A stretch of 64,000 nucleotides of DNA from a virus (taxonomy: Duplodnaviria; Caudoviricetes), in the IMG/VR virus record IMGVR_UViG_2840500688_000001, positions 6,810 to 70,809 of that record; one strand, given 5' to 3'. Below the pieces are notes generated by a model that saw nothing but the letters and a program-made list of their open reading frames with translations, did not search any database and had not been told where the DNA came from. Below, in pieces: positions 1 through 64,000 of the stretch. A program made the position numbers and the translations under genes. How positions within the stretch are numbered: position 1 is the stretch's first letter; each line of letters opens with the position of its first letter.

Positions 1-4
1 TCTT

Positions 5-754
5 TTGAAGTTGGCGGACAATGCCAGTGATTTAGGTGAATGTTGGCCCAGCTACCAGCATATTGCTGATCAGTGCGAGATCAGCAAACGGTCCGTAATA
101 GGACACATTAAAGCGCTGGTAGATATGGGCCTGCTTCGTGTCGAAAATCGAATCAGAAACAACGAGAAGCAATCAAATTTATACCATTTGACACTAGATA
201 AATCAAATGATGTAGGTGGTGCAGGAAATGCACTAGGGGGTAGTGCAGGAGATTCACTAGGTGGTGCAGCAGATGCACGAGGGGGTGGTGCAGGAGCTGC
301 ACATAGAATCAGTCACTCTTCTGAACCTATTAGTAGTGGTAGTAGTAATACAGACGAAAATATTTATCAGCAAATTATCGACAAATGGAACGCCGCAGGA
401 TTTACGCCAATTAAAGCAATCACTCCAGGCAGTCAACGCGATAAGTTATTAAAAGCCCGCATCAAGGAATTCACGCTAGAGAAAGTACTTGAGGCAATTG
501 AGATCGCCAGTCAATCCAATTTTTTGAAAGGTGGCGGCGATAAAGGTTGGGTGATGGACTTCACGTGGTTTGTACGCCCTAACAAATTTATTCAAGTTTA
601 TGAAAACAAATATGCCAATCGTCCAGTAGCAGAAGGAGTTAATCATGCAACCCATTCAAGTAATCCAAACCGTAAATTGTCAGCACCCGAACGAGTACGG
701 GCAGCAAATGAGAGAGCAAGAGCGCAAAGAGCAGCGCAGAATCCAAGCGCTTGA
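5..754 (+). CDS. Phage replication initiator (lambda O-like, N-terminal HTH); probably 5'-truncated by the window edge
   Basis: N-terminal 'CWPSYQHIADQCEISKRSV' HTH, internal iteron-coded G/A-rich linker, C-terminal 'DFTWFVRPNKF' typical of phage replisome organisers. Confidence 0.8.
   Translation: MKLADNASDLGECWPSYQHIADQCEISKRSVIGHIKALVDMGLLRVENRIRNNEKQSNLYHLTLDKSNDVGGAGNALGGSAGDSLGGAADARGGGAGAAHRISHSSEPISSGSSNTDENIYQQIIDKWNAAGFTPIKAITPGSQRDKLLKARIKEFTLEKVLEAIEIASQSNFLKGGGDKGWVMDFTWFVRPNKFIQVYENKYANRPVAEGVNHATHSSNPNRKLSAPERVRAANERARAQRAAQNPSA
215..306 (+). repeat. Four iteron-like repeats inside the initiator gene (putative replication origin)
   Basis: GTGCA-N5-T(G/T)CAC units starting at 219, 243, 264 and 288 (spacing 24/21/24), each a small inverted repeat. 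Confidence 0.75.
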
Positions 755-1271
755 GCAAATTTGGGAATTCATGAGCCAAATGTATGGTGAGCTATGGATT
801 AATTCTTTTGGTGAAGTGGCCAGTGAGAATTTGGCATGGAAAGCAGGATTGTCAGGACTCACAGCAAAGCAAGTGATGAGTGGTTTAGAGAAAGTTGCAA
901 AGAGTGGCAAAACCTTTCCGCCAACATTGCCTGAGTTTTTAGCGTACTGCAAAGATGAGCGTTTTGATTTTGATGTTTTGTTTGCAACATGCGTCTACTG
1001 GTCATCTGACTCAGCGCTTAAGCAACGCGGTTTACAAAGAACGCGAGAAGCATTATTCATCATGGGGATTATTGGTGGTGAGTTGCAAACAGCAACGCAT
1101 GCAAAAGCAGAAGCATTGGTGAAAAAAGGAATTGCGGCGCTTGAAGAATATTTAAATGCTGGGGGTGAGTTGCCAGAATTTGTGATTGAAATTGAGCATC
1201 AGCCATTGCCAAAGCGTGGATTTAATTTTAAAGAGTTTATGAAGCAAATGGGGGAAGAGATATGCAATTAA
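645..1271 (+). CDS. Replication protein P-like (helicase loader position)
   Basis: GGAG SD before the ATG, overlaps the O-like gene, 'YGELWINSFG...W...L..LT..Q...G......FPPTLPEFLAYC' pattern. Confidence 0.65.
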   Translation: MQPIQVIQTVNCQHPNEYGQQMREQERKEQRRIQALEQIWEFMSQMYGELWINSFGEVASENLAWKAGLSGLTAKQVMSGLEKVAKSGKTFPPTLPEFLAYCKDERFDFDVLFATCVYWSSDSALKQRGLQRTREALFIMGIIGGELQTATHAKAEALVKKGIAALEEYLNAGGELPEFVIEIEHQPLPKRGFNFKEFMKQMGEEICN

Positions 1272-1301
1272 TCAAATCAATGGTGATGGTATGGGCTATT
1301 T

Positions 1302-1604
1302 ATGAAAAAAAGTGAACAAAAGCATATGAGTAGAGTTGCGGATCTTGGATGTATCGTATGCCGTAATCTTGGATATGGTAGAAGTCCTGCTGAAATTCAT
1401 CATATCCGTGATGGACAAGGCATGAGCCAAAGAGCATCTAATTATGAAGTATTACCACTGTGTCAAAAGCATCACAGGCAAAGTGGATACGGCGTTTCTT
1501 TTCATGATGGCCCTGAGGTCTGGCAAAGAAAATTTGGCACAGAACGTGCGCTCCTCGATCAGGTGAATCAACTATTAAAAGAAGAGGAGGCACTATGGGT
1601 ATAG
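1302..1604 (+). CDS. Ref-like / HNH-type recombination nuclease
   Basis: CIVC...EIHHIR...LPLC..HHR zinc/HNH pattern; nin-region position. Confidence 0.75.
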   Translation: MKKSEQKHMSRVADLGCIVCRNLGYGRSPAEIHHIRDGQGMSQRASNYEVLPLCQKHHRQSGYGVSFHDGPEVWQRKFGTERALLDQVNQLLKEEEALWV

Positions 1605-1999
1605 CGATTGGCATTGATTGCGGTGTAAATACAGGCTTTGCAATCTCACAAAATCAGAAGCTCATTGTTGTGACTTCATATAGCATTTTAGATGCAATGG
1701 ATATGTGTTTGGAATATCAAGATAAAGATCCCATTTTATACATTGAAGATGCTAGAAAACTCAGATGGGGTGGTTACAACAAAGGCAATACAGCAAGATT
1801 GCAGGGTGCTGGCAGTGTTAAACGTGATAGCCAAATATGGGAAGACTTTGCTAAAAAGCATGGATTTAGATATATGTTGGTCAGCCCAAAGTCGAATGCA
1901 AAAAAGCTAGATGCAGAACGATTTAATCAATTAACGGGATGGATTGGCCAAACGAATAACCACGGTCGTGATGCGGCAATGTTGGTATGGGGGAAATAG
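1595..1999 (+). CDS. RuvC/RNase H-fold phage nuclease (putative Holliday junction resolvase)
   Basis: N-terminal 'IGIDCGVNTGFA', middle 'YIED', C-terminal 'NNHGRDAAML'. Confidence 0.6.
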   Translation: MGIAIGIDCGVNTGFAISQNQKLIVVTSYSILDAMDMCLEYQDKDPILYIEDARKLRWGGYNKGNTARLQGAGSVKRDSQIWEDFAKKHGFRYMLVSPKSNAKKLDAERFNQLTGWIGQTNNHGRDAAMLVWGK

Positions 2000-2474
2000 G
2001 GTTGTGATTGAACATGGCGTAATTAAAAAAGGTGGTGAGGTTGTTGGCTACCGTACACCTAAAAGTGAATTATTCATTGAGCAAAAACGAAAGCAAGTTG
2101 AGGTACGTAGTCATACGCGTGTAAAGTTAAAGCATGCGGATAGAGCATTAGAAATATGGGCAAGATGGCGATTAACAAGCATTGGCTATGGCGATTCGCC
2201 GATGGCCACAATGGATAATCCAAGGGTGCCGCCAAAAAGCACGCCACCAGTTGGTTGTCATGAAGCACCTGAAATGGCATTGGCTGTGATTAGAGCATTT
2301 GAGCAGATGAAGAATGGTGACAAAATTAATCGCCGCTATGCTGTGGTATTGAGTCAATTGTACATGGAGCGTAAGAATAATGAATCAATTGTCACCACCA
2401 TCAAACGATTGAATTTAAATATTAGCATGTACCAAATCAGAAGGGCAAAAGAGCGGCTATCGGTATTGATTTAA
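1944..2474 (+). CDS. Putative late antiterminator (Q-like); true start probably downstream of 1944
   Basis: Position between nin-like genes and the late promoter/lysis region; basic C-terminal helix; no exact motif recognised. Confidence 0.45.
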   Translation: MAKRITTVVMRQCWYGGNRVVIEHGVIKKGGEVVGYRTPKSELFIEQKRKQVEVRSHTRVKLKHADRALEIWARWRLTSIGYGDSPMATMDNPRVPPKSTPPVGCHEAPEMALAVIRAFEQMKNGDKINRRYAVVLSQLYMERKNNESIVTTIKRLNLNISMYQIRRAKERLSVLI

Positions 2475-2493
2475 ATGTCTTTGAAGTATAATC

Positions 2494-2516
2494 GCCCCAT
2501 AAATAGGGGCTTTTTT
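2494..2516 (+). terminator. Rho-independent terminator
   Basis: GCCCC-N7-GGGGC followed by TTTTTT. Confidence 0.75.
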
Positions 2517-2541
2517 GTGTCTAAAAATAATAGAGGTGCGA

Positions 2542-3276
2542 GTGTTCAGTAAGATTTATTGGAAGTATATTGTTGCTGGAATGGTTTCAGGATTGGTTGT
2601 GGTTGGTGCGGCTTATTTGTTTTATTTGGCTGCGACAGATTATGATAGTTTGAGTCAGCATGGTTTATATAAGCTTTTTAAAGATCACGGGTCATTTATT
2701 GGGGCTATCATGGCAATACTTGGGGTGGCTTGGGTTATTAGTAATCAAAATAAAACAACTAAGGATTTAATATTCAATAGTATTGATTTAATCAATAGAG
2801 AATCATTTAATAGAAGGCAAGAAAGCGCATTAGATAGCTTAGCAAAGATTGCATATGCATTTTCCCTATCTTTGTATGATAGTAATATCGAAATGGCAGA
2901 AATGGTTTTTTATGACAAAATGAAAAAGGGGCATTTCAATAATATTGGCGATGAGTTAAAAAGATTAGATATATTTTTGAACAGTAGTCCGATTTTTTCA
3001 ATTGTTACTAGATATGTTGATTCTTATAATCATTACAATCTTGGCAACGATTATAGTTTGTTTCATAATTTAAAACAGTTCAGTATGTTTTTAGAATTAA
3101 TGGATAGTGAGATAGGCGATCATAATCGTCTACCGTTCAAAATTCTAATACATGAGGAGTATGGTGAGTATATCGAGCCATCAAACTATGGAATAATTTT
3201 TGAAACATATAGAAAATATATTGAAGCGTATATTCTTCCAGAGCTTCAACTTAGGATAAAAAATATGACACATTAA
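2542..3276 (+). CDS. AT-rich moron membrane protein (2 N-terminal TM segments, KDHGS motif)
   Basis: ORF 2515-3276; likely GTG start at 2542 after GAGGTG; hydrophobic segments then a soluble domain; paralogous N-terminus to 3931-4686. Confidence 0.7.
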   Translation: MFSKIYWKYIVAGMVSGLVVVGAAYLFYLAATDYDSLSQHGLYKLFKDHGSFIGAIMAILGVAWVISNQNKTTKDLIFNSIDLINRESFNRRQESALDSLAKIAYAFSLSLYDSNIEMAEMVFYDKMKKGHFNNIGDELKRLDIFLNSSPIFSIVTRYVDSYNHYNLGNDYSLFHNLKQFSMFLELMDSEIGDHNRLPFKILIHEEYGEYIEPSNYGIIFETYRKYIEAYILPELQLRIKNMTH

Positions 3277-3288
3277 TTATTTATATTA

Positions 3289-3316
3289 TTGCAAACTAAA
3301 CTTCATATGGTAGTAT
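3289..3316 (+). promoter_or_regulatory. Putative late promoter pR'-like
   Basis: TTGCAA-16 nt-TAGTAT with an extended TG, followed by a terminator; downstream of the Q-like gene. Confidence 0.5.
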
Positions 3317-3330
3317 ATGAATATTGTCAG

Positions 3331-3361
3331 AGACTGTGTTTATTAAATGCGGTCTTTTTTT
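3331..3361 (+). terminator. tR'-like terminator
   Basis: AGACTGTGT/ATGCGGTCT 9-bp stem (with GU pairs) followed by a T tract. Confidence 0.65.
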
Positions 3362-3581
3362 ATGCCTGAAATAAAGCATAAATATCAGAAACACATACGA
3401 CTGCGACCATAGTAGTCCATGAATCTGAAAGAGCCAGCTGGCGGTGCTACTCAGAGCTCTAATACATGGCAAATAAACACCAGCAATATTGCATGAATTC
3501 CTCCGATAATACTTCAGGGCAATATCCTTGCATCAGGTGACGATGCGCAATTGCTTATCGTTGAGCATATCAACGAACATA

Positions 3582-3658
3582 GTGCCTTTAGCTCAGTTGG
3601 TTAGAGCACTCGACTCATAATCGAGCGGCCGTTGGTTCGAGTCCAACAAGGCACACCA
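3582..3658 (+). tRNA. tRNA with CAT anticodon, most likely tRNA-Ile2 (lysidine) rather than Met
   Basis: Full cloverleaf: acceptor GTGCCTT/AAGGCAC, D arm GCTC/GAGC, anticodon stem CTCGA/TCGAG with loop CTCATAA, T arm GTTGG-TTCGAGT-CCAAC, encoded CCA. G1-C72 is paired, so not an initiator; C4/C5 in the acceptor stem as in Ile2. Confidence 0.92.
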
Positions 3659-3732
3659 AATTTGCCCAGGATGCCTCTGCATTTATGTAAGCCCTGGCTA
3701 TCTCTATTGATTACATTGTGGGGCGATTGATT

Positions 3733-3906
3733 ATGAGAAAATGCAATACATGTAAAAAAGAGTTATTAGAATCATTCTTCAATGATCAATCAGGTGATGA
3801 TTGTGTGTTATGCGCTTCAAAGCGAGTTGAAGTAGCTAAAGTTGAAAAACAGTCTTATGAAGAGGTTGAGGACAATAGCTGTGCAGGTGGTGCTTGTACG
3901 TTATAA
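3733..3906 (+). CDS. Small Cys-rich protein
   Basis: CNTC...CVLC zinc-finger-like pairs plus C-terminal SCAGGACTL; ORF 3718-3906, likely ATG at 3733. Confidence 0.55.
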   Translation: MRKCNTCKKELLESFFNDQSGDDCVLCASKRVEVAKVEKQSYEEVEDNSCAGGACTL

Positions 3907-3930
3907 TCAGCTTTATTTAATTAAGAGCTG

Positions 3931-4686
3931 ATGATGAATAATAAGATTGAACAAGTGGTTATATATTTCATTTATTTTGTTGTGGTGTGCTTTGGGATAT
4001 CTCTTGTTGCTTTTTTTGGCTCTGAGATTATGGGGGGTGTTTCGTTTTATGATTTTGCTAAAGATCATGGATCATTACTTGCTGGATTAATGGCTGTTTT
4101 CGCAGCATATTTTACTGTACATGCACATAAGCAACAATCAAGAAAAGAAAGTTTAAATCAAGAAAGGCAGCAAGCATTGCTGGCATTGCTTTCAATAAGG
4201 GAGAATATTAGTTTATTAACGAGATATTTAGAGTTTGGTGAAGATCAATTTGCTATTTTATCTAAACAAACATTTCCTACCTTGCAGGCTGATATTTTGA
4301 AGAGTGCCTTGTTAGTTAGAGGTTATTTTTATAGAAAAAAATATGATATTGAATGTAAGAAAATATCTCTTATTATCTTAAATGTTGAACTTTTTCGTAA
4401 ATATATATATTGGTTTGGTAGTTCTGATACTAAACACCTTAGTTTGCCAAGTAAGGCGCGTGAAATGAATGCATTATTAGAAAAAATTAATCTTAAAAAT
4501 AAAGAATTAAACAAGCTTGTACCTGATAGTGATCGTTTCTTGATATATGACGAAAATTTTTTATTTAAAGCATACTTAAATGATATTGGTACATATACAA
4601 GTTTTTCAATTGGATGGGATAAATTATTTGAAAATATTGTCGTGACGTTGGTAGATAGAATTATTGATATTGATGATATGAGTTAG
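3931..4686 (+). CDS. AT-rich moron membrane protein (2 N-terminal TM segments, KDHGS motif)
   Basis: Hydrophobic N-terminus, 'FAKDHGSLLAGLMAVFAAYF', followed by a terminator. Confidence 0.7.
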   Translation: MMNNKIEQVVIYFIYFVVVCFGISLVAFFGSEIMGGVSFYDFAKDHGSLLAGLMAVFAAYFTVHAHKQQSRKESLNQERQQALLALLSIRENISLLTRYLEFGEDQFAILSKQTFPTLQADILKSALLVRGYFYRKKYDIECKKISLIILNVELFRKYIYWFGSSDTKHLSLPSKAREMNALLEKINLKNKELNKLVPDSDRFLIYDENFLFKAYLNDIGTYTSFSIGWDKLFENIVVTLVDRIIDIDDMS

Positions 4687-4697
4687 AGAGTTTCAAT

Positions 4698-4721
4698 AGC
4701 CCCTTAAATTGGGGCTTTTTT
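4698..4721 (+). terminator. Rho-independent terminator
   Basis: AGCCCC-TTAAATT-GGGGCT followed by a T tract. Confidence 0.75.
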
Positions 4722-4732
4722 GTGGGTGAAAT

Positions 4733-5227
4733 ATGGGGTTTAAGTTAGGGAAAAAATCAAAGAATAATTTAATCGGGGTTCATCCTGATTTAGTTGCAAT
4801 TGTAGAACGAGCCATTGAGATCACTCAGCAAGATTTCACAGTCTTTGAAGGTGTTCGATCAATCACGAAACAAAAAGCCTATTATGCTAAAGGTACATCG
4901 ACCACATTGCATGGTTCCCGTCATTTAATAGGCAAAGATGGCTATGCTCATGCTGTGGACTTAGTACCGCTGATTCATGGCCAACTTCGCTGGGATTGGG
5001 ATGGATGCTATGCAATTGCGGAAGCTGTACGCCAAGCATCGATTGAATTAAAGATTCCTGTGCGTTGGGGCGGCGTTTGGGATAAGTTGCTTTCTGATAT
5101 TCAGGGCATGACAACAAAGCAAGCGCAGCAGGCGTATGTTGATCAACGTATACGTAATGGCCAACGAGCATTTGCGGATGGTCCGCATTTTGAGTTGCCA
5201 GTATCAGCCAAATATCCACAGTTTTAG
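4733..5227 (+). CDS. Endolysin, M15-family (L-Ala-D-Glu peptidase-like)
   Basis: 'GVHPDL', 'FEGVRS', 'SRHL....HAVDL', 'WGG.W', 'DGPHFEL' motifs. Confidence 0.9.
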   Translation: MGFKLGKKSKNNLIGVHPDLVAIVERAIEITQQDFTVFEGVRSITKQKAYYAKGTSTTLHGSRHLIGKDGYAHAVDLVPLIHGQLRWDWDGCYAIAEAVRQASIELKIPVRWGGVWDKLLSDIQGMTTKQAQQAYVDQRIRNGQRAFADGPHFELPVSAKYPQF

Positions 5228-5260
5228 AAACGAATGTAGGCAAAGCAGTAGAAGCCTGCT

Positions 5261-5372
5261 AAGACGGCACTGTAAGAAATGCGCCAACACTTCTTACAGT
5301 AGTCAACTGACAGAACCAGTTAACCCATTGCGCATAAACGCAAGGCCGCCCCCTGCAGGGGCAGTAATTTTA
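5261..5372 (+). ncRNA. Conserved four-hairpin leader upstream of com (copy 1); strand of the functional RNA uncertain
   Basis: AAGACGGC + 10-bp stem 5269-5300 (loop ATGCGCCAACAC), AACTG/CAGTT, TTGCG/CGCAA, GCCCC/GGGGC; same architecture with compensatory changes at 56391-56502. Confidence 0.7.
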
Positions 5373-5382
5373 TCAGGTTAAT

Positions 5383-5514
5383 ATGGAAAGAAAAAAGAAA
5401 GTTTTAACAGAAGTGAGATGTGCAAATTGTAATAAGAAGTTATGTGATGCTGAATACAGCGTATTAAAAATAAAATGTCCTAGATGTAAATCTATGAATA
5501 TTTTAAAGAAGTGA
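5383..5514 (+). CDS. com: Com-family zinc-finger translational regulator, 43 aa (not in the ORF track)
   Basis: MERKKKVLTEVRCANCNKKLCDAEYSVLKIKCPRCKSMNILKK; RCxxCNKxL...IKCPRCK is the Mu Com signature. Confidence 0.88.
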   Translation: MERKKKVLTEVRCANCNKKLCDAEYSVLKIKCPRCKSMNILKK

Positions 5515-5535
5515 GTGCCTAGAGCGCCTAATGTT

Positions 5536-5571
5536 GAATGCCTCGAGCATCAAAATAATGAGGTGTTCATG
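5536..5571 (+). promoter_or_regulatory. Com-binding hairpin plus SD-sequestering hairpin at the methyltransferase start
   Basis: GAATGCCTCGAGCATC (Mu site recalled as GAAUGCCUGCGAGCAUC); GAGCATC can alternatively pair with GGTGTTC, covering SD GAGGTG next to ATG 5569. Confidence 0.75.
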
Positions 5572-6360
5572 AAGAAATATACAAAAGCTCCATTACCATT
5601 TTTAGGCCAAAAGAGAAATTGGCTGCGTTTGATTAACGAAATCAATTTTGATCATATGACTGTGATTGATCTATTCGGCGGCAGTGGCATATTGTCGCAT
5701 GAGATCAAAAGAAATAATCCGAATGCTCGTGTGATTTGGAATGATTTTGATAACTATCAGGAGCGATTGAATCAAATTGAACAAACTGAAGCTTTGCGCC
5801 AAAAGATTGCCAAGGCGTGTAGTGTCTTTGAGAAAGGTACGAAATTAAGTGGGGCAGCCAAAGACGGCATACTTAAATTGATTAAAGAATCTGGTACAAC
5901 AGATTTTATTACCGTGTCGAGTTGGCTTTTATTCTCAGGCAATTATTGCCACTCTTTTGATTCATTGGCCAACAAAACATGGTACATCAGCCCGCCTAAA
6001 AATCCGCTGAATGCCGAGGATTACTTATCCAATGTAGAACGTGTCAGGATGGATTATAAAGAGCTTTTGAGTTTATACCCTGGTCATGAAAATACGGTTT
6101 TTATTGTAGATCCGCCGTACATCATGACCAATCAAACGGGATATTCAGCCAAGAATGATGCAAGGTTTAAGCTTGTTGATGCCATTCATTTATTCAAAGA
6201 ATTGGGATCTAGAAAGGCGGTTCTATTTTCTAGTACTAAATCAGAGTCTGATGAGTTATTGGATCTCATGGATATCAATGTGACAGAGCGCCATTCGTTG
6301 ATTGTGAGCCCAATCCCTGATCGAAAATACGAAGATTTATGCTACAGAATTAATTTCTAA
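5569..6360 (+). CDS. N6-adenine DNA methyltransferase (Hin1523/Hia5-like, mom-position)
   Basis: 'APLPFLGQKR', motif I 'DLFGGSG', motif IV 'VDPPY'; ORF 5515-6360, likely start 5569 after GAGGTG. Confidence 0.9.
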   Translation: MKKYTKAPLPFLGQKRNWLRLINEINFDHMTVIDLFGGSGILSHEIKRNNPNARVIWNDFDNYQERLNQIEQTEALRQKIAKACSVFEKGTKLSGAAKDGILKLIKESGTTDFITVSSWLLFSGNYCHSFDSLANKTWYISPPKNPLNAEDYLSNVERVRMDYKELLSLYPGHENTVFIVDPPYIMTNQTGYSAKNDARFKLVDAIHLFKELGSRKAVLFSSTKSESDELLDLMDINVTERHSLIVSPIPDRKYEDLCYRINF

Positions 6361-6426
6361 GATCAGTCATGCCACGGTTAGATACTGCTAATTGTGGCAT
6401 GCGCCTGAGCTTATATGGAGATTTAG

Positions 6427-6648
6427 ATGGAAATAAAGCAGTTATTCACAAATGACAATGGGCGATTGAGTACGACAAATACTATTCAGATGATGAGTGC
6501 GATTACGTTATGTGGTGGATTCTTTGCTGCAATGTTTTTTGATCTGAATGTGCCAAGTGAACTTGCATTTATTATTGCCAGTATGGCGACTTTAACGGCT
6601 ACATCAAAAGGCTTTGTTGCCATGAAAAGAGATAAAGATCATGCGTAA
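6427..6648 (+). CDS. Holin-like protein (DUF2644-like)
   Basis: 73 aa, two TM segments, 'NDNGRLSTT...Q' N-terminus, basic C-terminus; lies in the lysis cassette. Confidence 0.65.
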   Translation: MEIKQLFTNDNGRLSTTNTIQMMSAITLCGGFFAAMFFDLNVPSELAFIIASMATLTATSKGFVAMKRDKDHA

Positions 6649-6895
6649 ACTTAGATTGTATCTGCTGATCGCATGGGGCGTTTTAACCGCCCTTTTTTAT
6701 GCCTTACTCAAAAGTAAGAACCGAAAGATCGAAAAACAAAATGAGCAAATCAAGCAGCATAAAAGCAAGCATGATGAGCTGCAATTCATCAACGATCAAG
6801 AGAAGAAAACGAAAGATGATAAAAACAGTATCAATACTAGCAGTGAGTCTGATGTTGATAAGCTGCTCGAGCGCCACAAGGCATATAGAGATTGA
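6641..6895 (+). CDS. Inner-membrane spanin-like
   Basis: N-terminal TM followed by a coiled coil; overlaps a lipoprotein gene. Confidence 0.6.
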   Translation: MRKLRLYLLIAWGVLTALFYALLKSKNRKIEKQNEQIKQHKSKHDELQFINDQEKKTKDDKNSINTSSESDVDKLLERHKAYRD

Positions 6896-7034
6896 TTATG
6901 CGGCGATTAACTGTGCGGGATGGGAACGAGGGTCAATTAGTCGCAAAGATCAATTAACATTAGAAACAAAGAGATGGATTCTATCGCACATCATTAAATA
7001 CGATAGAGATTGTAAACGCCCTATAGCGGCATAG
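6816..7034 (+). CDS. Outer-membrane spanin-like lipoprotein
   Basis: MIKTVSILAVSLMLISC lipobox starting at ATG 6816 within ORF 6699-7034. Confidence 0.65.
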   Translation: MIKTVSILAVSLMLISCSSATRHIEIDYAAINCAGWERGSISRKDQLTLETKRWILSHIIKYDRDCKRPIAA

Positions 7035-7048
7035 ATAAGGAAGCCGCT

Positions 7049-7351
7049 ATGGCAGACAATTTAAAAACAGCATTTGAAAAATATCAGTTCTGGGCATTCA
7101 CAGGTATGGCAAGCATCTTAGCCGGAATTGTCATAAGCTCACAAGCAGATACCAATAGACGCCAAGAAGAAACTCAACGTGAGATTGTGGCCATGTCAAA
7201 GCAGGTTGCAGTTGTTGTAGTTAAGCTAGAATCATATGAAATGGCACAGCGTTCACTTCAAGATGAGGTCAAGGAGTTGTCTAAAAGAGTTGGGGTGTTA
7301 GAGCGTGACAATGGTGAAATCAAACAACAACTCAGACAGTTAAGTAAATAA
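7049..7351 (+). CDS. Hypothetical protein, one TM plus coiled coil
   Basis: Hydrophobic residues 12-30 then heptad pattern; GGAAG SD. Confidence 0.6.
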   Translation: MADNLKTAFEKYQFWAFTGMASILAGIVISSQADTNRRQEETQREIVAMSKQVAVVVVKLESYEMAQRSLQDEVKELSKRVGVLERDNGEIKQQLRQLSK

Positions 7352-7680
7352 TGGCTAAGTTAAAACGATTACAATCACGGTTAAAAGTCGAAAGCGGCAA
7401 TCGATTGACTGTTAGTAATGGATCATGGCGTGATCATAAGCAAAGCAGTGCGAAGCGTGGTTATGGTTATAAATGGCAGAAGGCTCGTGAGTTATTTCTC
7501 AAAGAGAATCCTTTGTGTGTTTATTGTGAACGTAATGGGATCATAACCGCCGCGAATGTTGTGGATCACATTGAACCACATCGTGGTGATCAGGCTTTAT
7601 TTTGGGATCGAAATAATTGGCAATCATTGTGTTCATCTTGCCACAGTTCAATCAAACAGAAAGAAGAAAACAAAGGTTAA
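7351..7680 (+). CDS. HNH endonuclease (HK97 gp74-like packaging accessory)
   Basis: 'CVYC...VVDHIEPHRGD..LFWD..NWQSLCSSCHS'; directly upstream of terminase. Confidence 0.9.
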   Translation: MAKLKRLQSRLKVESGNRLTVSNGSWRDHKQSSAKRGYGYKWQKARELFLKENPLCVYCERNGIITAANVVDHIEPHRGDQALFWDRNNWQSLCSSCHSSIKQKEENKG

Positions 7681-7855
7681 TATTTAACATTTGAGTGTTA
7701 AAGTTTAACAGGTTTTAACACCACTAAATAACCTAATAAAATCATATGGGTAGGGGGTATGGTTAAAGTTTTTTTGTGAACTTTTTCTAGACCACCCCCC
7801 ACCTCACGCACAAAAAAAATCCTGTTTTTACAAAATTGTTAAAGGTTTCACGGAA

Positions 7856-8308
7856 ATGTTGAGCGATAAAAAGAAAGCATTTGCTCGTGGAATTTTGCAA
7901 GGGCTGAGTAATAAAGACGCCGCTATCCAAGCGGGTTATAGTGAAAATTCAGCAGCGCAACAAGGTTCACGTTTAGCAAAAGAAAAAGAGATTATTTCTT
8001 ACATTGAGCAATTAGGCTCTGTTAAAGAAAAGTTAAATGAAAACCCAGCGGATTTTGTGCCTGTTGGGACGACTGAACAAATTAAACGCTACAAGGATAC
8101 AAGAGATCCTCTTCAATTTTTATTAGATCGTATGGATGATGAATTTGAAGAAATGGGAACGCGAATGGAAGCGGCAAAAGCTGCATTGCCATATGTTCAT
8201 TCTAAAAAAGGTGACATAGGCGTTAAAGAAAATCGTGCGAATACGGCAGAGGGGATTGCAAAAGGGGGTGGTAAGTTCAGCACAATGAAACCCCCAACGC
8301 TAAATTAA
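7856..8308 (+). CDS. Terminase small subunit
   Basis: 'KKAFA......SNKDAAIQAGYSE.SA..QGSRL' HTH; position. Confidence 0.85.
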   Translation: MLSDKKKAFARGILQGLSNKDAAIQAGYSENSAAQQGSRLAKEKEIISYIEQLGSVKEKLNENPADFVPVGTTEQIKRYKDTRDPLQFLLDRMDDEFEEMGTRMEAAKAALPYVHSKKGDIGVKENRANTAEGIAKGGGKFSTMKPPTLN

Positions 8309-8309
8309 T

Positions 8310-9989
8310 ATGAAATGGACGACGGCATGTAAAGATTGGGAATCTAGAATCGTCAATAAGCAATCACTCATTCCGTGTCAGCCATTATTTCCCGAGCAAT
8401 CAGAATTAGCATTACGGATTTTTAAAGAGTTGGTGCTAGTTGATGTGGCAGGAAGCCCAAAGATTGGTGATGTCACATTGGATTGGGTGTTTGATTTTGT
8501 TGCCGCGATATTTGGAGCTTATGATGCTCAAACAGGTGAGCGACTCATTAATGAGTTCTTTTTGCTGATTAGTAAGAAAAATACAAAATCAACAATTGCG
8601 GCTGGCATTATGCTGACGGCTTTGATTCTCAATTGGCGTAATTCTGCGGAGCTATTGATATTGGCACCAACTAAGGAAGTGGCTGACAACTCATTCATTC
8701 CCACGCGGGATATGATCAAAGCAGATCCCGAATTACAGGCGCTATTTAACATTTCAGAGCATACGCGCACAATCACACATCGCGTGACCAACTCAACATT
8801 AAAAGTTGTTGCCGCCGATACCAACACAGTGGGTGGTAAAAAAGCCTCATTTATTTTGATCGATGAAGTTCATTTATTTGGAAAAATAAATGGGGCAGAA
8901 AGTATGTTGCGAGAAGCTCGAGGCGGTTTAGCATCAAGGCCAGAAGGTTTCACAATTTGGTTGACAACTCAATCGGATGAGCAACCAAGTGGCGTGATGG
9001 CATCCATGTTGAATTATGCGCGAGCGGTTCGAGATGGCACGATTGATAATCCAAGTTTCTTGCCAGTTTTGTACGAATTTCCGAAAGAGTACATTGAAAA
9101 GGAAAAATATAAAGATCCTGAGTATTGGTACATCACGAATCCAAATCTTGGCGTATCTGTTAGTAAACGTTATTTGCTAACAGAATATGAAAAAGCTAAG
9201 GAAAGCGGTGAAGAGGCTTTAAGGGATTTCTTTGCTAAACACGCAAACATTGAGATTGGCTTAAACCTTAGAAATAAACGCTGGTATGGTGCGGATTATT
9301 GGGAACAACAGGCACTCAAGGTATTAACGCTTGATGAATTGATTGAACGCAGCGAAGTTGTGACGGTTGGTGGTGATGGCGGTGGACTTGATGATTTGCT
9401 TGGAATGGCCGTATTAGGTCGTGAGAAGAAAACCAAGAAATGGTTACTTTGGAATCATGCCTGGTGTCATGAAAAAGTTTTAGAAATTCGGGCAAATATC
9501 GCAGAACAGTTGAGAGATTATGAAAATGATGGGGATTTGACAATCATTAAACGCTCAGGTGATGACTGCAATCAATTTGGTGAAATTTGTGGGGCGATTT
9601 ATAAAGCGGGCAAACTGGATAAGGTTGGGCTAGATCCATTAATGATTGGTGGGCTCATTGATGGAATCATTGATGCAGGTGTCCCGGAAGATTTAATTGT
9701 TGGCGTATCCCAGGGCTATAAATTAGCAGGCTATACACAAACCACTGAACGGAAGTTGGCAGCAGGTGAATTATTTCATGCAAATCAGAGAATGATGGCG
9801 TGGTGTGTGGGTAATGCTCGTGTTGAAGTTCGGGGCAATAATGCGCTCATCACTAAACAATCTAGTGGTAAATCAAAAATAGATCCACTCATTGCAACAT
9901 TTAACGCGGTGAGTTTGATGTCGATGAACCCTGAAAGTAAATCAAAAATGAGTGATTTCACAGGAAAAATGATCATGGTTGGTATATGA
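8310..9989 (+). CDS. Terminase large subunit
   Basis: Walker A-like 'ISKKNTKST', Walker B 'ILIDEVH', nuclease 'GGDGGGLDD', 'KIDPLIA'. Confidence 0.95.
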   Translation: MKWTTACKDWESRIVNKQSLIPCQPLFPEQSELALRIFKELVLVDVAGSPKIGDVTLDWVFDFVAAIFGAYDAQTGERLINEFFLLISKKNTKSTIAAGIMLTALILNWRNSAELLILAPTKEVADNSFIPTRDMIKADPELQALFNISEHTRTITHRVTNSTLKVVAADTNTVGGKKASFILIDEVHLFGKINGAESMLREARGGLASRPEGFTIWLTTQSDEQPSGVMASMLNYARAVRDGTIDNPSFLPVLYEFPKEYIEKEKYKDPEYWYITNPNLGVSVSKRYLLTEYEKAKESGEEALRDFFAKHANIEIGLNLRNKRWYGADYWEQQALKVLTLDELIERSEVVTVGGDGGGLDDLLGMAVLGREKKTKKWLLWNHAWCHEKVLEIRANIAEQLRDYENDGDLTIIKRSGDDCNQFGEICGAIYKAGKLDKVGLDPLMIGGLIDGIIDAGVPEDLIVGVSQGYKLAGYTQTTERKLAAGELFHANQRMMAWCVGNARVEVRGNNALITKQSSGKSKIDPLIATFNAVSLMSMNPESKSKMSDFTGKMIMVGI

Positions 9990-11215
9990 AAAAACAGGGA
10001 TTAATAAAGCGAACATTATTAAAAATGGCAGGTGCAGATCAATACGCTGACCAAAAGGTTCAAGCTGCATTAAAGATCGTAACAGATAGCTTTGGCACCT
10101 CTATGAGTGGACAAACGGTGACACTTGATAAATCTATGCGAGTTTCAACGGTTTGGGCATGTGTTAGATTGCTTTCAGAAACCATTTCAACAATGCCACT
10201 GAAGGTATATGAAAAAAAAGCAGATGGTTCACGCGTTGAGGCTAAAGACTCAGATCTGTATCGAGTTTTGTCAATTCAGCCCAATTTGATACAGACACCT
10301 ACGAAGTTGCTTGAATTTCTCGTGGCCAGTTTGAGTATTAAGGGGAATGCGTATTTTGAAAAGAAGATGATTGGAAATCGTCTCATTAATCTGCATCCAA
10401 TTTTGCCACAGGACATCATCAGCATTGACTTAGTGAATGGCAAGCTTCAATACAAATTTATGCGCAATGAAAAAGAGCAAATCAGAAATAGTGATCAGAT
10501 CTGGCATATTCGCGGCTTTGGTTTAGATGGCATGCTGGGTTTAGATGTTTTTGATGTGGGGCGTGATGCCATTGGTGCTGCAATTTCATCGAGTGAAGCA
10601 TCGTCGAACTTTTTTAAAGGTGGCATGACAATCAGTGGTGCTTTAACTGTTGATTCCATATTAACTGATGAGCAAAGGGAAGAGATTAAAGCGAGTCTTT
10701 CAAAATTTACGGGGTCTAAAAACTCAGGAAAACTGATGGTGCTTGAGGCGGGTATGAAGTACCAAGGCATCAGCATTAATCCTGAACAATCCCAATTGCT
10801 AGAAACGCGTGGTTATGATGTGGAAGAAATTTGCCGTCTCTTTAAAGTGCCGCCGGTTTTAATTGGATACATGACAAAACAAAGCTCATGGGCATCTAGT
10901 TTAGAAGCACTGAATCAACAATTTTTAACATATACGTTATTACCCATATTAAGAAACATTGAGGAATCGATTGCTAAATGTTTAGTACGGCCAGAGGATC
11001 AAGGGCGATTGTTTGTCAAATTCAATTATGAAGGATTCTTAAGAGCGGACAGTGCTGCAAGATCTGCATATTACACACAGGCTGTGTCAAATGGTTGGAT
11101 GAGTAGAAATGAAGTGAGAGAAAAAGAGGATCTACCAAAAATGGAAGGTGGTGATACTTACACAGTTCAATCTGCAATGATTCCGCTTGAAAAAGTTGGG
11201 GGAAATTATGAATAA
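9986..11215 (+). CDS. Portal protein (HK97 family)
   Basis: 'STVWACVRLLSETISTMPLKVY', 'GNAYF', 'HIRGFGLDG..G', 'EEICRLFKVPP', 'GWMSRNEVR'. Confidence 0.95.
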   Translation: MKKQGLIKRTLLKMAGADQYADQKVQAALKIVTDSFGTSMSGQTVTLDKSMRVSTVWACVRLLSETISTMPLKVYEKKADGSRVEAKDSDLYRVLSIQPNLIQTPTKLLEFLVASLSIKGNAYFEKKMIGNRLINLHPILPQDIISIDLVNGKLQYKFMRNEKEQIRNSDQIWHIRGFGLDGMLGLDVFDVGRDAIGAAISSSEASSNFFKGGMTISGALTVDSILTDEQREEIKASLSKFTGSKNSGKLMVLEAGMKYQGISINPEQSQLLETRGYDVEEICRLFKVPPVLIGYMTKQSSWASSLEALNQQFLTYTLLPILRNIEESIAKCLVRPEDQGRLFVKFNYEGFLRADSAARSAYYTQAVSNGWMSRNEVREKEDLPKMEGGDTYTVQSAMIPLEKVGGNYE

Positions 11216-12017
11216 ATTATTAAAACTCGCAGAACAGCTTAAAGCGAGTAGTGAAGTGTCAATCAAAGCAAAAGAAATGTGGTCACCACTGGCAGCACAA
11301 AACTTATCAGACATTAATATTCTTGGTGAGATTGGCGATGATTGGGAATCAAGTGATACGACATTTGAGCGAGTGAATCGAAAGTTAGACATGGCTGCCG
11401 GTGCCGATGTTGTTGTGAATATCAATAGCTTTGGTGGCAGTATGTTTGAAGGTGTGGCGATTTATAATGCATTGCGTCAATACAGTGGAAAAGTAACTAC
11501 AAAAATCATGGGTATTGCTGCATCAGCGGCATCATTAATTGCATTGGCTGGTGATGATATTTACATGGCGGAATCTTCATTTTTAATGATTCACAATGCT
11601 TGGGTTTTCACATATGGCAATAAAGATGAGCTGCGAGAAACAGCCAATAAATTAGAACAATTTGATAACGCCATGGCGGACATTTATGCGCTGCGTATGG
11701 ATATGAAGAAAGATGAAATCATCAAAATGATGAACGAAGAATCCTATATTGGCGGCACGCAAGCGATTGAAATGGGAATTGCCACATCATTGTTTGAAAA
11801 TACAGAATTGACATTAGAAGAAGATGGCGTGATTGCCGCACATAAAGTTGATCTTTTATTGGCCAAACAAGGCTTACCACGCTCTAAACGGCGTGAGTTG
11901 TTAGCAGATATTAAAAAGGGTACGCGTAACGCTGCCCAATCGAGTACGCATGACGCTGCTCAAAGAAGTGAATTGGCAAATGGTATTGCCGACTTATTAA
12001 AAGCATTTAAATCATAA
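11187..12017 (+). CDS. ClpP-like prohead protease
   Basis: 'INSFGGS', 'GIAASAAS', 'LMIHNAW'. Confidence 0.92.
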   Translation: MKKLGEIMNKLLKLAEQLKASSEVSIKAKEMWSPLAAQNLSDINILGEIGDDWESSDTTFERVNRKLDMAAGADVVVNINSFGGSMFEGVAIYNALRQYSGKVTTKIMGIAASAASLIALAGDDIYMAESSFLMIHNAWVFTYGNKDELRETANKLEQFDNAMADIYALRMDMKKDEIIKMMNEESYIGGTQAIEMGIATSLFENTELTLEEDGVIAAHKVDLLLAKQGLPRSKRRELLADIKKGTRNAAQSSTHDAAQRSELANGIADLLKAFKS

Positions 12018-12029
12018 AGGAATGATTGT

Positions 12030-13253
12030 ATGAGTAAAGAATTAGAAATGTTAAATGAGCTTAAGGCGTCACTTGAAAACCGTGATTCAAAATTGAGTCA
12101 ATTGGCTGAGGACGCATTGGCTCAGGCAAAGAAAAGTGGCACATTGAGTGAAGAAACAAAAGCATCTGTAGATAAGATGCTGGCGGATCAGAATAAAGAT
12201 CGCATTCAATTGAATGCTTTAGAAGCAAGATTGGGTGAGGCTGAACAGTTGTTTGTTAATGCTGATTTTAGTGCCCGTTCAAATTCAGTGAAAGCGGCGA
12301 GTGATTTGTTGATTGAGTCTGATGAAGTGAAAGCATTTGCAAGTAAAGTGCGTTCAGATGAACGTGGCAGAATTAGTATTTCTGTACCTCGAGCCGCACT
12401 CATTTCATCTGATGTTGCTGAAGGTGTTATTGAGCCTCATCGTGTGCCTGGCATTATGCAACAGGCAAAACAACGTTTGTTTATTCGTGATTTAATCACA
12501 CCAGGTAAAACAACTCAGCCTGCCATTTCTTGGGTTCAACAAACGGGCTTTACCAATAATGCTGCTACGGTGGCTGAAAATACCAAAAAACCTGAGTCAG
12601 AGATTGAGTTTGCAACAAAGCTCACCGGTGTGGCCACAATTGCACATTTGTTCAAGGCATCTAAACAGGTTATGGATGACTTTCCTCAATTAAAATCTTT
12701 AGTTGATGCAGAATTACGTTATGGCTTGAAATATGTGGAAGAACAGCAGATTTTGTTTGGTGATGGTACGGGCGTTAATTTGAAAGGCATTGTGCCTCAG
12801 GCGACAAAATTCAAGGCTGACTTTAAAGCAGGCAAACATACCGCAATCGATGATATTCGTTTGGCAATGTTGCAATCTCAATTAGCCCGTTTACCTGCTA
12901 GCGGTATCGTGATGCACTACACGGATTGGGCAAAAGTGGAAACATTAAAAGATGATGTGGGCCGCTATATCTTTGGTAATCCATCGGCATTAGCGGTGCC
13001 AAGCTTATGGGGATTACCTGTAGTTGAAACAGAAATTGCTGCATTTCTTGGTAAATTTTTAACTGGTGGTTTCGCAGGTGGTGCTCAAATCTTTGATCGT
13101 GAAGATGCCAATGTGGTGATCTCGACAGAGAACAATGATGATTTTGAGAAAAACATGATCACAGTTCGCTGTGAAGAGCGTTTAGCGCTGGCATTGTATC
13201 GTCCTGAATCATTTATTCATGGTGATTTTACCCTCAGCGCATCAAGTGATTAA
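12030..13253 (+). CDS. Major capsid protein (HK97 fold)
   Basis: N-terminal delta coiled coil; 'EQQILFGDG', 'LWGLPVVET', 'FEKNMITVRCEERLAL'. Confidence 0.95.
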   Translation: MSKELEMLNELKASLENRDSKLSQLAEDALAQAKKSGTLSEETKASVDKMLADQNKDRIQLNALEARLGEAEQLFVNADFSARSNSVKAASDLLIESDEVKAFASKVRSDERGRISISVPRAALISSDVAEGVIEPHRVPGIMQQAKQRLFIRDLITPGKTTQPAISWVQQTGFTNNAATVAENTKKPESEIEFATKLTGVATIAHLFKASKQVMDDFPQLKSLVDAELRYGLKYVEEQQILFGDGTGVNLKGIVPQATKFKADFKAGKHTAIDDIRLAMLQSQLARLPASGIVMHYTDWAKVETLKDDVGRYIFGNPSALAVPSLWGLPVVETEIAAFLGKFLTGGFAGGAQIFDREDANVVISTENNDDFEKNMITVRCEERLALALYRPESFIHGDFTLSASSD

Positions 13254-13296
13254 CCAATAAGGGGCGATTTAGCCCCTTTCTTTTGTAAGGTGAAAT

Positions 13297-13695
13297 ATGA
13301 AATTAAAGGCATTGAATACATTTTATGTGCAACATGAAAAACGAGTTGTTGCTGTAGATGATGAGTTTGAAACAACGAATGCACACGGTGAAGATTTAAT
13401 CAAAAATGGGTTGGCAAAATTTTTAGAAGGTTCTGAAATGCCTGATCAGTTAGTGCCCGATGAAAGCAAAGCACTTGATGAGCTAAAGTTAAAAGCCTCA
13501 AGTCTTGAGGCTATTATTGCTGAAAAAGACACAAAGATTGCAGAGTTACAATTGCAGTTAAATGACCTGAATGCTCAACTTACAACGGCTTTGAAAGCAT
13601 CTGAAGCACCACAAGATGATGGTGAAGAACCAGATTCAGTGGATAAGCCTGAAGATGATAAAGCTAAGACTAAAGCCAAAACAAAAAATAAGTAG
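13297..13695 (+). CDS. Hypothetical head-region protein
   Basis: ORF after the capsid terminator; coiled coil and acidic/basic tail. Confidence 0.6.
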   Translation: MKLKALNTFYVQHEKRVVAVDDEFETTNAHGEDLIKNGLAKFLEGSEMPDQLVPDESKALDELKLKASSLEAIIAEKDTKIAELQLQLNDLNAQLTTALKASEAPQDDGEEPDSVDKPEDDKAKTKAKTKNK

Positions 13696-14016
13696 GTGAT
13701 TATGATTGATTTAAGTGTTGCCAAACAACATTTACGTATTGATCATGACAGTGAAGATGAGCTGATTCAAATGCAGATTGAGGCGGCGATTGAATATGCT
13801 GCAAAGTATTTGAATCGTTCAATCATTGCACATGAGCATGACCGTAAAATGCAACGAGACATAGTCATTAATTCATCAATTAAAGCGGCAGTGCTATTGG
13901 TATTAGGTACTCTTTATGAAAATCGAGAAAATGAAATTGTTGGATCGATCACATCGCCGCTTAAATTTGGTACCAAAGCATTATTGGATCCATATCGGAT
14001 TAAAATGGGAGTGTAA
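13696..14016 (+). CDS. Head-tail connector (HK97 gp6-like)
   Basis: 'KQHLRIDHD.EDELI', 'AAVLLVLGTLYENRE'. Confidence 0.9.
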   Translation: MIMIDLSVAKQHLRIDHDSEDELIQMQIEAAIEYAAKYLNRSIIAHEHDRKMQRDIVINSSIKAAVLLVLGTLYENRENEIVGSITSPLKFGTKALLDPYRIKMGV

Positions 14017-14339
14017 TGAGAGCAGGGCAATTGAGGCATAGAATTACGCTACAAAATCAAACCATGTCAAACAATGGTTTTCAGGAAATTGTTTGGCAAG
14101 ATTATCGAAAAGATGTGGCAGCTAAAGTAGAGCCACTAAGTGGCAATGCAGTGATTTCTGCCAATGCAGAACATTCTAAAGTGGTTGCACGTATCCAACT
14201 CCGATTTGATGCGAAAATCACAGCAAAAATGCGTGTGATCTTTCGGGATGAACATTACAAAATTGCAGCAGTATTGCCAGACAATCAATCAGGATTGCAA
14301 TGGTTAACGTTATTGGTTGAAAAAGGCATGACAACATAG
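14016..14339 (+). CDS. Head closure / head-tail adaptor
   Basis: 'MRAGQLRHRITLQ', 'ITAKMRV'. Confidence 0.88.
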   Translation: MRAGQLRHRITLQNQTMSNNGFQEIVWQDYRKDVAAKVEPLSGNAVISANAEHSKVVARIQLRFDAKITAKMRVIFRDEHYKIAAVLPDNQSGLQWLTLLVEKGMTT

Positions 14340-14372
14340 CTCCGAAAGGGGCTTTTTTATTGGGTGTAATCA

Positions 14373-14807
14373 ATGAAAATCAATGGTGTGGATGATATTT
14401 TACGTGGACTTACAAAATTAGAAAATGCAGGAAAGCTTAAAGCAGCTCGTTCTGCATTATTACAGTCCGCAAATGTTGTGAAGAAATCGGCAGCAGCTAA
14501 AGCAAAGGCCATCGATGATCCATCGACAGCAAATGATATTTCTAAAAATGTTGTGGCTCGATTTGATAGGCAGGCATTTAGAAAAACGGGGAATGTAAAG
14601 TATCGAGTTGGTATTGCAGGTGGGGCGAAGCAAAATGGTAAAGGTGGTAAGGGCGGCGATACTTTTTATTGGCGATTCCTTGAGTTTGGTACTCAACATA
14701 TTGTCGCACGGCCATTTTTACGGCCAGCGATTGATGAGAATAAGGCTGTTGCTGTGGATAAGTTTGCATCTGCAATTAAAAAGCAGATTGATAAGGTGAG
14801 TAAATGA
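14373..14807 (+). CDS. HK97 gp10-like tail component
   Basis: 'FYWRFLEFGT....ARPFLRPA'. Confidence 0.88.
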   Translation: MKINGVDDILRGLTKLENAGKLKAARSALLQSANVVKKSAAAKAKAIDDPSTANDISKNVVARFDRQAFRKTGNVKYRVGIAGGAKQNGKGGKGGDTFYWRFLEFGTQHIVARPFLRPAIDENKAVAVDKFASAIKKQIDKVSK

Positions 14808-15181
14808 ACCAGCTTATTTTTAATCTTTTTTATCAAGATGATGAGCTTAAAAAACTATTGACACATAAAGGAATGCCTCAAATATTCAGTGGTGGATTGG
14901 CACCATTGGACGGGTCATTGCCATATGTGACGTGGCAAATCATTAGTAAAGTACCAACCCAAACAATGGGTAATAAAACAAAAAACAATCGTTCACGTAT
15001 TCAGTTTGATATTTACTCGAGTGATGAACGTCAAGCATTGCAGATTCAAAAATTATTCAATCAACGCTTAGAAAGAATCGGCTATGTATTGCATAGTGCT
15101 GGGCCAATGCGTGAGCCAGAAACAAAGCATTACAGAATTTCACAAGATGTCAGTTTTATAACAGGAGATTTATATGAGTAA
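14804..15181 (+). CDS. Tail terminator/completion protein (DUF3168-like)
   Basis: 'PYVTWQ.IS', 'RIQFDIYS', 'YRISQD'; position. Confidence 0.75.
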   Translation: MNQLIFNLFYQDDELKKLLTHKGMPQIFSGGLAPLDGSLPYVTWQIISKVPTQTMGNKTKNNRSRIQFDIYSSDERQALQIQKLFNQRLERIGYVLHSAGPMREPETKHYRISQDVSFITGDLYE

Positions 15182-15674
15182 AGGCAGCAAAACAGAAGAG
15201 CGCGGCATTTGGACGCAAGGTACACAGTTGTATATGAAGAAGGCAACCGGTGAGATCGTTGAAATTAATGATGTAACAGCCATTACATTTCCTGAAGTCA
15301 GCCGAAATCAGATTAATGTGACAACCATTAAAGATAAATCCCATAAAAAGAAAATGGGGCTGGCTGATAGTGGTGAGGCAACATTTACAGTCATTTTAGA
15401 TCCAAATGATGAAGGTCATCAATACTTAACGAATTTGGCAAATTCTGACACTGAAGAGCAAATGGAATACATCATTGGTTTAGATGATGGATTTGGTATT
15501 GATCCAACAGTTGATGAAGAGAAAGTGACGCTGCCAACAACACGTACTTGGTATTCATTTGTTGGTGCATTAAAAGCGTTTAACCCAACTTTGGGTGAAG
15601 ATGAAGTGGTTCGAAATGATGCCAAAATTGAGGTGTCAGGTAAGCCAAAAATGACTTTAAAGAAATCTATGTAG
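15174..15674 (+). CDS. Major tail tube protein
   Basis: 'TQGTQLY', 'GLADSGE', 'IEVSGKP'; position before chaperones. Confidence 0.8.
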   Translation: MSKGSKTEERGIWTQGTQLYMKKATGEIVEINDVTAITFPEVSRNQINVTTIKDKSHKKKMGLADSGEATFTVILDPNDEGHQYLTNLANSDTEEQMEYIIGLDDGFGIDPTVDEEKVTLPTTRTWYSFVGALKAFNPTLGEDEVVRNDAKIEVSGKPKMTLKKSM

Positions 15675-15729
15675 TGATTATCGCCCCAATTAAATAGGGG
15701 CTTTTTTATATGAGTTTTAGGGAGTTGAA

Positions 15730-16041
15730 ATGAGATTAGAAGATTTATTGCTACAAAACCAGGTTGGGCAATCGCAAAAGCGCCAAATTATTGTGAAAAC
15801 AGAGAATGGTGAAGAAACGGCTGATGTGTATGTAAAAATACTTTCATGCAGCGATGTCATGGATGGTGATGTCAAAACCAATAAAGAAGCGCTTTATAAC
15901 AATGTATCCAAAGCAATTTTGAATGAAAAAGGTAAAGAGATTTTTACCATTGAGCAGATTGCAGAATTGCCAGCATATATTTGGTTTCAGTTATTGGATT
16001 TATGTAATGAGTTAAATGTTACGGGAAAGATGAAACCCTAA
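15730..16041 (+). CDS. Tail assembly chaperone (lambda G-like)
   Basis: Position between tube and tape measure; ends with an in-frame G GGA AAG slippery site. Confidence 0.8.
   Translation: MRLEDLLLQNQVGQSQKRQIIVKTENGEETADVYVKILSCSDVMDGDVKTNKEALYNNVSKAILNEKGKEIFTIEQIAELPAYIWFQLLDLCNELNVTGKMKP
16023..16029 (+). other. Programmed -1 frameshift site giving a G-T-type fusion ending at 16271
   Basis: GGGAAAG in the correct phase (acG GGA AAG); the -1 frame is open from 16023 into ORF 16077-16271. Confidence 0.85.
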
Positions 16042-16267
16042 GTAATGAAGATGAGTTATGGTGCGAACTGGTACTTATGGGTGTAGGTGGTCGCACCATT
16101 GCGGAAGCAAAAAGAAATTTAACCATTAATGAGTTTAATGTTTGGGTCGCATATATGACCAAAAAAGGCATGCTAGTTCCTGAGGCTAAACAAACGTCAA
16201 AGACTGACACTCAACTGTCGGGACAAGCCAAATTATTATTAACGCTTAATCCAAATACGGTGATTGA

Positions 16268-19200
16268 ATGAGCAGCTTAGGTACATTAACAATTGATCTG
16301 ATTGCAAAGACAGCTCAGTATACAGAAGGATTGAATAGAGCTGCTCGTCAAACCGAGCGTAATACACGTGAAATGCAACGATCTTTGCAGCAATTAGAGG
16401 CACAAGCAGAGGCAACACGTCTCGCATTTAAATCGACAATTGCAGGATTCTTATCTTTTCAAGGTGCGAAGTCATTAATTGATATTGGTGACAATTATAA
16501 AGCAATGGCAGAGCGCGTTAAGATGGCCACCAATAATCTTGAGGAATATGATTATGTTCAACAAAGATTATTGAAATCAACAGAAACGTCATTTCGATCG
16601 TTGGCAGAGGCTCAAGAGCTATTCATTGCCACAAGTGATAATTTGCGTGGTGGATATGGTTATTCCTTAAAAGAATCCTTAGATATAACAGACAGCTTAA
16701 GCTTTGCATTTGTGCGAAATGCAACAGCAGCTGATAAGGCAGCGTCTGCAATCAATGCTTATGATAAGGCTTTATCAAAAGGTAAGGTCAGCGCTGATGA
16801 ATGGCAATCAATTTCAGGGGCCGCTGGTACCATTGCACAAAATATTGCGGATGCTGTTGGTAAAACGGCTCAAGAAATTGATAGGCTTGGGCATAGCGGT
16901 AAATTAGCAATTGAGCAGTTAAATGAGGGGCTAAAAAAATCTAAGCAGGATAATGAAGATGCTGCAAATTCCATGGTGAATACTGTTAATGATGCATTGA
17001 CGATCATGAGTAATAAATTCCAAGCATTTTGGGGTGAATTTAATCGTGATACTGGCATTACATCGGGTGTTGCCAATAGCATTATTTTTCTATCTGATCA
17101 TTTAAAATATGCCGAAGGCATGATCTTATCGTTATCTGCGGTGATTGTGGGTAAATTGTCAGGTGCTTTAGCTGGATCAGCAATTGCTACAGGTCGTAGT
17201 GCATTGGCATTTTCAGCGGCAACCATTGAGGCTAACCGCTATCAGGTGGCATTGGCCAGAATGTCAGGGATGTCAGCAGCAGCTGCAAAAAGCCAAATTG
17301 CATTGGGTGTGGCCACAAGAGGTGCAAGTGCAGCAATGGGATTGCTAGGTGGTCCAGCAGGCTTAATTACGATTGCAGCTATGGGGTTGGTGTATTTTGC
17401 AGGATCGGCAGAACGTGCATTTGATGAAACCATTAAGTTATCGAATTCATTTTTGGGGCTCAAAGAAGATCTTGAAAGTTTGACAACAGCTCAGGCACAA
17501 AATGAATTGTTGAATCTGCAAAAACGCTATCAAGAAATTGCAGTTGAACAAGCAAAACTCATGGATCGTAAGAGTGAGCTTGAAAATCAACTTGAGAAAA
17601 TGGAGGCAAGAAAACAAGCCAGCTTAAAGCGTGGTGGGAAAGGATTCAGTGATTTAGATAAAACCAATTTTAAGAAGATTTCGAATGAACTGATTTCTAT
17701 TAATGCGCAAACCGATACACTTCAAAAAACATTAGGTAAATTATTTGAATTAGAAACGGATTTAATTCAGGTTAAAAATGGTAGTTATAGCAAACAGTCA
17801 TCTGTTATTACTGAAAAAGAATTAACACTTGCGGGCAAAGCTTTAGAATACTATGAAAATATCAATAAGCAGATATTTATGCTTAAGCATACAGGATCTG
17901 ATGCCGAATTGTTGTACCAAAGGCAATATGGATATTTAAAGGATATTGAAGACGTTGAATATCAGAGATTGTTACTTAGGCAGCGCGAATATGATACAGA
18001 ATTGCTATTGGCCAACAATCAAAAAGACCTCAATGCCATTCTCACTGAAACTAAAGAGAAATATGACAATATTGGGAAAAGTGTCAAAGAAATAACATTG
18101 GCAAGGGCAATTGATAAAGGAGCGACTGAAGAGCAAATTCAAGATTTGACAAAATGGCTGACGGCCATTAGTAGCGCACCAAAATCAGGTGGTAAAACAG
18201 CCTTAAATTATTTTGATGATAAGCTTAAATCGATCAATGAAGAGATCTATAAAATGAAGTCTCTGAATGAAGGTTTGAGGTTATTTGGTGGTGAAAGCCA
18301 ATATACGGCTGTCAGTGACTTGACTAGAGAATTTAATAATCAGCATAGCGTATTGGCAAAAATTAGCGCTCAGCAGCGTGATGTATTGATGATGCAAGCT
18401 CAGGAGCTTGATAATCAAAAGCAAATCAATGCGATTATGACATTCAGTCATGATTATGCGAATAATTTTGAGGATATGTACTTTGAATTAAGTCTTATTG
18501 GCCAAACTAAGCAAGCCATTGAAGAGCTGACATTTGCACGCGAAATGGAGAAAAGAGTCAAAGAGCTTAGCATTGGCATGAGTCCAGAAAATTTAGAAGC
18601 CATGCAAAAAGAGATGTCTAAAATCATGGCTTTGAGAGATGAATATAATGCTTTGAAAAATGCTATTGATAACAATCCAATGGCGGGTATCAATGAAGGT
18701 TTTAAAAGATATTTTGATGATGCAGGTACTGTACGTGACCAATGGGCGGATGCAACTCAAACAGCATTTAATGGCATGTCGGATGCATTTTCAAGGTTTG
18801 CAAGTGGTACCAAAGTAGATTTTAGACAAATGACGGTCTCTATTTTGCAAGATCTTTCACAAATATTAATTAAGGCGGCGATTGTAAATAGTTTAAAAAA
18901 TGCAAGTGCGGCTGGAGGTTTTTGGGGGTCTGTTGCCAGTGCATTTGGTTATTCTGGTGGTGGTTATACTGGGGCTGGTGGCGTTCATGAGCCTGCTGGG
19001 ATTGTTCATAAAGGCGAAGTGGTCTTTTCACAACGTGATATTGCCAAGTTTGGGGGTGTAGCGGCAGTTGAACGTATGCGTTTACGTGGCTATTCTAATG
19101 GGGGCATTGTAGGCGGGTCGGTGGTTAATCAGAATTATCACCAAAATAGTAATCAGCCTCAGCCCATTTCCATTGTGGTTAATGTTGCAGAAGATGGATC

Positions 19201-19315
19201 TACAGAGGTGATTGATAACAGTGCTGGCAAGGCTTTAGATAGACAAATTGAAGTCATTGTGAAGCGAGTGATTGCACGAGAAAGTAGACCAGGTGGTGGA
19301 CTGGCTAAAAGATAA
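16268..19315 (+). CDS. Tape measure protein (1015 aa)
   Basis: 'SLGTLTIDLIAKTA' start, tape-measure domain, Ala/Gly-rich helices, C-terminal 'GGYTG.GG..EPAGIVHKGE'. Confidence 0.95.
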   Translation: MSSLGTLTIDLIAKTAQYTEGLNRAARQTERNTREMQRSLQQLEAQAEATRLAFKSTIAGFLSFQGAKSLIDIGDNYKAMAERVKMATNNLEEYDYVQQRLLKSTETSFRSLAEAQELFIATSDNLRGGYGYSLKESLDITDSLSFAFVRNATAADKAASAINAYDKALSKGKVSADEWQSISGAAGTIAQNIADAVGKTAQEIDRLGHSGKLAIEQLNEGLKKSKQDNEDAANSMVNTVNDALTIMSNKFQAFWGEFNRDTGITSGVANSIIFLSDHLKYAEGMILSLSAVIVGKLSGALAGSAIATGRSALAFSAATIEANRYQVALARMSGMSAAAAKSQIALGVATRGASAAMGLLGGPAGLITIAAMGLVYFAGSAERAFDETIKLSNSFLGLKEDLESLTTAQAQNELLNLQKRYQEIAVEQAKLMDRKSELENQLEKMEARKQASLKRGGKGFSDLDKTNFKKISNELISINAQTDTLQKTLGKLFELETDLIQVKNGSYSKQSSVITEKELTLAGKALEYYENINKQIFMLKHTGSDAELLYQRQYGYLKDIEDVEYQRLLLRQREYDTELLLANNQKDLNAILTETKEKYDNIGKSVKEITLARAIDKGATEEQIQDLTKWLTAISSAPKSGGKTALNYFDDKLKSINEEIYKMKSLNEGLRLFGGESQYTAVSDLTREFNNQHSVLAKISAQQRDVLMMQAQELDNQKQINAIMTFSHDYANNFEDMYFELSLIGQTKQAIEELTFAREMEKRVKELSIGMSPENLEAMQKEMSKIMALRDEYNALKNAIDNNPMAGINEGFKRYFDDAGTVRDQWADATQTAFNGMSDAFSRFASGTKVDFRQMTVSILQDLSQILIKAAIVNSLKNASAAGGFWGSVASAFGYSGGGYTGAGGVHEPAGIVHKGEVVFSQRDIAKFGGVAAVERMRLRGYSNGGIVGGSVVNQNYHQNSNQPQPISIVVNVAEDGSTEVIDNSAGKALDRQIEVIVKRVIARESRPGGGLAKR

Positions 19316-19362
19316 TTAGTATATTCTCATTTAGTATTTATATTGACAAAATTGAGGATGTT

Positions 19363-19866
19363 ATGAAAAAAATATTAATTACTATAATGCCATTATTATT
19401 AACTGGATGTGTCACTACTGAAACTGTCGAATTATCAAATGAATTTAATGCAAAAGATGCTGCATTTATCTATAAATCTGGGAAAAATACAATTAAAGGA
19501 AATGCTTTTTTACGCCAAAATAGTGGTAATGTTGTAACATGTGCTGGTAATGATGTGATGTTAATACCCGTTACAGCATATTCACAAGAGAGAATGGGGC
19601 ATATTTATAAGTTAGAAGATGTAGGTTTTTTACCAATTTATAATAGTAAAATTACATTTAATAATGATAGTAATGATTATAAGTCTATGATTAAGAATGT
19701 GAAATGTAACTCGGATGGACAGTTTGAGTTTAATAATGTTGCCAATGGAAATTACTATGTCGTAGCTTATGTTATTTGGAAAGCCGGTAGCTATCAGGGC
19801 GGATCTCTTATGAAAAAAGTAAGTGTTAAAAATGGTAGTACAGAAAAGTTGATTATGACTTTATAA
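19363..19866 (+). CDS. Moron lipoprotein
   Basis: MKKILITIMPLLLTGC lipobox; beta-rich 'G.FEF.NVANGNYYV' prealbumin-like pattern; AT-rich. Confidence 0.8.
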   Translation: MKKILITIMPLLLTGCVTTETVELSNEFNAKDAAFIYKSGKNTIKGNAFLRQNSGNVVTCAGNDVMLIPVTAYSQERMGHIYKLEDVGFLPIYNSKITFNNDSNDYKSMIKNVKCNSDGQFEFNNVANGNYYVVAYVIWKAGSYQGGSLMKKVSVKNGSTEKLIMTL

Positions 19867-19888
19867 AATGTCTATTTAAAGGAAAGAT

Positions 19889-20641
19889 ATGTCTGGCATA
19901 TATAAGCATGCAAGCTATGAATTCAATGTTATTGAAGAAATTGGAGGCGGAGGATTTGGCAAAGTTTTTAGTGTCTCTTTGCCAACATGCGATTATAAAT
20001 ATGCGCTAAAAATATTTTCCCCAATTCAAGAAATTGCTGAAGCATCTTGTTTATCAGATGGTGAATTATTAGAAAGATTTCATCAAGAAATTTGGTATCA
20101 AATTAGCTGTAGGCATAAAAATATTGCGACTATTTGTGTTTTTCATGACTCAGATCCACCATTTTTTGTCATGGATATAGCTGATTATGACTTAAAAACA
20201 GCGATTGATAAAAATATACTGAGCACTTCAGATAAAGTAAAAGTTGTGTTAGATGTTATGAATGGGTTGGAATATTTGCATAATAAAGATTGGCTTCATC
20301 GTGATATAAAGCCTGCAAATATATTGTGCTTCAATGGTACATATAAATTGTCTGATTTTGGTCTAATAAAGAATTCTGGAAATGCTAAAAATCCGAAAGA
20401 TGTTATGAGTGCGATTGGATTAAGATTGGGGACAAATGGATATATGGCTCCAGAAGTTATGGATGCTTGTTTTTATTCAAAACAATCTGATATCTATGCG
20501 CTCGGTGTGGTTATTGCTCAACTCAAGATACCTGGATTTGATGCTATTGTTGATAATTGTACTAAATATTTTCCTAGACAGAGGTATCAGACTATATCCA
20601 TTCTAAGAGATGCAGTACGTAAGGAGATTGAGAATGTTTAA
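19889..20641 (+). CDS. Hanks-type Ser/Thr protein kinase
   Basis: GGGGFGKV, ALK, HRDIKPAN, DFG, GTNGYMAPE, SDIYALG. Confidence 0.95.
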   Translation: MSGIYKHASYEFNVIEEIGGGGFGKVFSVSLPTCDYKYALKIFSPIQEIAEASCLSDGELLERFHQEIWYQISCRHKNIATICVFHDSDPPFFVMDIADYDLKTAIDKNILSTSDKVKVVLDVMNGLEYLHNKDWLHRDIKPANILCFNGTYKLSDFGLIKNSGNAKNPKDVMSAIGLRLGTNGYMAPEVMDACFYSKQSDIYALGVVIAQLKIPGFDAIVDNCTKYFPRQRYQTISILRDAVRKEIENV

Positions 20642-21428
20642 TATAAAATCAGTTGCATCATTTTCGGAGCCTAGGGATAATATTTTTCTAGAAAATAGAA
20701 AGAATAATGAAGATTCTTTTGTATCGCCAATACGTAATAAAAATGGGTATGTATTTTGTATCGCTGATGGTCTTGGATCATATAAAGGCGCTTTAAATGC
20801 ATCGAGGTTCGTCTGTAGATTTTTGGAAGATAAAAAAAATATAGATCACTCATATTTAAGTCGGTTGTTTGCGGATGATTTGACCATTGAGTTTGGCAAG
20901 TATATTCAAAGTTTAGATAAAGAATATATAAAAGCTGCGACAACATTATCAGTCTGTTTTCTTGATGAATTTGGACTGAGTATTTGGCATGCTGGTGATT
21001 GTAGGGTATATATTAAAAAAGATAAGAAGCTCATACAAATGACAAGTGATCACACTCAGTATCAAAAATTGCTTAGTAAAAAAATTTACACTAAGAAAGA
21101 GTTAGAGGAACATGGTATTGGAAAAAACACCTTAACTACAGCGATATCATTGTCAATTCCAATAGAAGAAGAGTATTTATTTATCCCTATGGGGGACCTC
21201 AGAAAAGAATATGGAAATGAGTTATCTATTATAATTATGTCAGATGGTGCTCATCATTTTTGGGATTTGCGAAGAAGGTTTAGTGAAAAAACCATGTCTG
21301 ATATTGTGAAGTTGAGTAGTGCTTTACAAAGAAGAATCGAAAGAATGGGGGCTATTGATGACTATACGGTTGTTGCTGCAACATTTGATGTACAAAATAT
21401 AGCAGATATAAGATCTCACAAATTGTAG
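20634..21428 (+). CDS. PP2C/PPM-family protein phosphatase
   Basis: NED, IADGLG, ATTLS, GDCRVY, DHT, MSDG, DDYT; likely ATG 20634 overlapping the kinase stop. Confidence 0.93.
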   Translation: MFNIKSVASFSEPRDNIFLENRKNNEDSFVSPIRNKNGYVFCIADGLGSYKGALNASRFVCRFLEDKKNIDHSYLSRLFADDLTIEFGKYIQSLDKEYIKAATTLSVCFLDEFGLSIWHAGDCRVYIKKDKKLIQMTSDHTQYQKLLSKKIYTKKELEEHGIGKNTLTTAISLSIPIEEEYLFIPMGDLRKEYGNELSIIIMSDGAHHFWDLRRRFSEKTMSDIVKLSSALQRRIERMGAIDDYTVVAATFDVQNIADIRSHKL

Positions 21429-21450
21429 AGTGAAATTGATAAAAATACTA

Positions 21451-21473
21451 AGCCACCAATAGGGGGCTTTTTT
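21451..21473 (+). terminator. Terminator after the kinase-phosphatase moron
   Basis: AGCCACC-AATA-GGGGGCT plus T tract (one mismatch). Confidence 0.6.
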
Positions 21474-21490
21474 ATTGCCCAGAGGAAAGT

Positions 21491-21826
21491 ATGAATTATG
21501 AAATATTTAAGTGGATCCCTTTGGTAGAAGCCGAAGAGGAAATTGAGCCTTTGATTGATATTATCCAATTAGGGGATGGCGTTGAGCAGCGGCAAGCAAA
21601 GGGGCTGCGTAGGTATCGGACACTATTTAACGACCAAAAATTTATATCAAATGAGGCGGAGATTGATGAAATCGCCGCTTTTTTAATGCGCCATTTAACC
21701 CAACCTTTTTATTACAATATTGGTGGTAAGCGGTATCTAGTGCGTAAAGATGGTCCATTTAAAATTATCCGAAAAGGTGCAGACATTGCAGAATTAACAG
21801 CATCATTTGTCGAGGTGGTGAGATGA
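21491..21826 (+). CDS. Minor tail protein (lambda M-like)
   Basis: 'IQLGDGVEQRQAKGL', 'FLMRH...PFYY'. Confidence 0.85.
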   Translation: MNYEIFKWIPLVEAEEEIEPLIDIIQLGDGVEQRQAKGLRRYRTLFNDQKFISNEAEIDEIAAFLMRHLTQPFYYNIGGKRYLVRKDGPFKIIRKGADIAELTASFVEVVR

Positions 21827-22542
21827 TCAGTAATGCAGTGAAGGCTAAGCTTGATGAAGTAGAACAGGGCGCTTGGGTTGATTTGTATGATTTAGACATT
21901 ACGCGCATTAATGACCATGGCGGCTCAAATCATTTCTATTTTTGTAACGAATTGAATGAAAAGAATGAGTCAGTCATTTGGCGAGGTCAAAAATATATGG
22001 CCATTCCCATTCAAATTGAAGGGGTAGAAGTCAAAAGCGATGGACCGAGCAACCGTCCTACATTAACGATTGGTAATGGTGCGGGTTATATCACAGGAAT
22101 TCTGAATCAGTATCGTGGATTAGTGGGCGCAAAAGTCACACGTTATCGTGTGCCAGCTCAATTTTTAGATGCCATTAATTTTATCGATGGTAATGATCAT
22201 GCCAATCCCGATGAATACCAGGATCAAACCTATATCATTAATGCCGTTCAGCATAATAATAAATATGCCTCTTTTACATTGGCGATTCCAAGTGAAACAG
22301 ACGGGGCGATTATCCCACATCGCACGATCTATGCGACTGTTTGTCCGTTTCGATACCGTGGTGAAATGTGTGGATACGATGGTTGGGCTATTGCAGATGA
22401 AAATGATTATGCAGTGCAGCCGCATGAAATTGAAAAAGATAAATGTAGTAAGAGATTGAGCGGGTGCATGGCGCGATTTGGTGTTAATGGTCAATTGCCT
22501 TTTGGCGGGTTTCCGATGGCCGATAAAGTGAGTGGTGGGTAA
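21823..22542 (+). CDS. Minor tail protein (lambda L-like)
   Basis: 'GPSNRPTLTI', Cys cluster 'CPFRYRGEMCGY...DKCSKRLSGC..RF...LPFGGFP'. Confidence 0.9.
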   Translation: MISNAVKAKLDEVEQGAWVDLYDLDITRINDHGGSNHFYFCNELNEKNESVIWRGQKYMAIPIQIEGVEVKSDGPSNRPTLTIGNGAGYITGILNQYRGLVGAKVTRYRVPAQFLDAINFIDGNDHANPDEYQDQTYIINAVQHNNKYASFTLAIPSETDGAIIPHRTIYATVCPFRYRGEMCGYDGWAIADENDYAVQPHEIEKDKCSKRLSGCMARFGVNGQLPFGGFPMADKVSGG

Positions 22543-23240
22543 TGAAAGAGATTTTAGAGCATTGTCAGGGTGATGAAGAAAAGGGCGGCATTGTTATTGG
22601 TGGTGAATTTATTGCATTAAAGAATATCGCCAAAGATAAAGCAAATAACTTTGAATTTAAGTTAGACAATTATAATTTTGATCGAATAGAAGCTGTGGTT
22701 CACAGTCATATTGGTGACCATCCTTATCTTTCAAAGTTTGATCGCATCGCGCAAATTGAAACAGGCTTAGATTGGTGGGTTGTTGCTAATAATCAAATCC
22801 ATAAATACAAATGCGTTGATCTTCTTAGAGGGCGTGAATTTGAATATGGCAAATATGACTGCGGTACTTTAATCGAAGATGCTTACAGTTTGTGTGGCAT
22901 CAACTTACGACACTATAAGCGTAAATCAATAGAAGAAGATGAAGCAAATAGCGTAATTATTGAAAGATTGCCAAAACTTGGATTCTATCAAGTATCAGAA
23001 GCTCAAGCCGGTGACGTCATTGCAACAAGCATGGGTGGTCATCCTAATCACTTAGCGCTTGTTCTAAATAATGAACGTATTTTACATCATGTGGCCGGGC
23101 AGTTTTCACGCGTGGTTGCATATGGTTCAGTTATGCAAAAACGTACGCATTCAATTTGGCGCCATAAAAAGTGGCAACCCAGAATGATTGAAGCAATTGA
23201 CTATGATTTGGAGGCAAGTGATGAAGAAAGTCACATTTAA
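22542..23240 (+). CDS. Tail assembly protein (lambda K-like, JAB + NlpC/P60)
   Basis: 'VVHSH....LSKFD' JAB motif; 'YDC', 'NHLAL', 'ILHH'. Confidence 0.88.
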   Translation: MKEILEHCQGDEEKGGIVIGGEFIALKNIAKDKANNFEFKLDNYNFDRIEAVVHSHIGDHPYLSKFDRIAQIETGLDWWVVANNQIHKYKCVDLLRGREFEYGKYDCGTLIEDAYSLCGINLRHYKRKSIEEDEANSVIIERLPKLGFYQVSEAQAGDVIATSMGGHPNHLALVLNNERILHHVAGQFSRVVAYGSVMQKRTHSIWRHKKWQPRMIEAIDYDLEASDEESHI

Positions 23241-23937
23241 ATTTTATGGTGCATTGCGTAAATTTGGCAAAGAATACACTATATATGGTAGTACTGTGAA
23301 TGAATGCATGCGCTCTCTTTGCATTCAGATCAATGGTCTGAAAAAGCATATGAAATATAAAAAATATAACTTAAAAGTAGGGCGGCGAGATGTTGGCCAA
23401 AATGAGTATATGGATGGAATTAATGCAGATAAAGACTTGGTTGTGCGTGTTATTCCTATCATTCACGGTGCCGGTCCCTTTGCCTTGGTGGCAGGCGCTG
23501 CATTAGCTGCGTTGAGTACAACAACTCTGGTATCAGCGGCAGTGGGTGCAGTGCTGTTGCAAATAGGTATTGGCTTAATGTTATCGGGTGCAGCCGCTTT
23601 ACTCACTAAGCAGCCAAAGTTTAATCAAAATCACCAAGGTGTAGAAGACTCTAAGTCATCATCATTTAGCAACTTATCTAATATGGTTGGGCAAGGTAAA
23701 CAGGTGCTGCGTGTGTATGGTGAGATGCTTGTTGCAGGCTATACAATTTCGCAAGGTTTATCCAGCCGTAGGATCTCATCAGGTGTTGATATTAATAGTG
23801 TGCAATCAGCTAATTACACCAGAAAAAATATTGCATTAATTGCGTCAAAAGACCCTAAAGGCATGACGTATAACATTGATCGAAATTGTGACTCAGTGCG
23901 CAATGCAGCGGTAAATATTCAAGTAAAGTGGAGTTAA
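23221..23937 (+). CDS. Tail assembly protein (lambda I-like)
   Basis: 'FYGALRKFG', 'VIPIIHGAG', Gly/Ala-rich hydrophobic middle; likely start 23221. Confidence 0.85.
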   Translation: MKKVTFKFYGALRKFGKEYTIYGSTVNECMRSLCIQINGLKKHMKYKKYNLKVGRRDVGQNEYMDGINADKDLVVRVIPIIHGAGPFALVAGAALAALSTTTLVSAAVGAVLLQIGIGLMLSGAAALLTKQPKFNQNHQGVEDSKSSSFSNLSNMVGQGKQVLRVYGEMLVAGYTISQGLSSRRISSGVDINSVQSANYTRKNIALIASKDPKGMTYNIDRNCDSVRNAAVNIQVKWS

Positions 23938-23938
23938 T

Positions 23939-26900
23939 ATGGGTGGTAAATCCGGTGGTGGCTCAAGATCGCCACGCATTGATAAAAATACATTAAATTC
24001 AGCTCAGAAATTAAAGATTATTGATTTAATCAGTAGTGGTGAGATTTCAGGTTTTATTCATGGCAATGATTATCCGCTTAAATCTGTTTATTTGAATGAT
24101 ACGCCAGTACAAAATTCTGATGGTTCAATGAATCACGCGGGTGTTCAGTTTGAATTTAATAAAGGCACACTAGAGCAAGATTATTTGCCAAGCGCAGCCT
24201 CTGTTGATAATTCTGTCAGTGTAGGTGTGGAAGTTGAAAAGAAGAATCCCATTACCCGTACCATTACGAATCAGCAAATCACAAGTGTACGTGTGACAGT
24301 GGGTGTTGACTCATTAATGCGTTCAACACGTGAAGGGGATCAGTTGGCCACATCAGTTGATATGAGTATTCAGATTGTTAAAAATGGCCAAGTACATGCC
24401 TCACAACACATGCATTTAAACGAAAAAGGCAATCAACCGTTTAGAGTTGATTATGTGTTTTCAGATTTGCCCGCGGCGCCTTTTGACATTAAATGCATTC
24501 GTTTAACTGCGGATTCCAATGATGATATGTTGAGAAATAAAACGTATTTTTTCAGCTATGTTGAATCCATAGATAGTAAGTTAAGAATGCCTGGATCCGC
24601 CGTGGCAATGCTACAAATTGATTCTCAGCAGTTTGGCAGTAGTAATCCGACACGTAACTATGGGGTCAAAGGTTGCATTGTGCAGGTACCATCTAATTAT
24701 GATCCGATTAATCGAACGTATTCAGGGCTGTGGGATCGTTTATTTAAACCAGCATACACGAATAATCCCGCATGGATTTTGTATGATATTCTCACCAATC
24801 ACGAGTGCTTTGGGGATAAGTTTAAAGATTACCGAATTGATATTGATCGTTTATACGAATTGTCGAAATATTGTGACGTGCTTGTTGATGATGGGAATGG
24901 CGGTAAAGAACCTCGATTTGTGTGCAATATGGTGCTCTTTGGCAGTGATGCCTCGACCGTCTTAGATAATATTTGTTCTGTTTTTCGTGGCACGTACTCA
25001 AATGCCAATAATCATTTTACAGTACAGTTTGATCAGAAAAGTGATCCCGTAGCCGTTTACAATAATTCATCTGTAGAGAATGGTGAATTCAATTATTCAT
25101 ATGTACCATCTACTGAACTGTTCAATCAAATCAAAGTTGAATATATTGATAAAGAAGATGGTTATCGCACTAAGATTGATGAAGTATCAGATGAGGCGAA
25201 CATTGCAAAATATGGATTGAAATCTACATCCATTACGGCGTTTGGCTGTACAAAACGATCATATGCATTGCGTTGTGCGAAATGGAATTTGGTGACGGCA
25301 TTAACTGAAAATGAAACTGTTACATTCATTGTGGGTGCTGCTGGCATTCGCCATGAGCAACATGACATTATCAAAATTGCAGATAATGACTACGCAGGCG
25401 CACAAATTGGCGGTCGTATTGAGTCGGTGAATGGCAACACAATCACTGTAGATCGTGAATTAAAGAATGTTAAAGAGTTCATGATTAATGTTGAGGGCGC
25501 TGTTAAAACCTTTAAAGTCATGAAAGTGATTGATGCTAAAACCTATCAACTAGATGGTGCGGTCAATTCTGTTGATTATGTACAGTTTGTTGCAACCTTA
25601 GATAATGTAGAGCCACGCTTATTTCGCTGTATTCATATCGAAGAAGATAGTGATGTGAATAAATACACGATCACAGCAATTAAGCATAATCCACACAAAG
25701 AGGCGATTGTTGATAAAGGTGCCGCTTATATCGAGGGTAAATATTCAGTATTAAATGCCTTGCCACAGTTGAGTAATGGTGTTGTGAATACCAATGGCAG
25801 AGCGCTGATTCTAAGATGGGATAGTTTAGAAACAACAGGCTCTGTAAATAAGTACATTGTGCATATTTATAAAGGTGTTGAATTAATTCAGCGATTAGAA
25901 ACTAAAGAAACATCTATTAAGTTAGTCGGATTGCCGCAAGGTAATTACACGGCAAGAATACGTGCCATTAATGAAATGGGGCAACATAGTGAAGAGCTTC
26001 ATATTTCATTCAGTACCACGTATGAGATTACAGGTTTGAGACACATCCCAATCGTTTTTGGCTTAAATCTATATTGGGAAGTACCATCGCTTTTAACAAC
26101 AGAAGCCTATACAGAAATATGGTGGTCACAAAGTGAAGATAGAAGTAAAGCAACTTTAGCGGCCAAAATGCCATATCCACAGAATACTTATACAGTTAGT
26201 AATCTAGGGATTAAAGATGGCCGTTATTTCTGGTTTCGCTTAGTCGATTTAGATGGTAATCAAGGTGAATTTACGCGTGCGTTCTATGCTGAATCATCTA
26301 ATGATTCAACAAGCATTATTGAAATGATTCGTGGGAAAATTACTATCAAAGAGTTATCTGATGATGTTGCAACACATATCATTGAGGATGTTTTAAAAGA
26401 AGCACGTCAAGACATGCAAACATTGATTGATCAATCAACTGTGATTAAAGCAGTTCAGAAAAAAGCCGATCAAGCATTGGTAGAAGCTAAGCTTTTAGAG
26501 TTTTCTAAAGCGACAGAAAGCCAGGCGGTTCTTGCAGAAACTGCGATTAATCGTTCTATCGTTGAGGCTAATCAGGCAGAAATTAATACTTTTAAAAAGA
26601 CCACAACTGATCAGTTATCAGCACAGTCGCTGATCATTGAGAGTTTAAAATCAGAAGTTGATAATAGTATTAAGGCATCAATCGATGAGATTCAGAAAAC
26701 TTCAACAACTCAATTAGAAGCGCAGGCTGAATCCATTAAAACGCTAAAGACAGAAATTGATCAAAATATAAATGCCTCAATTGAAAATGTGGAGCAAACA
26801 ATAGCCTATGTAGATGGAAAAGTTAAATCGCAATATACGTTAAGAACAGTCACCATGAGTGGCGGTAAAAAAGTAATTTCTGGCTTTACAAGTTTGAATG

Positions 26901-27256
26901 ATGGGAAAACGTCAGAGTTTATTATACAAGCGAATAAATTTGCCATAGTAAATCCAACGAATGGGACATCTAAAATGCCATTTGTTTTATGGGAAAACAA
27001 GTTAGCCCTAGATGGTGACTTAATTGCAAGCGGAACAATTAAAGGTGAGTCACTGGTTGCAGGTGCAAAATTGAAAGCGCCTGTGATAGAAGGAGGGACA
27101 TTAAACATTAATAAAAAATTCATAGTATCTAGTGATGGAAATGTCACGATTAGTAGTAATCCAAATCAAAATGTTGGTTTAAGAATTACGAGTGATCATA
27201 TTCTTGTATACGATGATAATGGTATTGAAAGAATTAGAATTGGAAAATTAAATTAA
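23939..27256 (+). CDS. Central tail fibre / host specificity protein (TipJ-like)
   Basis: 'MGGKSGGG', 'DLISSGEI.G', 'AYTNNPAWILYD', 'EPRFVCN', FN3-like repeats. Confidence 0.93.
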   Translation: MGGKSGGGSRSPRIDKNTLNSAQKLKIIDLISSGEISGFIHGNDYPLKSVYLNDTPVQNSDGSMNHAGVQFEFNKGTLEQDYLPSAASVDNSVSVGVEVEKKNPITRTITNQQITSVRVTVGVDSLMRSTREGDQLATSVDMSIQIVKNGQVHASQHMHLNEKGNQPFRVDYVFSDLPAAPFDIKCIRLTADSNDDMLRNKTYFFSYVESIDSKLRMPGSAVAMLQIDSQQFGSSNPTRNYGVKGCIVQVPSNYDPINRTYSGLWDRLFKPAYTNNPAWILYDILTNHECFGDKFKDYRIDIDRLYELSKYCDVLVDDGNGGKEPRFVCNMVLFGSDASTVLDNICSVFRGTYSNANNHFTVQFDQKSDPVAVYNNSSVENGEFNYSYVPSTELFNQIKVEYIDKEDGYRTKIDEVSDEANIAKYGLKSTSITAFGCTKRSYALRCAKWNLVTALTENETVTFIVGAAGIRHEQHDIIKIADNDYAGAQIGGRIESVNGNTITVDRELKNVKEFMINVEGAVKTFKVMKVIDAKTYQLDGAVNSVDYVQFVATLDNVEPRLFRCIHIEEDSDVNKYTITAIKHNPHKEAIVDKGAAYIEGKYSVLNALPQLSNGVVNTNGRALILRWDSLETTGSVNKYIVHIYKGVELIQRLETKETSIKLVGLPQGNYTARIRAINEMGQHSEELHISFSTTYEITGLRHIPIVFGLNLYWEVPSLLTTEAYTEIWWSQSEDRSKATLAAKMPYPQNTYTVSNLGIKDGRYFWFRLVDLDGNQGEFTRAFYAESSNDSTSIIEMIRGKITIKELSDDVATHIIEDVLKEARQDMQTLIDQSTVIKAVQKKADQALVEAKLLEFSKATESQAVLAETAINRSIVEANQAEINTFKKTTTDQLSAQSLIIESLKSEVDNSIKASIDEIQKTSTTQLEAQAESIKTLKTEIDQNINASIENVEQTIAYVDGKVKSQYTLRTVTMSGGKKVISGFTSLNDGKTSEFIIQANKFAIVNPTNGTSKMPFVLWENKLALDGDLIASGTIKGESLVAGAKLKAPVIEGGTLNINKKFIVSSDGNVTISSNPNQNVGLRITSDHILVYDDNGIERIRIGKLN

Positions 27257-27270
27257 TAAAATGATTAAGA

Positions 27271-27546
27271 TTGGTGGATAACATGTTTGATATTCAAATA
27301 AAAAATAAGAGTGGCCAAGTCATTAATAAAATTGGTGATGTTGTTACTTTTAATAAAGCAATTGAACTTAAAAAAGGTCAAAGCATAGGTATAGATATTA
27401 GCGTTGAAAAGGGGGAGTTTGTCTTTACTTCAGTGAGAGACGTTGGCGCATCAGACTTTTGGAAGGAGCGAGTGTCCGTTAATGGTAGCCTTGTAACAAT
27501 TACAGCTGTTTCCGATCATTTAACTGTAATGAAGGGGAGTTTCTAA
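27271..27546 (+). CDS. Hypothetical tail-tip accessory protein
   Basis: ORF directly after J. Confidence 0.55.
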   Translation: MVDNMFDIQIKNKSGQVINKIGDVVTFNKAIELKKGQSIGIDISVEKGEFVFTSVRDVGASDFWKERVSVNGSLVTITAVSDHLTVMKGSF

Positions 27547-28223
27547 TGTATGGCGTTCAATTTAGTAGAGAGAATGGATTAAGAACATTAAATGATGGGG
27601 GTGTGGTTTTTGAATATTATAAAGTGCCTTTAAAGTACACATGGACTAGGTTTGGTACGAATGCTCCAGGTATGCATCAGTCCGTGTCGACGGAGTATCA
27701 TATCCCAAGGGCCATATTGAAAAACTCAGTGGTTGCAATTGAAGAAGGCAGCATCATGTCATGGAATCACAAAGATTCTAATATTAGCTTATTGCGCATA
27801 GCAACTTTAGATATGTCTAAGCCTGCAAAAGCTCATCTTTTTAAACCATACGACGGTAGTGCGAATAAAGATTTATATGGCGTCAATATTTACAATTCGC
27901 AACAAAAATTGATTTATAACTCGTCGTTAAAGACAGCTAAAGTAATCGGTTACATCAGCAAGTTTAATCCGAAACCTGTGTGGTATAGATCAATTGGTCA
28001 AGTGACAAAGTTAGCTTTTGTGCAAGTTGGAAACGATTTATCTCTTAGACATGTTGCAGGAGCTTTTGAGTATAGTAAGGCATCCGTTATAGAGTGCGTA
28101 GGGACTCATGTATCTGTTAGACCCAATGTATTTTTAGCACCACCTAACTGGAATGAAGCCAACAACTATTGGCGCTCTAATTATGATATTTTATGGTTTA
28201 TCTTAGATATTAGTGATTTATGA
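27546..28223 (+). CDS. Hypothetical tail-tip accessory protein
   Basis: 'MYGV', 'YGVNIYNS...LIYNS' pattern common after J. Confidence 0.6.
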   Translation: MYGVQFSRENGLRTLNDGGVVFEYYKVPLKYTWTRFGTNAPGMHQSVSTEYHIPRAILKNSVVAIEEGSIMSWNHKDSNISLLRIATLDMSKPAKAHLFKPYDGSANKDLYGVNIYNSQQKLIYNSSLKTAKVIGYISKFNPKPVWYRSIGQVTKLAFVQVGNDLSLRHVAGAFEYSKASVIECVGTHVSVRPNVFLAPPNWNEANNYWRSNYDILWFILDISDL

Positions 28224-28233
28224 GGTTTGAAGT

Positions 28234-29013
28234 ATGCAAACGGGTATTCTTAAAATTACTAAAAATAATCAAAAGGGCTCACAAATTGTTGAGCCCTTAA
28301 TTAATACGTTTCTTTATTTTTCGCAAGATGGCATCAGAAAGGTGACGACTAAAACTAATGCTCAAGGGCAATATTCTTTTGAGTTACCCATTGGATCTTA
28401 TCAGGTTAGTGTCAGCACTGGTGCTGACGGAAATGTTTTTCCATTACTAGGAGGGCGATTATTTGAGATGAAACAAGATAGTCCTACTAATACATTTGAA
28501 GAATGGCTTTATAATAAGCCCACTACTCTTAATAGCGATCTTTCAAATATCTTTCAAAACATTGAATCTAACTTACAATCTATGATTGAGGATGCTAGAT
28601 CTAAGGGCCAAGCTATTTTGGCATCATGTAAAGAGATTGAAAGAAATATTAGTGCTAAGTTAGATATCGAGGCCAGTAATAATATTAATGCAGATTACAC
28701 ATTAGTTGATTTTGGCACGATGATGCGTAATGAACGTAAAGTTCTACCTAACCCATTTGGTGATAACGTCCCTGTTTTAACTGTAGTGGAAATCTACTCT
28801 GAGAAGCTTGATAAGTGGGGGAGAACGGGGGAAAGTACGAGTGGTGCTTTTGTTACAGGCGGTATGATTTTAGGTGAAGGGATTTACGTTCAGGCAGGTC
28901 ATAGTACTATAGGTATGAACAATCCTGCCGTATCCGGCGGTGCTTTTACACCTGATAACCTAGCTATGGCTCCAGTGCGTATGCATGTATGGAAAATAGG
29001 GGGTTCTAAATGA
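28234..29013 (+). CDS. Side tail fibre-like protein
   Basis: N-terminal 'T.A.GQYSFELPIG.YQV' (Stf N-terminal-like), coiled coil, C-terminal beta domain. Confidence 0.7.
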   Translation: MQTGILKITKNNQKGSQIVEPLINTFLYFSQDGIRKVTTKTNAQGQYSFELPIGSYQVSVSTGADGNVFPLLGGRLFEMKQDSPTNTFEEWLYNKPTTLNSDLSNIFQNIESNLQSMIEDARSKGQAILASCKEIERNISAKLDIEASNNINADYTLVDFGTMMRNERKVLPNPFGDNVPVLTVVEIYSEKLDKWGRTGESTSGAFVTGGMILGEGIYVQAGHSTIGMNNPAVSGGAFTPDNLAMAPVRMHVWKIGGSK

Positions 29014-29363
29014 TTATTTATGTCAATAAGGCTGATATGAGGTCATATTCTTATACGCCTGATGTTGTATGGGAAACAATAGCAGTTGAAGTGCCAAATA
29101 GCTTTGTGGGCGGTGCTAAAACTTATGATCTTTCCACTAACACATGGGTTGATGATCCTGCAATACCATTGCCGACTAAAGAAGAATTAAAGGCATATGA
29201 AAAAGAACAAATGCTACATGATTTGCAGGTAAAACATCATGAATTACAAACGACAATGAATATGCATTTACTTTTAGACGAGCAGATTGAAGCTGCTGAG
29301 ATTGCGAGACAACTCAAATCTGTGAAATTACAGATTAAAACATTACAAGATGAAAATCTTTAA
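29010..29363 (+). CDS. Tail fibre assembly-like protein
   Basis: Follows the fibre; 'YDL...TWVDD'; C-terminal motif shared with 42362-42844. Confidence 0.6.
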   Translation: MIIYVNKADMRSYSYTPDVVWETIAVEVPNSFVGGAKTYDLSTNTWVDDPAIPLPTKEELKAYEKEQMLHDLQVKHHELQTTMNMHLLLDEQIEAAEIARQLKSVKLQIKTLQDENL

Positions 29364-29536
29364 ATGCTTTTGATGATATATATGCATTAAAAATTTTTAA
29401 TATTATGTTTCGATTAATTCATTGAATTTTAATGCAATTTTTACATAAAAATATAGAAGTAAATTATGAAGTAAAATTGAGTTTTATTGTTATATTTTTT
29501 ATTATATATCATGTTCTTATATTGTATGTATTGACG

Positions 29537-29613
29537 CCGCCGCCTCCACCAAATGTATAGTAAAAAGATAAGCCATTTCAATAACTTGAAGTGGCTTTTT
29601 TGTTTTCTGTCCC
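29537..29613 (+). repeat. ssrA: att site (left copy): tmRNA/ssrA 3'-end fragment plus terminator
   Basis: CCGCCGCCTCCACCAAAT then ~59 bp nearly identical to 61051-61127; contains hairpin AGCCATTTCAA-TAAC-TTGAAGTGGCT plus T tract. ssrA assignment from recalled 3'-end consensus. Confidence 0.8.
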
Positions 29614-30039
29614 CTTTTTTGTCCACCAAACTGATTAATAAAAAAGCACTGTATTGAAAGTGATCAATTCATACGACATATGGTTTGTATGAATATTGCT
29701 CATTTAATTTTGCCAAATAATGTAATTAAACAATGATTACTATTTAAAGTTGGTGCGGGATGAGGTTTAGTTTCTTATTTTAAGAAATGCCCCCGAAAAA
29801 TCCACACCTCACCACGGCGGGCTTTATGCAAAAAAGGCGTTTTTTTGCGGCCAAAATTATGGCGTAGGCGCGTAGAAGGGGACGATGGTGTGAAGTATTA
29901 CCAAAGGATTGCGCTTGATCACATCAATGATAAGCAACCAAATTGGGATTCTGATTTATTTCGAATATTTATATTACTTTTTTCTTTAAATTTTCCGCCC
30001 TTAAATATAGAGTTTTTAAAACTTGTGGGTATGTTTTAA

Positions 30040-30330
30040 AAATAGTAATTTCAGTAACATTTTTTTATAACTCTTCCAAATGCATTGCAATCAGTAGCTT
30101 TTGAGAGTTTCCAAAATGTAACATTTAAGTAACTTTTCTGTAATCAATATTACAAATAAGATGTAACATTTTTAATAAAAATAATCATTTAAATTCAATT
30201 AGATATAGATTTTTGTAATCTGAGGTTACTAAAAAATACTAAAATGTTACATTTTTAAAATCTCTTGAAATGCAGCAATACCAATGCTTTTGGTGAATAT
30301 TACAAAATCAGGTTACTGATGTTACTCTTT
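30040..30330. repeat. Converging GTAAC/GTTAC repeat array around an AT-rich core (putative origin)
   Basis: GTAAC at 30054, 30118, 30129 and 30163; GTTAC at 30225, 30246, 30312 and 30321; AT-rich centre ~30170-30215. Confidence 0.55.
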
Positions 30331-30343
30331 TGAGAAACACTCC

Positions 30344-31309
30344 CTAGCTTTCTTCTAAGTCGTATTTGTCAAAATCAAATATCTTTTGGCCAAGTCGATG
30401 ATTCACTGAGTAGAATTTTCGGATCATTGGATACAGCTCATTTTTGTAAAAGACTTTCGCAAATGGTGCAGGATTACCAAATCCGCCAGCATTTGTTGCT
30501 TGAATACTCATGAGCACCAATGGCACACGATGAACGGTGGCAATGTCATCACGTGATACATCTTTGATATTGACGAACTCATCTTTGGCAGCAATCTGGC
30601 TAATGGGAATCAGCTGCACAGAATCTTTATCCCCTTTGGGCAAATGAACGAGCAGGTTATTAAAGTTACCTGACTGCTTTGTTTTTTTGAGTGTCTCTTC
30701 AATGGTTTTCATGCCCTTATCTGAAACATGTCCATTGATGGCGAGTATAAAGCCTGCATGCGATCCATTTTTGTAATATTTATAACGGAATAGGGTGCCT
30801 GCATGGTTTAATGCAATACTGAGCATGGCACTCAAATATGGTGGGATTCCATACACGTTTTGGTTCACATCATAAGCTTTGACATGAATCAGGTTGTTCT
30901 TTTTGATTTTCTCACCAAAGTTTTTGAGAAAGTAATAATTGCCATCTGTGCCAACGCGGGTATATTTGGCCATCACATGGCGATAGCGAATTGTATTGCC
31001 CACCAATGATTTAACAGGCTCAAGATAAGCATTGCCAAAAATCAGATAATCAGCAATGAAGGCTTCACACGATTCATAATCTAAAAAATGAGTATCTTTA
31101 AAAATAGAACTGAGGATGTTTTTTTTACAATCTAAAGCGGATTCATGATGGGTATTCAAACGAGGCAATTTGGTTAATGTGTCGTATGAAATGGGTGGAG
31201 CATAGTAACCATCAATGGTTTGGCAAGATAACATATCAATGAAATCGTGTGGACTGAAGATCTCGGGTTCACCCATGTTAAATGTTACTACATCATTATT
31301 CATAATCAT
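30344..31309 (-). CDS. Portal protein (P2 Q / PBSX family)
   Basis: 'YYAPPIS', 'FGNAYLE', 'YGIPPYL', 'KNGSHAGFIL', 'DIATVHRVP'. Confidence 0.93.
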   Translation of the reverse strand: MIMNNDVVTFNMGEPEIFSPHDFIDMLSCQTIDGYYAPPISYDTLTKLPRLNTHHESALDCKKNILSSIFKDTHFLDYESCEAFIADYLIFGNAYLEPVKSLVGNTIRYRHVMAKYTRVGTDGNYYFLKNFGEKIKKNNLIHVKAYDVNQNVYGIPPYLSAMLSIALNHAGTLFRYKYYKNGSHAGFILAINGHVSDKGMKTIEETLKKTKQSGNFNNLLVHLPKGDKDSVQLIPISQIAAKDEFVNIKDVSRDDIATVHRVPLVLMSIQATNAGGFGNPAPFAKVFYKNELYPMIRKFYSVNHRLGQKIFDFDKYDLEES

Positions 31310-31314
31310 TCTCT

Positions 31315-33057
31315 CTATAAAACTACAATATGTTCATGTTCAGTATCGACCGTTGTGCCATCGAATCGTTCATAGCCCAGCGCGTACATCGTTGCCCAAC
31401 TTAAATCCGCATGCCCATGTTCTTCATCTCTCACGGATTGGAACGTGGCATATTGCTGTGATTTGGTCATGGCATTTTTGATGTTTAAAAAACTGGATAA
31501 AAGATCCTGCCAACCTGCATCAAATTCTATTTTGCGCTCACGAAATAGGGTTTTGGCTTGTAGGACAAATAAGGTTTTTAAGGATAAATCGCTTTGGTAA
31601 CGCGTTAAGTTTGGATAGAAGTTTTCCACACGTTCAGCGATCACCAATCCCATGTTTCTAGTATCAATGCCAAGATGCACGACGTTGTAGCGATCTGTGA
31701 TTTCTTTGAGATAGCGCTCTTGATTGTCAAAGGAGACATCCTGCCAAAAGTGTTTTTCTAAAATGCGATATGGCTCATTTTTATTGGATGGAATGGCAAC
31801 CACAACACACGCAGCACCATCATTGGTGCGGGCAGGGTCATAGCCCACAGCTACTTTTTTACGGCCAAATGGTTTATGAGGTTTGGTTAAGGGTTCAAAG
31901 TCTGTCCATTTCTCCCATGAATCCACCATGCATGCGCTTAAATCATTAAAATTAAATGCGCTTTCCATGTCATCAAAGAATTCAAACTCAAACAGCTTTG
32001 AGAATTGATCTGGCGTATAACGCAGACGCAAACTATCTAAATCCACTAAATCAAAACCGCCTGCAATCGCATCATGAATGGTGATGATCTTACGGAATTT
32101 ACCATCTTCACACAGCCGCCCATTTTTAAGTGAGGCATGATCGACCTTAAAGGGTTTATTCTTTTTGTTTGAATGGTATTCAGCAGCCGTCCAAAATTTA
32201 TAGGCAGGGTGCTTTTTGCTAGAAGGCGTGGATAAATAATTAATGATAAAATTTTTATGTGTCGCACATGCGGTCACAACGGTTTGCAACTCTTCAAAGC
32301 GAGGCATCCAAAAGAATTCATCACAGGTCACATCACCTGTATAACCTTGGGCAGTGTATGGATTGGCACCTAAAAAATAAAAGTTCAGATCATCTTTAAA
32401 TTTAATGGCATCCCCGCCTGATAATTCAACCCCCGTCAGATTTTTAACAAAGGCCAACATGTAGCGTTTGGCTTGGAACGCCTGATTTTTACTGGCTGAA
32501 ATGTAAATCTGATTATGTTTGAGATTCACCAAACGGCGCAGGGCATAATAAGATAGAAAATAGGTAAAGCCAGCCTGTCGAGTTTTACCAAAAATGAATT
32601 CAGCCGAACTCTTTTTACTGTTTTTATATTTTTCAATGTCTTGAATGATCTGCGTTTGGAAGGGGAATAGATCCTTTAATCCCTCATTGATTTGGGATTG
32701 GAATTTTTCCCAATCGAATTGATCGCTATTGATTTGCGCACTGCGTTTTTTGCGTTGTGGCTTGGGTGAGTAGATGTTTTTCATTTGTACACCAAGCTCT
32801 TTAAACTCACGCAATTCATTTTCTGTTTTGGTGTTTTTCATCAGTAAACGAATGTATTTGAGCTGAAAAGCATCTTGGCAACGTGTGAAAAAATCCGCCT
32901 CATCCCATTTATCATTTTTGCGCCAATCGTAAATGGTGCTCTCTGGCGTGCCAATCATTTTGGAAATTTCAGATACGCGAAAGCCCGCGAAATAAAAGAG
33001 CCTTGAAAGTTCGCGTGGTTGGGTGTTTTCTGGTGTGATGAGCAATTCATTATTCAT
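31315..33057 (-). CDS. Terminase ATPase subunit (P2 P)
   Basis: 'KTRQAGFT', 'YISAS..QA', 'DEFFW', 'GYDPAR', 'HADLSWA'; ORF starts 33150, likely start 33057. Confidence 0.93.
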   Translation of the reverse strand: MNNELLITPENTQPRELSRLFYFAGFRVSEISKMIGTPESTIYDWRKNDKWDEADFFTRCQDAFQLKYIRLLMKNTKTENELREFKELGVQMKNIYSPKPQRKKRSAQINSDQFDWEKFQSQINEGLKDLFPFQTQIIQDIEKYKNSKKSSAEFIFGKTRQAGFTYFLSYYALRRLVNLKHNQIYISASKNQAFQAKRYMLAFVKNLTGVELSGGDAIKFKDDLNFYFLGANPYTAQGYTGDVTCDEFFWMPRFEELQTVVTACATHKNFIINYLSTPSSKKHPAYKFWTAAEYHSNKKNKPFKVDHASLKNGRLCEDGKFRKIITIHDAIAGGFDLVDLDSLRLRYTPDQFSKLFEFEFFDDMESAFNFNDLSACMVDSWEKWTDFEPLTKPHKPFGRKKVAVGYDPARTNDGAACVVVAIPSNKNEPYRILEKHFWQDVSFDNQERYLKEITDRYNVVHLGIDTRNMGLVIAERVENFYPNLTRYQSDLSLKTLFVLQAKTLFRERKIEFDAGWQDLLSSFLNIKNAMTKSQQYATFQSVRDEEHGHADLSWATMYALGYERFDGTTVDTEHEHIVVL

Positions 33058-33195
33058 GTGCTCATTCTCTATGGTTACGCGTAAAAAATAATCTCGTTTG
33101 AGTTTGCAACCCTTGGGGGCAAACTGTAATGACGTGCGTTCTGTTGCCATTAACGTAAAAATTGAATCCTCTTTTGTACGATTAGGATTCTATTC

Positions 33196-34017
33196 ATGAA
33201 TAAAAAAACGAAATGGACACGGGTTGCGGTCAGTGGTCCCACCATTGATGGGCGAGAAATCACCCCACAACAAATCAATGAAATGGCCGCGTCATATAAT
33301 CCTGCGGTTTATCAAGCAAACATTTGGATGGAACACATCCGCAGCTCATACCCTGACAGCACATTTGGCAATTATGGCCATGTCTTGGCATTAAAAGCGG
33401 AAGATTATGCAATCAATGGCACCACGCAGCGTGCGTTATATGCAGAAATGGAAGTGACGCCAGCCCTTGTTGAGTGGAATGCCAAAAATCAAAAGAAAGG
33501 CTTTTCCATTGAAATTGCACCAAACTTTGCCAAAACCAATCAAGCATATCTTTCAGGTTTGGGTGTGACCGACTCACCTGCCAGCCTTGGCACTGAAGCT
33601 TTGCAATTTAACATTCAAGTGCGTCATAAGCCTGAGCACATTTTTTCAACTGCATTGGAATTTACGGGTATTGATTTTGTAGAAGATGACGATGTGGATG
33701 CCAATGAAAAAGGTTTATTTAAAAGCTTATTTGCGGGTCTGTTTGCCGCACAACGTGAACAAAATGAACCGCCAAAACCTGCCCCAAAATTAGCAGAGTC
33801 AAACTTCTCACTTGAGTCATTAGAACGCGTTTTAACCCAATTTGCATCCAAGCAAGATGACGTGGTTACAGAGCTCAAACAGCAAAACAAAGCGCTTTCA
33901 GACTCATTTACTGAACTTAAAACAGAGTTTGAATCATTAAAGAATACGCCAGAACCCAGTGCAAAACAGGAATTTGTCGCGGGCAATGGTGCCAATGAAT
34001 ATTTAGCAGATGTCTAA
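33196..34017 (+). CDS. Capsid scaffolding protein (P2 O)
   Basis: 'GPTIDGREI', 'YLSGLGVTDSPASLGTE'. Confidence 0.93.
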   Translation: MNKKTKWTRVAVSGPTIDGREITPQQINEMAASYNPAVYQANIWMEHIRSSYPDSTFGNYGHVLALKAEDYAINGTTQRALYAEMEVTPALVEWNAKNQKKGFSIEIAPNFAKTNQAYLSGLGVTDSPASLGTEALQFNIQVRHKPEHIFSTALEFTGIDFVEDDDVDANEKGLFKSLFAGLFAAQREQNEPPKPAPKLAESNFSLESLERVLTQFASKQDDVVTELKQQNKALSDSFTELKTEFESLKNTPEPSAKQEFVAGNGANEYLADV

Positions 34018-34026
34018 GGAAGAGTT

Positions 34027-35046
34027 ATGAGCGAAGTTTTATTACAAAACACATTAGAGTGTTTAACCAATTACACATCACGTCAGGCGGAATTGCATGG
34101 TGTGGATGTTAAAGCCATTGAAGCTGGCCAGAAGTTTACCATTAACCCGCAAACGGAATATGTGTGGGTGGAAAAGGTGGCTTCAGAAGGCATTTTAAGT
34201 GAAGTGGACATTGATCTTTGTACAGATATGATTGTCAATGATCTTGGTTTTGGTCCTTCACAGCTGGTGTCAGGGCGCACAAATACTGAAGATAAAGAGC
34301 GTGAAACAAGTGGCTTAGGTAAGCCGTCAGGCATTGTTTATACCGCTGTCAAAACAGATCATGACACGCATTTTACCTTTGCAGAATTGAACTCCTTTGC
34401 ACGCACCAAAGAGATGTTCCAAAAGCGTTTACAAGATCGACGTTTAGAAAGTAAACGTGAAGACATGGAGCGCATTGGTTGGAATGGTGAAAAAGTTGCA
34501 GAGAACACCGATAAAAAAACCTATCCATTAGGGCAGGATGTGAACATTGGTTGGCTGCAACGCATTCGCACACATAAACCAGAACATGCCATCACTGAGT
34601 TAAATGGTGAAGCCATTAAAGTGGGCAAAGGTCAATTGATTGAAAACTTGGATCAATTGGTGGTTCAAGCAATGAGTTTAATCCCTAAGCAATATCAAAA
34701 AGACCTGAAAGTTTATGTGTCCAGTGATTTATTGGTGGGTCGCCAAATGAAGTTGTTAGAGAAAGCGACCAACACTGAAACGGCACAGAAAATCACACAG
34801 GAAGCCTATTACGTCATTAATGGTTTGATTGCCAAATCCCCCGACTTTTTCCCCGATGGCACCATTTTAGTGACGCGTCCTAAGAACTTAGCCATTCGCA
34901 TTCAAAAAGGCTCTGTGCGCTCATCTTATGAGATGAATTCAAAGCGTGATCGTTATGAGAATTACAACACGCAAAATGAATTTTATGCATTGCACAATTA
35001 TGAACAAGCGGTGCTTGTTGAAAAAATCACCTTAGAAGATAAATAA
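34027..35046 (+). CDS. Major capsid protein (P2 N)
   Basis: 'FTINP', 'GRTNT', 'IGWNG', 'QDVNIGWLQ', 'FFPDGTILVT...NLAI'. Confidence 0.93.
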   Translation: MSEVLLQNTLECLTNYTSRQAELHGVDVKAIEAGQKFTINPQTEYVWVEKVASEGILSEVDIDLCTDMIVNDLGFGPSQLVSGRTNTEDKERETSGLGKPSGIVYTAVKTDHDTHFTFAELNSFARTKEMFQKRLQDRRLESKREDMERIGWNGEKVAENTDKKTYPLGQDVNIGWLQRIRTHKPEHAITELNGEAIKVGKGQLIENLDQLVVQAMSLIPKQYQKDLKVYVSSDLLVGRQMKLLEKATNTETAQKITQEAYYVINGLIAKSPDFFPDGTILVTRPKNLAIRIQKGSVRSSYEMNSKRDRYENYNTQNEFYALHNYEQAVLVEKITLEDK

Positions 35047-35055
35047 GGGGGATCT

Positions 35056-35715
35056 GTGTTTTATTTCAAACGAGAAAAAGAACGCAAGCTTGCAGAGTTG
35101 CAGGGCAATGCAGCCATTCCAAATGATATGGATCCTGAGCAGCAGAATTTATTGGTGCGCTTAAAGCATGACTTATCTAGCTTACGCAGCATTTTGAGCT
35201 ATGAAGAGAAAGAGCGCTTTAAAGCGGAACACCTTGAGGATTATCGCCATTGGGTGGAAGGCATTTTAGAGAATCCAAATGCACCTGAAGATAAGATCAC
35301 CTCTGAAATGTTCATCTGGGCAGTTGATGCGGGGGACATTGATTTTGCACTGCGCATTGCAACGTATTTGATGACAAACAATTACGATTTGCCACCGATC
35401 TTTAAGACCAATAAGGCAGGTGCCATCACGGAACAGATCACCAATCGGGCATTAAATCAAAAGCCAGATACAACGCTAGAACACTTATTGGCTTTGAATG
35501 ATCTGATGACGGATGAAGATATGTTGGATGCCATTCGTGCGAAGTTAAATCGTGCCATTGGTGAGTTATCAGAAGAAAGCAATCCACAGTTTGCTTTGGC
35601 AGTTTGGAAGCGTGCGCTTGAATTAGATCCTGATGTTGGGGTTAAAACACGCGCAAATAAGCTTGAAGCTGCTTTAAGCAAGCAAGAAGAGACATCAACC
35701 GACAAGGTTGAATAA
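35056..35715 (+). CDS. Terminase endonuclease subunit (P2 M)
   Basis: 'YRHWVEG', 'W.VDAGD...AL', 'RALELDPDVGVK'. Confidence 0.88.
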   Translation: MFYFKREKERKLAELQGNAAIPNDMDPEQQNLLVRLKHDLSSLRSILSYEEKERFKAEHLEDYRHWVEGILENPNAPEDKITSEMFIWAVDAGDIDFALRIATYLMTNNYDLPPIFKTNKAGAITEQITNRALNQKPDTTLEHLLALNDLMTDEDMLDAIRAKLNRAIGELSEESNPQFALAVWKRALELDPDVGVKTRANKLEAALSKQEETSTDKVE

Positions 35716-35808
35716 CGAGCGTCACCACGCGGGGGCTTATGTTGGGAAGCTGATCATTGATATGACACGCGAAGTACCAGCATACAGCCCCGTCATTGGA
35801 GGATTAGG

Positions 35809-36267
35809 ATGAGCTTCATTGGTCAAAATAGCAAAAATAGTGAACTGATGATCCCACGCTCTGGCTTTTGGCCAGGGATTAATGGTCAAAATTTTCGTAA
35901 TGCGATGCGTATTTTAGACTCTGTTAAAAATGAACAAGTGGAAATGGCATTGTTGTCCGCCCTTGATTTGGTCATTTCTGAATTACGCATCTTCAGAGCA
36001 AAGCATGCTGACTATTTGATGCTTGAAGAAGTCCCATGTGATGAATTAGCGGGTAAAAGCCGTTATGTATTTAACTTTGAACGTGCAGTATTTAGCGAAG
36101 GCAAGGCAAAGCTTTTAGAAGATTTTCGGGACATGGATTTGACGCGTAAATCAGGTGAAGACCGCGCAAGCCTCATTACGCCAGAAGTCGATGAATTACG
36201 CCGTGACCGATGGAATGCTGTGCGGACTTTTTATGATGAACCTGATGTGTTTGCGGTGTTGGTATGA
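35809..36267 (+). CDS. Head completion protein (P2 L)
   Basis: 'GFWP.I....FR..MRI'; position. Confidence 0.82.
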   Translation: MSFIGQNSKNSELMIPRSGFWPGINGQNFRNAMRILDSVKNEQVEMALLSALDLVISELRIFRAKHADYLMLEEVPCDELAGKSRYVFNFERAVFSEGKAKLLEDFRDMDLTRKSGEDRASLITPEVDELRRDRWNAVRTFYDEPDVFAVLV

Positions 36268-36470
36268 GAAAGATCATTGCAAATGGCCAACAAACCATAG
36301 ATGCAGCTTTATACGCGGCCAGTGTGCCAACGTCTCAATTTGATCAAGTGATCATGATGAAAGAGAACAGACATTTGGCAATGTTGCCAGCCATTTTACC
36401 TGCGCGCACGGTGATCTATTTGCCTGAGTACAAAGCGCCAGTCAAACAAACAATAAGTTTATGGGATTGA
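36264..36470 (+). CDS. Tail protein X-like
   Basis: 68 aa, 'N.HLA....ILP..T.I.LP', 'ISLWD'. Confidence 0.8.
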   Translation: MRKIIANGQQTIDAALYAASVPTSQFDQVIMMKENRHLAMLPAILPARTVIYLPEYKAPVKQTISLWD

Positions 36471-36964
36471 TAATGTTTAAGTTAGGACAAAAATCACGTG
36501 CAAATTTAGTGGGTGTGCATCCACATTTAGTGGCCATTGTTGAACGAGCCATTCAATTGACTCAACAAGATTTTCAAGTTTTTGAGGGTGTGCGCACAGC
36601 CGCCCAACAAAAGATTAATTACCAAAAGGGCACGTCCCAAACATTACATGGTTCACGCCATTTGATTGGCAAGGATGGTTATGCCCATGCGGTTGATTTG
36701 GTGCCATTGATTAATGGCAAGTTGGCATGGGATTGGAATGGTTGCTATGCGATTGCTGAAGCGGTTCGACAAGCGTCCATTGAATTGAATATCCCGATTC
36801 GTTGGGGTGGTGTATGGAATGCATTGCTATCTGAGACCCGCGGCATGACCACAAAACAAGCGCAACAAAAATATGTTGATCAACGCATTCGCAGTGGCCA
36901 GCGTGCTTTTGCAGATGGTCCACATTTTGAATTGCCTCTCTCTCCACAATATCCACAGTTTTAG
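36461..36964 (+). CDS. Endolysin, M15-family
   Basis: Same motifs as, and close homologue of, 4733-5227; start may be 36473. Confidence 0.9.
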   Translation: MGLIMFKLGQKSRANLVGVHPHLVAIVERAIQLTQQDFQVFEGVRTAAQQKINYQKGTSQTLHGSRHLIGKDGYAHAVDLVPLINGKLAWDWNGCYAIAEAVRQASIELNIPIRWGGVWNALLSETRGMTTKQAQQKYVDQRIRSGQRAFADGPHFELPLSPQYPQF

Positions 36965-36973
36965 AGGGTAGAC

Positions 36974-37183
36974 ATGGAAAAGATTGATGATACAAAAATC
37001 ATGAGCTTAGGCGCTTTTGTGGTTGCCACCATTGTTTTATTGGTGATTGCAGTGCGTGATCCAAGTGCCTTGGGTGAAATCTATTGGATCTATTGTTTGG
37101 CATTTGCAGGCTTGAAAGTGTCCAAAGGCATTGTGACCACATTCCAAAAACGCGATGCCTTAAAAAAGGATGACCATGAATAG
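36974..37183 (+). CDS. Holin-like protein
   Basis: 69 aa, two TM segments, charged C-terminus, follows the endolysin. Confidence 0.6.
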   Translation: MEKIDDTKIMSLGAFVVATIVLLVIAVRDPSALGEIYWIYCLAFAGLKVSKGIVTTFQKRDALKKDDHE

Positions 37184-37421
37184 TTTTGTGTGGGGCTTAG
37201 GTGTGCTCGGTGTGGCTGCATTACTGATCAAAATTGTGATGTGGCGCATGGCACAGTTAAAAAAGCAGCGAGATGAAGCAATTAAAGAGGGAAACATTGC
37301 GCATGAAATCATTCATAACGTCAAAAAAGCGAACCACATTAAAGCGCGTCATGCTCAGTTGTCTGATGCTGATCGCATTGAGCGCATGCGCACCAAAGGT
37401 TATTTACGAAGTGAGAAATGA
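37170..37421 (+). CDS. Inner-membrane spanin-like
   Basis: N-terminal TM plus coiled coil; overlapping lipoprotein gene. Confidence 0.6.
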   Translation: MTMNSFVWGLGVLGVAALLIKIVMWRMAQLKKQRDEAIKEGNIAHEIIHNVKKANHIKARHAQLSDADRIERMRTKGYLRSEK

Positions 37422-37551
37422 CAGTTGGTGTCTCATCTTTGATCCCATGTATGGCCATGAATTGGACACCAGTGGCACACAAGAACAATTAGAAAAGTAC
37501 ATGGATTTATACACATATTTTTGCAAAGAAGGCGGAAGCAATGGCAGTTGA
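37351..37551 (+). CDS. Outer-membrane spanin-like lipoprotein
   Basis: MLSCLMLIALSAC lipobox from ATG 37351 within ORF 37273-37551. Confidence 0.6.
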   Translation: MLSCLMLIALSACAPKVIYEVRNDSWCLIFDPMYGHELDTSGTQEQLEKYMDLYTYFCKEGGSNGS

Positions 37552-37903
37552 GAGTCATCAAACAGTAACAATTCGGGAAGTGAATAAATCACTGCTGGCA
37601 ATCCTAAGCACTTTTTTTGGCATCGGTATTGCCATTGCCACTTGGTATTTTTCGGCGAATAACAACCGATTGGACAAGTTTGCCAATGTGCAAAATGAAA
37701 TGAATTTAAAGATTGAGAAATTCAGCATTACCACTGAATTGACTGATCTGAAGGTCACAAAGTTGGAAAATCGTGCAGATGCATTTATGACCAAGATGAG
37801 TGCTTTTGATAAGGAACTCTCTGAATCAAAAATGATTTTGAACAATCATGACCAGCTTTTAAAGAAACATGAGAATCAGATTAAGGAGCTCGAAAAACGA
37901 TGA
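37541..37903 (+). CDS. Hypothetical protein, one TM plus coiled coil
   Basis: Hydrophobic residues 17-37 then heptads; same position as 7049-7351. Confidence 0.6.
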   Translation: MAVESHQTVTIREVNKSLLAILSTFFGIGIAIATWYFSANNNRLDKFANVQNEMNLKIEKFSITTELTDLKVTKLENRADAFMTKMSAFDKELSESKMILNNHDQLLKKHENQIKELEKR

Positions 37904-38256
37904 GAAAGCTCACATCACTGACCCAAATGCTTGAACAATATGTGGATCAATCAAAATTTGATGTGTTTACAGATGAAGGCAAGATGACCAAAAGCAATGC
38001 CAAAGCGTTGGATTATCGTTTGAGTTATCGCGCCAATATTTACATTAATGATTTTGCAGGCGATGCATTGTTGTTATTTGCCGCGGTTGGGGAATGGATG
38101 AGTGAGCATGCCAGTAGAACAGGCGGTGATGAATTTATGCGATTTGAAACGGCATTAGAACGTGAAACAGATGCATTCATTGCCATTGAGTTGCAGTTGG
38201 TTGAGAACGTATCCGTCAAAAGATTGGATGGGAAGTTGGTGACTCATGCATGCTGA
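37900..38256 (+). CDS. Tail completion protein (P2 R)
   Basis: 'MRKL.SL', 'VF.DEG', 'SYRANI...DF.GD', 'L.L.E.V'. Confidence 0.8.
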   Translation: MRKLTSLTQMLEQYVDQSKFDVFTDEGKMTKSNAKALDYRLSYRANIYINDFAGDALLLFAAVGEWMSEHASRTGGDEFMRFETALERETDAFIAIELQLVENVSVKRLDGKLVTHAC

Positions 38257-38680
38257 TTTAGGGGCTTTAAAAGATTTGATCAAAGTATTATCGCTCGTTG
38301 AACGAAAGAAGTTGGCCAAAAGTTTGGGGATGGTGGTGCGTCGAAGTGCAGGGCAAAGAATCAAGAAAAACGTGGATCCTGAGGGATCAGCATTTGTCCC
38401 ACGTAAGCCACAAAAATACTCAATGAAGAAAGGCAAAATGTTTAAGCGCCTTTCGCAATTACGCAGATTAAGCATCACTGCCACTGACCAAGGCGTCAAT
38501 GTGCAATATAAAAGTGGCTTAGATGGCTATATTGCAGGTGTTCACCAATTTGGGAAATCCTCCATCGTGAACCGTAAAAAACGATTGAAGCATAAATATC
38601 CCGTGCGTGAGCTGTTTGGCATCACAAACGATGATCAAAAAGCATTAGAAGATGCTGTTAAACAACATTTAGGATTTTGA
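38246..38680 (+). CDS. Virion morphogenesis protein (P2 S)
   Basis: 'RIKKNVDPEGSAFVPRK', 'IAGVHQFG', 'YP.RELFG'. Confidence 0.88.
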   Translation: MHADLGALKDLIKVLSLVERKKLAKSLGMVVRRSAGQRIKKNVDPEGSAFVPRKPQKYSMKKGKMFKRLSQLRRLSITATDQGVNVQYKSGLDGYIAGVHQFGKSSIVNRKKRLKHKYPVRELFGITNDDQKALEDAVKQHLGF

Positions 38681-38681
38681 G

Positions 38682-39314
38682 ATGTTACCGTCAGACATTC
38701 ATAGAAAACTTCAAAACATGAACCCTGTGGGCAAGATCGTCGCGGTTGATTTAACGACAGCGCCAGGCTTGGTGCGTGTTGAAATTGATCAGGGTGTTTA
38801 TAGCGATTGGATGCCATGCGCCATGCCATTCATTGGTGGTACATGGATTTGGTGTGCGCCAAAAATCGGAGTCTCTGGCACTGTGATGATGGAAGGTGGT
38901 GAAGATGATGTATGCCGTTTTGCACCCAATTATTTTGATGAAAGTAATTATCCCTATTTGTCTGAAGCTGACTTTAAAATCCATTTCGATAATGGCGATG
39001 AAATCCACCACAACACAGAAAGTGGCACTTTAACTTTAAACAGCTCTACCAATGTGATTGTCAATACTCAAACCGCAGAAGTACATGCACCCACGATCAC
39101 GTTAGATGGTGACACCACCATTGAAAAATCCCTCACGGTTAAAGGTTTTACGAATTTAGAAGGTGGCTTTGCAATGAGTGGTTCAGGCAAAGCGGGCACT
39201 GTGAACATTCCGATTGATTTTAAAGTGGATCCAACCATTAATGGCAAAAAATATAGCCAGCATCATCACAGTGGTGTGCAAGCGGGTGGGGATCAAACAG
39301 GGGGTGTTGTGTGA
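38682..39314 (+). CDS. Baseplate spike (P2 V)
   Basis: 'W.AP.IG', C-terminal 'HHHSGV..GG..TG'. Confidence 0.88.
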   Translation: MLPSDIHRKLQNMNPVGKIVAVDLTTAPGLVRVEIDQGVYSDWMPCAMPFIGGTWIWCAPKIGVSGTVMMEGGEDDVCRFAPNYFDESNYPYLSEADFKIHFDNGDEIHHNTESGTLTLNSSTNVIVNTQTAEVHAPTITLDGDTTIEKSLTVKGFTNLEGGFAMSGSGKAGTVNIPIDFKVDPTINGKKYSQHHHSGVQAGGDQTGGVV

Positions 39315-39688
39315 TGAATCGAATTACGGGGCATGAAATCCCTATGAACCAACACATTCAGCAATCCATCATTGACATCATCACAACGCGCATTGGCTCA
39401 CGTGTGATGCGTAGAGAGTATGGATCTTTATTGCCTGAGTTAATCGACCGACCTGCAAATGATGAAAACATGATGCAACTGATGAGTGCAACGGTGATCG
39501 CTTTATCCATTTGGGAGCCACGCATTACGGCAACCTTTGTGAATTTTACGCCTGTATCTAATGCAGGGCTTGTCGATTTAGAGATCGCAGCAACCATTAA
39601 GGAAAGCGGTGAACAGTTCTATATGAACCAACGTTTACTGCGTAATCCTGACGCGCTCAATGATTTTGTCAAAGGAGCATCCGCATGA
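39311..39688 (+). CDS. Baseplate protein (P2 W)
   Basis: 'HIQQSI.DIITT.IGSRVMRREYGS', 'WEPRI'. Confidence 0.9.
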   Translation: MMNRITGHEIPMNQHIQQSIIDIITTRIGSRVMRREYGSLLPELIDRPANDENMMQLMSATVIALSIWEPRITATFVNFTPVSNAGLVDLEIAATIKESGEQFYMNQRLLRNPDALNDFVKGASA

Positions 39689-40581
39689 TTAATTTGGAAA
39701 CATTACCAACGCCAGAGGTCTTTTATGAGATTGATTATGAAAAAGAGTTATCGAATTTAGAGGCTCAATTTCGTGTATTGAGTCCTGATTATGCAACGCT
39801 GGTGCTTGAGAGTGATCCCATTAAAAAATTGTTGGAACTTTCAGCCTATCAAACCGTTTTATTAAAAAACGAAATCAATGAGAAGCTCAAGCAAACCATG
39901 TTGGCATATGCCACACAAAATAATTTGGACAACATTGCAGCCAATACAGTGACGGAGCGTTTAATCATTCAGGCAGGTGATCCAAATGCCAATCCACCCA
40001 TTCCCACCATTTGGGAAGCGGATGAGGATTTACGTTACCGCGCACAAAATGCCCCTAAAAAATGGTCTGTGGCAGGACCTGCACGCGCCTATGAATTATT
40101 GGCACGTTCTGTAGATGGCAGAGTGAAAGAAGTGGGCGTACATGCGCATACACCAAAAGCAGGCGATGTGACATTAACCATTGTGACCCATGATCAAAAG
40201 GGTGTAGCTGATGAAGCATTGCTAAAGAAGATTGAAAACTATCTTGAATCTGAAGAGGTGGTGCCACTGTGTGATTCTGTGTATGTCAAGAAAGCGGAGT
40301 TCATTGATCAAGCCATTGAAATTACTGTGACGTATTACAAAGGTCAGGTGAAATCACTTGTGGATCACTCTGTACAACAACGCTTTGAAGCCTTGAAAAA
40401 TGATGTGGGGAAGCTTGGGGAAGCTCTAACACTCAATGCCATTCATGATATGGCACGCGCACCAGGTGTGCAGAACATTAAGATCATTGCACCGAAAGCA
40501 GATGTGGTCGCTAAAGCGAATCAGGTGATCCGATTAACAGGAATCAAAATGAATGATGGTGGTTTCTATGCGTCCACATGA
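39685..40581 (+). CDS. Baseplate protein (P2 J)
   Basis: 'LESDP..KLLE', 'A..NLD', 'E.DE.LR.R', 'SVAGP..AY'. Confidence 0.9.
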   Translation: MINLETLPTPEVFYEIDYEKELSNLEAQFRVLSPDYATLVLESDPIKKLLELSAYQTVLLKNEINEKLKQTMLAYATQNNLDNIAANTVTERLIIQAGDPNANPPIPTIWEADEDLRYRAQNAPKKWSVAGPARAYELLARSVDGRVKEVGVHAHTPKAGDVTLTIVTHDQKGVADEALLKKIENYLESEEVVPLCDSVYVKKAEFIDQAIEITVTYYKGQVKSLVDHSVQQRFEALKNDVGKLGEALTLNAIHDMARAPGVQNIKIIAPKADVVAKANQVIRLTGIKMNDGGFYAST

Positions 40582-41134
40582 ATTATTGCCCACATCTAGC
40601 ACGCAATTAGAACGTGATTTAGCGGATGTCTGTGCATTATCAATGCATGATTTTAGTTATGCCGCGCTCAATAGTGCAGAGGCTTGTCCAACTGAATTAT
40701 TAGGGTGGTTGGCATGGTCAAGAAGCATTGAGGATTGGGATGAATCATGGCCAGAAGAGCGCAAACGCAAAGTTATTAGAGAAGCGCCTGCCATTAGTTT
40801 GCGAGCAGGCACTGTGGCATCAATGCGTAGAGCAATGCGCTCTGTGGGTTTTGGTGAAATTGAATTCATTCGTAGAGGGAAGCGCCAACAACATGACGGT
40901 TTGTTTAAACACAATGGACGCATTCGCTATGCCAAGCAAACCACAATGACATGGGCGCAATACATCGTTGCTTTTAAATCACCATTGACAACTGACCAAA
41001 TGGAAATGGCCAAAAGCATTTTAAATGCGACCGCCCCTGCACGGTGTGAATTGTTAGATGTGCAATATGCACGCCCTATGAAGCATGACAAAACATTTAA
41101 GCACAACGGTACTTATAGATATGGAGTGAGATAA
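40553..41134 (+). CDS. Tail protein (P2 I)
   Basis: 'LLP.SST.LER', 'CP.ELL.WLAW..S...W...W.E..KR'. Confidence 0.88.
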   Translation: MMVVSMRPHELLPTSSTQLERDLADVCALSMHDFSYAALNSAEACPTELLGWLAWSRSIEDWDESWPEERKRKVIREAPAISLRAGTVASMRRAMRSVGFGEIEFIRRGKRQQHDGLFKHNGRIRYAKQTTMTWAQYIVAFKSPLTTDQMEMAKSILNATAPARCELLDVQYARPMKHDKTFKHNGTYRYGVR

Positions 41135-42361
41135 ATGCCTGAAATTTTAAAGAATATTAAAGCTGAAGATCGGCTCAAAAAGATTCGCATTGTCAGTGAA
41201 AATGATGATGTGATGGGTGGTCAGCCTGAGGCTGATGGCATGAAGGAAAATGATAATAATGCCATTTTTGACTTGGCTTGCTCAGTGATGCATGCATTAG
41301 CAGAAGTTGCCAAGGTTGATCAAAAAGCCATCCCACAAATTTTGGATGCCTTAGGTGATTCACGCACAGCAGGTGCCAGTCAGCGCATTGTGAATGAAGT
41401 CAATAAACTTGCAAAAGCTGCACAAACAGCTGCGAATCAAGCCAATGATAAAGCGAACATGGCAAATACAGCGGCAGCAACAGCAGATAAAAAAGCAGTT
41501 GCAGCGCAGAATAGATCTGAAAGTGCTTATAGTCTTGCGTATTCAAAACAAGACAAACTACAGTTTGTTGGCAGTGGTGATGTCATGAGGTCTGGAGCAT
41601 GGGGATTAGGATCAAGAGGTTTGGCAGTTGTTGATAGCGAAGAGGTCAATAAATTTTTTGATGTTAATATTGGTTCAGGTCTGTTGGAAAATTTTGATTA
41701 TTGTTATGGCATACAATGTAATCATGGATTCGCTGCTGGGTATAAAGCATTTTTAGGATTTGGACATGCCCCGGGCAACATTAAAGTATTACATTTCAGC
41801 CCAGAGCAAAAACTTATTTATCATTTATTAACTGATAAAAATACTAATGTTGATGCAAATGGTTTTATTCGTTCTACAGGAAATAAAACAACTGTAACTA
41901 CAGATGATATTGCAAACGAATTAGGTTCATCAAGTTTACTCATAGCATCACAGCAATTAGTGAATAGTATTAATACACAGAAAAGAGATAGGGATGATAC
42001 ATCCTTTTATGGCGCAGATGGTATTACGTTAAAAACTAATAATGGTAACGGTGCTTTGCTGCGCGCAGATCATTCTGATGACGACTATAACTTTGTAATA
42101 CATAGCTATGGGACTCAAAACGCTGGTGAATGGGCGGGGAGACATTTATTTTTAAGAGGGGAAAGTGGCACTGTTGCAACTAGAGAATGGGTTATTTCAC
42201 AAAGTGGAATAAAACTAGGTCCTGAGCAATTGACCCGTAGTGGATATAAAGGTTATTCAGAAGTTCCTGAAAATTGTGTGATTACACGTTTAACAGGATT
42301 TTGGGAAGGTGGTGGTAATGTGGCTGGAGCTGCATATTACAGACCAATTATTAATTTATAG
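41135..42361 (+). CDS. Tail fibre (P2 H position)
   Basis: Follows I; Ala-rich heptad shaft; 'GAWGLG', 'N.D.NGF' fibre motifs. Confidence 0.8.
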   Translation: MPEILKNIKAEDRLKKIRIVSENDDVMGGQPEADGMKENDNNAIFDLACSVMHALAEVAKVDQKAIPQILDALGDSRTAGASQRIVNEVNKLAKAAQTAANQANDKANMANTAAATADKKAVAAQNRSESAYSLAYSKQDKLQFVGSGDVMRSGAWGLGSRGLAVVDSEEVNKFFDVNIGSGLLENFDYCYGIQCNHGFAAGYKAFLGFGHAPGNIKVLHFSPEQKLIYHLLTDKNTNVDANGFIRSTGNKTTVTTDDIANELGSSSLLIASQQLVNSINTQKRDRDDTSFYGADGITLKTNNGNGALLRADHSDDDYNFVIHSYGTQNAGEWAGRHLFLRGESGTVATREWVISQSGIKLGPEQLTRSGYKGYSEVPENCVITRLTGFWEGGGNVAGAAYYRPIINL

Positions 42362-42844
42362 GTGAGATATATGAATACATTTTCTAATACTTCTAATATG
42401 GGTAAATATTTGGCTATACCATTTGGCAAACATTCGTATTACCTGGTTTATGTAGAAACAGGTAGATCACAGAATGATCGTGAGATTGAAATCTCACAAG
42501 CTCAATATGAATATTTATTACAAGAAAATCAAAAATATTCTGCTGAAATACGTGCAATCAGAAATGATAAAAATGAAATAGAACTTAAGGCATTTAGAGA
42601 TTATGCTCCAAGTGAATATCATATTTGGGACATGGATTCTGCATCATGGATGATTACTGAAGAAGATAAATTAAATTTAGAATCTAGACAGAAAGAAAAT
42701 AAGCTGAAGCAACGACAGGATCAGAAAATACAACTGCAAACAGATATGAACATGCATCTTTTGTTAGATGAAAAAGAAGAAGCAAAGGCAATTGCTCAAC
42801 AGATCAAAGATATTAATTCAGAAATTGAAAAACTCAAGGAGTAA
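42362..42844 (+). CDS. Tail fibre assembly-like protein
   Basis: 'IEISQ..YE.LL', 'PSEYHIWD...W'. Confidence 0.7.
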   Translation: MRYMNTFSNTSNMGKYLAIPFGKHSYYLVYVETGRSQNDREIEISQAQYEYLLQENQKYSAEIRAIRNDKNEIELKAFRDYAPSEYHIWDMDSASWMITEEDKLNLESRQKENKLKQRQDQKIQLQTDMNMHLLLDEKEEAKAIAQQIKDINSEIEKLKE

Positions 42845-42846
42845 CC

Positions 42847-42996
42847 ATGGAAGTGTTACGACAAATCCAAATCGGCGCTGTGCGCTATCAAAAAGGTGAT
42901 GTGATTGACGTGAAGAAATTCACCAAAGAGCAAGTTGAAAAGATGGTTCACGCAGGCTATTTGACGGATGGCAAGAATAAAAAAGGAGAGAAATAA
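42847..42996 (+). CDS. Small hypothetical protein, 49 aa (not in the ORF track)
   Basis: MEVLRQIQIGAVRYQKGDVIDV...; GGAG SD; stop overlaps the sheath start. Confidence 0.55.
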   Translation: MEVLRQIQIGAVRYQKGDVIDVKKFTKEQVEKMVHAGYLTDGKNKKGEK

Positions 42997-44168
42997 TGAG
43001 CACTGCATATTTACATGGTGTGCGTCTGACGATTGATGATCAGGCATATATTGAAACACGAATTATGGCCACAGATACCATTGGCGTTGTGTGTACTGCC
43101 GAAGATGCGGATCCTGAAGTGTTTCCGTTAGATCGCTGTGTTTTGGTCTTAGACATTAAAAAAGCGATTGCCAAAGCAGGGAATAAAGGCACGCTGTCAG
43201 AAACATTGCAATCGATTGATGCAGAAGTGCGTGCACCTGTTGTGGTTGTGCGTGTGGCAGAAGGTGAAAGTGAAGAGACGATTGCCAATATTATTGGCAA
43301 GGTGAATGACAATGATAGCGTGACAGGGCTCAAAGCATTGGCATTAGCGCCCACTCAAGTGGGTGTGACACCGCGCATTTTTACCATTCCACTTTATGAT
43401 AAATCTGAAGCTGTGGCCAAAGCATTGGTTGAGCATGCAGAACGTCAATATGGTTTTGCGTATATGAGCATGAGCCATTGTGAAAATATCGCAGATGCTT
43501 TGGTCTACCGTAAGAAGTTTGCCAATAACTATGGCATGTTCTTTTATGGTGACATCATCAAGTTTAATCCACAATTGGCCGCAGAAGTTGAGCATTATGC
43601 GGGACCAGCATTGGCAGGTTTACGCGCCCGCTTAGATCAGGAAAAAGGCTGGCATTATTCCATTTCAAATAAGGTGCTCAAAGGTGTGACGGGTTTAACC
43701 AAAGAGGTGACATATAGCGGCATCAATGGCTATGGCACAGGTGCAAACACACTGAATGAAGCGGGCATTTCTTGCTTTGTGTTAGATGATGGCTACCGCA
43801 CTTGGGGCAACCGCACCACCGCGGGACCTGATTCATCCATGTACTTTGAAGTCTTTGCACGCTCAAGCCAAGTGGCTGCCATTACTTTGGCAAATTTACT
43901 CAAAAACATGACGCAAGATCAACCGATGAATCCTGCGCGTTTGGATCAGTTCAAACAACGCGGTGATGCCATTTTATATGATTGGCAGCGTGCAGGCCGT
44001 ATTTTAGGTGGTGAGATTATTCTACATCCTGAATTAAATGGTGATGATGCATTGATGAGTGGCCGTCCTGATTGGTTACTTGAATTGACAGCAGTGCCAC
44101 CGATTGAGTCCCCAGGATTAACGGTGCGCTTATCCGATAAATTCATTAAAAATGCTGTAGGAGGTTAA
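42996..44168 (+). CDS. Tail sheath (P2 FI)
   Basis: 'YLHGV', 'TGL.AL', 'GWH.SISN', 'GYRTWGNRT'. Confidence 0.93.
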   Translation: MSTAYLHGVRLTIDDQAYIETRIMATDTIGVVCTAEDADPEVFPLDRCVLVLDIKKAIAKAGNKGTLSETLQSIDAEVRAPVVVVRVAEGESEETIANIIGKVNDNDSVTGLKALALAPTQVGVTPRIFTIPLYDKSEAVAKALVEHAERQYGFAYMSMSHCENIADALVYRKKFANNYGMFFYGDIIKFNPQLAAEVEHYAGPALAGLRARLDQEKGWHYSISNKVLKGVTGLTKEVTYSGINGYGTGANTLNEAGISCFVLDDGYRTWGNRTTAGPDSSMYFEVFARSSQVAAITLANLLKNMTQDQPMNPARLDQFKQRGDAILYDWQRAGRILGGEIILHPELNGDDALMSGRPDWLLELTAVPPIESPGLTVRLSDKFIKNAVGG

Positions 44169-44170
44169 TC

Positions 44171-44689
44171 ATGAGCATTGTATTGCCACGCATTTTACGT
44201 GCGTTTGATTTATATGTGGGTGACAACAACTATGCTGGCACCTGTGAAAAAATTAAGTTGCCGAAGAACTCACCAAAATTAGAAGAGTTGAATGCAGGTG
44301 GTTTATCACGCCCACTTAAAGTGGCTGTGGGTTATGACGCTGATTGGGAAATGAGCTTTTCAACCAAAGGGTTGGATTTTGATTTGCTGGTCAATAGCAA
44401 TTGTTCTGTGGATGGTGTGCCCATCATGATTTTGGGTTCATTAGGGGAAGGGGACAGTTGTACAGAACGAGCATTTAAAGCCTATTTTTGGGGACAAATT
44501 CAAGAAGCAGATGCAGGTGATTTATCACTCAATGAATTGAGTACAAATGATGTGACATTGGCGGTTGCACGTGTTCAGTATTTCGTGGATGGCAAAGAGA
44601 TTTACTTTGAAGATCCCATGAACATGATTCGCCGCATCAATGGTAAAGATCAATTGGCAGAGCGCCGTCGTCACTTAGGGAGACAATAA
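44171..44689 (+). CDS. Tail tube (P2 FII)
   Basis: 'LPRIL..F.L', 'EE..AGG', 'D..NMIR.INGKDQL'. Confidence 0.92.
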   Translation: MSIVLPRILRAFDLYVGDNNYAGTCEKIKLPKNSPKLEELNAGGLSRPLKVAVGYDADWEMSFSTKGLDFDLLVNSNCSVDGVPIMILGSLGEGDSCTERAFKAYFWGQIQEADAGDLSLNELSTNDVTLAVARVQYFVDGKEIYFEDPMNMIRRINGKDQLAERRRHLGRQ

Positions 44690-44691
44690 AA

Positions 44692-44994
44692 ATGAGCGAA
44701 CAAAAAACAGTGAGATTAAGCAAGCCTGTAATGGTGGGCGAAACTGAATATACAGAAATTGTGGTGCGTGAACCGAATGTGATTGCCCTCAAAGGATTGT
44801 CATTGCACGCATTGCAGTTTGGCCACACAGATCCATTGATTGAGTTGCTACCCAAAATCACGGAGCCACGTCTATCACAGACGGTCATTAAAAAGATGAG
44901 CGTTAAAGACATTAGTAAGTTTGCATTAGTGGTCACAGCTTTTTTGGTGGATCCGCTCGATTGGGCGGAGGAAGAGGAACAGATGGAGGCATAA
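44692..44994 (+). CDS. Tail assembly chaperone (P2 E)
   Basis: 'V.L.KP', 'REP....LKG', 'LLPKITEP.L'. Confidence 0.85.
   Translation: MSEQKTVRLSKPVMVGETEYTEIVVREPNVIALKGLSLHALQFGHTDPLIELLPKITEPRLSQTVIKKMSVKDISKFALVVTAFLVDPLDWAEEEEQMEA
44940..44946 (+). other. Programmed -1 frameshift site giving E+E' ending at 45137
   Basis: T TTT TTG in phase (P2-type slippery run); the -1 frame is open to TGA 45135-45137, encoding '...MCNMEISELNGWYEDAK...'. Confidence 0.82.
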
Positions 44995-45126
44995 AGTCAA
45001 AAATGGTGGTGATCGGGCTGTCGTTCCCGTTCATCACTTATGGCGATATGTGCAACATGGAAATATCTGAATTAAATGGTTGGTATGAGGATGCCAAAAC
45101 ATACCAAGAAGAGCTAAAGGAGGCAC

Positions 45127-47307
45127 GTGGTGGCTGAGTTAAAAATGGAAGTGATTTTACAGGCATTTGACCGTGTAACTTCAGTTTTGGGTGGTATTGA
45201 TGGTTCAATTAGTAAAACGAAAAGAAACATCAGTGACTATAAGAAGCGTATTAAATCATTGAATGATGGTATTCCAGCAACAGGTCCATTGAGTAGACAA
45301 CAACAGCGAGATCAAAAAGAGTTAGAGCGCACCAATCGAATGATTGCACGGCAAAAGCAGCGCTTAAAAGATCTCTATAAAATGCAAGCTCATCGTAGTC
45401 AGGGAAAACAAATGATGGGGGCGGGCGGTATGCACATTGCAGCTGCCACGGCAATGGGTTATGGCGTATCGCGTTTTATGGATGATGGCATGAACTTTGA
45501 TACGACAATGGGTAGAGTTCAGGCTTTAACACGTTTACAAAAAGATGATCCGATGTTGGCCGCATTGCGGGCAAATGCTAAAGAATTGGGGGCTTCAACT
45601 TGGGCGGATCCTACACAAGTTGCTCAAGGCCAAGCATTTTATGCGATGGCAGGCTTTAAACCTGAAGAGATCATCAAATCAATGGCAGGTACATTGGATT
45701 TGGCTAAAGCTGGTGATGTGGACATCTCAAGGGCGGCGGACATTGGATCAAATATCCTATCTGCTTTTGGTTTATCCGCGGATGAAATGGATCGTGTGGG
45801 TGACATTTTAGTAGGGACATTTACACGCACAAATACAGATCTTGAGATGCTTGGTGAAACCATGAAATATGTGGGACCGATTGCCAAAGGATTGGGCGTG
45901 AGCTTAGAGGAAACCTCTGCCATTGCTGGTGTGTTGGGGAATATTGGTATTCAAGGCAGTCAATCAGGTACAGCCATGCGTGCGATCTTCAGTCGTTTAG
46001 CAGCAGGACCGAGCATGGCAAAGAAAGAGTTGGCTAAACTTGGTATTAAAACGAATGATAAAAAGGGCAACCTTAGAACGCCAGTTGATCTATTGAGAGA
46101 GGTATTACAGAAAACAGCCAAAATGGGTAATGCACAACGCATGGGGATTTTAAAAAGTATTGCAGGTGAGGAAGCTGCTGCGGCTTTTTCCGCATTGATT
46201 GAGAAGGGTAACTTAGAAGATTTAAATCGCATCATTGATGAGCTGAAGAACAATCATGGTGAAAGTAAGCAATTGGCCAAAGTCATGGCGGATAACTTAT
46301 CAGGCGATATGCAGCAATTAAATTCAGCATGGACGGATTTTAAGATCTCTATCTTTGAGGTGAACAATAAAGGGCTGCGTAATACGTTTAAATGGCTCAC
46401 TAAAATCATGGTTAATATTGGGGATTTTGCCAAAAGTAATCCTGAGATTATTAGTAATTTTAGTTACATCGCGGCAGGTGTGATGGGCATTACAGCTTCA
46501 TTAGGTTTGGCTAAATTGGCATGGGGTGCATTTCAGTTTGCTGTGCTTGGCAATCCCATTGTGGCAGCCATTGCTGGCATTGGCTTGGTCATGTATGGCG
46601 TGTATAAAAATTGGGACAGCTTAGTTTGGTTTTTCACAGATGGTGTTTTTCAAATAGGGAAAGATCTGCGGAATGTATATGACTGGTTAGGGAGCTGGAT
46701 TGGCAGAATCCCCATCATTGGCTCTAAGTTACAATTTGTCTTTGATATTGGCGCTAATACTATTTTGGGGATTGGCACTGCATTTAGAAAACTTGGGGAA
46801 TTCATGGGCGCAGGGGTCGCTTTTGTCGTGAATGCCTTTAGGGATTGGGATTCCTCATTTGCGGTATTGAAGTCCTCTGTGGCGGAATTTTGGGATGACA
46901 TGGTCAAGTGGGCACAGCCAGCCATTGATAGAGTCATGAAAATATTGCAGCCGTTTTTTGATGCTTATTATGCGATTGTCGGGAAAAAAGACACGGCTAT
47001 GTATGACAAATTAGACATTGAAAATAAAACAGGTTTGACCTATGGCGAGTTTGGGACTTTAAGTCCAGAAGTACAATTGAAAGCAATAGGCGGCAATGCG
47101 CCTTTAAATGATGCAGCTCGTCAAGAAGACTATCAACGCATATTGCAAAACCGCATCAATGGGACTGGCAATCGTACACAAACCAACACATTCAAAATTA
47201 ACATTACAGCGCCAAGCGGAGATGCATCCGCCATTGCTGAATCGGTTAAGCGTGGCATTGCCAGCGTTACCAATAAAAACAGTGCATTTTTAGGAGATGT
47301 GACGTAA
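45127..47307 (+). CDS. Tape measure protein (TP901 core family)
   Basis: 'FD..M.RV.A', 'AGF....I..SM...LDLA.AG', 'LGETMKYVGP', 'GI.GSQ.GTAMR'. Confidence 0.93.
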   Translation: MVAELKMEVILQAFDRVTSVLGGIDGSISKTKRNISDYKKRIKSLNDGIPATGPLSRQQQRDQKELERTNRMIARQKQRLKDLYKMQAHRSQGKQMMGAGGMHIAAATAMGYGVSRFMDDGMNFDTTMGRVQALTRLQKDDPMLAALRANAKELGASTWADPTQVAQGQAFYAMAGFKPEEIIKSMAGTLDLAKAGDVDISRAADIGSNILSAFGLSADEMDRVGDILVGTFTRTNTDLEMLGETMKYVGPIAKGLGVSLEETSAIAGVLGNIGIQGSQSGTAMRAIFSRLAAGPSMAKKELAKLGIKTNDKKGNLRTPVDLLREVLQKTAKMGNAQRMGILKSIAGEEAAAAFSALIEKGNLEDLNRIIDELKNNHGESKQLAKVMADNLSGDMQQLNSAWTDFKISIFEVNNKGLRNTFKWLTKIMVNIGDFAKSNPEIISNFSYIAAGVMGITASLGLAKLAWGAFQFAVLGNPIVAAIAGIGLVMYGVYKNWDSLVWFFTDGVFQIGKDLRNVYDWLGSWIGRIPIIGSKLQFVFDIGANTILGIGTAFRKLGEFMGAGVAFVVNAFRDWDSSFAVLKSSVAEFWDDMVKWAQPAIDRVMKILQPFFDAYYAIVGKKDTAMYDKLDIENKTGLTYGEFGTLSPEVQLKAIGGNAPLNDAARQEDYQRILQNRINGTGNRTQTNTFKINITAPSGDASAIAESVKRGIASVTNKNSAFLGDVT

Positions 47308-47741
47308 TGAAAGTTCAAATGGTTTGGGGCTTTTTCCCCTTTGCTTTGGAGTCATTGCCATATGAGCAGTTTACAAAGAAAACGGGTTATAAATATGCAA
47401 GTAATTCACGAGTGGGCACGCGTGATGCCCATCAGTTTTTGGGGCCTGGTGATGAAATGGTGGTGTTGTCGGGCAAGCTTTTGCCCATGCTGACAGGTGG
47501 GCGCAATGTGTTGGAAATTTTGCGGTTACAGGCAAGCAGCGGGCAGGCATTTCCTTTGATTGAAAGAACGGGCAGAATTCATGGCAATTATATTTGTATG
47601 AATGCTGATGAAATTGCCCGTCAGTTTGAGCACACAGGCGCACCGCATATTGTGGATTTTACCCTTGAGTTCAAACGGGAAGGGGATGATCTACTAGGTG
47701 CATTGGGTGTGCTGACAAGTCAGATTGGATCGTTATTATGA
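47307..47741 (+). CDS. Tail protein (P2 U)
   Basis: 'F.F.L.SLPY', 'RVG.R...QFLGPG.E', 'G..PL...TG...G'. Confidence 0.88.
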   Translation: MKVQMVWGFFPFALESLPYEQFTKKTGYKYASNSRVGTRDAHQFLGPGDEMVVLSGKLLPMLTGGRNVLEILRLQASSGQAFPLIERTGRIHGNYICMNADEIARQFEHTGAPHIVDFTLEFKREGDDLLGALGVLTSQIGSLL

Positions 47742-48742
47742 TGTCTATTTTTAATGGTATTTCCGCGCCACAATATGCCATTACTGTTGATGGAAAGAAC
47801 ATTACCAGCCGCATTAATTCGCGCTTATTATCCCTCAATTTGGTTGATAATCGTGGCTTTGATGCTGATACATTGACGCTCGTGATTGATGATAGCGATG
47901 GTCTCATGGCGTTGCCAAAGCGTGGCGTTAAGATCAATGTGAAGATTGGCTTTGGTGCATTGATTGATCGTGGGGATTTTGTGGTGGATGCAGTTTCACA
48001 TACAGGCGCACCTGATGTGATCACCATTTCCGCCAATTCTGCGGACTTTAGAAAGAAGCTGTTGGAGCAGAAGAATAAGGCATATCATCAAAAGACCATC
48101 AAAGAGATTGTGGAAGCGATTGCAGGGGAGCACAAATTAGAATCCCGTGTGGCTGAGGCATTGGCCAACATTAAAGTGCAGGATCGTCAGCAGCGCAATG
48201 AGAGTGATGCCAACTTTTTAACGCGTTTGGCTGAAGAGTTTGATGCTGTGGCCACGGTGAAAAAGGGGACCATCCTATTTTTGAAGCGTGGGGAAAGCAA
48301 AACAGCTAGCGGCCAAGAGTTGCCCACAATCATCATTACCCGTAATCAAGGGGATAATCACAGTTATTCTGTGAATGATCGTGATGCTTATACAGGCATT
48401 AAAGCGAAATACACAACCACGAAGAACGGCTTGCGTAAAGAGGTTTTGGTGGGCGATGATGAGCGCACAAAGATGCTGCGCCGCATTTACAAAACGGAAG
48501 GTGAGGCAAGGGCAGCGGCAGAGAATGAATTGAAACGGGTACAACGTGCAGCTGCATCATTTTCGTTTACGCTGGCGATGGGTCGCCCTGAGCTCATAGC
48601 AGAAAGCCCAGTGAAAGTACTGGGCTTTAAGGCGGAGATTGATTCACAAAATTGGATTGCTACTCGTGTGACTCATAACCTTGATCAGAGTGGTTTGACG
48701 ACTCAGGTTGAGGTAGAAGTGCATCAGCGATCTGCTCTTTAA
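47738..48742 (+). CDS. Late control / baseplate hub protein (P2 D)
   Basis: 'RL.SL.L.DNRGFDAD.L', 'Q.NESDA.FL.RLA', 'LA.GRPE'. Confidence 0.92.
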   Translation: MMSIFNGISAPQYAITVDGKNITSRINSRLLSLNLVDNRGFDADTLTLVIDDSDGLMALPKRGVKINVKIGFGALIDRGDFVVDAVSHTGAPDVITISANSADFRKKLLEQKNKAYHQKTIKEIVEAIAGEHKLESRVAEALANIKVQDRQQRNESDANFLTRLAEEFDAVATVKKGTILFLKRGESKTASGQELPTIIITRNQGDNHSYSVNDRDAYTGIKAKYTTTKNGLRKEVLVGDDERTKMLRRIYKTEGEARAAAENELKRVQRAAASFSFTLAMGRPELIAESPVKVLGFKAEIDSQNWIATRVTHNLDQSGLTTQVEVEVHQRSAL

Positions 48743-49931
48743 TATATTGTTCCCATTGAGTACTACCAGATATTTGAGAGTTTTCTTGAGCTGCTTTATT
48801 AATCAATGATAGTTGTTCTATAGTTAGATTTTTGATAGTTGTTTTAAGTATTTTTCCTAATTCATTTGCTTCGCTAAAAGATTTAGACTCACAATATCTT
48901 TTGATGATTACGTCATACATAAAAGGCTCTGGCTCCCCAAGCCAAGATATATTAGCAATTTTTTGACTAGATAAATTATCTATTATGGATTGTACTGTTG
49001 GAGCAAAATCTTTATGTTCTAGTATTTTTACAGTCTCTGGTAAGTGCCCAAAAGAATTGCTAAATAGTTCTTGTTTGATGTATTCAATAAGTTTTATTTG
49101 TATATCGGTCTCCAAGTATGAGTATAAATCAGGAATATATTGAATGATAACTTTTAATACGGTAGATAAGCATTGATCATCTAAAGATCTAATAATATTA
49201 GATATCTTAGTATTGAGAGTTTCTACATAAATGTCAGGATACATATTATTTGTTACTTTAAGAATGTTGTAATATTTTTCTATATCAGATTGCATAGATT
49301 GATTAAACATTTCTTTTAAACAAATGATGACAAAATTTCGTACTAAAGATGTTCGGGCATTGTGCAATGGACTAGCTTGAAGTGTTTGTGTGATCTGTTC
49401 TAAATCCTTAGGAAAATATTCTGATTGAATTATTTTAATTAATGATTCTAATGCTTTTGTTCCCTGAGCAGGTGGATGGGCTAGTAATGATTCTACGGCT
49501 ATTCTTATATGCTGCCTAGCTAGCTCAGGTGTTGGCTGAAAAATTTCATTATCAGCAGATACTGATGGATGAGCGCATTTATTCCTATCTTCTCTTATTC
49601 GCTCCAAGTTATTGAATTCTATATGTGAAATAATATTTAAATCATTTAAACAATATTTTAAAATAGTTCGTTCAAATTTCAGTAACTCGCTAAGCTCAGC
49701 TTTACTAGCAGATTTTTGATATTCTTCGTATTTAACTCTTGCTGCAGCATCATTACTTAATGATAACTCTTGTAGTTTATTAATAATATCGTACATTACA
49801 GCTAACCAAGTTGATACGATAGATGCTCTATATGCTCCTGCTTTATAACATTTTATTGCATCATTTATATATTCTCGAGCGGACTTATCTCGACATTTTA
49901 ATAATAATTCATCTAAATCTATTAACGACAT
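48660..49931 (-). CDS. AT-rich accessory protein with a HEPN-like RxxxxH motif
   Basis: 'A..CY..GAYRA.IV..W' and 'RNKCAH' in the N-terminal third; helical C-terminus; convergent 83-bp overlap with D. Confidence 0.7.
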   Translation of the reverse strand: MSLIDLDELLLKCRDKSAREYINDAIKCYKAGAYRASIVSTWLAVMYDIINKLQELSLSNDAAARVKYEEYQKSASKAELSELLKFERTILKYCLNDLNIISHIEFNNLERIREDRNKCAHPSVSADNEIFQPTPELARQHIRIAVESLLAHPPAQGTKALESLIKIIQSEYFPKDLEQITQTLQASPLHNARTSLVRNFVIICLKEMFNQSMQSDIEKYYNILKVTNNMYPDIYVETLNTKISNIIRSLDDQCLSTVLKVIIQYIPDLYSYLETDIQIKLIEYIKQELFSNSFGHLPETVKILEHKDFAPTVQSIIDNLSSQKIANISWLGEPEPFMYDVIIKRYCESKSFSEANELGKILKTTIKNLTIEQLSLINKAAQENSQISGSTQWEQYIKEQIADALLPQPESSNHSDQGYESHE

Positions 49932-49937
49932 TTCATA

Positions 49938-50807
49938 TTACCTAATCACTGGCGCAAACCATTCTGAATTAACAATCCATTTATCATTTTTTTTAGAATA
50001 ATTGAATTTAGCAATATTCTGATTTTCTAAATGATATGGAACCTCCCAAAACACAACTATTTCACTCACATTTTTATGCTTGCCAATCTCATTCGCCAAG
50101 CGTGCTGATTGCATAGACAGCATTTTACGCGTTTGATCAGTGGGATTTTTTCTATCCCAGCGCAAATAGATCATTGCGATTTTACTATCAGCTTTTTTTG
50201 CATCAGTATTAAGTTGGGCATCTCTTAAAACTGTTGCAGATGTAATCTCGTCATTATTTACGGCATTTTCAATATCAATAATGATCGGATCTTTATTGGC
50301 TAATGCTTCATTATATTTGGTGTGATCAACAATAATCACATCATTCACTTTTGAATTTGTTTTTATGGGTGTTGATTCTTCATCATTTGAATTTAAAGCC
50401 GCAACAATGCCTCCCAAAAGAATAATAAAAGCAATGAATCCAACTGTATTATTTTTTTTCTTATGTTGTGTAGTTGCTACGTTCGATTGGCCAGAATGTG
50501 GGCTTAATAAGTTATAAAAGCTTTGTGCTTTTTTCTTATCTTGAATTTTGAGTACATGGTGATTAATCCCGAATGATGTACCTAAAAATCCTGATTTGAA
50601 GGGTGATAGTGCAATGTCATCTAAGTTAATAGCTTCAATACTTTCACTCATTAATTTCTTTTGAACAAAAATGACTCGTTTATCGGTAGCCACAACTAGA
50701 AATCTAGCGTTTTTAATGTTTGCGACCACATAATCATGAATCACTTCATCTTGTAACAATGCATTATTCAATGATTTAAATTCTTTTTGTTTATGTATTT
50801 TTTCCAT
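49938..50807 (-). CDS. Membrane protein with N-terminal bacterial PH-like domain
   Basis: '[15 protein letters not shown]' PH-like pattern, one TM, periplasmic-like C-terminus. Confidence 0.6.
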
Positions 50808-50838
50808 TAGCCTTCTCTCATCTATTTTTCAACTTGGA

Positions 50839-51081
50839 TTAATGAGTTTTATTAATGTTGTTTTTACCATTAGTAGATTTTTGTTTATCTGCTTTGGGCT
50901 TATCTGTTTGTACGTGACAACGCTTCTTTGATTTGCTGATTCTTCCATCATTACATATAAATCTGCCATCTGTGGTGCATGCTTTAATACCGCCAGCGCC
51001 TTTGCTACATGGCATGTTTCTAGCATATGAAAGTGGTAGAAGAGATAAACTTAATAATATTAACAGCGCACATTTTTTCAT
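50839..51081 (-). CDS. Small secreted Cys-rich protein (YdcA-like)
   Basis: Signal peptide; '[24 protein letters not shown]'-type pattern. Confidence 0.7.
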
Positions 51082-51101
51082 GCATCCTCCTTTGGTTTTT
51101 T

Positions 51102-51800
51102 CTAATCCCTTACACGCCGATTTCTAAACAATGTCACAGGCTCAACATGCACAACGCATCCGATGATGTCAAAGTCATTCGGTGGGTTCTTCATATCAAT
51201 CGTGAACGGTTTATAAAGTGGGTTAGTGCTAGAAATTTCAATGATTTTATTGGGTAGCTTTTGCACGCTTTTAACGATCAAGTCACCATCGATTCTGAGC
51301 ACATAAATCCCATCATTAAAGAGTTTATTGGCGGTATCAATGAGCATGACATCCTTATCATTGATGACGCCAATCATAGAGTCACCACGGGCAGTGATGG
51401 CAATTAAATCTTTGGGATTGACCTCTAAATATTTTTTAACCCAATACTTACGATATGCCAATGAGAACTCATAGGTTTCTTCATTAATGGCTGATCCATG
51501 ACCTGCCGCCGCAAACACTTTATAACGAGGCACAAAACAGAATTCTTCCAAATCAACTAAATGACCAGCGTTGTCATAAATTTTGGGCTGTGAGCTATTA
51601 GATGGTATGCCCGTAATAATGTATTGGATATCACAGCCAATTTTTGTGATATTTGCAAAATATTCGGCATCAGGTTTACGCGTCCCTTTTTCATAATTCA
51701 TTTGGGCATTGCCACCGACACCTGCAATTTCTCCAAATTCTTTTTGGGTCATTTTTAAGTTGTCCCTAACTTCTTTAAGTCTACGTCCGATTTCTATCAT
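51102..51800 (-). CDS. CI-like repressor (HTH + S24 peptidase)
   Basis: 'IG.RLKEVR...TQ.EFG...GV....YE.G.R.PD'; 'GDSM', 'L.VK'. Confidence 0.93.
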
Positions 51801-51845
51801 ATGAGTGTTTCCTCTATAGATTAATTCAAACGATAGATTGATTTA

Positions 51846-51874
51846 TTGACATTCACCCAATTGATGGGTAATAT
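51846..51874 (+). promoter_or_regulatory. Early rightward promoter with an operator-like palindrome
   Basis: TTGACA-17 nt-TAATAT; ACCCA-N5-TGGGT inverted repeat (51855-51869) in the spacer. Confidence 0.7.
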
Positions 51875-51939
51875 GCCAAATACGGTCATTTGAAGTAACT
51901 ATAATTAAGTCATTTGTTAAGTCATTAAGGATATTATCA

Positions 51940-52110
51940 ATGAAAAATAAGCTTTTTACAAGCGAGCAAAGGAGTGAGCAAGTTCGTGTATCCATCACGA
52001 AATCTGAGTTAAATCAGCTCAGAAACATTGCAAATAGAGAGAAGCGTCCAGTTGCGACTGTGGCTCATGCTTTATTAAAAAAAGCAATTGAAGAGTACAG
52101 CTGCAAATAA
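51940..52110 (+). CDS. Small DNA-binding protein, ribbon-helix-helix-like, 56 aa (not in the ORF track)
   Basis: MKNKLFTSEQRSEQVRVSITKSELNQLRNIANREKRPVATVAHALLKKAIEEYSCK; AAGGA SD; first gene of the early operon. Confidence 0.65.
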   Translation: MKNKLFTSEQRSEQVRVSITKSELNQLRNIANREKRPVATVAHALLKKAIEEYSCK

Positions 52111-52126
52111 CACATTTGGAGAGTAT

Positions 52127-52318
52127 GTGAATAGATCAGGAACCGCTAATTCGTATAAATGTCCACAGTGTGGTAGCAGAGCCAAGATTGTCACCACTAA
52201 AGTGATCACGACACAAACGAGGGAGAAGTATTATCAGTGTACAAATCTGCATTGCTCATCCACGTTTGTGACCTATGAAACGGTTGATCGCTGGATCATT
52301 AAAACGAAATCTAATTAA
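52127..52318 (+). CDS. Ogr/Delta-like zinc-finger late activator
   Basis: 'CPQCGSRA', 'YYQCTNLHCSSTFV'; likely GTG 52127 after GGAG. Confidence 0.88.
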   Translation: MNRSGTANSYKCPQCGSRAKIVTTKVITTQTREKYYQCTNLHCSSTFVTYETVDRWIIKTKSN

Positions 52319-52341
52319 TTAAAACTTAAGGAGAAAAAATT

Positions 52342-52692
52342 ATGGCTTTAGTTAGTCAGGGCACTTTTTTACCCATTAAAAATGTATCTCAATGTTTAGA
52401 GGCAGCACACTTGGATTTTAAACGCGTAGCGAAAGCAGTGCGCGGCATAGCTTTAACATCCATGTTTATCAACCATTCAAATGATGTACAGAAGTTGGCC
52501 CAACAAGCATCACAAATGACAAGTTCTGCATTGTTAAGTGTGCTTGAGTCTGTGCGTCATCAATATTACTTAGCAGCAGATGAAGTGGCGGATCAAGCAT
52601 TCACCATTCATTTGTTGAAGTCTGCCATTTCAATCCATGAATTGATGAAATCCATTAAGAAAGGTGCATCTCAGGGGGTGAATCATGACTAG
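52342..52692 (+). CDS. Hypothetical protein
   Basis: AAGGAG SD; ORF in the early operon. Confidence 0.6.
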   Translation: MALVSQGTFLPIKNVSQCLEAAHLDFKRVAKAVRGIALTSMFINHSNDVQKLAQQASQMTSSALLSVLESVRHQYYLAADEVADQAFTIHLLKSAISIHELMKSIKKGASQGVNHD

Positions 52693-53005
52693 TTATGTGA
52701 TCAATATTACCAATGGTTTAACGCTCAAAAACATCACAGATAACGAGCCCACCATTATTTTATTCACGCGTAGCCACTGCACATCTTCTAAGAAAATGCT
52801 GCACATGCTCGATGAGTTCAGCAAACGTCATTTACACATTGCATGCGTCAATGTAGACATCAGCCCAAACAGCGTTGGGAAGAACATGATGCACCGCTTC
52901 AATATCAAGGTTGCACCTTCTTTTGTTGTGTTCAAACAAGGCAAAGAGGTGAACCGCGGATGTGGCTACACACAGTTTGTGAATTATATGACGAGTGAAA
53001 TGTAA
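52685..53005 (+). CDS. Thioredoxin-fold protein with degenerate CxxS site
   Basis: 'ILFTRSHCTSSKKM', 'VNVD', 'RFNIKVAPSFVVFKQGKEV.R..G' thioredoxin pattern. Confidence 0.7.
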   Translation: MTSYVINITNGLTLKNITDNEPTIILFTRSHCTSSKKMLHMLDEFSKRHLHIACVNVDISPNSVGKNMMHRFNIKVAPSFVVFKQGKEVNRGCGYTQFVNYMTSEM

Positions 53006-55614
53006 TGAAAATGGAACGCAGTCAGAGAGATGAAGTGGTGCGCCGCTTCATCGCAGAAACAGGGGCAAAGCCTCAAGGCAATGGCAAACGCTATAAAAAT
53101 GGCATTTGTCCAAGCTGTCAGAAAAAGAAATTATGGATATTTGGTGATGATCCGTGGAAGATCCAATGTGATAGTACCACGTGCGGTTATGAGATCTCCG
53201 CACGTGATCGTTATCCAGACATCTTTGAAAACTTTTCTAAACGCTATGCCCATGAAATGGCAGAAGATGGCCGCGCAATTGCTAAAGCATACTTGAGGGA
53301 AGCAAGGGGCTTTAACACCACATTGTGTGACCAATTCACGCAAGAAACGTTTTTTGATTATAGCACAAAAGTTTCCACACCAACGGTGCGTTTTCCAATG
53401 CCAGGGGATGGTTATTGGGAACGTCTGATTGAAAACTTGGAAAAGTTTGAGCAAAAAGCCCACTTCAAAAAAGGCTATTCATACAAAGGATTGGCTTGGC
53501 ATTTTAATGATCTTGATGTGACCAAAATTAATGAATTATGGGTGGTTGAAGGGATCTTTGATGCCATTGCATTAAGACATCACAATATTCATGCCATCAG
53601 TGCCATGAGTGCCAATAACTTTCCTGAACACACTTTAACGCAGATCTACCAAAAGAATCCGCGCTTAAATATTGTGATTGCCTTAGATTCAGACGAGAAA
53701 GGCAAACAGTCCGCCATTAAGTGGTTAAAGCTATGTGAAAAAATAGGATTCTTTTCTGACATCCGTTTGGCCATTACCAATGATGGCGATGATTGGAACG
53801 ATAAGCACATCAAAGAGCAATTAGATGATGAAGATATTGAAACCTATCTTCACCATGGCGCAGTGTTATCCGCAAGATCACCGATGCGCAAAGCATATTT
53901 GATGTATCAGCGCTATGAAAAGCAGCAGTTTTTCCTTGAGTTCAATTTCAATACGTATTGGGTCAAAGTGGATGTGAAGGCGATGCTTGAAGCCATCAAT
54001 AAAAACGATGAGGACGAGGAAACGGCATTTAAATCGTCTTGTACCATCACTGAGATCGCCAATTGTGTTACGAATATTCTGTACGCACAAAAAGAGTTGG
54101 ATACCAATGAGTTATTCTACTTTCTTGAAGTGGTCATGAAGAATAAGCGTAATAAAGATGCTTTTTCACCGAAGCAATTGTCCAGCGCGGGCGAGTTCAA
54201 GGCACGTGTGATGAATACGGTGTCAGGTGCGACATTTACAGGTGAAACAAAGCATTTAGATCAAATCTATCGTGTGAAAACGAGTGACATCAAAGACATT
54301 AGCACGGTGCCATTTTTAGGGTATGCCAAAGAGTTGGGTGCATATATTTTCCCTGAGTTTGCCGTTAAAAATGGCCGTGTCTATAAGCTCAATAAGGAAG
54401 AGTATTTTGAGTTGCCAGGGAACCAAAACATTAAGACAACTTTTTCAATGCCTGAGTTTGATCCAAGCATGGACTACCAAAATACATGGCACCAAGATTT
54501 CATTGATGTTTTTGGCCAAAAAGGATTGACGGTTTTAGCGTTTTGGCTCGGCTCATTATTCGTAGAACAATTGCGTGATGTTTATAAAGGCTTTCCATTT
54601 TTGGAACTCACAGGTGAAGCGGGTGCGGGTAAGTCCACCATTTTGCAATTCATGTGGAAACTCTCTGGGCGTGGTGGTGATTATGAAGGGGTCAATCCCA
54701 ATAACGGCTCTAAAGTGGGTTATTTCAGAACATTATCACAAGTGGCCAACTTGCCAACGGTGATGATTGAGTGTGAAGGCTTTAACTTAGAGGATCTCAA
54801 GTCCTTATACAATGGCGGCTACTTGAGAACAACGGGCCAAAAGAATAATGGCAATAACACCAACAGCCCTAAATTCAGAGGTTCATTGATTTTATCCCAA
54901 AATGAGCGAGCCATTACCGCAGGTTCACGCGATAACTTAATTGCGTTGTTGTCCCGCCTTGTTTATGTGCATTTTGATACGAGCAATCACACCTCTGAGT
55001 CACGCATTAAAGCCCGTCGATTAGAACAAATGTCAATGGATGAATTGTCAGGCTTTTTGGTGGAAGCACTTAAAAATGAAGATGCCATCTTAAAGTGTGT
55101 TCACTCAGTTTTTGAACAAAACAGAGCACGCATTATGGCATTGGAAGAGGTGCAAACAACGCGCATTGGCTTGACGCATGGCTTGATGCTCTCATTGTTG
55201 CAGGCTTTGAAGTTTTTAATGCCCATTCCTGAGCACACGTTGCGTGCAACTGAAGAGTACATTTGCCGCATTGCAATTGAACGCGATATTGAACTTAAAC
55301 AAGATCATCCAATTTTAGAACAGTTTTGGGAGGTGTATGAGTATCTCAATAATGAAGGTTTTGCGGTTAATCATTCCAGAAATGATGAGTATATCGCCAT
55401 CAACTTAAATCAGTTTTATGGATTGGCCGCAGAGATGCGCCAGCAGCTTGATGACATTAAAACAGTCAAAAAGATGCTGCCACACACAAGCAGGCACAAA
55501 TACATTGAGCACAATAAAGTTGTGAATTCTAAGTACAACGATGATGAGTACACAACCAGAGCAGGGAAGGGTTTTGGCTCATTGCGTTGTTATATTTTTC
55601 ATAAAGGTAAATAG
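53005..55614 (+). CDS. P4-alpha-like primase-helicase
   Basis: Zn ribbon 'CPSC...C...TCG', TOPRIM 'VVEGIFDA...ALD.D..G', Walker A 'GEAGAGKST'. Confidence 0.88.
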   Translation: MKMERSQRDEVVRRFIAETGAKPQGNGKRYKNGICPSCQKKKLWIFGDDPWKIQCDSTTCGYEISARDRYPDIFENFSKRYAHEMAEDGRAIAKAYLREARGFNTTLCDQFTQETFFDYSTKVSTPTVRFPMPGDGYWERLIENLEKFEQKAHFKKGYSYKGLAWHFNDLDVTKINELWVVEGIFDAIALRHHNIHAISAMSANNFPEHTLTQIYQKNPRLNIVIALDSDEKGKQSAIKWLKLCEKIGFFSDIRLAITNDGDDWNDKHIKEQLDDEDIETYLHHGAVLSARSPMRKAYLMYQRYEKQQFFLEFNFNTYWVKVDVKAMLEAINKNDEDEETAFKSSCTITEIANCVTNILYAQKELDTNELFYFLEVVMKNKRNKDAFSPKQLSSAGEFKARVMNTVSGATFTGETKHLDQIYRVKTSDIKDISTVPFLGYAKELGAYIFPEFAVKNGRVYKLNKEEYFELPGNQNIKTTFSMPEFDPSMDYQNTWHQDFIDVFGQKGLTVLAFWLGSLFVEQLRDVYKGFPFLELTGEAGAGKSTILQFMWKLSGRGGDYEGVNPNNGSKVGYFRTLSQVANLPTVMIECEGFNLEDLKSLYNGGYLRTTGQKNNGNNTNSPKFRGSLILSQNERAITAGSRDNLIALLSRLVYVHFDTSNHTSESRIKARRLEQMSMDELSGFLVEALKNEDAILKCVHSVFEQNRARIMALEEVQTTRIGLTHGLMLSLLQALKFLMPIPEHTLRATEEYICRIAIERDIELKQDHPILEQFWEVYEYLNNEGFAVNHSRNDEYIAINLNQFYGLAAEMRQQLDDIKTVKKMLPHTSRHKYIEHNKVVNSKYNDDEYTTRAGKGFGSLRCYIFHKGK

Positions 55615-55625
55615 GTAGGTGAAAC

Positions 55626-55832
55626 ATGAGTGAAGAAATGAAAAAAGACGATCAATTATTAACGATTAAAGATATTGCAGAGATGTTCCAATTGTCTGTT
55701 GGGCATGTGAAGCAACGAGTTGTCAAACAGCCTGATTTCCCAGCGCCCATTAAGCTGATGAAATATGCGCAGCCGCGTTACAAGCGCTCCGATATTTTGG
55801 CGTTTATTGATAGTCGAAAGGAGAAATATTAA
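55626..55832 (+). CDS. AlpA/excisionase-like HTH protein
   Basis: 'LLTIKDIAEMF', 'PDFPAPIKL...RYKRSDI..FI'. Confidence 0.8.
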   Translation: MSEEMKKDDQLLTIKDIAEMFQLSVGHVKQRVVKQPDFPAPIKLMKYAQPRYKRSDILAFIDSRKEKY

Positions 55833-56020
55833 TGGACAATCAGATCATCAACGAGCGTATTGCTGGCATTGAACGCGTTTTGGCATATCTACAAAAGCAA
55901 AGAATGCAATTGTTTGATCGGCGCAAGATCCAGAAGAGGGAATACAAATTGATCATTGATGAAATCAATGATGCAAAAAGGCGTATTCATAAACTTAAAG
56001 CAGCAATGAAGGGAAATTAA
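55832..56020 (+). CDS. Hypothetical protein
   Basis: Coupled ORF, coiled coil. Confidence 0.5.
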   Translation: MDNQIINERIAGIERVLAYLQKQRMQLFDRRKIQKREYKLIIDEINDAKRRIHKLKAAMKGN

Positions 56021-56135
56021 TGCAGAACTTCACGATTAAATTGGGCGGCTATGAATATGTCATCGCTGCACAATCTTTTGAATTGGCACACTTAGAAGCC
56101 GTTAAACAACATTTAGAATTGGGTAGGGAATTACA

Positions 56136-56378
56136 ATGAGCATGATAGATAAACGCGACAAAACCTCTTACATCATCAACAATCCAGTTAAGAAGTTATT
56201 AAATGAGCATGGCTATATGTTGAGCCGCCACAATACAAAGAGTTTTGATGGGCAGTGGCTTTATAACATCTCAAAAATTAGTTTAGTCGGGATGCAGCAC
56301 ATTGAGCAATTCACACGTAATGGCTTGATGGATGCTTATAACAAGGGGGTGTTGATTCAGATGTTAGAGGATAAATAA
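56136..56378 (+). CDS. Hypothetical protein
   Basis: ORF with AGGGA SD at the end of the early operon. Confidence 0.5.
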   Translation: MSMIDKRDKTSYIINNPVKKLLNEHGYMLSRHNTKSFDGQWLYNISKISLVGMQHIEQFTRNGLMDAYNKGVLIQMLEDK

Positions 56379-56390
56379 AGACGTGAGATA

Positions 56391-56502
56391 AAGACGGCAT
56401 CTAGATCAGCGCACAAACACTGATCTAGATAGCTAACTGCATAACCAGTTATCCCATTGCGCATACACGCAAGACCGCTCCTGGCCAGGAGCAATAATTG
56501 TA
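56391..56502 (+). ncRNA. Conserved four-hairpin leader upstream of com (copy 2)
   Basis: AAGACGGC + 11-bp stem 56399-56430 (loop CGCACAAACA), TAACTG/CAGTTA, TTGCG/CGCAA, GCTCCT/AGGAGC; homologous to 5261-5372. Confidence 0.7.
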
Positions 56503-56514
56503 ACAAAGGTAGTT

Positions 56515-56664
56515 ATGAAAAAGGAATATATCCGCAATAATACGGAAGAAATACGTTGTACACATTGCAACCGCAAGCTTTGTGAGGCAATATATCGGCT
56601 TATTGTAATTAAGTGTCCAAGGTGTAAAACCTTAAATTCACTTAAAAAGGATCCTGAGCGCTAA
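56515..56664 (+). CDS. com: Com-family zinc-finger translational regulator, 49 aa (not in the ORF track)
   Basis: MKKEYIRNNTEEIRCTHCNRKLCEAIYRLIVIKCPRCKTLNSLKKDPER. Confidence 0.88.
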   Translation: MKKEYIRNNTEEIRCTHCNRKLCEAIYRLIVIKCPRCKTLNSLKKDPER

Positions 56665-56678
56665 GAGCGTCTAACTAT

Positions 56679-56715
56679 GCATGCCATGAGCATCTTTAAT
56701 TTGGAGATGCCCATG
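56679..56715 (+). promoter_or_regulatory. Com-binding hairpin plus SD-sequestering hairpin at the methyltransferase start
   Basis: GCATGCCATGAGCATC; GCATCT pairs alternatively with AGATGC overlapping SD GGAG; ATG at 56713. Confidence 0.72.
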
Positions 56716-57501
56716 CGCAAATATCATAAAGCCCCATTACCATTCTTAGGCCAAAAGAGAAATTGGTTACGAAACATTTATGAAATGGATTTCGACAATA
56801 AAACCGTTGTGGATCTATTTGGTGGTAGTGGGATTTTATCTCATGAGATTAAGCGTAATCACCCAACTGCAACGGTTGTATGGAATGATTTTGATGATTA
56901 TCAATCTCGTTTAGATCAATTAGAAAAAACAGAAAGCTTGCGTCAGAATTTACTCGATTTTGGTATGGGTTTAGAAAAAGCTGCACGCATTGATCATGAG
57001 ACCAAAAATAAAATATTATCCATCATTAAAGCATCAGGTTGTACTGATTATTTGACGATTTCTAGTTGGGTATTATTCAGCGGTAATTATTGTCATTCCT
57101 TGGATGAAATTGCCAAAAAGAATTGGTATTTTCGAGTGACTAAAAATCCACTATCTTGTGATGATTATTTAAAAGGTGTGATTCGTGTTCAGAAGGATTT
57201 TAGAGCGTTATTGGCTAAGTATCAGCATAAAGAGAACGTGATTTTTATTGCGGATCCGCCATATATTATGACGAATCAGCAAGGTTATATTCCTGATAAA
57301 AATGATGATAACTTCAAACTCCGTGATGCAATTGCCTTAATCAAAGCCCTTAAAGGGCAGAATGCTATTTTATTTTCTAGCACTAAATCTGAAACGGATG
57401 ATTTATTAGAAGCCTTTGATGTGCCCATCACCAAACGAATGGCTTATCAGGCTTCATCTGGTGAGGGCAGGAAATACACGGAGTTGATGTATGTGATGTA
57501 G
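56713..57501 (+). CDS. N6-adenine DNA methyltransferase (Hin1523/Hia5-like, mom-position)
   Basis: 'APLPFLGQKR', 'DLFGGSG', 'ADPPY'; homologue of 5569-6360; ORF 56677-57501, likely start 56713. Confidence 0.9.
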   Translation: MRKYHKAPLPFLGQKRNWLRNIYEMDFDNKTVVDLFGGSGILSHEIKRNHPTATVVWNDFDDYQSRLDQLEKTESLRQNLLDFGMGLEKAARIDHETKNKILSIIKASGCTDYLTISSWVLFSGNYCHSLDEIAKKNWYFRVTKNPLSCDDYLKGVIRVQKDFRALLAKYQHKENVIFIADPPYIMTNQQGYIPDKNDDNFKLRDAIALIKALKGQNAILFSSTKSETDDLLEAFDVPITKRMAYQASSGEGRKYTELMYVM

Positions 57502-57504
57502 GTG

Positions 57505-58371
57505 TTATTGAACTTCTATCATTTCAAGTTGAAAGTTATGTGAATCATCTTTAATTTGATAAAACTTAACGTGAGTATCTTTAAATATACAGCGTAGGTA
57601 TCTTTTATGATGTTTATTCATCTTTGATCCAAAATAAATTGCAGTTACAGCGGATTGGTTATATGAAAAAAAACGATTATTTAATTCTCCACTTCTAAAA
57701 ATTAATCGTATCTCATTTTCATAAGACCATGATGATGATTTTCTTGTTAATATTTGAGTTAGGAATTTTTCATATTTTGCTAGCAGATGATTGGTTAGAA
57801 CTTGAGTATCTGTAAAGATTAATTCTTCTTCTTTTTTGATAAAGTCATTGAAGTAAATTTTCTTTGTTTCTGTTGTATATTCTACCTCTTCTAGTTTTTT
57901 ATTTGGTGCGAGGATTTCTGAATCATATTCTATTACAAATCCTTGAGACCCATTAGCGTAATGTGCCCACATTAATTCATTTGAAGCTGTATTGGTTAAA
58001 GAATAAATACCTGAGTTTTCTATAACTATATCTATTTGGCTTTTAAGTTGATTAAATAATAGCTCATCTACCTGTTGGATTATTAATTTACATTTATTTC
58101 TTTCTTGTATGTCTTTCATAAAAACCGAAGGAGTATTCAGTGTTTTTTCTGCTAATTCATAAAGGATTTTTAACTCAGGATTAAGTTGTATCATTGTTTT
58201 GCGAACTTCATTGTTAATATCTAATTTGAGCGCATTTATATCTATAGCTCCCTCTCTTGAGTCATTTAACTGATTTAGAGTAGGTACATATATTTCATTT
58301 CTAGATAATGTTTTAAAATGATATTTTTCAATGCCTTGGTATTTATAAACTTTCATGTCATTCAATTCCAT
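57505..58371 (-). CDS. DUF2971-like protein
   Basis: 'YKY', 'NDSREG', 'LMWAHYAN...GFVIEY', 'KS..WSYENEIR'. Confidence 0.8.
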   Translation of the reverse strand: MELNDMKVYKYQGIEKYHFKTLSRNEIYVPTLNQLNDSREGAIDINALKLDINNEVRKTMIQLNPELKILYELAEKTLNTPSVFMKDIQERNKCKLIIQQVDELLFNQLKSQIDIVIENSGIYSLTNTASNELMWAHYANGSQGFVIEYDSEILAPNKKLEEVEYTTETKKIYFNDFIKKEEELIFTDTQVLTNHLLAKYEKFLTQILTRKSSSWSYENEIRLIFRSGELNNRFFSYNQSAVTAIYFGSKMNKHHKRYLRCIFKDTHVKFYQIKDDSHNFQLEMIEVQ

Positions 58372-58406
58372 TGTAATTTTAGTTAGATCTAGTTTGAGAT
58401 TAGTAA

Positions 58407-58994
58407 TTACTGATTAAGTAATTCTTCAGCTGTATTTTTATTTGAAAAACAAAATGAGTCCTTTTGTGGCATATTTGACCATACGGCTGTTTTTCCAAGT
58501 TTTATACATGAATTTTTGATATCACTACCAAAGTATCGTGCTATTTTTTCAAGGTTTTGAGTACTGGGTTTTACTCTTTTCCAATGCCAAAAATATGGCT
58601 TACTACCTTCATTGTCATATTTTTTATCATTGGTAATACACATTCCTAGCAAATGAAAGGCATCTTTTTGATTAGGTGGATTCAGAACTTTTAAATTGTC
58701 TATTGCATTACCCAATGCGATAAATAAATGTTTTGTTGTAATTGGTTTATCTTCTTGCTTGAAGAGGTTGATATTTTTGAAAAAAATATCTTCTGGTATT
58801 TTCTGATTAATATGACCATTGGCTGCAATCTCTGGTTGCCAGCCCAAATTTTGTTCTTCTATTCCAAGAGTCATAGATCTACATTCAGAATAGAAAATTC
58901 CACGTATTTTAAGTCCTGAGAAAATGAAATTAAAAAGCACTGATTTGATATTTTTTTCATCCATTTTTTTAACTAAGATATTTATATTTGCCAT
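58407..58994 (-). CDS. AT-rich hypothetical protein
   Basis: 195-aa ORF coupled to its neighbours; 'KPYFWHW', 'NLEK' motifs, family uncertain. Confidence 0.65.
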   Translation of the reverse strand: MANINILVKKMDEKNIKSVLFNFIFSGLKIRGIFYSECRSMTLGIEEQNLGWQPEIAANGHINQKIPEDIFFKNINLFKQEDKPITTKHLFIALGNAIDNLKVLNPPNQKDAFHLLGMCITNDKKYDNEGSKPYFWHWKRVKPSTQNLEKIARYFGSDIKNSCIKLGKTAVWSNMPQKDSFCFSNKNTAEELLNQ

Positions 58995-59947
58995 TATTTA
59001 GCCTTTTTAACTCGTTCCCATTCTTCTTTTAAAACTTTACTAGTTAAACGAATAAATATTTTTTCTAGTAATTCATCTAAAGTTATCGAAGTATTAATAT
59101 CTATGTTATATTTTTTAGCAATTGAGGTGGCATTTTTGATAAATTCGTCACAGTCTGATTGTAAAATAGGATACAAATTAATACATCTCAATTTATATTC
59201 AGTTGGCAGCGGAATTTTTAATAATTTCTCGATTGAGTCATTATCAAAGTTATTTAAATATAATTGGTTTCCTATCTGATAAGAATATCCATTTGGAATA
59301 CCATTTAATACATGTTGTGTATCTAAAACATGGTTTCTCATCATAGATCTATCTCTCATCATTTTCATAATGGATAAGATATCTAAATTTATTTTTTCTT
59401 TATGATTTAAATAGAGTATCGATGATTGATATAGTTGAGATATTTGATTATCAATATTTTGTACATCATCTTTTGATGATTTGTTTGTAATATTTCTATG
59501 AATTGAAGAACAGTTATACAAATATGTCGTAAATATATCTCTTACCTTATTAATCCATTCCTGTCTGTTTTTAGATAAAACTTCAACTTTTACTCTATAA
59601 GTTAAGGTGTACATTACACCATAATAAGCTAAAGTACCTGCGAAGAATGTACTGAAGATTGTCGATGATGATATTGAAGTAATGTCTGTTTTTAAAAAAT
59701 AATCCAAAGGATATTCAATGGTGTAATAAACATATGCTATATAAAAATATCCCAACAAAAAAGGCATCATCCATATTATTACTCTTTTTGTTGAGTTTAT
59801 GGATTCGTTTATGAAAGGGTATGCCCATTTAAATATTGTTTTAAAAAAAGCCACAGTTTTTTTCATGCCATTAAAAATTTTTGAACATGTATTATAGATA
59901 CAGTAACCATTGTTTTTAACTGGGCAGTTTTTGCTATCACAAGACAT
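58994..59947 (-). CDS. AT-rich membrane protein
   Basis: Two TM segments followed by 'SKNRQEWINKVRD'. Confidence 0.65.
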   Translation of the reverse strand: MSCDSKNCPVKNNGYCIYNTCSKIFNGMKKTVAFFKTIFKWAYPFINESINSTKRVIIWMMPFLLGYFYIAYVYYTIEYPLDYFLKTDITSISSSTIFSTFFAGTLAYYGVMYTLTYRVKVEVLSKNRQEWINKVRDIFTTYLYNCSSIHRNITNKSSKDDVQNIDNQISQLYQSSILYLNHKEKINLDILSIMKMMRDRSMMRNHVLDTQHVLNGIPNGYSYQIGNQLYLNNFDNDSIEKLLKIPLPTEYKLRCINLYPILQSDCDEFIKNATSIAKKYNIDINTSITLDELLEKIFIRLTSKVLKEEWERVKKAK

Positions 59948-59950
59948 TTA

Positions 59951-60955
59951 TTATCCTAATCTATTTGCAATCTCGGTTGCTGTTGGGTTGTAGTAAATCA
60001 TCAATGAACGTGTATCACGATGACCAATCATTTTTGCTAAGTCTAACACACCTAATTTTCTTGCCAAACGAGTACATGCCTCATGGCGTGAATCATGGAA
60101 AGTTAAATCCTCAATCCCCAAAGCGCGGGTTGCTTTTCTAAATGTTTGGCTCACACTGTCCGAGCTGATATTAAATAATGGTCCACTCATTTTAGGACCT
60201 AATAATCTTAATAGCTCAATGGCACGAGAAGAGAGCGGGACATCACGATTATCATCATTTTTAGTGCCAAAAAGCGTTAGGTATTTATCACTCAGTTTGA
60301 TTTGTTTCCAATCTAGATACGTAATTTCACTTTGGCGCATGCCTGTTTCAATAGCCAATAAGAAAATCAGCCCGACAACCTGTTTTTGTAACGTGGGTTG
60401 TGTGTCTTTAAATTGAAACCATTCCATGAGTTGGGCTATTTCTTCTTCAGAGATTCTGCGGTTACGATGTGGCGGTTCTTTCAATGCACGCAGATCAGTC
60501 AAAGGATTGTGATTTGTCCAGTTCCATTCACGACGAGCCATTTCCACAACTGCACGCACTAAAGATAATTCACGATTCTTAGATGAATTGGCAATAGGGC
60601 GCTGGTCACGCCACTCTGCAATCATGCGGGCTTTTAGCTTCATCAAAGGCACATCTTTTGGAAAATAATCTTGATTCATAAATGCATTAATGCGATGCTT
60701 TTCATTACGAGCGCCTTTTTTGGTGGGTGTGACCTCTTGGGCATAGCGTAACATTGCATCACCCAAAGTTTTGCCTTCATCATAATCTTTCTCTGCGCCT
60801 GTTTTGATTTCACGTTCACGTGTTTCCATCCACATGAGCGCATCTAGTTTAGAAGAAAAGCTTTTTGATTCATTATGCTGCACATAGTTTTTAGTGATTT
60901 TAATGCGAGCTTGATATGAATTTCCGCGTTTTCTAATTGTCCCCATTTTGTTCAC
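59951..60955 (-). CDS. int: Tyrosine integrase
   Basis: 'ETGMRQSEI' (R), 'GTKN' (K), 'FHDSRHEA' (HxxR), 'IGH', 'YY'; adjacent to the att repeat. Confidence 0.95.
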   Translation of the reverse strand: MNKMGTIRKRGNSYQARIKITKNYVQHNESKSFSSKLDALMWMETREREIKTGAEKDYDEGKTLGDAMLRYAQEVTPTKKGARNEKHRINAFMNQDYFPKDVPLMKLKARMIAEWRDQRPIANSSKNRELSLVRAVVEMARREWNWTNHNPLTDLRALKEPPHRNRRISEEEIAQLMEWFQFKDTQPTLQKQVVGLIFLLAIETGMRQSEITYLDWKQIKLSDKYLTLFGTKNDDNRDVPLSSRAIELLRLLGPKMSGPLFNISSDSVSQTFRKATRALGIEDLTFHDSRHEACTRLARKLGVLDLAKMIGHRDTRSLMIYYNPTATEIANRLG

Positions 60956-61050
60956 TCCTAATGTTTTACACTCTTACGCTTTGTCTTAATAAGTTTAGCA
61001 AGAATCGGACATATAAGAATGTTGTAAAACGAATAGTAGTAAAGATCTTC

Positions 61051-61127
61051 CCGCCGCCTCCACCAAATATGTCGTAAAAAGATTAGCCATTTCAATAACT
61101 TGAAGTGGCTTTTTTATTTTCTGTCCC
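61051..61127 (+). repeat. ssrA: att site (right copy): ssrA 3'-end fragment plus terminator
   Basis: 77-bp imperfect direct repeat of 29537-29613. Confidence 0.8.
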
Positions 61128-61146
61128 ATATTAATGCATACAATAA

Positions 61147-62766
61147 ATGGATCACATTATGTCAGAGCAAAATTCGAAAACTTTATACAGCGCATTGTGG
61201 GCTTCGGCAGATATTCTGCGCTCAAAGATGGATGCGAACGAATATAAAAACTATCTTTTAGGGATGATTTTCTATAAATATTTATCCGATAAGATGCTTC
61301 ATTATGCCGTAGACCAGTTAGAAGAAAAGGCTGAAACATTGAAGGAAGCACAGGTGATTTATGCCAATGCTTATCATGATCCCGACCTCCATGAAGATTT
61401 AAAAGATGCATTGAAGGAAGAGTTTTCCTATGTGATCGAGCCAGAATATACATTCACTCATTTGATCAATGCAGTGTTCAGTCAATCATTCCAGTTAGAA
61501 AGCTTACAGCAAGGCTTTCGCAACATAGAGCAATCATCCGATGCTTTTGCCAATTTGTTCCAAGACATTGATCTGTATTCTCGTAAGCTTGGCTCAACGC
61601 CACAAAAGCAAAATGAAACCATTTCAGGCATTATGAAAGAATTGGCGGAGATCGATTTTGCAGGGCATTCGGGCGATATTTTAGGCGATGCTTATGAATA
61701 TATGATTGGGCAGTTTGCTTCTGATTCTGGTAAAAAGGCAGGGGAGTTTTATACACCGCAACCTGTGGCTGAATTGATGACTAAAATTGTGATTCATGGC
61801 AAAACGCATCAAAAAGGATTCAGCGTGTATGATCCGACCATGGGTTCAGGCTCATTGATGCTGAACATTAAAAAAGAGACCCAAGAGCCGAATACGGTTC
61901 AATATTTTGGGCAAGAGATCAATACCTCCACTTACAACCTAGCGCGCATGAATTTGATGTTGCATGGCGTGCCAATTGCCAATCAGTATTTAAATAATGG
62001 CGATACTTTAGATGAAGATTGGCCAACGGATGAGCCCACCAACTTTGATGGTGTTTTGATGAATCCGCCCTATTCAGCCGATTGGAGTGCGGCGAAAGGC
62101 TTTTTGGATGATGCGCGCTTTGCCCCTTATGGCGTATTAGCACCGAAGTCTAAAGCGGACTTTGCATTTTTGTTGCATGGTTTTTATCACTTAAAATCTA
62201 ATGGCACCATGGCGATTGTTTTACCGCATGGCGTATTGTTCCGTGGGGGAACGGAAGAGAAAATTCGTAAAACCCTCTTAGAAAATGGGCATATTCATGC
62301 CGTGATTGGTTTGCCTGCGAATATTTTCTTTAATACATCCATTCCGACAACGATCATTGTGTTGAAAAAAGATTATGATAAGCGTGATGTGTTGTTCATT
62401 GATGCCTCTCAGGAGTTTGAAAAAGTTAAAACGCAAAATATTTTGACTGAGGAGAATATTCAAAAGATTTTGGATACCTATATTCATCGTAAAACAATTG
62501 ATAAATATAGCTATGTCGCAAGTTTTGATGAGATTGAAGAGAATGAGTTTAACTTAAATATTCCGCGGTATGTAGATACCTTTGAACCTGAACCTGAAAT
62601 TCCTTTGGCAGATATTTCTGCGAGTCTCTTGGCGGTTAATTCTGAATTGGCAACGGCAGAAAAAGAGCTGTTTGAGATGTTAGGGCAGCTAGTGGGTACG
62701 ACAGAAGAAGCGAATACCGAACTCGAAACCTTCAAGAAAATGCTTAAAGGTGATCACAATGGTTAA
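61147..62766 (+). CDS. hsdM: Type I RM methyltransferase subunit
   Basis: 'LW.SAD.LRSKMDANEYK.Y.LG', 'GEFYTP', 'YDPTMGSGSL', 'NPPY', 'LPHGVLFRG', 'FNLNIPRYVDT'. Confidence 0.96.
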   Translation: MDHIMSEQNSKTLYSALWASADILRSKMDANEYKNYLLGMIFYKYLSDKMLHYAVDQLEEKAETLKEAQVIYANAYHDPDLHEDLKDALKEEFSYVIEPEYTFTHLINAVFSQSFQLESLQQGFRNIEQSSDAFANLFQDIDLYSRKLGSTPQKQNETISGIMKELAEIDFAGHSGDILGDAYEYMIGQFASDSGKKAGEFYTPQPVAELMTKIVIHGKTHQKGFSVYDPTMGSGSLMLNIKKETQEPNTVQYFGQEINTSTYNLARMNLMLHGVPIANQYLNNGDTLDEDWPTDEPTNFDGVLMNPPYSADWSAAKGFLDDARFAPYGVLAPKSKADFAFLLHGFYHLKSNGTMAIVLPHGVLFRGGTEEKIRKTLLENGHIHAVIGLPANIFFNTSIPTTIIVLKKDYDKRDVLFIDASQEFEKVKTQNILTEENIQKILDTYIHRKTIDKYSYVASFDEIEENEFNLNIPRYVDTFEPEPEIPLADISASLLAVNSELATAEKELFEMLGQLVGTTEEANTELETFKKMLKGDHNG

Positions 62767-64000
62767 AAGTGAATCACATATCCCAAAGCTCCGCTTTAAG
62801 GGCTTTTCTGATGAATGGACATTTACAAAGTTCAAAAACATGTATCCTACTGTAAGGAATGGTTTTGTAGGAGTCGCAACTCCGTATTATGTTGATAATG
62901 GTGTAATCTATGTGCAAGGTAGGAATATTAAATCAGGTAAATTATTAAATAATGGTTATGTAAATATTTCTCATGAATTTCATACTAGTAAGCCTAATAC
63001 AATGTTAAAAGTTAATGATTTGTTAATGGTGCAAAGTGGGCATGTAGGGGAATGTGCTGTAGTAACTCCTCAATATGCAAACTCAAATTGTCATGCGATT
63101 TTAGTAGCAACACCAAAGTCTAATGACTTATGTAATAGTAATTTATATGTGAATTATTTTTTATCAGATGTTGGTAGAAAAAAAATACATATGATTACAA
63201 CAGGAAATACAATTCAACATATTCTCTCAAGTGATTTAAAAGAAGTAAGTGTCCCTAAAATTGCCATTCAAGAACAAAACCAAATCGGTAATTTCTTCCA
63301 AAAAATCGACCAAGTGATCGAATTGCAACAAAAAGCATTAGATACGGCTCGAGATTATAAAAAATCAATGCTCCAAAAGATGTTTCCACAAAAAGGCGAG
63401 AAAGTGCCACAAATTCGCTTTGATGGGTTTAGTGGGGATTGGGAGGAGAAAAAATTAGGAGAGCATACCGAGTATATTACCAAAGGAACCACACCAAAGA
63501 TTCAGCTAGAACATGGCAATATTAATTTTATTAAAGTTGAAAATATTAATAATGGAAAAATATTTCCCGTTGTAAAAATTTCAGAAGATGAACATTTCGG
63601 ATATTTGAAACGCTCTCAGTTAAAAGAAAATGATATTTTATTTTCTATTGCGGGTACATTAGGGCGTATAGCAGTAGTTACTAAAAATATATTGCCTGCT
63701 AATACAAATCAGGCACTAGCTATAATTCGAGAATATGCTTTTGATAGATTATTTCTAATTGCTGTTCTAATCGGTAGAGTAGTTGCAGATTATGTCCGAC
63801 AAAACCCAACAATTGGCGCACAACCTAATTTATCTTTAGAACAAATAAAAAGTTTGAGTTTTATGTGTCCGCAAGTTGAAGAACAACAGAAAATTGGGGA
63901 GTTTTTTCAGAAGTTAGATCAGCAAATTGAACAACATGAGAAGAAATTACAGAGCTATCAAAACTTGAAAAAGGCGATGTTGCAGCGCTTATTTGTTTAA
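62750..64000 (+). CDS. hsdS: Type I RM specificity subunit
   Basis: Two TRDs, each preceded by 'P.LRF.GF..W' and followed by 'EQ..IG.FFQK.D..I...Q..L......KK.MLQ'. Confidence 0.95.
   Translation: MITMVKSESHIPKLRFKGFSDEWTFTKFKNMYPTVRNGFVGVATPYYVDNGVIYVQGRNIKSGKLLNNGYVNISHEFHTSKPNTMLKVNDLLMVQSGHVGECAVVTPQYANSNCHAILVATPKSNDLCNSNLYVNYFLSDVGRKKIHMITTGNTIQHILSSDLKEVSVPKIAIQEQNQIGNFFQKIDQVIELQQKALDTARDYKKSMLQKMFPQKGEKVPQIRFDGFSGDWEEKKLGEHTEYITKGTTPKIQLEHGNINFIKVENINNGKIFPVVKISEDEHFGYLKRSQLKENDILFSIAGTLGRIAVVTKNILPANTNQALAIIREYAFDRLFLIAVLIGRVVADYVRQNPTIGAQPNLSLEQIKSLSFMCPQVEEQQKIGEFFQKLDQQIEQHEKKLQSYQNLKKAMLQRLFV

Follow-up and report, generated by a model that had tools for sequence, protein, structure and literature searches.

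A predicted structured small RNA gene opposite com in DNA-modification cassettes of temperate phages

The window analyzed here is the whole 64,000-nucleotide stretch of an IMG/VR provirus record from Wohlfahrtiimonas, and it carries the same cassette twice (Table 1). In each cassette, a com gene and a gene for a D12-class DNA methyltransferase (MTase) follow one another on the plus strand, with a structured element just upstream of com. The first cassette has an M15 endolysin on one side and holin/Rz genes on the other, within a terminase-bearing phage; a tRNA gene (3582-3655, 74.7 bits in Rfam) lies upstream of the phage lysis region. The second comes after a primase and small genes, beside reverse-strand cargo, and has a satellite-like look. 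Specifically, positions 53005-58400 hold an 869-aa Toprim primase, an AlpA-like small DNA-binding ORF, small ORFs, the com-MTase pair, and then the reverse-strand cargo. Since copy 2 lies in a satellite-like element, the single “provirus” record seems to correspond to two mobile elements, and each of these apparent elements has its own cassette of predicted small RNA, com, and MTase.

The similarity between the two copies starts at AAGACGGC and continues through com and the methyltransferase (alignment A1). Relatives of the copy 1 methyltransferase were found in Haemophilus phage SuMu and the Moraxella Mcat phages, and enzymes of the Hia5/Hin1523/Nma1821 type are described by Drozdz et al. 2012 (PMC3299994) as non-specific adenine methylases of Mu-like prophages. 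The spacers between com and the methyltransferase gene (5515-5568 and 56665-56712) contain conserved GAGCGYC repeats and an RYGC-CNNNGA-GCRY hairpin right before the methylase ribosome-binding site; these are common to Wohlfahrtiimonas, Ignatzschineria, and Neisseria loci and are compatible with a Mu-type Com target. A blastn search with the cassette returned no match in the phage collection or in E. coli genomes.

The element was initially annotated as a four-hairpin leader of com, at 5261-5372 and 56391-56502, and the sequence features quoted in that annotation are indeed present at both sites. Its first hairpin has a perfect stem of 10-11 bp, the sequence of which is unrelated between the copies, around a similar loop. 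The annotation proposed a comparison with Rfam, in which no family reached its gathering score at the element, so that the element is uncatalogued: at the gathering threshold of Rfam 15, only the tRNA elsewhere in the window passes, and with E values up to 10 the best match on the element is AS-pc01 on the minus strand, at a chance-level 21 bits against a gathering score of 79. AS-pc01 was also the sole Rfam match on the element under E = 1. Readings as a tRNA-like cloverleaf, an integron attC site, a retron, or a ribozyme were considered and dropped, as they came without a supporting model match or partner gene.

Table 1. Positions in the window of the cassette genes, the plus-strand sequence parts of the element, and the predicted features of the minus-strand small RNA gene
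Feature	Copy	Position	Strand	Remarks
Motif AAGACGGC	1	5261-5268	+	
Stem arms ACTGTAAGAA/TTCTTACAGT	1	5269-5278/5291-5300	+	
AACTG/CAGTT	1	5305-5309/5317-5321	+	
TTGCG/CGCAA	1	5328-5332/5339-5343	+	
GCCCC/GGGGC	1	within 5348-5362	+	
Counterparts of these parts	2	56390-56492	+	Stem 1 completely different; GCTCC/GGAGC replaces GCCCC/GGGGC, a compensatory change
Predicted small RNA, ~105 nt	1	5254-5360	-	Fold z -6.1; model R2, 88 bits, E 2e-20
Extended -10, TGATAAAAT	1	5367-5375	-	Family consensus; 8 nt upstream of the com ATG (other strand)
Perfect zero-spacer palindrome, CCCCTGCAGGGG (fourth hairpin of the initial annotation)	1	5350-5361	-	About +1 to +12; 5' hairpin
P1, 5' strand, GGGGCGGC	1	5345-5352	-	Pairs with 5261-5268 (MFE structure)
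Internal hairpin (plus strand, TTGCG...CGCAA)	1	5328-5343	-	Optional in the family; absent from most Neisseriaceae copies
Internal hairpin 2 (plus strand, AACTG...CAGTT)	1	5305-5321	-	Covaries across the family
Terminator hairpin (first hairpin of the initial annotation)	1	5269-5300	-	Hypervariable perfect stem, conserved top GUGUUNNCGCA; 11 of 11 pairs change on both sides
P1, 3' strand, and terminator tail, GCCGUCUUAGCAGGC	1	5254-5268	-	Complement of AAGACGGC
com (43-aa Zn-ribbon protein)	1	5383-5514	+	Pfam PF10122, 1.4e-8; divergent from predicted small RNA copy 1
D12-class N6-adenine DNA methyltransferase, Hia5/Hin1523/Nma1821-like	1	5569-6360	+	Pfam PF02086
Predicted small RNA	2	56384-56490	-	Fold z -4.2; model R2, 77 bits, E 1.6e-17
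Extended -10, TGTTACAAT	2	56497-56505	-	Family consensus
Perfect 16-nt palindrome, GCTCCTGGCCAGGAGC	2	56477-56492	-	Predicted 5' end of the small RNA
Terminator hairpin, then CCGTCTTTAT	2	56398-56431	-	Flagged by terminator scan on the minus strand
com	2	56515-56664	+	Pfam PF10122, 3.6e-10
D12-class DNA methyltransferase	2	56713-57501	+	Pfam PF02086

The proposed covariation of the stems held when the comparison was extended from two copies to 43 homologues: 24 of the 27 pairs change on both sides, and none of 500 shuffles reached the observed score. We built covariance models for the plus strand (R1) and the minus strand (R2). When the 43 sequences were aligned to R2, 96.2% of the pair cells were standard, compared with only 34-57% in slid controls, with the caveat that this alignment (A8) was fitted to the model and its pair counts are therefore biased towards structure. 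Compensatory changes in the model-fitted alignment thus support the helices beyond both the shuffled and the slid controls. In the RNAalifold prediction for the minus-strand alignment A7, a hairpin at the 5' end is accompanied by internal hairpins, a terminator hairpin, and the helix P1 (GGCGGC/GCCGUC), which closes a three- or four-way junction. The closing helix is 99% paired, with G-C changed to A-U in 8 sequences and C-G changed to U-A in 2 (RNAalifold, pair counts). Since the strands of P1 lie ~85-100 nt apart and yet covary, a purely local DNA palindrome is ruled out for this helix.

The same base pairs are far better on the minus strand, a point that the initial annotation had missed. 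Among 48 distinct homologues, the minus-strand fold is more stable in all 48, with a mean of -52.5 kcal/mol versus -41.5 kcal/mol on the plus strand, and it contains 3-9 G-U pairs per homologue versus 0-5. For the same bases of copy 1, we obtained -55.4 kcal/mol (z -6.1) on the minus strand and -35.8 kcal/mol (z -3.35) on the plus strand; for copy 2, the values were -42.9 kcal/mol (z -4.2) and -31.8 kcal/mol (z -3.9). The 1145 consensus pair cells of the 43 sequences, counted in the same model-fitted alignment, include 960 Watson-Crick, 141 G-U, and 16 A-C cells on the minus strand. Given these 141 G-U versus 16 A-C cells, the pairs that are 96.2% paired on the minus strand are only 85% paired on the plus strand, where the 141 cells become A-C mismatches.

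The two ends of the element point in the same direction. Its plus-strand 5' motif varies (AAGAC, AAAAC, or AAAGC), and in Neisseriaceae a hairpin that follows the upstream genes ends a few bases before AAGACGGC, which leaves no space for a promoter there. At the other end, a conserved box, ATTnTAnCA, lies immediately before com and reads TGnTAnAAT on the minus strand, the form of an extended -10 element. Its counts over the 48 distinct homologues are T41 G43 n T48 A47 n A38 A43 T48, and across the family it precedes the com start codon by 8-25 nt, pointing away from com. The structured part begins 5-8 nt past the -10 hexamer throughout the family, and from this motif the small RNA is predicted to start near 5360 in copy 1 and near 56490 in copy 2. 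A scan for two-hexamer sigma-70 promoters, which does not model extended -10 elements, found no promoter on either strand.

On the minus strand, AAGACGGC reads GCCGUCUU and directly follows the long variable stem; the two are therefore best viewed as an intrinsic terminator with its tail, which ends at ~5254 in copy 1 and ~56384 in copy 2. U-rich tails occur across the family (alignment A7), e.g., GUCUUUAU, GUUUUAC, GCUUUUAU, and GUCUUAGUUUUUU. The terminator scan that flagged copy 2 did not flag copy 1, in which the U-tract is weak (GUCUUAGC). The similarity between cassettes stops exactly at the terminator tail (alignment A1), and the hairpin that lies beyond the tail at Neisseriaceae loci likewise shows a U-run when read on the minus strand. 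At the top of the terminator hairpin, the sequence GUGUUNNCGCA is conserved, yet inverted in two lineages: the loop (TGCGNNAACAC on the plus strand) appears as its reverse complement in Ignatzschineria (L007:1180-1210) and in Neisseriaceae (L084/L092), as a small inversion between perfect inverted repeats. A second site in Neisseria sp. Ec49-e6-T10 (L071:1501-1545) has a lone module of the first hairpin, with loop GTGCGCCAACAC as in window copy 1; neither com nor the remaining parts of the element occur there.

Altogether, the computed evidence covers the strand, the promoter and the terminator (both motif-level calls), the structure with its covariation, and the linkage to com or modification genes, and on this basis the element is best read as a small RNA gene that faces away from com on the opposite strand. 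The initial annotation was right in pointing to an uncatalogued RNA element that is conserved, covaries, and is tied to com and the methyltransferase. Its cis-acting, plus-strand 5' leader of com is not supported, given the A-C cells (141 of 1145 on the plus strand), the more stable minus-strand fold in 48/48 homologues, and the presence on the minus strand of a conserved extended -10 at the right distance together with a terminator with a U-rich tail. An antisense target was among the options listed in that annotation, and the element is now read as an antisense small RNA gene.

The predicted 5' end of the RNA has a further property. The first helix is always a perfect zero-spacer palindrome, and in the family we counted 17 distinct versions, each perfect over 10 nt or more, that begin 5-8 nt after the -10 hexamer, with the centers TGCA, TCGA, CGCG, GTAC, CTAG, GGCC, and TATA. 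They resemble 6-bp restriction sites (CTGCAG, CTCGAG, TCGCGA, TGTACA, CCTAGG, TGGCCA, TCTAGA, and GAGCTC). The palindrome sequence is independent of the methylase type, since the same palindrome accompanies a Dam-type and a C5-type enzyme (L088 versus L091); we therefore rejected the idea that it is the recognition site of the methylase itself. Further occurrences of the stem-1 arms or the palindromes, which could have been operators or trans targets, were also sought in the rest of the window, and none were found beyond chance. Because a hairpin in RNA can form without self-complementarity in its loop, a role at the DNA level (a cruciform or a dimeric protein) or in RNA dimerization is possible. 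The perfect palindrome at +1 looks like a DNA-level feature, which a small RNA gene by itself does not explain.

Beyond the window, locus searches based on the methyltransferase showed that W. larvae, Ignatzschineria, and a Neisseria species have this element upstream as well. R1 matched in 7 of 52 genomes of the Wohlfahrtiimonas order, in 17 of 151 Neisseriaceae genomes, and in 25 IMG/VR phage contigs preselected by a motif scan; in such scans of viral contigs, a pattern from hairpins 2 and 3 gave 44 chance matches and 1 true match, and a pattern on the terminator top gave 25 true matches out of 49. In nearly all matches, a com-like gene begins 8-25 nt beyond the element. The genes behind com encode a Hia5-like or Dam-like D12 methylase, a C5 methylase, or a P-loop + GNAT protein, and with the cargo varying in this manner, the element goes with com and DNA-modification cargo rather than with one enzyme.

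Searches with R2 found matches in Moraxella phage Mcat1, Burkholderia phages AP3 and phiE255, Curvibacter phage TJ1, and Pseudomonas phages UMP151 and B3, along with a weak match in Haemophilus phage SuMu. In these phages, the match is always on the strand opposite to com, just upstream of com. A random sample of 150 Gammaproteobacteria yielded two further matches (L147 and L148), in which the element is divergent from a Dam-type methylase, without com. The element occurs in unrelated phage types (lambdoid, Mu-like, P2-like, and satellite). R2 had no match in Escherichia phage Chuche, in two Ralstonia phages, or at an Ignatzschineria locus where com directly adjoins its upstream gene.

Several of these loci have features of their own. 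At L077:203-1267 on the minus strand (Neisseriaceae G121; similarly L075 and L085), com is followed by a ~50-aa protein and a 355-aa P-loop + GNAT protein, with Pfam domains PF13508/PF00583 and a weak ABC P-loop match, which may represent another enzyme controlled by Com that, like Mom, makes an acyl-type modification of nucleic acids. In Pseudomonas phage B3, ORF45 and ORF46 (L155:452-677) overlap the predicted small RNA gene (R2, 572-699, minus strand); both are tiny and hypothetical and may be spurious calls. Three loci (L076, L087, and L093) have, on the com strand ~20-30 nt before the element, a strong Shine-Dalgarno sequence and a two-codon ORF (ATG ACT TAA, ATG ATT TAG, or ATG ACA TAG), as if the cassette, on inserting, had displaced a gene and left its decapitated start behind.

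Toxicity and tight control characterize the orphan DNA-modification enzymes of phages, among them Mom and non-specific adenine methylases of the Hia5 type. The known control layers are transcriptional (C, Dam/OxyR, Fis, and momP2) and translational (Com). Cis-encoded antisense RNAs are likewise known to restrain harmful mobile-element genes, as in IS10 RNA-OUT/RNA-IN, hok/sok, and the plasmid countertranscripts (CopA). The element resembles the latter systems in that a small, highly structured RNA, with its own constitutive promoter and its own terminator, is predicted opposite the 5' region of a toxic-gene transcript in a shared cassette. It differs from them in that the RNA misses the ribosome-binding site and start codon of its neighbor, and in having a multi-helix junction, a closing helix that includes the terminator tail, and a perfect palindrome at its 5' end; there is no sequence or model similarity to these systems, in line with the lack of any Rfam 15 match at threshold.

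The resemblance to the mom region of phage Mu is of another kind: in both, com heads a toxic-modification operon, and a divergent promoter, here a predicted one, overlaps the com/mom promoter region and would compete for RNA polymerase as part of a multi-layered control. In Mu without C, RNA polymerase is recruited to the divergent overlapping promoter momP2, which competes with Pmom (PMC3378877). A structured, terminated momP2 RNA is not described in that paper. Upstream of com, Mu has three GATC sites (Dam/OxyR) and a C site, TTAT-N6-ATAA; the GATC and C sites are absent from the window element, Mu has no R2 match, and the cargo here is usually a methyltransferase, not Mom. The statement in the initial annotation that the Mu Com mechanism does not account for the element was right. 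The modules of com with Hia5/Hin1523/Nma1821 consist of the same two genes and presumably rely on Com for translation in the same way; the searched passages of PMC3299994 discuss Com sites at the 5' end of the methylase gene and mention no element upstream of com. In the literature, with the N. meningitidis prophage small RNA NMnc0031 outside the comparison, we found no description of a small RNA beside com or phage methylases. The element is best explained as an uncatalogued RNA family of a familiar kind, i.e., an antisense RNA guarding a harmful mobile-element gene, that is widespread in temperate phages of Beta- and Gammaproteobacteria.

We propose that the element is an independent gene for a ~105-nt structured small RNA on the minus strand, opposite com, which acts as a gate on the com cassette, and we put the probability of this reading at roughly 70%. 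The production of the RNA, its target, and the sign of the regulation, negative or positive, are inferred. Transcription would start at the extended -10 sigma-70 promoter and run away from com, giving an RNA with a short palindromic hairpin, then the junction closed by GGCGGC/GCCGUC, the long terminator hairpin, and a U-rich tail. We found no conserved plus-strand promoter in or upstream of the element; in the window, no terminator on that strand separates com from the late gene that precedes it, and the extra hairpins of Neisseriaceae loci are oriented to stop minus-strand transcription. Transcription of com and its cargo thus probably comes from late operons by read-through, in which case the small RNA gene would lie antisense in an intercistronic stretch that late-operon transcription crosses on its way to com and the modification gene.

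With such read-through, the small RNA would be fully complementary to the stretch just 5' of com, and its promoter shares DNA with the com ribosome-binding region; these considerations lead us to propose a two-part gate, consisting of antisense pairing and of convergent or occluding RNA polymerase. In the first part, the small RNA would pair with the complementary read-through transcript, resulting in duplex formation or processing. In the second, transcription heading for com would be impeded by RNA polymerase that occupies the small RNA promoter or initiates there; the competition of momP2 with Pmom in Mu is a partial precedent. Such a gate would suppress leaky expression of the toxic enzyme, and only strong late transcription would overcome it, after which Com would serve as the known translational key. 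The silencing of com-MTase in the lysogen, which the initial annotation had suggested, could in this way be due to the small RNA. As the com ribosome-binding site lies outside the RNA, antisense action requires that com be transcribed from a start upstream of the element, and the absence of a promoter or terminator on the plus strand hints at such a start. Duplex prediction between the small RNA and the com/MTase mRNA at 43 loci, a crude method, gave no score beyond shuffles and no consistent site.

Three other explanations were weighed against this proposal. The first is that the minus-strand small RNA is real and acts in trans on host or other phage mRNAs, or binds a protein, and is merely co-inherited with com. 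In its favor, the junction and the terminator top GUGUUNNCGCA are conserved beyond the needs of simple antisense pairing, and the com ribosome-binding site is not covered by the RNA. However, co-inheritance alone fits poorly with the invariant position of the element, the -10 of which stays 8-25 nt from the start codon of com or the modification gene in unrelated phage types and with different cargo, and no trans target was found in the com/MTase mRNA, albeit in a weak test. We consider this explanation unlikely.

Less probable still is the plus-strand leader, in which hairpins in the 5' UTR of the com mRNA would form an attenuator, a riboswitch-like switch, or a protein-binding site. The plus strands do fold better than shuffles (z -3.7 for copy 1 and -4.6 for copy 2), the element would be part of the com mRNA if com is reached by read-through, the stems being complementary on either strand, and the 5' GACGGC has alternative proximal and distal pairing partners. 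Against this stand the excess of A-C cells on the plus strand (141 versus 16), its lower stability in every one of the 48 homologues, and the conserved box, which fits an extended -10 on the minus strand and not a plus-strand element. In addition, no U-tract follows the long hairpin on the plus strand, and no conserved plus-strand promoter lies upstream. For a riboswitch or attenuator in particular, the GC-rich palindrome lacks a proper plus-strand U-run, and pairing with the ribosome-binding site occurs in copy 1 only.

Finally, a region acting solely as DNA, in which the dyads are operators or cruciform sites for proteins that control a com promoter and RNA structure is irrelevant, would accommodate the perfect zero-spacer palindrome at +1, with its 17 distinct versions that an RNA hairpin does not need, and the first-hairpin loop inverted in two lineages (L007 and L084), but is highly improbable given the strand-specific G-U/A-C bias, the covariation of P1 over ~85-100 nt, a palindrome sequence that does not track the modification-gene type (L088 versus L091), and palindromes that differ between the two cassettes of one genome and are unrepeated elsewhere in the phage, which leaves no shared operator.

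The antisense small RNA gene, its promoter, and the palindrome at +1 could also be taken together as a portable two-way switch, which with Com would form a general, self-contained “double lock” on modification enzymes. In such a switch, the palindrome, through cruciform extrusion or a dimeric protein, would decide whether the small RNA promoter fires or transcription passes into com. We regard this extension of our proposal as doubtful; if true, the double lock would let any phage or satellite carry otherwise lethal modification enzymes of the m6A, m5C, or GNAT type.

The strand assignment carries a warning for annotation, namely that hairpins ahead of a gene may belong to the other strand. 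If real, the small RNA gene would also explain spurious small ORF calls in the gap before com, such as ORF45 and ORF46 of B3. Cultured phages with a predicted small RNA gene are B3, phiE255, AP3, Mcat1, and possibly SuMu. If the small RNA is real, it would add an RNA layer to the control of com cassettes in temperate phages of Beta- and Gammaproteobacteria and would provide a testable model for how the cassette is kept silent as it moves among widely differing phage backbones, two of which, a prophage and a satellite-like element, share one genome.

Follow-up and report, generated by a model that had tools for sequence, protein, structure and literature searches.

The 64-kb window analysed here, which is part of a 70.8-kb IMG/VR provirus record, carries a small com gene, two Com-type operator hairpins and a DNA methyltransferase gene in close succession (Table 1). 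This arrangement is best read as a self-contained and portable anti-restriction cassette of the Mu com type, in which synthesis of the methyltransferase would be switched on by Com as in phage Mu; we put the probability of this reading at roughly 0.7. The identities of the two proteins, the operator motif, the covariation of the hairpins and the conservation of an inhibitory pairing together with its geometry are observed in the sequences compared. In Mu itself, Com activates translation of mom by binding a hairpin that lies beside a translation-inhibition structure (PMC6483171). The pairing of Com with a methyltransferase is already known and is common in many types of phages, and the window is an ordinary further case of it. 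The window also harbours a second, diverged cassette; the two are referred to below as copy 1 and copy 2.

Table 1 Features of the two com-methyltransferase cassettes in the 64-kb window
Feature	Position	Strand	Description
Structured leader RNA, copy 1	5261-5373	+	113 nt; closing helix around one long and two short hairpins, followed by a GC-rich hairpin
com, copy 1	5383-5514	+	43-aa CCCC zinc-ribbon protein; zinc-finger domain alone, without C-terminal tail
Com-type operator hairpin, site 1	5513-5528 (stem-loop 5515-5527)	+	GA-GUGC-CUAGA-GCGC-C; overlaps the com stop codon
Com-type operator hairpin, site 2	5536-5551 (stem-loop 5538-5550)	+	GA-AUGC-CUCGA-GCAU-C; the site of the earlier note
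Ribosome-binding segment, copy 1	5559-5571	+	UGAGGUGUUC-AUG; Shine-Dalgarno sequence (SD) GAGG at 5560-5563; ATG at 5569
Methyltransferase, copy 1	5569-6360	+	D12-class N6-adenine DNA methyltransferase, 263 aa, motifs FGGSG and DPPY
Second, diverged cassette (copy 2)	56391-57501	+	Leader 56391-56503; com2 56515-56664; hairpins 56656-56671 and 56679-56694; methyltransferase 56713-57501

The Com protein, the methyltransferase and their setting

An open reading frame for a 43-aa protein of the form RCxxCNKxL...IKCPRCK had been reported at 5383-5514 in an earlier note on this DNA, and it is indeed present there. Its translation product (MERKKKVLTEVRCANCNKKLCDAEYSVLKIKCPRCKSMNILKK) contains two CxxC pairs and is, judged by its sequence, a Com-family regulator. 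It matches the Pfam profile PF10122 (Zn_ribbon_Com) at 34.5 bits, against a cut-off of 22.9, and also PHROG 6417 ('translational regulator'); PHROGs 6417 and 13819 match Com. In an alignment with the zinc finger of Mu Com 15 of 35 residues are identical (43%, E 1e-8). The cysteines C13, C16, C32 and C35 are invariant among 10 homologues and align with C6, C9, C26 and C29 of Mu Com. For the C-terminal tail of Com, absent here, a possible need in RNA remodelling has been suggested (Nowacka et al., PMC6483171), a point that speaks against the switch proposed below. The description of the gene as unannotated is correct for the raw sequence, and metagenome gene callers skip it, but it does not apply at NCBI, where near-identical proteins of Wohlfahrtiimonas chitiniclastica have already been named 'Com family DNA-binding transcriptional regulator'.

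The protein encoded downstream was identified as an adenine methyltransferase in profile searches (PF02086, E 5e-10; PHROG 56 also matched), which agrees with the proposal that such an enzyme stands behind the Com-type operator. Its motifs FGGSG and DPPY are invariant in an alignment of the copy 1 enzyme with two relatives. [quoted passage not shown] The copy 1 enzyme shares some features with the N6-adenine methyltransferases that occupy the mom slot, namely an FxGxG motif I, a DPPY motif IV and a position downstream of com, at a size of 263 aa compared to about 265-280 aa.

For comparative analysis 13 distinct cassettes were collected from Wohlfahrtiimonas, Ignatzschineria, a Neisseria species and metagenomes. 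The earlier note had named translation from the upstream GTG at 5515, instead of the ATG at 5569, as an outcome that would speak against it. The comparison favours 5569: the ATG aligned with it is the only start common to all 13 cassettes, and the N-termini of the methyltransferases (M-x-K/R-Y-x-K-A/S-P-L-P-F-L-G-Q-K) align from this position. GTG 5515 was rejected as a start. The 18-codon extension that it would add is not conserved, and upstream in-frame extensions in the relatives are short, unconserved or closed by a stop; in five relatives the frame stays open for at most three codons upstream, and in one the 19 open codons contain no alternative start. A second in-frame start codon lies two codons before the shared ATG in nearly all cassettes, as GUG-UUC-AUG in copy 1 (5563-5571) and as AUG-CUC-AUG in most others. 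Its closeness to the SD makes it an improbable start, and it has probably arisen because this segment is complementary to the operator arm GAGCAUC, which can mask the ribosome site (see below).

Within the methyltransferase family com was found only with the proteobacterial branch, while relatives from Bacteroidota and Campylobacterota are without com. Com is thus a separable regulatory add-on. The methyltransferase relatives of Bacteroidota, Campylobacterota and Bacillota that lack an upstream com (L133-L162) show 30-41% identity. Upstream of L145 there is a long (TCAA)n tract and upstream of L157 a poly-C tract; these two genes may instead be expressed in a phase-variable manner. In one metagenomic relative (L246, 1534-1731) the gene directly after the methyltransferase matches the Pfam family Acb2_Tad1_hairpin, an anti-CBASS/anti-Thoeris sponge family, and this neighbour suggests that the cassette can sit in an anti-defence island.

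The copy 1 cassette lies in a prophage of W. chitiniclastica; NCBI holds identical or near-identical proteins from this species, and the closest genome locus is that of Wohlfahrtiimonas sp. G9077 (98%). It splits the lysis module of this prophage and is located between a gene for an M15-type endolysin (4733-5227) and genes for a DUF2644 membrane protein and an Rz-like spanin. Downstream of the spanin follow HNH, TerS, TerL, portal, ClpP-type protease, HK97-fold capsid and lambda-type tape measure genes, a set that marks the phage background as HK97-like. The earlier assignment to a non-Mu phage resembling HK97 and lambda is thus supported by the structural module and the tape measure. A Mu DDE_2 transposase was not found in the window either, which is weak evidence since the control genomes were silent too. 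A blastn search of a phage collection with the copy 1 cassette gave no match. A tRNA-Met gene (CAT anticodon) was observed at 3582-3658 inside the prophage, ~1.1 kb upstream of the endolysin gene.

A second prophage with P2-like gene order starts at ~30.3 kb. It harbours copy 2, which was absent from the earlier note, between its primase gene (53005-55614) and the genes on the side of the integrase (~59951-60955). The com2 product of 49 aa matches PF10122 at 38.1 bits. The copy 2 methyltransferase is close to that of a relative designated L008, which is 58% identical to the copy 1 enzyme.

Operator hairpins and leader RNA

The operator proposed in the earlier note, GAATGCCTCGAGCATC, is located at 5536-5551, where AUGC (5538-5541) and GCAU (5547-5550) form a hairpin of 4 bp. 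Alignment with the Mu com-mom region, which had been suggested as a check, showed that the Mu operator reads GAATGCCTGCGAGCATC (AF083977). The Mu sequence given in the earlier note was exact, including the one additional loop base of Mu, and site 2 is identical to it at 16 of 17 positions. A further hairpin, which had not been noted before, lies 23 nt upstream (site 1); as in copy 1, it overlaps the com stop codon in several other cassettes. Both consist of a 4-bp stem with a closing C-G pair and display CC(N)2GAG in the loop. In experiments the motif of Com was defined as CC(N)2-3GAG within the loop of a hairpin that has a C-G closing pair, and Com proteins select such RNA in vitro (Nowacka et al. 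2019, PMC6483171). Both hairpins of copy 1 fit this motif, and binding of Com to them is predicted.

Comparison of the cassettes showed that the site-2 hairpin is conserved both as a structure and in its position. In an alignment of 14 sequences, comprising the 13 distinct cassettes and a near-duplicate (L131), it is 98.2% paired with compensatory changes in three of its four pairs, compared to 0-61% pairing for slid controls. Its covariation score of 0.547 (0.310 in shuffled alignments) was reached by none of 500 shuffles, although these shuffle statistics overstate the support because the compared sequences are related. Site 2 begins 28-36 nt and site 1 begins 52-59 nt before the ATG in the 13 cassettes, and the spacers between com and methyltransferase measure 35-75 nt, with 54 nt in copy 1. 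The 15-base operator pattern occurs once in the 64-kb window against 0.01 expected. The looser structural hairpin motif is not rare, with six occurrences on the plus strand of the window against ~3.5 expected. What lies beyond chance is the combination of two hairpins 23 nt apart directly behind com, at distances of 31 and 54 nt before the ATG of the methyltransferase, with these offsets repeated in 13 cassettes.

Of 61 distinct Com loci in IMG/VR, 51 carry one or more canonical hairpins where com meets its cargo gene, and 14 have two strict hairpins 20-25 nt apart, most often 22 or 23. The raw count from a scan of IMG/VR with the exact operator (at least 115 loci) was set aside, since hundreds of chance matches are to be expected by our own estimate; a Com ORF was found upstream in 18 of 122 matches.

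Directly 5' of com a folded leader RNA is present. An RNAalifold consensus of 10 cassettes, the AT-rich set, contains 30 pairs, 18 of them with compensatory changes. A covariance model of this leader, R1, scores 119 bits at the copy 1 leader and 105 bits at the copy 2 leader, and in Wohlfahrtiimonas and Ignatzschineria it finds one leader per genome, in every case at the cassette. Scores of 15-34 bits, which are weak but always directly upstream of com and on the same strand, were obtained at more than 20 GC-rich com loci, in Neisseria and in the Moraxella phage Mcat1; SuMu is marginal and a search of Mu with R1 scored no leader. An independent RNAalifold analysis of 15 GC-rich examples recovered these helices again; compensatory changes were present in 13 of 19 pairs. 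The leader thus accompanies com genes in very different phages; examples elsewhere are found at L258 2196-2301 and L256 1501-1612, and in L197, L189, L220 and others around 2365-2490. It contains no CC(N)2-3GAG hairpin. An Rfam scan of 5100-5700 returned no family, the only match being AS-pc01 at chance level (21 bits against a gathering score of 79). The GC-rich hairpin at 5348-5362 was flagged by a terminator scan, and was rejected as an intrinsic terminator because its U-tract is not conserved among relatives.

The ribosome site and the proposed switch

The sequence GGUGUUC (5562-5568), situated just before the start codon of the methyltransferase, is an anti-sequence with which the 3' arm of site 1 or that of site 2 can pair. 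Pairing of GAGCAUC with GGUGUUC had been proposed as the hairpin that buries the SD; the arms are found at 5545-5551 and 5562-5568. Comparative analysis singles out this helix as the conserved one of the competing folds. Extended to 10 bp, it joins the loop and 3' arm of site 2 to positions -7 to +3 of the methyltransferase gene and is 82.9% paired in the 14 sequences, compared to 18-51% for slid partners. Covariation within it is limited to two double-change pairs (C-G to U-A and A-U to G-C); its score was reached by one of 500 shuffles, which again overstates the support because the sequences are related. Several relatives possess a perfect 10-bp inhibitory stem that includes the AUG, such as CAUGAGCAUC/GAUGCUCAUG in L008, and in copy 2 the inhibitory helix CAUGAGCAUC/GAUGCCCAUG likewise takes in the start codon. 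Complementarity to positions -7 to -1 is the same for the 3' arms of site 1 and site 2, with 79 of 91 positions matching in each case. The site-1 3' arm of copy 1, GAGCGCC, pairs with GGUGUUC at seven of seven positions, and the site-1 arms fit their own partners better than shuffled partners in all of 2000 trials, a figure that is inflated by relatedness.

Positions 5500-5600 were folded, as the earlier note had advised. The segment folds with a z-score of only -1.0, and its minimum-energy fold is not the GAGCAUC/GGUGUUC hairpin but a pairing of the 5' operator arm UGAAUGCCUC with GAGGUGUUCA, i.e. the SD. This fold was rejected as the inhibitory structure of the family because it is 66% paired in the relatives and its score was matched by shuffles (418 of 500). 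In copy 1 the ribosome site has four alternative upstream partners, whose pairings differ by a few kcal/mol. The calculated energies are -15.3 kcal/mol for the 5'-arm helix with site 1, -13.3 kcal/mol for the site-1-arm helix enclosing site 2, -13.3 kcal/mol for the 3' end of com (5494-5505) paired with 5559-5570 in the presence of both hairpins, and -10.6 kcal/mol for the GAGCAUC/GGUGUUC helix with site 1, compared to -5.7 kcal/mol for the open state with both operator hairpins. The closed states of the free RNA are thus 5-10 kcal/mol more stable in the folding model, so that the ribosome site is predicted to be occluded by several near-equivalent partners.

To mimic bound Com, both hairpins were forced in the folding, and accessibility was scored over positions -13 to +3. 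The predicted accessibility of the ribosome site increased in 10 of 13 cassettes. Copy 2 is predicted to be a much cleaner switch than copy 1, its accessibility rising from 0.22 to 0.58. In copy 1 accessibility was not raised (0.31 to 0.25) because the 3' end of com (5494-5505) still pairs with 5559-5570. In the folding model copy 1 is thermodynamically the least clear switch of its family, with no clean opening of the ribosome site predicted.

The following mechanism is proposed. Late transcripts would carry, in order, the folded leader, com, the 54-nt spacer with its two hairpins and the methyltransferase gene. In free mRNA the segment from SD to AUG (5559-5570) would pair with nucleotides of the operator hairpins, the family-conserved pairing being that of the loop and 3' arm of site 2 with -7 to +3, and the 3' arm of site 1 being able to pair there too; methyltransferase translation would thereby be kept low. 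Once accumulated, Com would bind the CC(N)2GAG loops and lock both short hairpins. With their arms held in the hairpins the ribosome site would be freed, and the methyltransferase would be made late in infection, when its methylation of phage DNA would protect against host restriction. Taken over from Mu by analogy are the binding of Com, the activation, its timing and the role against restriction. This mechanistic reading is the best available one, resting on the Mu analogy and the comparative RNA evidence. An extended version of it is possible but rather doubtful. It holds that the cassette is a two-site cooperative switch unlike that of Mu, in which either 3' arm can pair with the anti-sequence and both hairpins need Com, and that an undescribed leader with a three-way junction travels with com across Mu-like, P2-like and siphoviral phages and adds control.

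Control of the methyltransferase mainly by translational coupling is an unlikely alternative to the Com switch, although copy 1 offers some features that would suit it. When the 3' end of com is included in the folding, a 12-bp helix of AUGAAUAUUUUA with UGAGGUGUUCAU becomes the outer helix of the minimum-energy structure. Such a helix could be opened by ribosomes translating com: on reaching the stop codon (5512-5514), which site 1 overlaps in copy 1 and several other cassettes, they would unwind 5494-5505 and the site-1 pairings. The methyltransferase would then be made in proportion to com translation, and the part played by Com would be small or of another kind, for instance in autoregulation or mRNA stability. 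However, the com-3'-end helix is specific to copy 1 and not evident in relatives (L246 and others), simple coupling has no need for spacers of 35-75 nt and conserved hairpin offsets, and the operator motif is exactly the one selected by Com proteins in vitro (PMC6483171). Com might also act at another level or with the opposite sign, by repressing, stabilising or antiterminating the transcript via the hairpins and possibly the leader. The automatic NCBI name points to transcription, and the conserved leader ends in a GC-rich hairpin directly 5' of com. This leader is, however, devoid of a Com motif, whereas the hairpins lie between com and its cargo at a fixed distance from the AUG, with arms complementary to the ribosome site, as fits translational control of the Mu type; action at another level is accordingly considered quite improbable.

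Hardly to be expected is a decaying or silent cassette, whose likeness to the Mu operator would be inherited while the switch no longer works in the prophage. Activity of the methyltransferases Hia5 and Hin1523 was undetectable in their native Haemophilus hosts, even after treatment with mitomycin C (PMC3299994), and copy 1 is the weakest predicted switch of its family, both of which would be in line with a remnant. Yet both ORFs of copy 1 are intact, six other Wohlfahrtiimonas proviruses carry them with 97-99% conservation and an identical operator, and all catalytic and zinc-binding motifs are present.

Related systems and significance

The earlier note proposed that a whole com-mom switch had been transplanted into an HK97/lambda-like phage. 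The cassette is mobile and does sit in an HK97-like phage, but its architecture is not identical with that of Mu. Nor is such a transfer remarkable, since several phage types commonly carry Com-gated methyltransferases for which annotations exist, with published or annotated pairs in both Mu-like and P2-like phages. In FluMu, Pnm1, a Haemophilus aegyptius island and Pseudomonas phage B3, com is followed by an adenine methyltransferase gene in place of mom, and possible Com sites 5' of hin1523 have been noted before (Drozdz et al. 2012, PMC3299994). The mom-slot methyltransferases of Mu-like prophages are broad-specificity anti-restriction enzymes that are toxic when unregulated (PMC3299994). 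Relaxed target specificity, for any A not followed or preceded by A, is a hallmark of Hin1523, Hia5 and Nma1821. In the P2-like Burkholderia phage KS5 the 'Com translational regulator' gp21 is encoded beside gp20, an N-4/N-6 DNA methylase (Lynch et al. 2010, PMC3091744). Searches with tblastn detected Com in many P2-like Burkholderia and Ralstonia phages, with related matches in AP3, Mana and Ralstonia phage RsoM1USA. Com-like genes (PF10122) of Pseudomonas precede genes for LlpA bacteriocins, tailocin cargo, lytic enzymes and levansucrase (Ghequire et al., PMC6240691).

Compared to Mu com-mom (AF083977, 35768-36602), the window shares a CCCC zinc-ribbon Com, a near-identical operator hairpin, a predicted structure over the ribosome site of the cargo gene and a cargo that, by analogy, would be a DNA-modifying anti-restriction enzyme. 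It does not hold a com-mom operon in the strict sense. Its cargo is an AdoMet methyltransferase and not Mom, the acetamido-adenine modification enzyme; its phage has an HK97-like module, while Mu is transposable; and its com and cargo genes are separated by the 54-nt spacer, whereas com of Mu overlaps the cargo gene. The window has two upstream hairpins 23 nt apart, whereas a second motif in Mu lies in the loop of the inhibitory hairpin. The inhibitory pairing of the window re-uses operator nucleotides, while Mu forms a separate adjacent CCCAC/GUGGG hairpin. Mu Com carries a 27-aa tail that the Com of copy 1 lacks, and a folded leader precedes com in the window while R1 finds none in Mu.

The systems of Hin1523, Nma1821 and Hia5 (FluMu, Pnm1 and the H. 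aegyptius island) and that of SuMu resemble copy 1 in having com, a short spacer and a methyltransferase of ~265-280 aa with DPPY and FxGxG motifs. The window enzyme was set beside Hia5 and Hin1523 by motifs, size and gene order, the sequence comparison having been made with SuMu_53. The Hin1523, Nma1821 and Hia5 genes occupy the mom slot of Mu-like elements, whereas copy 1 splits an HK97-like lysis cassette. KS5 offers the parallel of Com beside a DNA methyltransferase in a non-Mu temperate phage, and copy 2 of the window is likewise found in a P2-like prophage. The KS5 methylase, however, is of the N6_N4 class (PF01555) and is overlapped by com, and KS5 Com has 60 aa including a tail. The com genes of the llpA type in Pseudomonas share the use of Com as a portable regulator, often unannotated, before varied and potentially harmful cargo, but this cargo is not DNA-modifying and no operator analysis was reported (PMC6240691).

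A further case in a non-Mu phage is that of Moraxella phage Mcat1 (L258 2140-2500, KR093625), which harbours an unannotated com (from ~2336), two Com-type hairpins and a homologous methyltransferase gene; the cassette is located between terminase and coat genes. The 'hypothetical protein' AKI26999.1 of this phage (2140-2331) overlaps the leader RNA (R1 match 2196-2301) and is probably a false gene call. On the chromosome of Neisseria sp. Ec49-e6-T10 (L256, 1501-2253) the leader and a Com homologue are found ahead of, and overlapping with, an ORF whose product is not a methyltransferase. It matches the DNA-packaging protein gp3 and a phage lysozyme fragment, and is followed by a spanin-like ORF; Com may thus gate other late genes as well.

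Cargo was classified in 77 IMG/VR com loci with a downstream ORF, a sample that is biased towards the query. D12 methyltransferases were found in 35 of these, N6_N4 enzymes in at least 31, C5 enzymes in four and Mom in three, so that ~70 methyltransferases stand against three Mom proteins. The five cargo ORFs from IMG/VR that are closest to the window group with its methyltransferase and not with Mom.

The basic biology of the Com switch is already established. What is modestly new is the occurrence of two phased operator hairpins, the absence of a tail from Com and the re-use of operator nucleotides in the inhibitory pairing. By analogy with Mu, the window would provide one more well-resolved case of a temperate phage that keeps a potentially toxic, restriction-evading methyltransferase silent until late. 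The Com cassette appears as a mobile unit that lands in unrelated phage backbones, with two diverged copies in neighbouring prophages here. For annotation it is relevant that gene callers, as a rule, fail to report com genes and their operator hairpins. The comparative set, with its covarying stems, 23-nt phasing and operator-re-using pairing, could guide a first structure-function study of Com outside Mu.

What the first reader, a model, noticed from the sequence alone, without database searches (positions are those of the whole stretch)
19363..21428. Three-gene moron: lipoprotein + compact Ser/Thr kinase + PP2C phosphatase inside the tail operon
Seen: AT-rich genes inserted between the tape measure and M-like genes. 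The kinase and phosphatase are translationally coupled (8-nt overlap) and followed by a terminator. All catalytic motifs are intact, and the kinase has no TM or sensor domain. Established: phage 933W Stk and staphylococcal Stk2 are abortive-infection kinases, and the Pf-prophage kinase-kinase-phosphatase (PfkA/PfkB/PfpC) module is a toxin-antitoxin-like defence. Inference: a single-kinase 'KP' defence or lysogeny switch in which the phosphatase is the antitoxin. The lipoprotein may be an envelope sensor or exclusion factor.
Basis: partly seen in the sequence, partly recalled or inferred. Interest (0 to 1): 0.72.

Follow-up and report, generated by a model that had tools for sequence, protein, structure and literature searches.

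The report
Swappable kinase-phosphatase cargo in phage tail
A prophage carries, between two tail genes, a mobile kinase-plus-phosphatase gene pair that a near-identical sister prophage replaces with a known anti-phage system, so the pair is probably an untested anti-phage switch, and the neighbouring lipoprotein is separate cargo.

Summary
Three AT-rich genes (29-33% GC against 39-40% in the flanks) sit between the tape-measure gene and the M-like tail gene. They are a lipoprotein, a bare 250-aa Hanks Ser/Thr kinase, and a PP2C phosphatase whose start overlaps the kinase stop by 8 nt. A hairpin with a U-tract follows.

They are not one functional module. The kinase-then-phosphatase (K>P) pair is a fixed two-gene cassette. 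In all 61 related provirus loci the phosphatase follows the kinase directly, at many different moron slots, and never with this lipoprotein. The lipoprotein belongs to a large PA1324-like family of putative carbohydrate-binding proteins. In other phages it usually lies beside the CI repressor, without a kinase.

The new evidence comes from two sister proviruses with 98-99.7% identical tail genes. One keeps the lipoprotein but has Lamassu (LmuA/LmuB) in place of the pair. The other has unrelated cargo. So this is a cargo-exchange slot, and the pair is allelic with a recognised defence system.

The pair is not a member of KKP, Stk2 or 933W Stk. It is best read as an untested single-kinase variant of phosphorylation-based toxin/antidote defence. 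This scan has already found the same cassette at least seven times in other genomes. Interest is moderate.

The parts
16268..19315 (+). Tail tape-measure gene; left backbone flank of the cargo slot
   Evidence: 1015-aa ORF. It is 99.5-99.7% identical in the sister proviruses L166 and L199. DNA homology to L199 ends at window position 19308.
19297..19325 (+). Sigma-70-like promoter candidate (TGGACT-17-TATATT) upstream of the lipoprotein; weak
   Evidence: 9 of 12 consensus matches. The number of promoter-like sites in the region is not above the shuffled expectation, so this is a candidate only. The sequence is identical in L166.
19363..19866 (+). PA1324-like outer-envelope lipoprotein (putative carbohydrate-binding beta-sandwich); independent cargo
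   Evidence: Lipobox LLTGC16, with two invariant Cys residues (C60, C115). Matches phrog_14789 at 1.7e-37. AlphaFold pLDDT 85. Foldseek finds 3qec/1xpn (PA1324) at E 2e-10, TM 0.68-0.77. The family profile finds 3qec at 2.4e-13. It is 98% identical in L166, where no kinase follows it.
19889..20641 (+). Bare Hanks-type (RD) Ser/Thr kinase, catalytic domain only; proposed toxin or effector
   Evidence: PF00069 7.5e-37. PADLOC kinase-core matches: mad6 2.8e-38, PD-T4-6 1.5e-35, Stk2 7.8e-25. Matches phrog_2361 at 5.9e-51. All catalytic residues are invariant in alignment A1.
20634..21428 (+). PPM/PP2C Ser/Thr phosphatase, translationally coupled to the kinase; proposed antidote
   Evidence: 8-nt overlap and an AAGGAG ribosome-binding site. 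PF13672 5.5e-8. Matches phrog_5650 at 2.1e-37. Invariant D27, D45-G-x-G48, H119-x-G-D122-x-R124, D204-G205 and D242-D243. AlphaFold pLDDT 90 and a PPM fold.
21450..21476 (+). Terminator-like hairpin plus U-tract at the right border of the cargo slot
   Evidence: -8.4 kcal/mol, z -0.2. L166 and L199 have different stems (-8.6 and -10.6 kcal/mol) at the same position, followed by the same or a nearly identical T-rich tract. Homology to L199 resumes at window position 21463.
21491..21826 (+). M-like minor tail protein; right backbone flank
   Evidence: PF05939 1.2e-10. It is 98-99% identical in L166 and L199.

Best explanation
Shown:
- The slot between the tape-measure gene and gene M of this lambdoid prophage exchanges cargo.
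- In this prophage it holds two independent acquisitions: a PA1324-like lipoprotein and a two-gene kinase-then-phosphatase (K>P) cassette.
- The cassette is a bare RD-type Hanks Ser/Thr kinase followed by a PPM/PP2C phosphatase. It moves as one unit among temperate phages of Gammaproteobacteria.

Inferred mechanism:
- The genes are transcribed in the lysogen. Because the lipoprotein stop is only 22 nt from the kinase start, the pair is probably co-transcribed with the lipoprotein. Transcription would stop at the hairpin before M.
- The start/stop overlap ties phosphatase synthesis to kinase synthesis. The phosphatase would then keep the kinase's activation loop and its cellular substrates dephosphorylated.
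- When a superinfecting phage disturbs that balance, for example by inhibiting or titrating the phosphatase, the kinase would phosphorylate host and/or phage proteins. That would arrest the cell or the infection.
- This is a phosphorylation-based toxin/antidote switch of the kind shown for KKP.
- The lipoprotein would act separately at the envelope, most likely in lysogenic conversion or superinfection exclusion.
For: Fixed unit:
- The phosphatase follows the kinase directly in all 61 related provirus loci, and also in phages phiES15 and Flotzy and in one Pseudomonas genome.
- Stop/start overlaps occur in 28 of 32 sequence clusters; 20 of these are the 4-nt ATGA type.
- Kinase and phosphatase distance matrices correlate: r = 0.80, with 0 of 2000 Mantel permutations reaching it.
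- The cassette sits at several different slots, next to Q, lysis, small-terminase and repressor genes, with no conserved third gene.

Defence role:
- Sister provirus L166 has 98-99.7% identical TMP, lipoprotein, M, L and K genes. In place of the pair it carries LmuA (4.2e-49) and LmuB (9e-94).
- The junctions fall right after the lipoprotein stop and at the terminator.
- A third sister, L199, carries other cargo at the slot.
- The kinase core matches the defence-kinase models PD-T4-6, Stk2 and mad6.
- KKP shows that a prophage kinase/PP2C set can be both a toxin-antitoxin system and a defence system (PMC11341870).

Both enzymes look active.

Moron features: low GC, and a hairpin with a U-tract kept in all three sisters with different stems.

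Rarity: only the centre genome among 400 gammaproteobacterial species genomes matched at 1e-40. That fits accessory cargo.
Against: - No experiment exists for this two-gene form. Three full-text searches found none.
- PADLOC has no kinase-phosphatase system model. The phosphatase matches only a candidate model weakly (PDC-M21C, 1.6e-5).
- Of 122 neighbours of the cassette in other phages, only a few are defence-related. The association therefore rests mainly on one allelic swap.
- The promoter is only a weak consensus match, and the hairpin is not significant on energy alone. Expression in the lysogen is therefore unproven.
- The cassette lies inside late operons, so it would also be transcribed during lytic growth.
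- Allelic position does not prove the same function. Slots of this kind also carry non-defence morons.
Confidence: 0.55

Rival explanations
1. The pair is a regulator of prophage or host physiology rather than an immune system. In this reading it sets the phosphorylation state of a nucleoid protein or regulator and so tunes lysogeny maintenance, induction, or cross-talk with the adjacent P2-like prophage. This is KKP's other documented role.
For: KKP controls Pf prophage production through MvaU phosphorylation (PMC11341870). The window holds a second, P2-like prophage directly downstream. In several other phages the pair lies next to repressor or regulator genes.
Against: The pair sits at many unrelated slots in unrelated phages, which argues against a role tied to one phage's circuitry. 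Near-identical sister prophages do without it. It is allelic with Lamassu, not with a regulator. This reading and the defence reading do not exclude each other.
Confidence: 0.2
2. The pair serves the phage's own lytic cycle, as a host-takeover or counter-defence kinase like the T7 kinase. It would be made with the late genes, and the phosphatase would limit collateral damage.
For: The cassette lies inside late operons here and in most relatives, next to Q, lysis, terminase and tail genes. T7 kinase disarms defences by broad phosphorylation (PMC13645617; listed, abstract only).
Against: Late expression comes too late for takeover or counter-defence, and the T7 kinase is an early gene (my own knowledge). 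A kinase with its own opposing phosphatase is not expected for one-way takeover. A terminator-like hairpin insulates the cargo from M in all three sisters. The low GC and the swap with a host-protecting system fit a lysogen-expressed moron.
Confidence: 0.1
3. The pair is a purely selfish addiction module. In this reading a stable kinase and a labile phosphatase stabilise the prophage, with no benefit against other phages.
For: The toxin/antidote logic and the tight coupling fit. The pair is sporadic and mobile.
Against: A chromosomally integrated prophage gains little from post-segregational killing. Most toxin/antidote pairs at phage moron slots that have been tested protect against phages (my own knowledge). 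The allelic Lamassu also argues against this reading.
Confidence: 0.1
4. This is the first reader's three-part system, in which the lipoprotein is the envelope sensor or exclusion arm that works together with the kinase and phosphatase.
For: Only 22 nt separate the lipoprotein stop from the kinase start, so the three genes are probably one transcript here.
Against: There is no co-occurrence. None of the 61 related viral kinase-phosphatase loci, nor phiES15, Flotzy or the one bacterial genome locus, has the lipoprotein, and none of the 32 lipoprotein loci has the pair. L166 keeps the lipoprotein with Lamassu instead. The kinase has no membrane or sensor domain that could receive a periplasmic signal.
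Confidence: 0.05

Closest known systems
KKP (PfpC-PfkB-PfkA) prophage kinase-kinase-phosphatase module (Guo et al. 2024, PMC11341870)
   Same: Both are prophage-borne Hanks kinase(s) plus a PF13672-type PP2C phosphatase in one operon, found in Gram-negative temperate phages. KKP has an experimentally shown toxin (kinases) and antitoxin (phosphatase) logic, and it gives defence when a phage protein inhibits the phosphatase.
   Different: This module has one kinase, not two. The kinase is a bare catalytic domain with no cold-shock or FHA domain. [quoted passage not shown] KKP needs both kinases for activity. FHA-bearing kinases match this kinase no better than generic ones, at about 1e-15. I did not compare directly with the PfkA, PfkB and PfpC sequences.
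The same bare-kinase plus PP2C cassette in Cronobacter phage phiES15 (gp21-gp22) and Escherichia phage Flotzy (CDS 8-9)
   Same: The two-gene architecture is the same, with overlapping stop and start. The kinase is 35-37% identical and the phosphatase 39-43% identical. Both sit in moron slots of lambdoid phages.
   Different: The slots differ (Q-to-lysis, and lysis-to-terminase). There is no lipoprotein. These genes are annotated only by domain and have not been studied.
Single-gene kinase defences: Stk2 (Staphylococcus), PD-T4-6 (E. coli) and 933W Stk
   Same: Each is a Hanks-type kinase acting, or proposed to act, as an abortive-infection effector. The PADLOC models match the kinase core.
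   Different: Those are single genes with extra C-terminal regions and no dedicated phosphatase. The matches cover only the core: positions 10-201 of 311 for PD-T4-6 and 156-311 of 500 for Stk2. 933W Stk is 23% identical and lies in the cI operon.
Cargo hotspots of temperate phages (for example the P2 and P4 hotspots, and lambda morons such as bor and lom)
   Same: A fixed position between conserved genes carries different, low-GC, terminator-bounded cargo in near-identical phages, and that cargo includes a recognised defence system.
   Different: The position is between the tape-measure gene and M. I did not find this position described as a hotspot, but I did not search the literature for it specifically.
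PA1324 of Pseudomonas aeruginosa (PDB 3qec, 1xpn), deposited as a putative carbohydrate-binding protein
   Same: The lipoprotein family matches it by profile (2.4e-13) and by fold (TM 0.68-0.77). The size is about the same, roughly 170 aa.
   Different: Here the protein is phage-borne and lipidated. Sequence identity is about 20%. Neither protein has a demonstrated function.

Membership tests
Hanks-type (eukaryotic-like) Ser/Thr protein kinase | Gly-rich loop, VAIK Lys, alpha-C Glu, HRDxKxxN catalytic loop, DFG, APE, subdomain IX Asp and subdomain XI Arg | tested here: met
   PF00069 7.5e-37. G19/G21/G24, K41, E67, H137-R138-D139-K141-N144, D156-F157-G158, D201 and R232 are invariant; A187-P188-E189 is at least 90% conserved.
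PPM / PP2C phosphatase | Conserved metal-binding Asp motifs (motif 1 xED, motif 2 DGxG, GDxR, motif 8 DG, motif 11 DD/DN) and the PPM beta-sandwich fold | tested here: met
   Invariant D27, D45/G46/G48, G121-D122-R124, D204-G205 and D242-D243. The profile finds PstP, Stp1 and tPphA at about 1e-20. The AlphaFold model (pLDDT 90) matches Stp1 at TM 0.72-0.77.
KKP module (Guo et al. 2024) | A three-gene set: a PP2C phosphatase followed by two kinases | tested here: not met
   There is one kinase, and the order is kinase then phosphatase.
KKP module (Guo et al. 2024) | PfkA-like kinase fused to a cold-shock domain, and PfkB-like kinase fused to an FHA domain | tested here: not met
   The 250-aa kinase contains only the kinase domain; Pfam finds no CSD or FHA. 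Family members are 243-278 aa.
KKP module (Guo et al. 2024) | Located in a temperate prophage or other mobile element | tested here: met
   The record is classed as a provirus and the genes lie in a lambdoid tail operon. Relatives lie in 61 provirus loci.
KKP module (Guo et al. 2024) | Kinase toxicity neutralised by the phosphatase, and protection against lytic phages | not testable with these tools
   This needs expression and phage-challenge experiments.
PD-T4-6 / Stk2 single-gene kinase defence | A full-length match to the family model, in a single-gene system | tested here: inconclusive
   E-values are strong but the matches cover the kinase core only: PDLC04053 positions 10-201 of 311, and Stk2 positions 156-311 of 500. 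Here a dedicated phosphatase is always attached.
933W Stk | Close sequence relationship and a position in the cI (pM) operon | tested here: not met
   23% identity over 251 columns, E 2e-11 in the pairwise comparison. 933W stk lies downstream of cI; this kinase lies in the tail operon.
Phage moron (Hendrix-type) | Extra DNA between genes that are adjacent in related phages, with deviant base composition | tested here: met
   GC is 29-33% against 39-40% in the flanks. The content of the slot differs among three near-identical proviruses. That H and M are adjacent in lambda is my own knowledge.
Phage moron (Hendrix-type) | Own promoter and terminator, so that the cargo is expressed from the prophage | tested here: inconclusive
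   The promoter is only a 9-of-12 consensus match, and such sites are not enriched over shuffles. A hairpin with a U-tract is present, and equivalent hairpins occur in both sisters, but the folding energy is not significant.
PA1324-like protein family (the lipoprotein) | Sequence-profile and fold match to PA1324 (3qec, 1xpn) | tested here: met
   Profile E 2.4e-13. Foldseek E 2e-10, TM 0.68/0.77. Carbohydrate binding itself is only the depositors' label and was not tested.
Bacterial lipoprotein | Signal peptide with a lipobox [LVI][ASTVI][GAS]C | tested here: met
   The N-terminus ends in the lipobox L-T-G-C16. G15-C16 is invariant in the family alignment. No dedicated predictor was available.

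The most novel reading that the evidence does not exclude
The bare-kinase plus PP2C pair is a self-sufficient, two-gene, phosphorylation-based abortive-infection system. It would be a minimal form of KKP that needs neither a second kinase nor a sensor domain, with the phosphatase acting as the phage sensor. The tape-measure-to-M junction of lambdoid siphophages would then be a previously unnoticed exchange slot for defence cassettes. Isogenic natural prophages carrying the pair, Lamassu or a membrane-effector candidate would give a ready-made comparison set.
Probability: 0.45. Interest if true: 0.6.

Novelty: new variant of a known kind. Interest (0 to 1): 0.42.

Why it matters
If the pair protects lysogens, it would be the simplest known kinase/phosphatase immune switch: one catalytic-domain-only kinase and one phosphatase. 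That would show that the two-kinase architecture and accessory domains of KKP are not required.

The three near-identical prophages differ only in the cargo at one tail-operon slot. They offer a natural isogenic series for measuring what each cargo contributes. They also suggest that tail operons should be included when prophages are mined for defence systems.

The finding also corrects the three-gene reading. The lipoprotein is a separate member of a large, uncharacterised family of phage and bacterial envelope proteins. That family typically sits beside phage repressors and deserves its own test.

Tried and rejected
Searches that found nothing:
- DNA-level searches of the cassette found no match in the phage collection. 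Flotzy's cassette found no match in complete E. coli genomes.
- A single-sequence scan of viral contigs with the kinase found no close relative, so I switched to an alignment query.
It gave only one family member, in Pseudomonas koreensis.
The short contigs carrying the closest kinase homologue (90% identical) and lipoprotein homologue (74% identical) could therefore not be inspected.
- A survey of 400 gammaproteobacterial species genomes with the phosphatase profile found only the centre genome at 1e-40.
- Rfam found no RNA family in 19000-21700.
- The repeat search found no convincing flanking repeats. A 13-nt imperfect inverted repeat (19331-19343 and 21439-21451) brackets the three genes, but its right arm is not conserved in L166, so it is probably chance in AT-rich DNA.
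- PADLOC and Pfam found nothing for the L199 cargo.

Readings rejected:
- KKP membership (wrong gene number, order and domains).
- A close relationship to 933W Stk (23% identity).
- The lipoprotein as a Cor-type exclusion protein. The only similarity is in the signal peptide, residues 1-27, E 0.008.
- The lipoprotein as part of the kinase module.
Full report
**1. What is there**

The window is part of a 70.8-kb IMG/VR provirus record. Positions 1 to about 29.4 kb hold a lambdoid siphophage, with terminase, portal, capsid and tail genes all on the + strand. A second, P2-like prophage begins near 30.3 kb.

Three ORFs lie between the 1015-aa tape-measure gene (16268-19315) and the M-like minor tail gene (21491-21826; PF05939). 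M is followed by L (PF05100, 2e-61) and K (NlpC/P60).
- 19363-19866, a 167-aa lipoprotein;
- 19889-20641, a 250-aa kinase;
- 20634-21428, a 264-aa phosphatase.

The phosphatase start at 20634 has an AAGGAG Shine-Dalgarno sequence and overlaps the kinase stop by 8 nt. The three genes have 29.2, 32.9 and 32.3% GC, against 39.4% for the tape-measure gene and 39.9% for M-L-K. GC3 values show the same contrast.

Downstream there is a hairpin at 21450-21469 followed by a U-tract. The hairpin has one mismatch, the terminator scan missed it, and its energy is no better than shuffled sequence (z -0.2). No Rfam family matches the region.

**2. The enzymes are intact**

*Kinase.* It matches Pkinase at 7.5e-37. 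In an alignment with 23 relatives, every catalytic element is invariant or nearly so:
- Gly-rich loop, K41 and E67;
- H137-R138-D139-K141-N144;
- D156-F157-G158, and APE;
- D201 and R232.

The HRDxKxxN loop marks an RD-type Ser/Thr kinase. From general knowledge of the family, such kinases are switched on by activation-loop phosphorylation. The protein consists of the catalytic domain and nothing else.

*Phosphatase.* Pfam matches only its N-terminal half (PF13672, 5.5e-8). However:
- an alignment of 31 family members shows all PPM metal-binding motifs invariant: D27, D45-G-x-G48, G121-D122-x-R124, D204-G205 and D242-D243;
- the family profile finds PstP, Stp1 and tPphA at about 1e-20;
- the AlphaFold model (pLDDT 90) superposes on Stp1, tPphA and PstP at TM 0.7-0.77 over the full length.

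**3. The kinase-then-phosphatase (K>P) pair is a fixed, mobile two-gene cassette**

The kinase belongs to a coherent family of 243-278-aa proteins, found in Acinetobacter, Wohlfahrtiimonas, Arsenophonus, Photorhabdus, Xenorhabdus, Gallibacterium, Klebsiella, Serratia, Erwinia and Plesiomonas.

An alignment-based scan of IMG/VR returned 61 loci carrying a family-level kinase. In every one a homologue of the phosphatase lies immediately downstream. The 19 loci carrying only generic kinases lack it. The same pair occurs in two cultured phages: Cronobacter phage phiES15 (gp21-gp22, between Q and the lysis genes) and Escherichia phage Flotzy (between the spanin and the small terminase).

The loci fall into 33 clusters at 85% kinase identity. 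In 28 of the 32 clusters where both genes could be called, the stop and start overlap; 20 of these have the 4-nt ATGA type. Pairwise distances of kinases and phosphatases correlate (r = 0.80; 0 of 2000 permutations reach it), so the two genes diverge together.

The neighbours differ from locus to locus. They include endolysin, spanin, holin, Q, small terminase, repressors, HNH endonucleases and integrases, and there is no conserved third gene. Only a few of 122 neighbours hit PADLOC models.

The cassette is rare in species-representative genomes. In a sample of 400 gammaproteobacterial species, only the centre genome matched at 1e-40.

**4. The lipoprotein is separate cargo**

None of the kinase-phosphatase loci contains a homologue of the lipoprotein.

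The lipoprotein belongs to phrog_14789 (1.7e-37) and to a large family: 1894 cluster representatives at E <= 1e-3, nearly all about 170 aa. The few members with a name are called "hypothetical protein". The lipobox Cys and two further Cys residues are invariant.

Its AlphaFold model (pLDDT 85) matches P. aeruginosa PA1324, deposited as a putative carbohydrate-binding protein. The match is E 2e-10 with TM 0.68-0.77, and the family profile finds the same entry at 2.4e-13.

Thirty-two provirus loci encode a relative, and none has the kinase or the phosphatase. The commonest neighbours are CI-type repressors and other regulators. In Pseudomonas phage vB_Pae_U9 the gene follows the repressor directly, on the same strand. 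That is a position typical of genes expressed in the lysogen. It fits lysogenic conversion or superinfection exclusion at the envelope, but this is inference.

In this window only 22 nt separate the lipoprotein stop from the kinase start. The three genes are therefore probably one transcript. That is a local accident of insertion, not a conserved design.

**5. The decisive context: a cargo-exchange slot**

Two other proviruses share this phage's tail genes almost exactly.

| Provirus | Shared backbone | Cargo between the tape-measure gene and M |
|---|---|---|
| This window | reference | lipoprotein + kinase-phosphatase pair |
| L166 (IMGVR_UViG_2843054924_000002) | TMP 99.7%, lipoprotein 98%, M 99%, L 99.6%, K 98% | lipoprotein + LmuA/LmuB |
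| L199 (IMGVR_UViG_2837715220_000002) | TMP 99.5%, M 98% | 166-aa, 49-aa and 220-aa ORFs; no lipoprotein, no pair |

*L166.* Between the lipoprotein and M it carries two overlapping genes. They match LmuA (4.2e-49; Cap4-type nuclease domain, PF14130) and LmuB (9e-94), the core of the Lamassu defence system. The DNA alignment breaks immediately after the lipoprotein stop codon and resumes at the hairpin.

*L199.* None of its three ORFs has a Pfam or PADLOC hit. Protein-atlas look-alikes are leads only: a GNAT-like fold for the 166-aa ORF and a PycTM-like membrane effector for the 220-aa ORF. DNA homology to the window stops at 19308 and resumes at 21463.

Neither sister record contains the kinase anywhere else.

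All three cargos end in a different GC-rich hairpin (-8.4, -8.6 and -10.6 kcal/mol). The window and L199 then share the same T-rich tract and ribosome-binding region of M, and L166 has a closely similar one. A different stem at the same place in each phage is better evidence for a functional terminator than the energy of any one stem.

The slot therefore behaves like the cargo hotspots known from other temperate phages. Here the kinase-phosphatase pair is allelic with a recognised anti-phage system.

**6. Most likely mechanism**

*Shown:* the cassette is foreign and mobile, both enzymes have intact catalytic motifs, the two genes are translationally coupled, and the cassette occupies a slot that elsewhere holds Lamassu.

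*Inferred:*
- The genes are expressed from the prophage and terminated before M.
- Coupling ensures that phosphatase is made whenever kinase is made.
- The phosphatase keeps the RD kinase and its targets dephosphorylated.
- An infecting phage upsets this balance, and kinase activity then arrests the cell or the infection.

This is the logic shown experimentally for KKP. There the PP2C phosphatase PfpC is the antitoxin, and phage T4 Gp59 inhibits it (PMC11341870).

I put this reading at about 0.55. The rivals are:
- a regulatory role in lysogeny (0.2), which is not exclusive of defence;
- a lytic-cycle takeover or counter-defence role (0.1);
- a purely selfish addiction module (0.1);

**7. Comparison with known systems**

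*KKP* is defined as a PP2C phosphatase followed by two kinases, one fused to a cold-shock domain and one to an FHA domain. Both kinases are needed for activity. This cassette has one bare kinase and the opposite gene order, so it works like KKP in outline but is not a member.

*PD-T4-6, Stk2 and mad6.* The PADLOC models match only the kinase core.

*933W Stk* is 23% identical and lies in the cI operon.

Three full-text searches found no study of the two-gene form. A fourth search, for PD-T4-6, found none either.

Earlier agents in this scan reported the same bare-kinase plus PP2C cassette at least seven times in other genomes, mostly E. coli prophages, and reached the same conclusion. My results agree with theirs. 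What this window adds is a new slot (tape-measure gene to M), the natural swap with Lamassu, and the separation of the lipoprotein.

**8. Verdict**

The cassette is a new variant of a known kind: a single-kinase, kinase-first relative of phosphorylation-based toxin/antidote defence modules. It is untested experimentally and has already been seen repeatedly in this scan. Interest is moderate (0.42). The most useful outcome is the three-member natural series of near-identical prophages, which makes the defence hypothesis directly testable.

Noticed in passing
L166:6668-9405: A sister provirus carries a two-gene Lamassu (LmuA with a Cap4-type nuclease domain, and LmuB) inside its tail operon. It sits at the slot where this window has the kinase-phosphatase pair. 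No LmuC-like third ORF was seen.
   Followed up: partly
L199:4266-5913: A third sister provirus fills the same slot with ORFs of 166, 49 and 220 aa and no Pfam or PADLOC hits. Atlas look-alikes suggest a GNAT-like fold for the 166-aa ORF and a PycTM-like multi-pass membrane protein for the 220-aa ORF. These are leads only; together they might be another defence candidate.
   Followed up: partly
window 30344-56000: A second, P2-like prophage lies directly after the lambdoid one. Its portal and large terminase genes are on the minus strand (30344-33150), followed by capsid and tail genes on the plus strand and a Toprim-domain protein at 53005-55614. The 'provirus' record is therefore two prophages in tandem.
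   Followed up: partly
window 20634-21428 versus phrog_5650: The phosphatase aligns to positions 288-524 of a 565-position PHROG profile. Some phage relatives may therefore carry an N-terminal extension of about 290 residues, or a fusion. I did not examine this.
   Followed up: no
L054:1554-2870 and L058:921-2252: Two distant relatives have kinases of 438-443 aa with a C-terminal extension. A diverged PP2C follows each one (22-26% identity).
   Followed up: no
L060:606-2534: In one provirus the kinase ORF is truncated (136 aa). A 129-aa ORF separates it from a longer (366-aa) phosphatase ORF. This may be a disrupted cassette.
   Followed up: no
window 19331-19343 and 21439-21451: A 13-nt imperfect inverted repeat brackets the three cargo genes. 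Its right arm is not conserved in L166, so it is probably chance in AT-rich DNA.
   Followed up: partly
window 28234-29013: A 259-aa ORF downstream of the J-like tail gene has a weak match, below threshold, to the carboxypeptidase-regulatory-like domain. The lipoprotein gives weak matches to the same fold class.
   Followed up: no
window 5515-6360: A type II adenine methyltransferase (PADLOC MTase_II 5.5e-45; Pfam D12 class) lies in the lambdoid prophage. Other notes of this scan on this window already cover it.
   Followed up: no

Follow-up and report, generated by a model that had tools for sequence, protein, structure and literature searches.

The 64-kb stretch of DNA analysed here, hereafter the window, carries two prophages in tandem. 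The first (about 1–29.4 kb) has an HK97-type terminase and capsid, and the second (about 30.3–61 kb) is P2-like, with divergent portal and terminase genes, a P2-type capsid, a tail sheath, a primase and a terminal integrase. Within the second prophage, com2 (56515–56664, plus strand) encodes a 49-aa Com-family zinc ribbon of the CCCC type, a predicted translational activator, which matches PF10122 Zn_ribbon_Com (E = 3.6e-10, 39.6 bits; curated cut-off 22.9) and PHROG 6417 "translational regulator" (E = 1.2e-11). Its CxxC-N15-CxxC arrangement aligns with that of Mu Com, and all four cysteines are invariant. Directly downstream on the same strand, after a 48-nt spacer, lies the gene for a DNA N6-adenine methyltransferase (MTase) of the HI_1523/Hia5 family (56713–57501, 262 aa; PF02086, E = 8e-9). 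This enzyme belongs to the D12 class, and its FGGSG (F36–G40) and DPPY (D181–Y184) motifs are intact and invariant among homologues; a database protein named HI_1523 is among its matches (E = 7e-40, about 40% identity), and the enzyme is probably non-specific for sequence. The MTase most likely initiates at ATG 56713 rather than at the in-frame ATG 56677, since a Shine-Dalgarno (SD) GGAG (56703–56706) is placed 6 nt upstream of the former, homologous MTases are 262–267 aa long, and these homologues, as well as the MTase of a second cassette in the window, align from that codon.

This second cassette, which we refer to as copy 1 (the com2-MTase cassette being copy 2), was located by a regex scan for small CxxC...CxxC ORFs. 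It occupies 5383–6360 (plus strand) in the first prophage, with com1 at 5383–5514 and its MTase gene at 5569–6360. A tRNA gene (3582–3655, plus strand, 74.7 bits) is found in the same prophage, ~1.7 kb upstream of copy 1. Around copy 2, three leftward genes (57505–59947, minus strand) lie between the MTase gene and the integrase, one of them DUF2971 and two without a family match; they resemble accessory genes of a prophage, or possibly cargo with a role in defence. No match to 56400–56800 was found by blastn against 50,697 phage records, and a protein search with Com2 returned nothing but itself. Since small ORFs are rarely called in databases, com homologues were gathered by pattern and HMM searches on DNA. 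A PDB sequence search returned no solved relative of Com2 or of the MTase; NCBIfam holds no Com model, and the MTase scores far under its Dam cut-off.

The zinc finger of Haemophilus sputorum Com selects GAG(N)2CC or CC(N)2-3GAG, with a hairpin loop closed by a C-G pair, a target that was defined by SELEX, EMSA and SHAPE and in which the GA of the loop is protected; the same protein also binds the 19-mer operator of Mu in vitro (Nowacka et al., PMC6483171). In copy 2, the proximal operator hairpin, hp2 (56681–56693, plus strand), lies upstream of the regulated start and fits this target exactly, with an AUGC/GCAU stem (56681–56684 and 56690–56693, the register that matches copy 1 and Mu), a 5-nt CAUGA loop and CC(N)2GAG with the C-G closing pair. 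The copy 1 hairpin at 5538–5550 fits it likewise. A second Com-type hairpin of copy 2, hp1 (56658–56670, plus strand), begins 23 nt upstream of hp2 and is seen in the minimum free energy (MFE) structure; it has a 4-bp stem and a UAAGA loop within which com2 terminates. The first base of this loop is U instead of C, and hp1 may for that reason be bound poorly by Com. An earlier note on this DNA had overlooked hp1, and all the elements it did list are present in the sequence, namely the Com-family ORF, the 16-nt site (56679–56694), the two stem halves (56690–56695 and 56705–56710), GGAG and ATG 56713, together with a site-to-start spacing of 18 nt in copy 2 versus 17 nt in copy 1 (5551 to 5569). 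Canonical tandem hairpins at 23-nt spacing are found in copy 1 (hp1, 5515–5527; hp2, 5538–5550) and in two loci from elsewhere, L006 and L257, and successive hairpins are 22–23 nt apart in 17 of 24 pairs among other com loci. This tandem arrangement fits the bipartite motif obtained by SELEX and the proposal of the same authors that there is more than one Com site.

Free of protein, the copy 2 RNA is predicted by both the MFE and the centroid structure to form a translation-inhibition helix (56682–56719, plus strand), with its 5′ strand at 56682–56698, its loop at 56699–56701 and its 3′ strand, which includes the GGAG, at 56702–56719. The helix buries hp2, the SD and the AUG: a core 7-mer (56688–56694) pairs with 56706–56712, and the hp2 loop is paired to the AUG and to the two nucleotides immediately upstream of it. 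The GCATCT/AGATGC stem proposed earlier to overlap the SD is thus present, but its extent had been underestimated, the helix comprising about 16 bp rather than 6 and covering the AUG as well. The fold of the 81-nt RNA has a z-score of −2.8, with one of 200 shuffles folding as well. The possibility of a chance stem was considered and rejected. Alone, hp2 is worth −1.4 kcal/mol, compared with −9.0 kcal/mol for the local inhibitory helix, so that the default state is predicted to be OFF. Indeed, the computed probability of being unpaired in the free RNA is 0.02 for the SD and 0.00 for the AUG, and it rises to 0.44 and 0.64, respectively, when hp2 is held in place to mimic a bound protein. With hp1 and hp2 both held, the values are 0.38 for the SD and 0.84 for the AUG; part of the SD remains paired in a weak local stem, and opening is therefore predicted to be partial even then. 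In copy 1, the inhibitory arms lie at 5545–5551 and 5562–5568 (plus strand), and the exact OFF structure is not unique, because folding offers three alternative partners for the SD region. A relative (L165, 98% identical) differs at two positions of the 48-nt spacer; both fall in helices and both improve pairing, and the core of its inhibitory helix is a perfect 10-bp helix.

Between copies 1 and 2, identity amounts to 58% for the MTase proteins, 62% for the Com zinc fingers, 53% for the com coding DNA, 67% for the com-MTase spacer and 80% for the region upstream of com. Judged by these sequences, the two copies are homologous cassettes. The earlier note had placed them in two unrelated phages, which holds for the HK97-type and P2-type structural genes but not for the cassettes themselves. 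It had also argued for selection from structures that are preserved through different sequences. This argument is weak when taken alone, as the hairpin stem and the 5′ arm of the inhibitory helix have the same sequence in both copies, and only the loops and the 3′ arm differ. Similarly, its description of copy 2 as diverged was overstated, both operators being close to that of Mu itself (PMC6483171). Comparison of the two copies thus proves little about the RNA structures, because the cassettes are homologous. The noncoding parts are, however, better conserved than com, and selection on the RNA is therefore indicated.

A broader comparison was made with com loci from IMG/VR, from metagenomes and from genomes of the order of Wohlfahrtiimonas, Neisseriaceae and Pasteurellaceae, which gave 173 distinct com-downstream regions after removal of duplicates. 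Of these 173 regions, 111 contain a canonical hairpin, for which we required C(N)2-3GA enclosed by a C-G closing pair and 3 further bp; the corresponding number is 2.5 on average (maximum 7) for shuffled sequences and 4 for the reverse complement. The stem occurs in more than 25 variants, every one of them paired. We then took the 88 regions in which a start preceded by an SD has a hairpin within the 45 nt upstream of it, picked regardless of any further pairing. The 3′ half of the hairpin (GAG and four nucleotides) pairs with the 7 nt immediately upstream of the start codon at 6 or more of 7 positions in 27 of the 88, which is only marginally more than with arms swapped between loci (mean 21.1, maximum 28). 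Perfect pairing at 7 of 7 positions, in contrast, occurs in 18 of the 88, versus 10.2 ± 1.9 with swapped arms (maximum 16 in 2000 permutations). Across loci, the pairs of the inhibitory arms change together on both sides. An alignment (A5) was made of 21 operators that had been selected for the hairpin and for pairing at 6 or more of the 7 positions, and the percentage paired in it is therefore partly built in. All hairpin cells of A5 (100%) are paired, and 22 of them have changed on both sides, compared with 6.4 ± 2.6 in shuffles; the inhibitory helix has 13 compensatory cells, compared with 5.0 ± 2.3. The earlier note had named a lack of covariation in homologues as evidence against the switch; both helices covary in homologues.

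Furthermore, a covariance model of 13 operators from other genomes, with no window sequence included, was run over both strands of the whole window. Its two best matches are exactly the two sites of the window, with 5530–5574 (copy 1) ranking first at 26.6 bits (E ~ 1e-4) and 56673–56718 (copy 2) ranking second at 24.2 bits (E ~ 5e-4), and the next match reaches 14.1 bits (E = 0.16). Rfam gave no match at either copy on either strand, whether at the gathering threshold or at E ≤ 10. In the open-access literature we found no comparative study of Com operators. The covariation described here is the first natural support that we found for the hairpin form of the Com target, hairpin versus duplex having been disputed on in vitro grounds (PMC6483171). 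In addition, overlap between operator and inhibitory helix emerges as a common alternative architecture, used by roughly a third of loci (27 of 88).

Together, these observations make it likely that copy 2 is a Mu-type, Com-dependent two-state translational switch acting on a potentially toxic adenine MTase. The two-state logic put forward in the earlier note agrees with what we find, in that the Com-binding hairpin and the SD-burying helix share nucleotides and are mutually exclusive, and both covary in homologues. In the OFF state, the ribosome-binding site of the MTase in the com2-MTase transcript would be shut by default, the helix 56682–56698/56702–56719 pairing the SD and the AUG with nucleotides that otherwise form hp2. 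In the ON state, Com2 made from the upstream cistron would bind hp2 at its CC(N)2GAG loop, and probably also the similar hairpin hp1, 23 nt upstream, with capture most likely taking place as the RNA emerges from the polymerase. Hairpins bound in this way would be excluded from the inhibitory helix, the SD and the AUG would be freed and the MTase would be translated. That Com2 binds, that binding affects translation and that the hairpins are captured co-transcriptionally is inferred here by analogy with Mu and with the experiments on H. sputorum Com.

It is unlikely that the helix over the SD and AUG is instead a constitutive damper, or that it answers a cue other than Com (temperature, ribosomes reading through com2 or a small RNA) while Com2 acts elsewhere, for example by binding hp1 only, by altering mRNA stability or through a different target. 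In favour of this reading, the inhibitory helix is stable by itself, and terminating ribosomes would melt hp1, given that the com2 stop codon is inside it. Nevertheless, the 5′ strand of the helix coincides exactly with the Com operator, the hairpin 5′ arm, the shared middle arm and the pre-AUG arm covary three ways across loci, and a heterologous Com binds the motif in vitro (PMC6483171). That the cassette is an inherited non-functional remnant, in which the structures persist merely through recent divergence of the copies and their relatives, we regard as quite unlikely. The window copies are homologous and their hairpin stems identical in sequence, as this explanation would have it, but all four com and MTase ORFs are intact with the catalytic motifs kept, conservation is higher in the spacer (67%) than in the com coding sequence (53%), and distant loci retain both helices by means of compensatory changes. 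Finally, a start of the MTase at ATG 56677 (274 aa), which would turn the operator into coding sequence and leave no leader switch, agrees with the reading frame being open from 56677 and with the 274-aa form in the database (P0001), as gene callers chose it, but we rejected it as highly improbable, since this ATG has no SD whereas GGAG precedes 56713 by 6 nt, the homologues have 262–267 residues and align, as copy 1 does, from 56713, and 56677–56712 is conserved in the manner of RNA rather than of codons. Public gene calls (P0001) place the MTase start inside the Com operator, and the N-terminus of the database MTase is, from the sequence, probably 12 residues too long.

Com switches have been known since 1989. 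In com-mom of Mu, as in copy 2, the DNA-modification gene is immediately preceded by a gene for a small CCCC zinc-finger protein, and the start region of the DNA-modification gene is buried in a helix. The Mu operator has nearly the same sequence as those in the window, copy 1 differing from it in the loop only and copy 2 at three further positions. There are also clear differences. The cargo in Mu is Mom, whereas that of copy 2 is an N6-adenine MTase, and com2 does not overlap its cargo gene as com does in Mu but is separated from it by the 48-nt spacer. The copy 2 phage is P2-like and not Mu-like, and the second hairpin 23 nt upstream sets copy 2 apart from com-mom. Most importantly, the inhibitory hairpin of Mu is separate and adjoins the operator, whereas the inhibitory helix of copy 2 is built from the nucleotides of the operator itself, so that the two would compete directly.

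Other parallels are found in Mu-like prophages, in which com is followed by a non-specific adenine MTase (Hin1523, Hia5 or Nme1821) (Drozdz et al., PMC3299994). These pairs, FluMu HI1522.1/HI1523, comHia/Hia5 of H. influenzae biotype aegyptius and NMA1821 of the Neisseria prophage Pnm1 (PMC3299994), belong to the same Com and MTase families as the genes of the window; the prophage type is different. According to the published view, silence of the MTase before lytic growth is due to Com sites at the 5′ end of hin1523 (PMC3299994, citing Morgan et al. 2002 for the sites). In the leaders of the FluMu type that were examined, the AUG sits in a separate hairpin downstream of the operator, in contrast to the overlapping helix of the window. 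Com-gated DNA-modification genes are thus already known as a kind, of which copy 2 is a further instance, and the step of direct competition is without experimental precedent, Mu and FluMu both using an adjacent inhibitory hairpin. It is modestly new that the inhibitory helix overlaps the operator, that the hairpins come in tandem and that two cassettes, probably cross-compatible, are present in co-resident unrelated prophages. The locus shows that the com-MTase cassette moves as one self-contained unit, having entered both P2-like and HK97-like phages of a Wohlfahrtiimonas-like host. Enzymes related to Hia5 have a practical side as well, being of interest in chromatin footprinting as m6A enzymes that lack sequence specificity.

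The ~110 nt upstream of com are themselves conserved: of 168 com loci, at least 47 share them, FluMu-like ones included. The conserved element is present in both copies of the window (56390–56502 and 5260–5372, minus strand in each case) and in other loci such as L294, L286, L390 and L257. A consensus fold of the same 27 sequences reaches −22.3 kcal/mol with 23 pairs on the minus strand, compared with −13.4 kcal/mol and 13 pairs on the com strand, and four strongly conserved G·U pairs are possible on the minus strand only. The element has a conserved -10-like TAnAAT box on its 5′ side and, on its 3′ side, a terminator-like hairpin followed by a U-rich tail. Because of the better minus-strand fold, the G·U pairs confined to that strand and the box and terminator, the element is probably a small-RNA gene antisense to the com leader rather than a folded com leader. 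Upstream of com2, the candidate gene (56390–56490, minus strand) would give an antisense RNA of ~100 nt with three hairpins, with TACAAT (56497–56502) as its -10 element and a terminator hairpin at 56431–56398 followed by the U-rich tail. The element matched no Rfam family, and canonical Com motifs were sought inside this upstream leader and none was found. Such an antisense RNA may add a further negative layer to the com-MTase module.

Since a heterologous Com binds the Mu operator in vitro and the operators of the window are nearly identical, the Com of each prophage probably also opens the MTase gene of the other. It is conceivable, though doubtful, that all of these features combine into a lock of three layers (the conserved antisense small RNA, two Com hairpins that are set 22–23 nt apart and must both be occupied, and the competing helix) with either Com activating both MTases. 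If this were true, Com from either prophage would bring about epigenetic crosstalk between the two.

Among the loci with an HI_1523-family MTase, ~145 of 160, mostly from Bacteroidota (among L010–L163), have no com-like zinc-finger ORF upstream and were left out of the RNA analysis; in these com-less lineages the MTase must be controlled in some other way. Many com-MTase leaders (L291–L315 from Pasteurellaceae, as well as L007 and L140) carry three or four tandem GA(G/A)NNYC heptamers, and the AUG in leaders of this type is placed in a hairpin of its own, the 5′ arm of which extends into the final heptamer. Such leaders have the adjacent architecture of the Mu/FluMu kind and is distinct from the overlap type of the window. 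One Pasteurellaceae genome (G250) contains nine Com matches of near-identical score on two contigs, which may mean that a Mu-like transposable prophage is present many times over or that a com cassette has been repeated.
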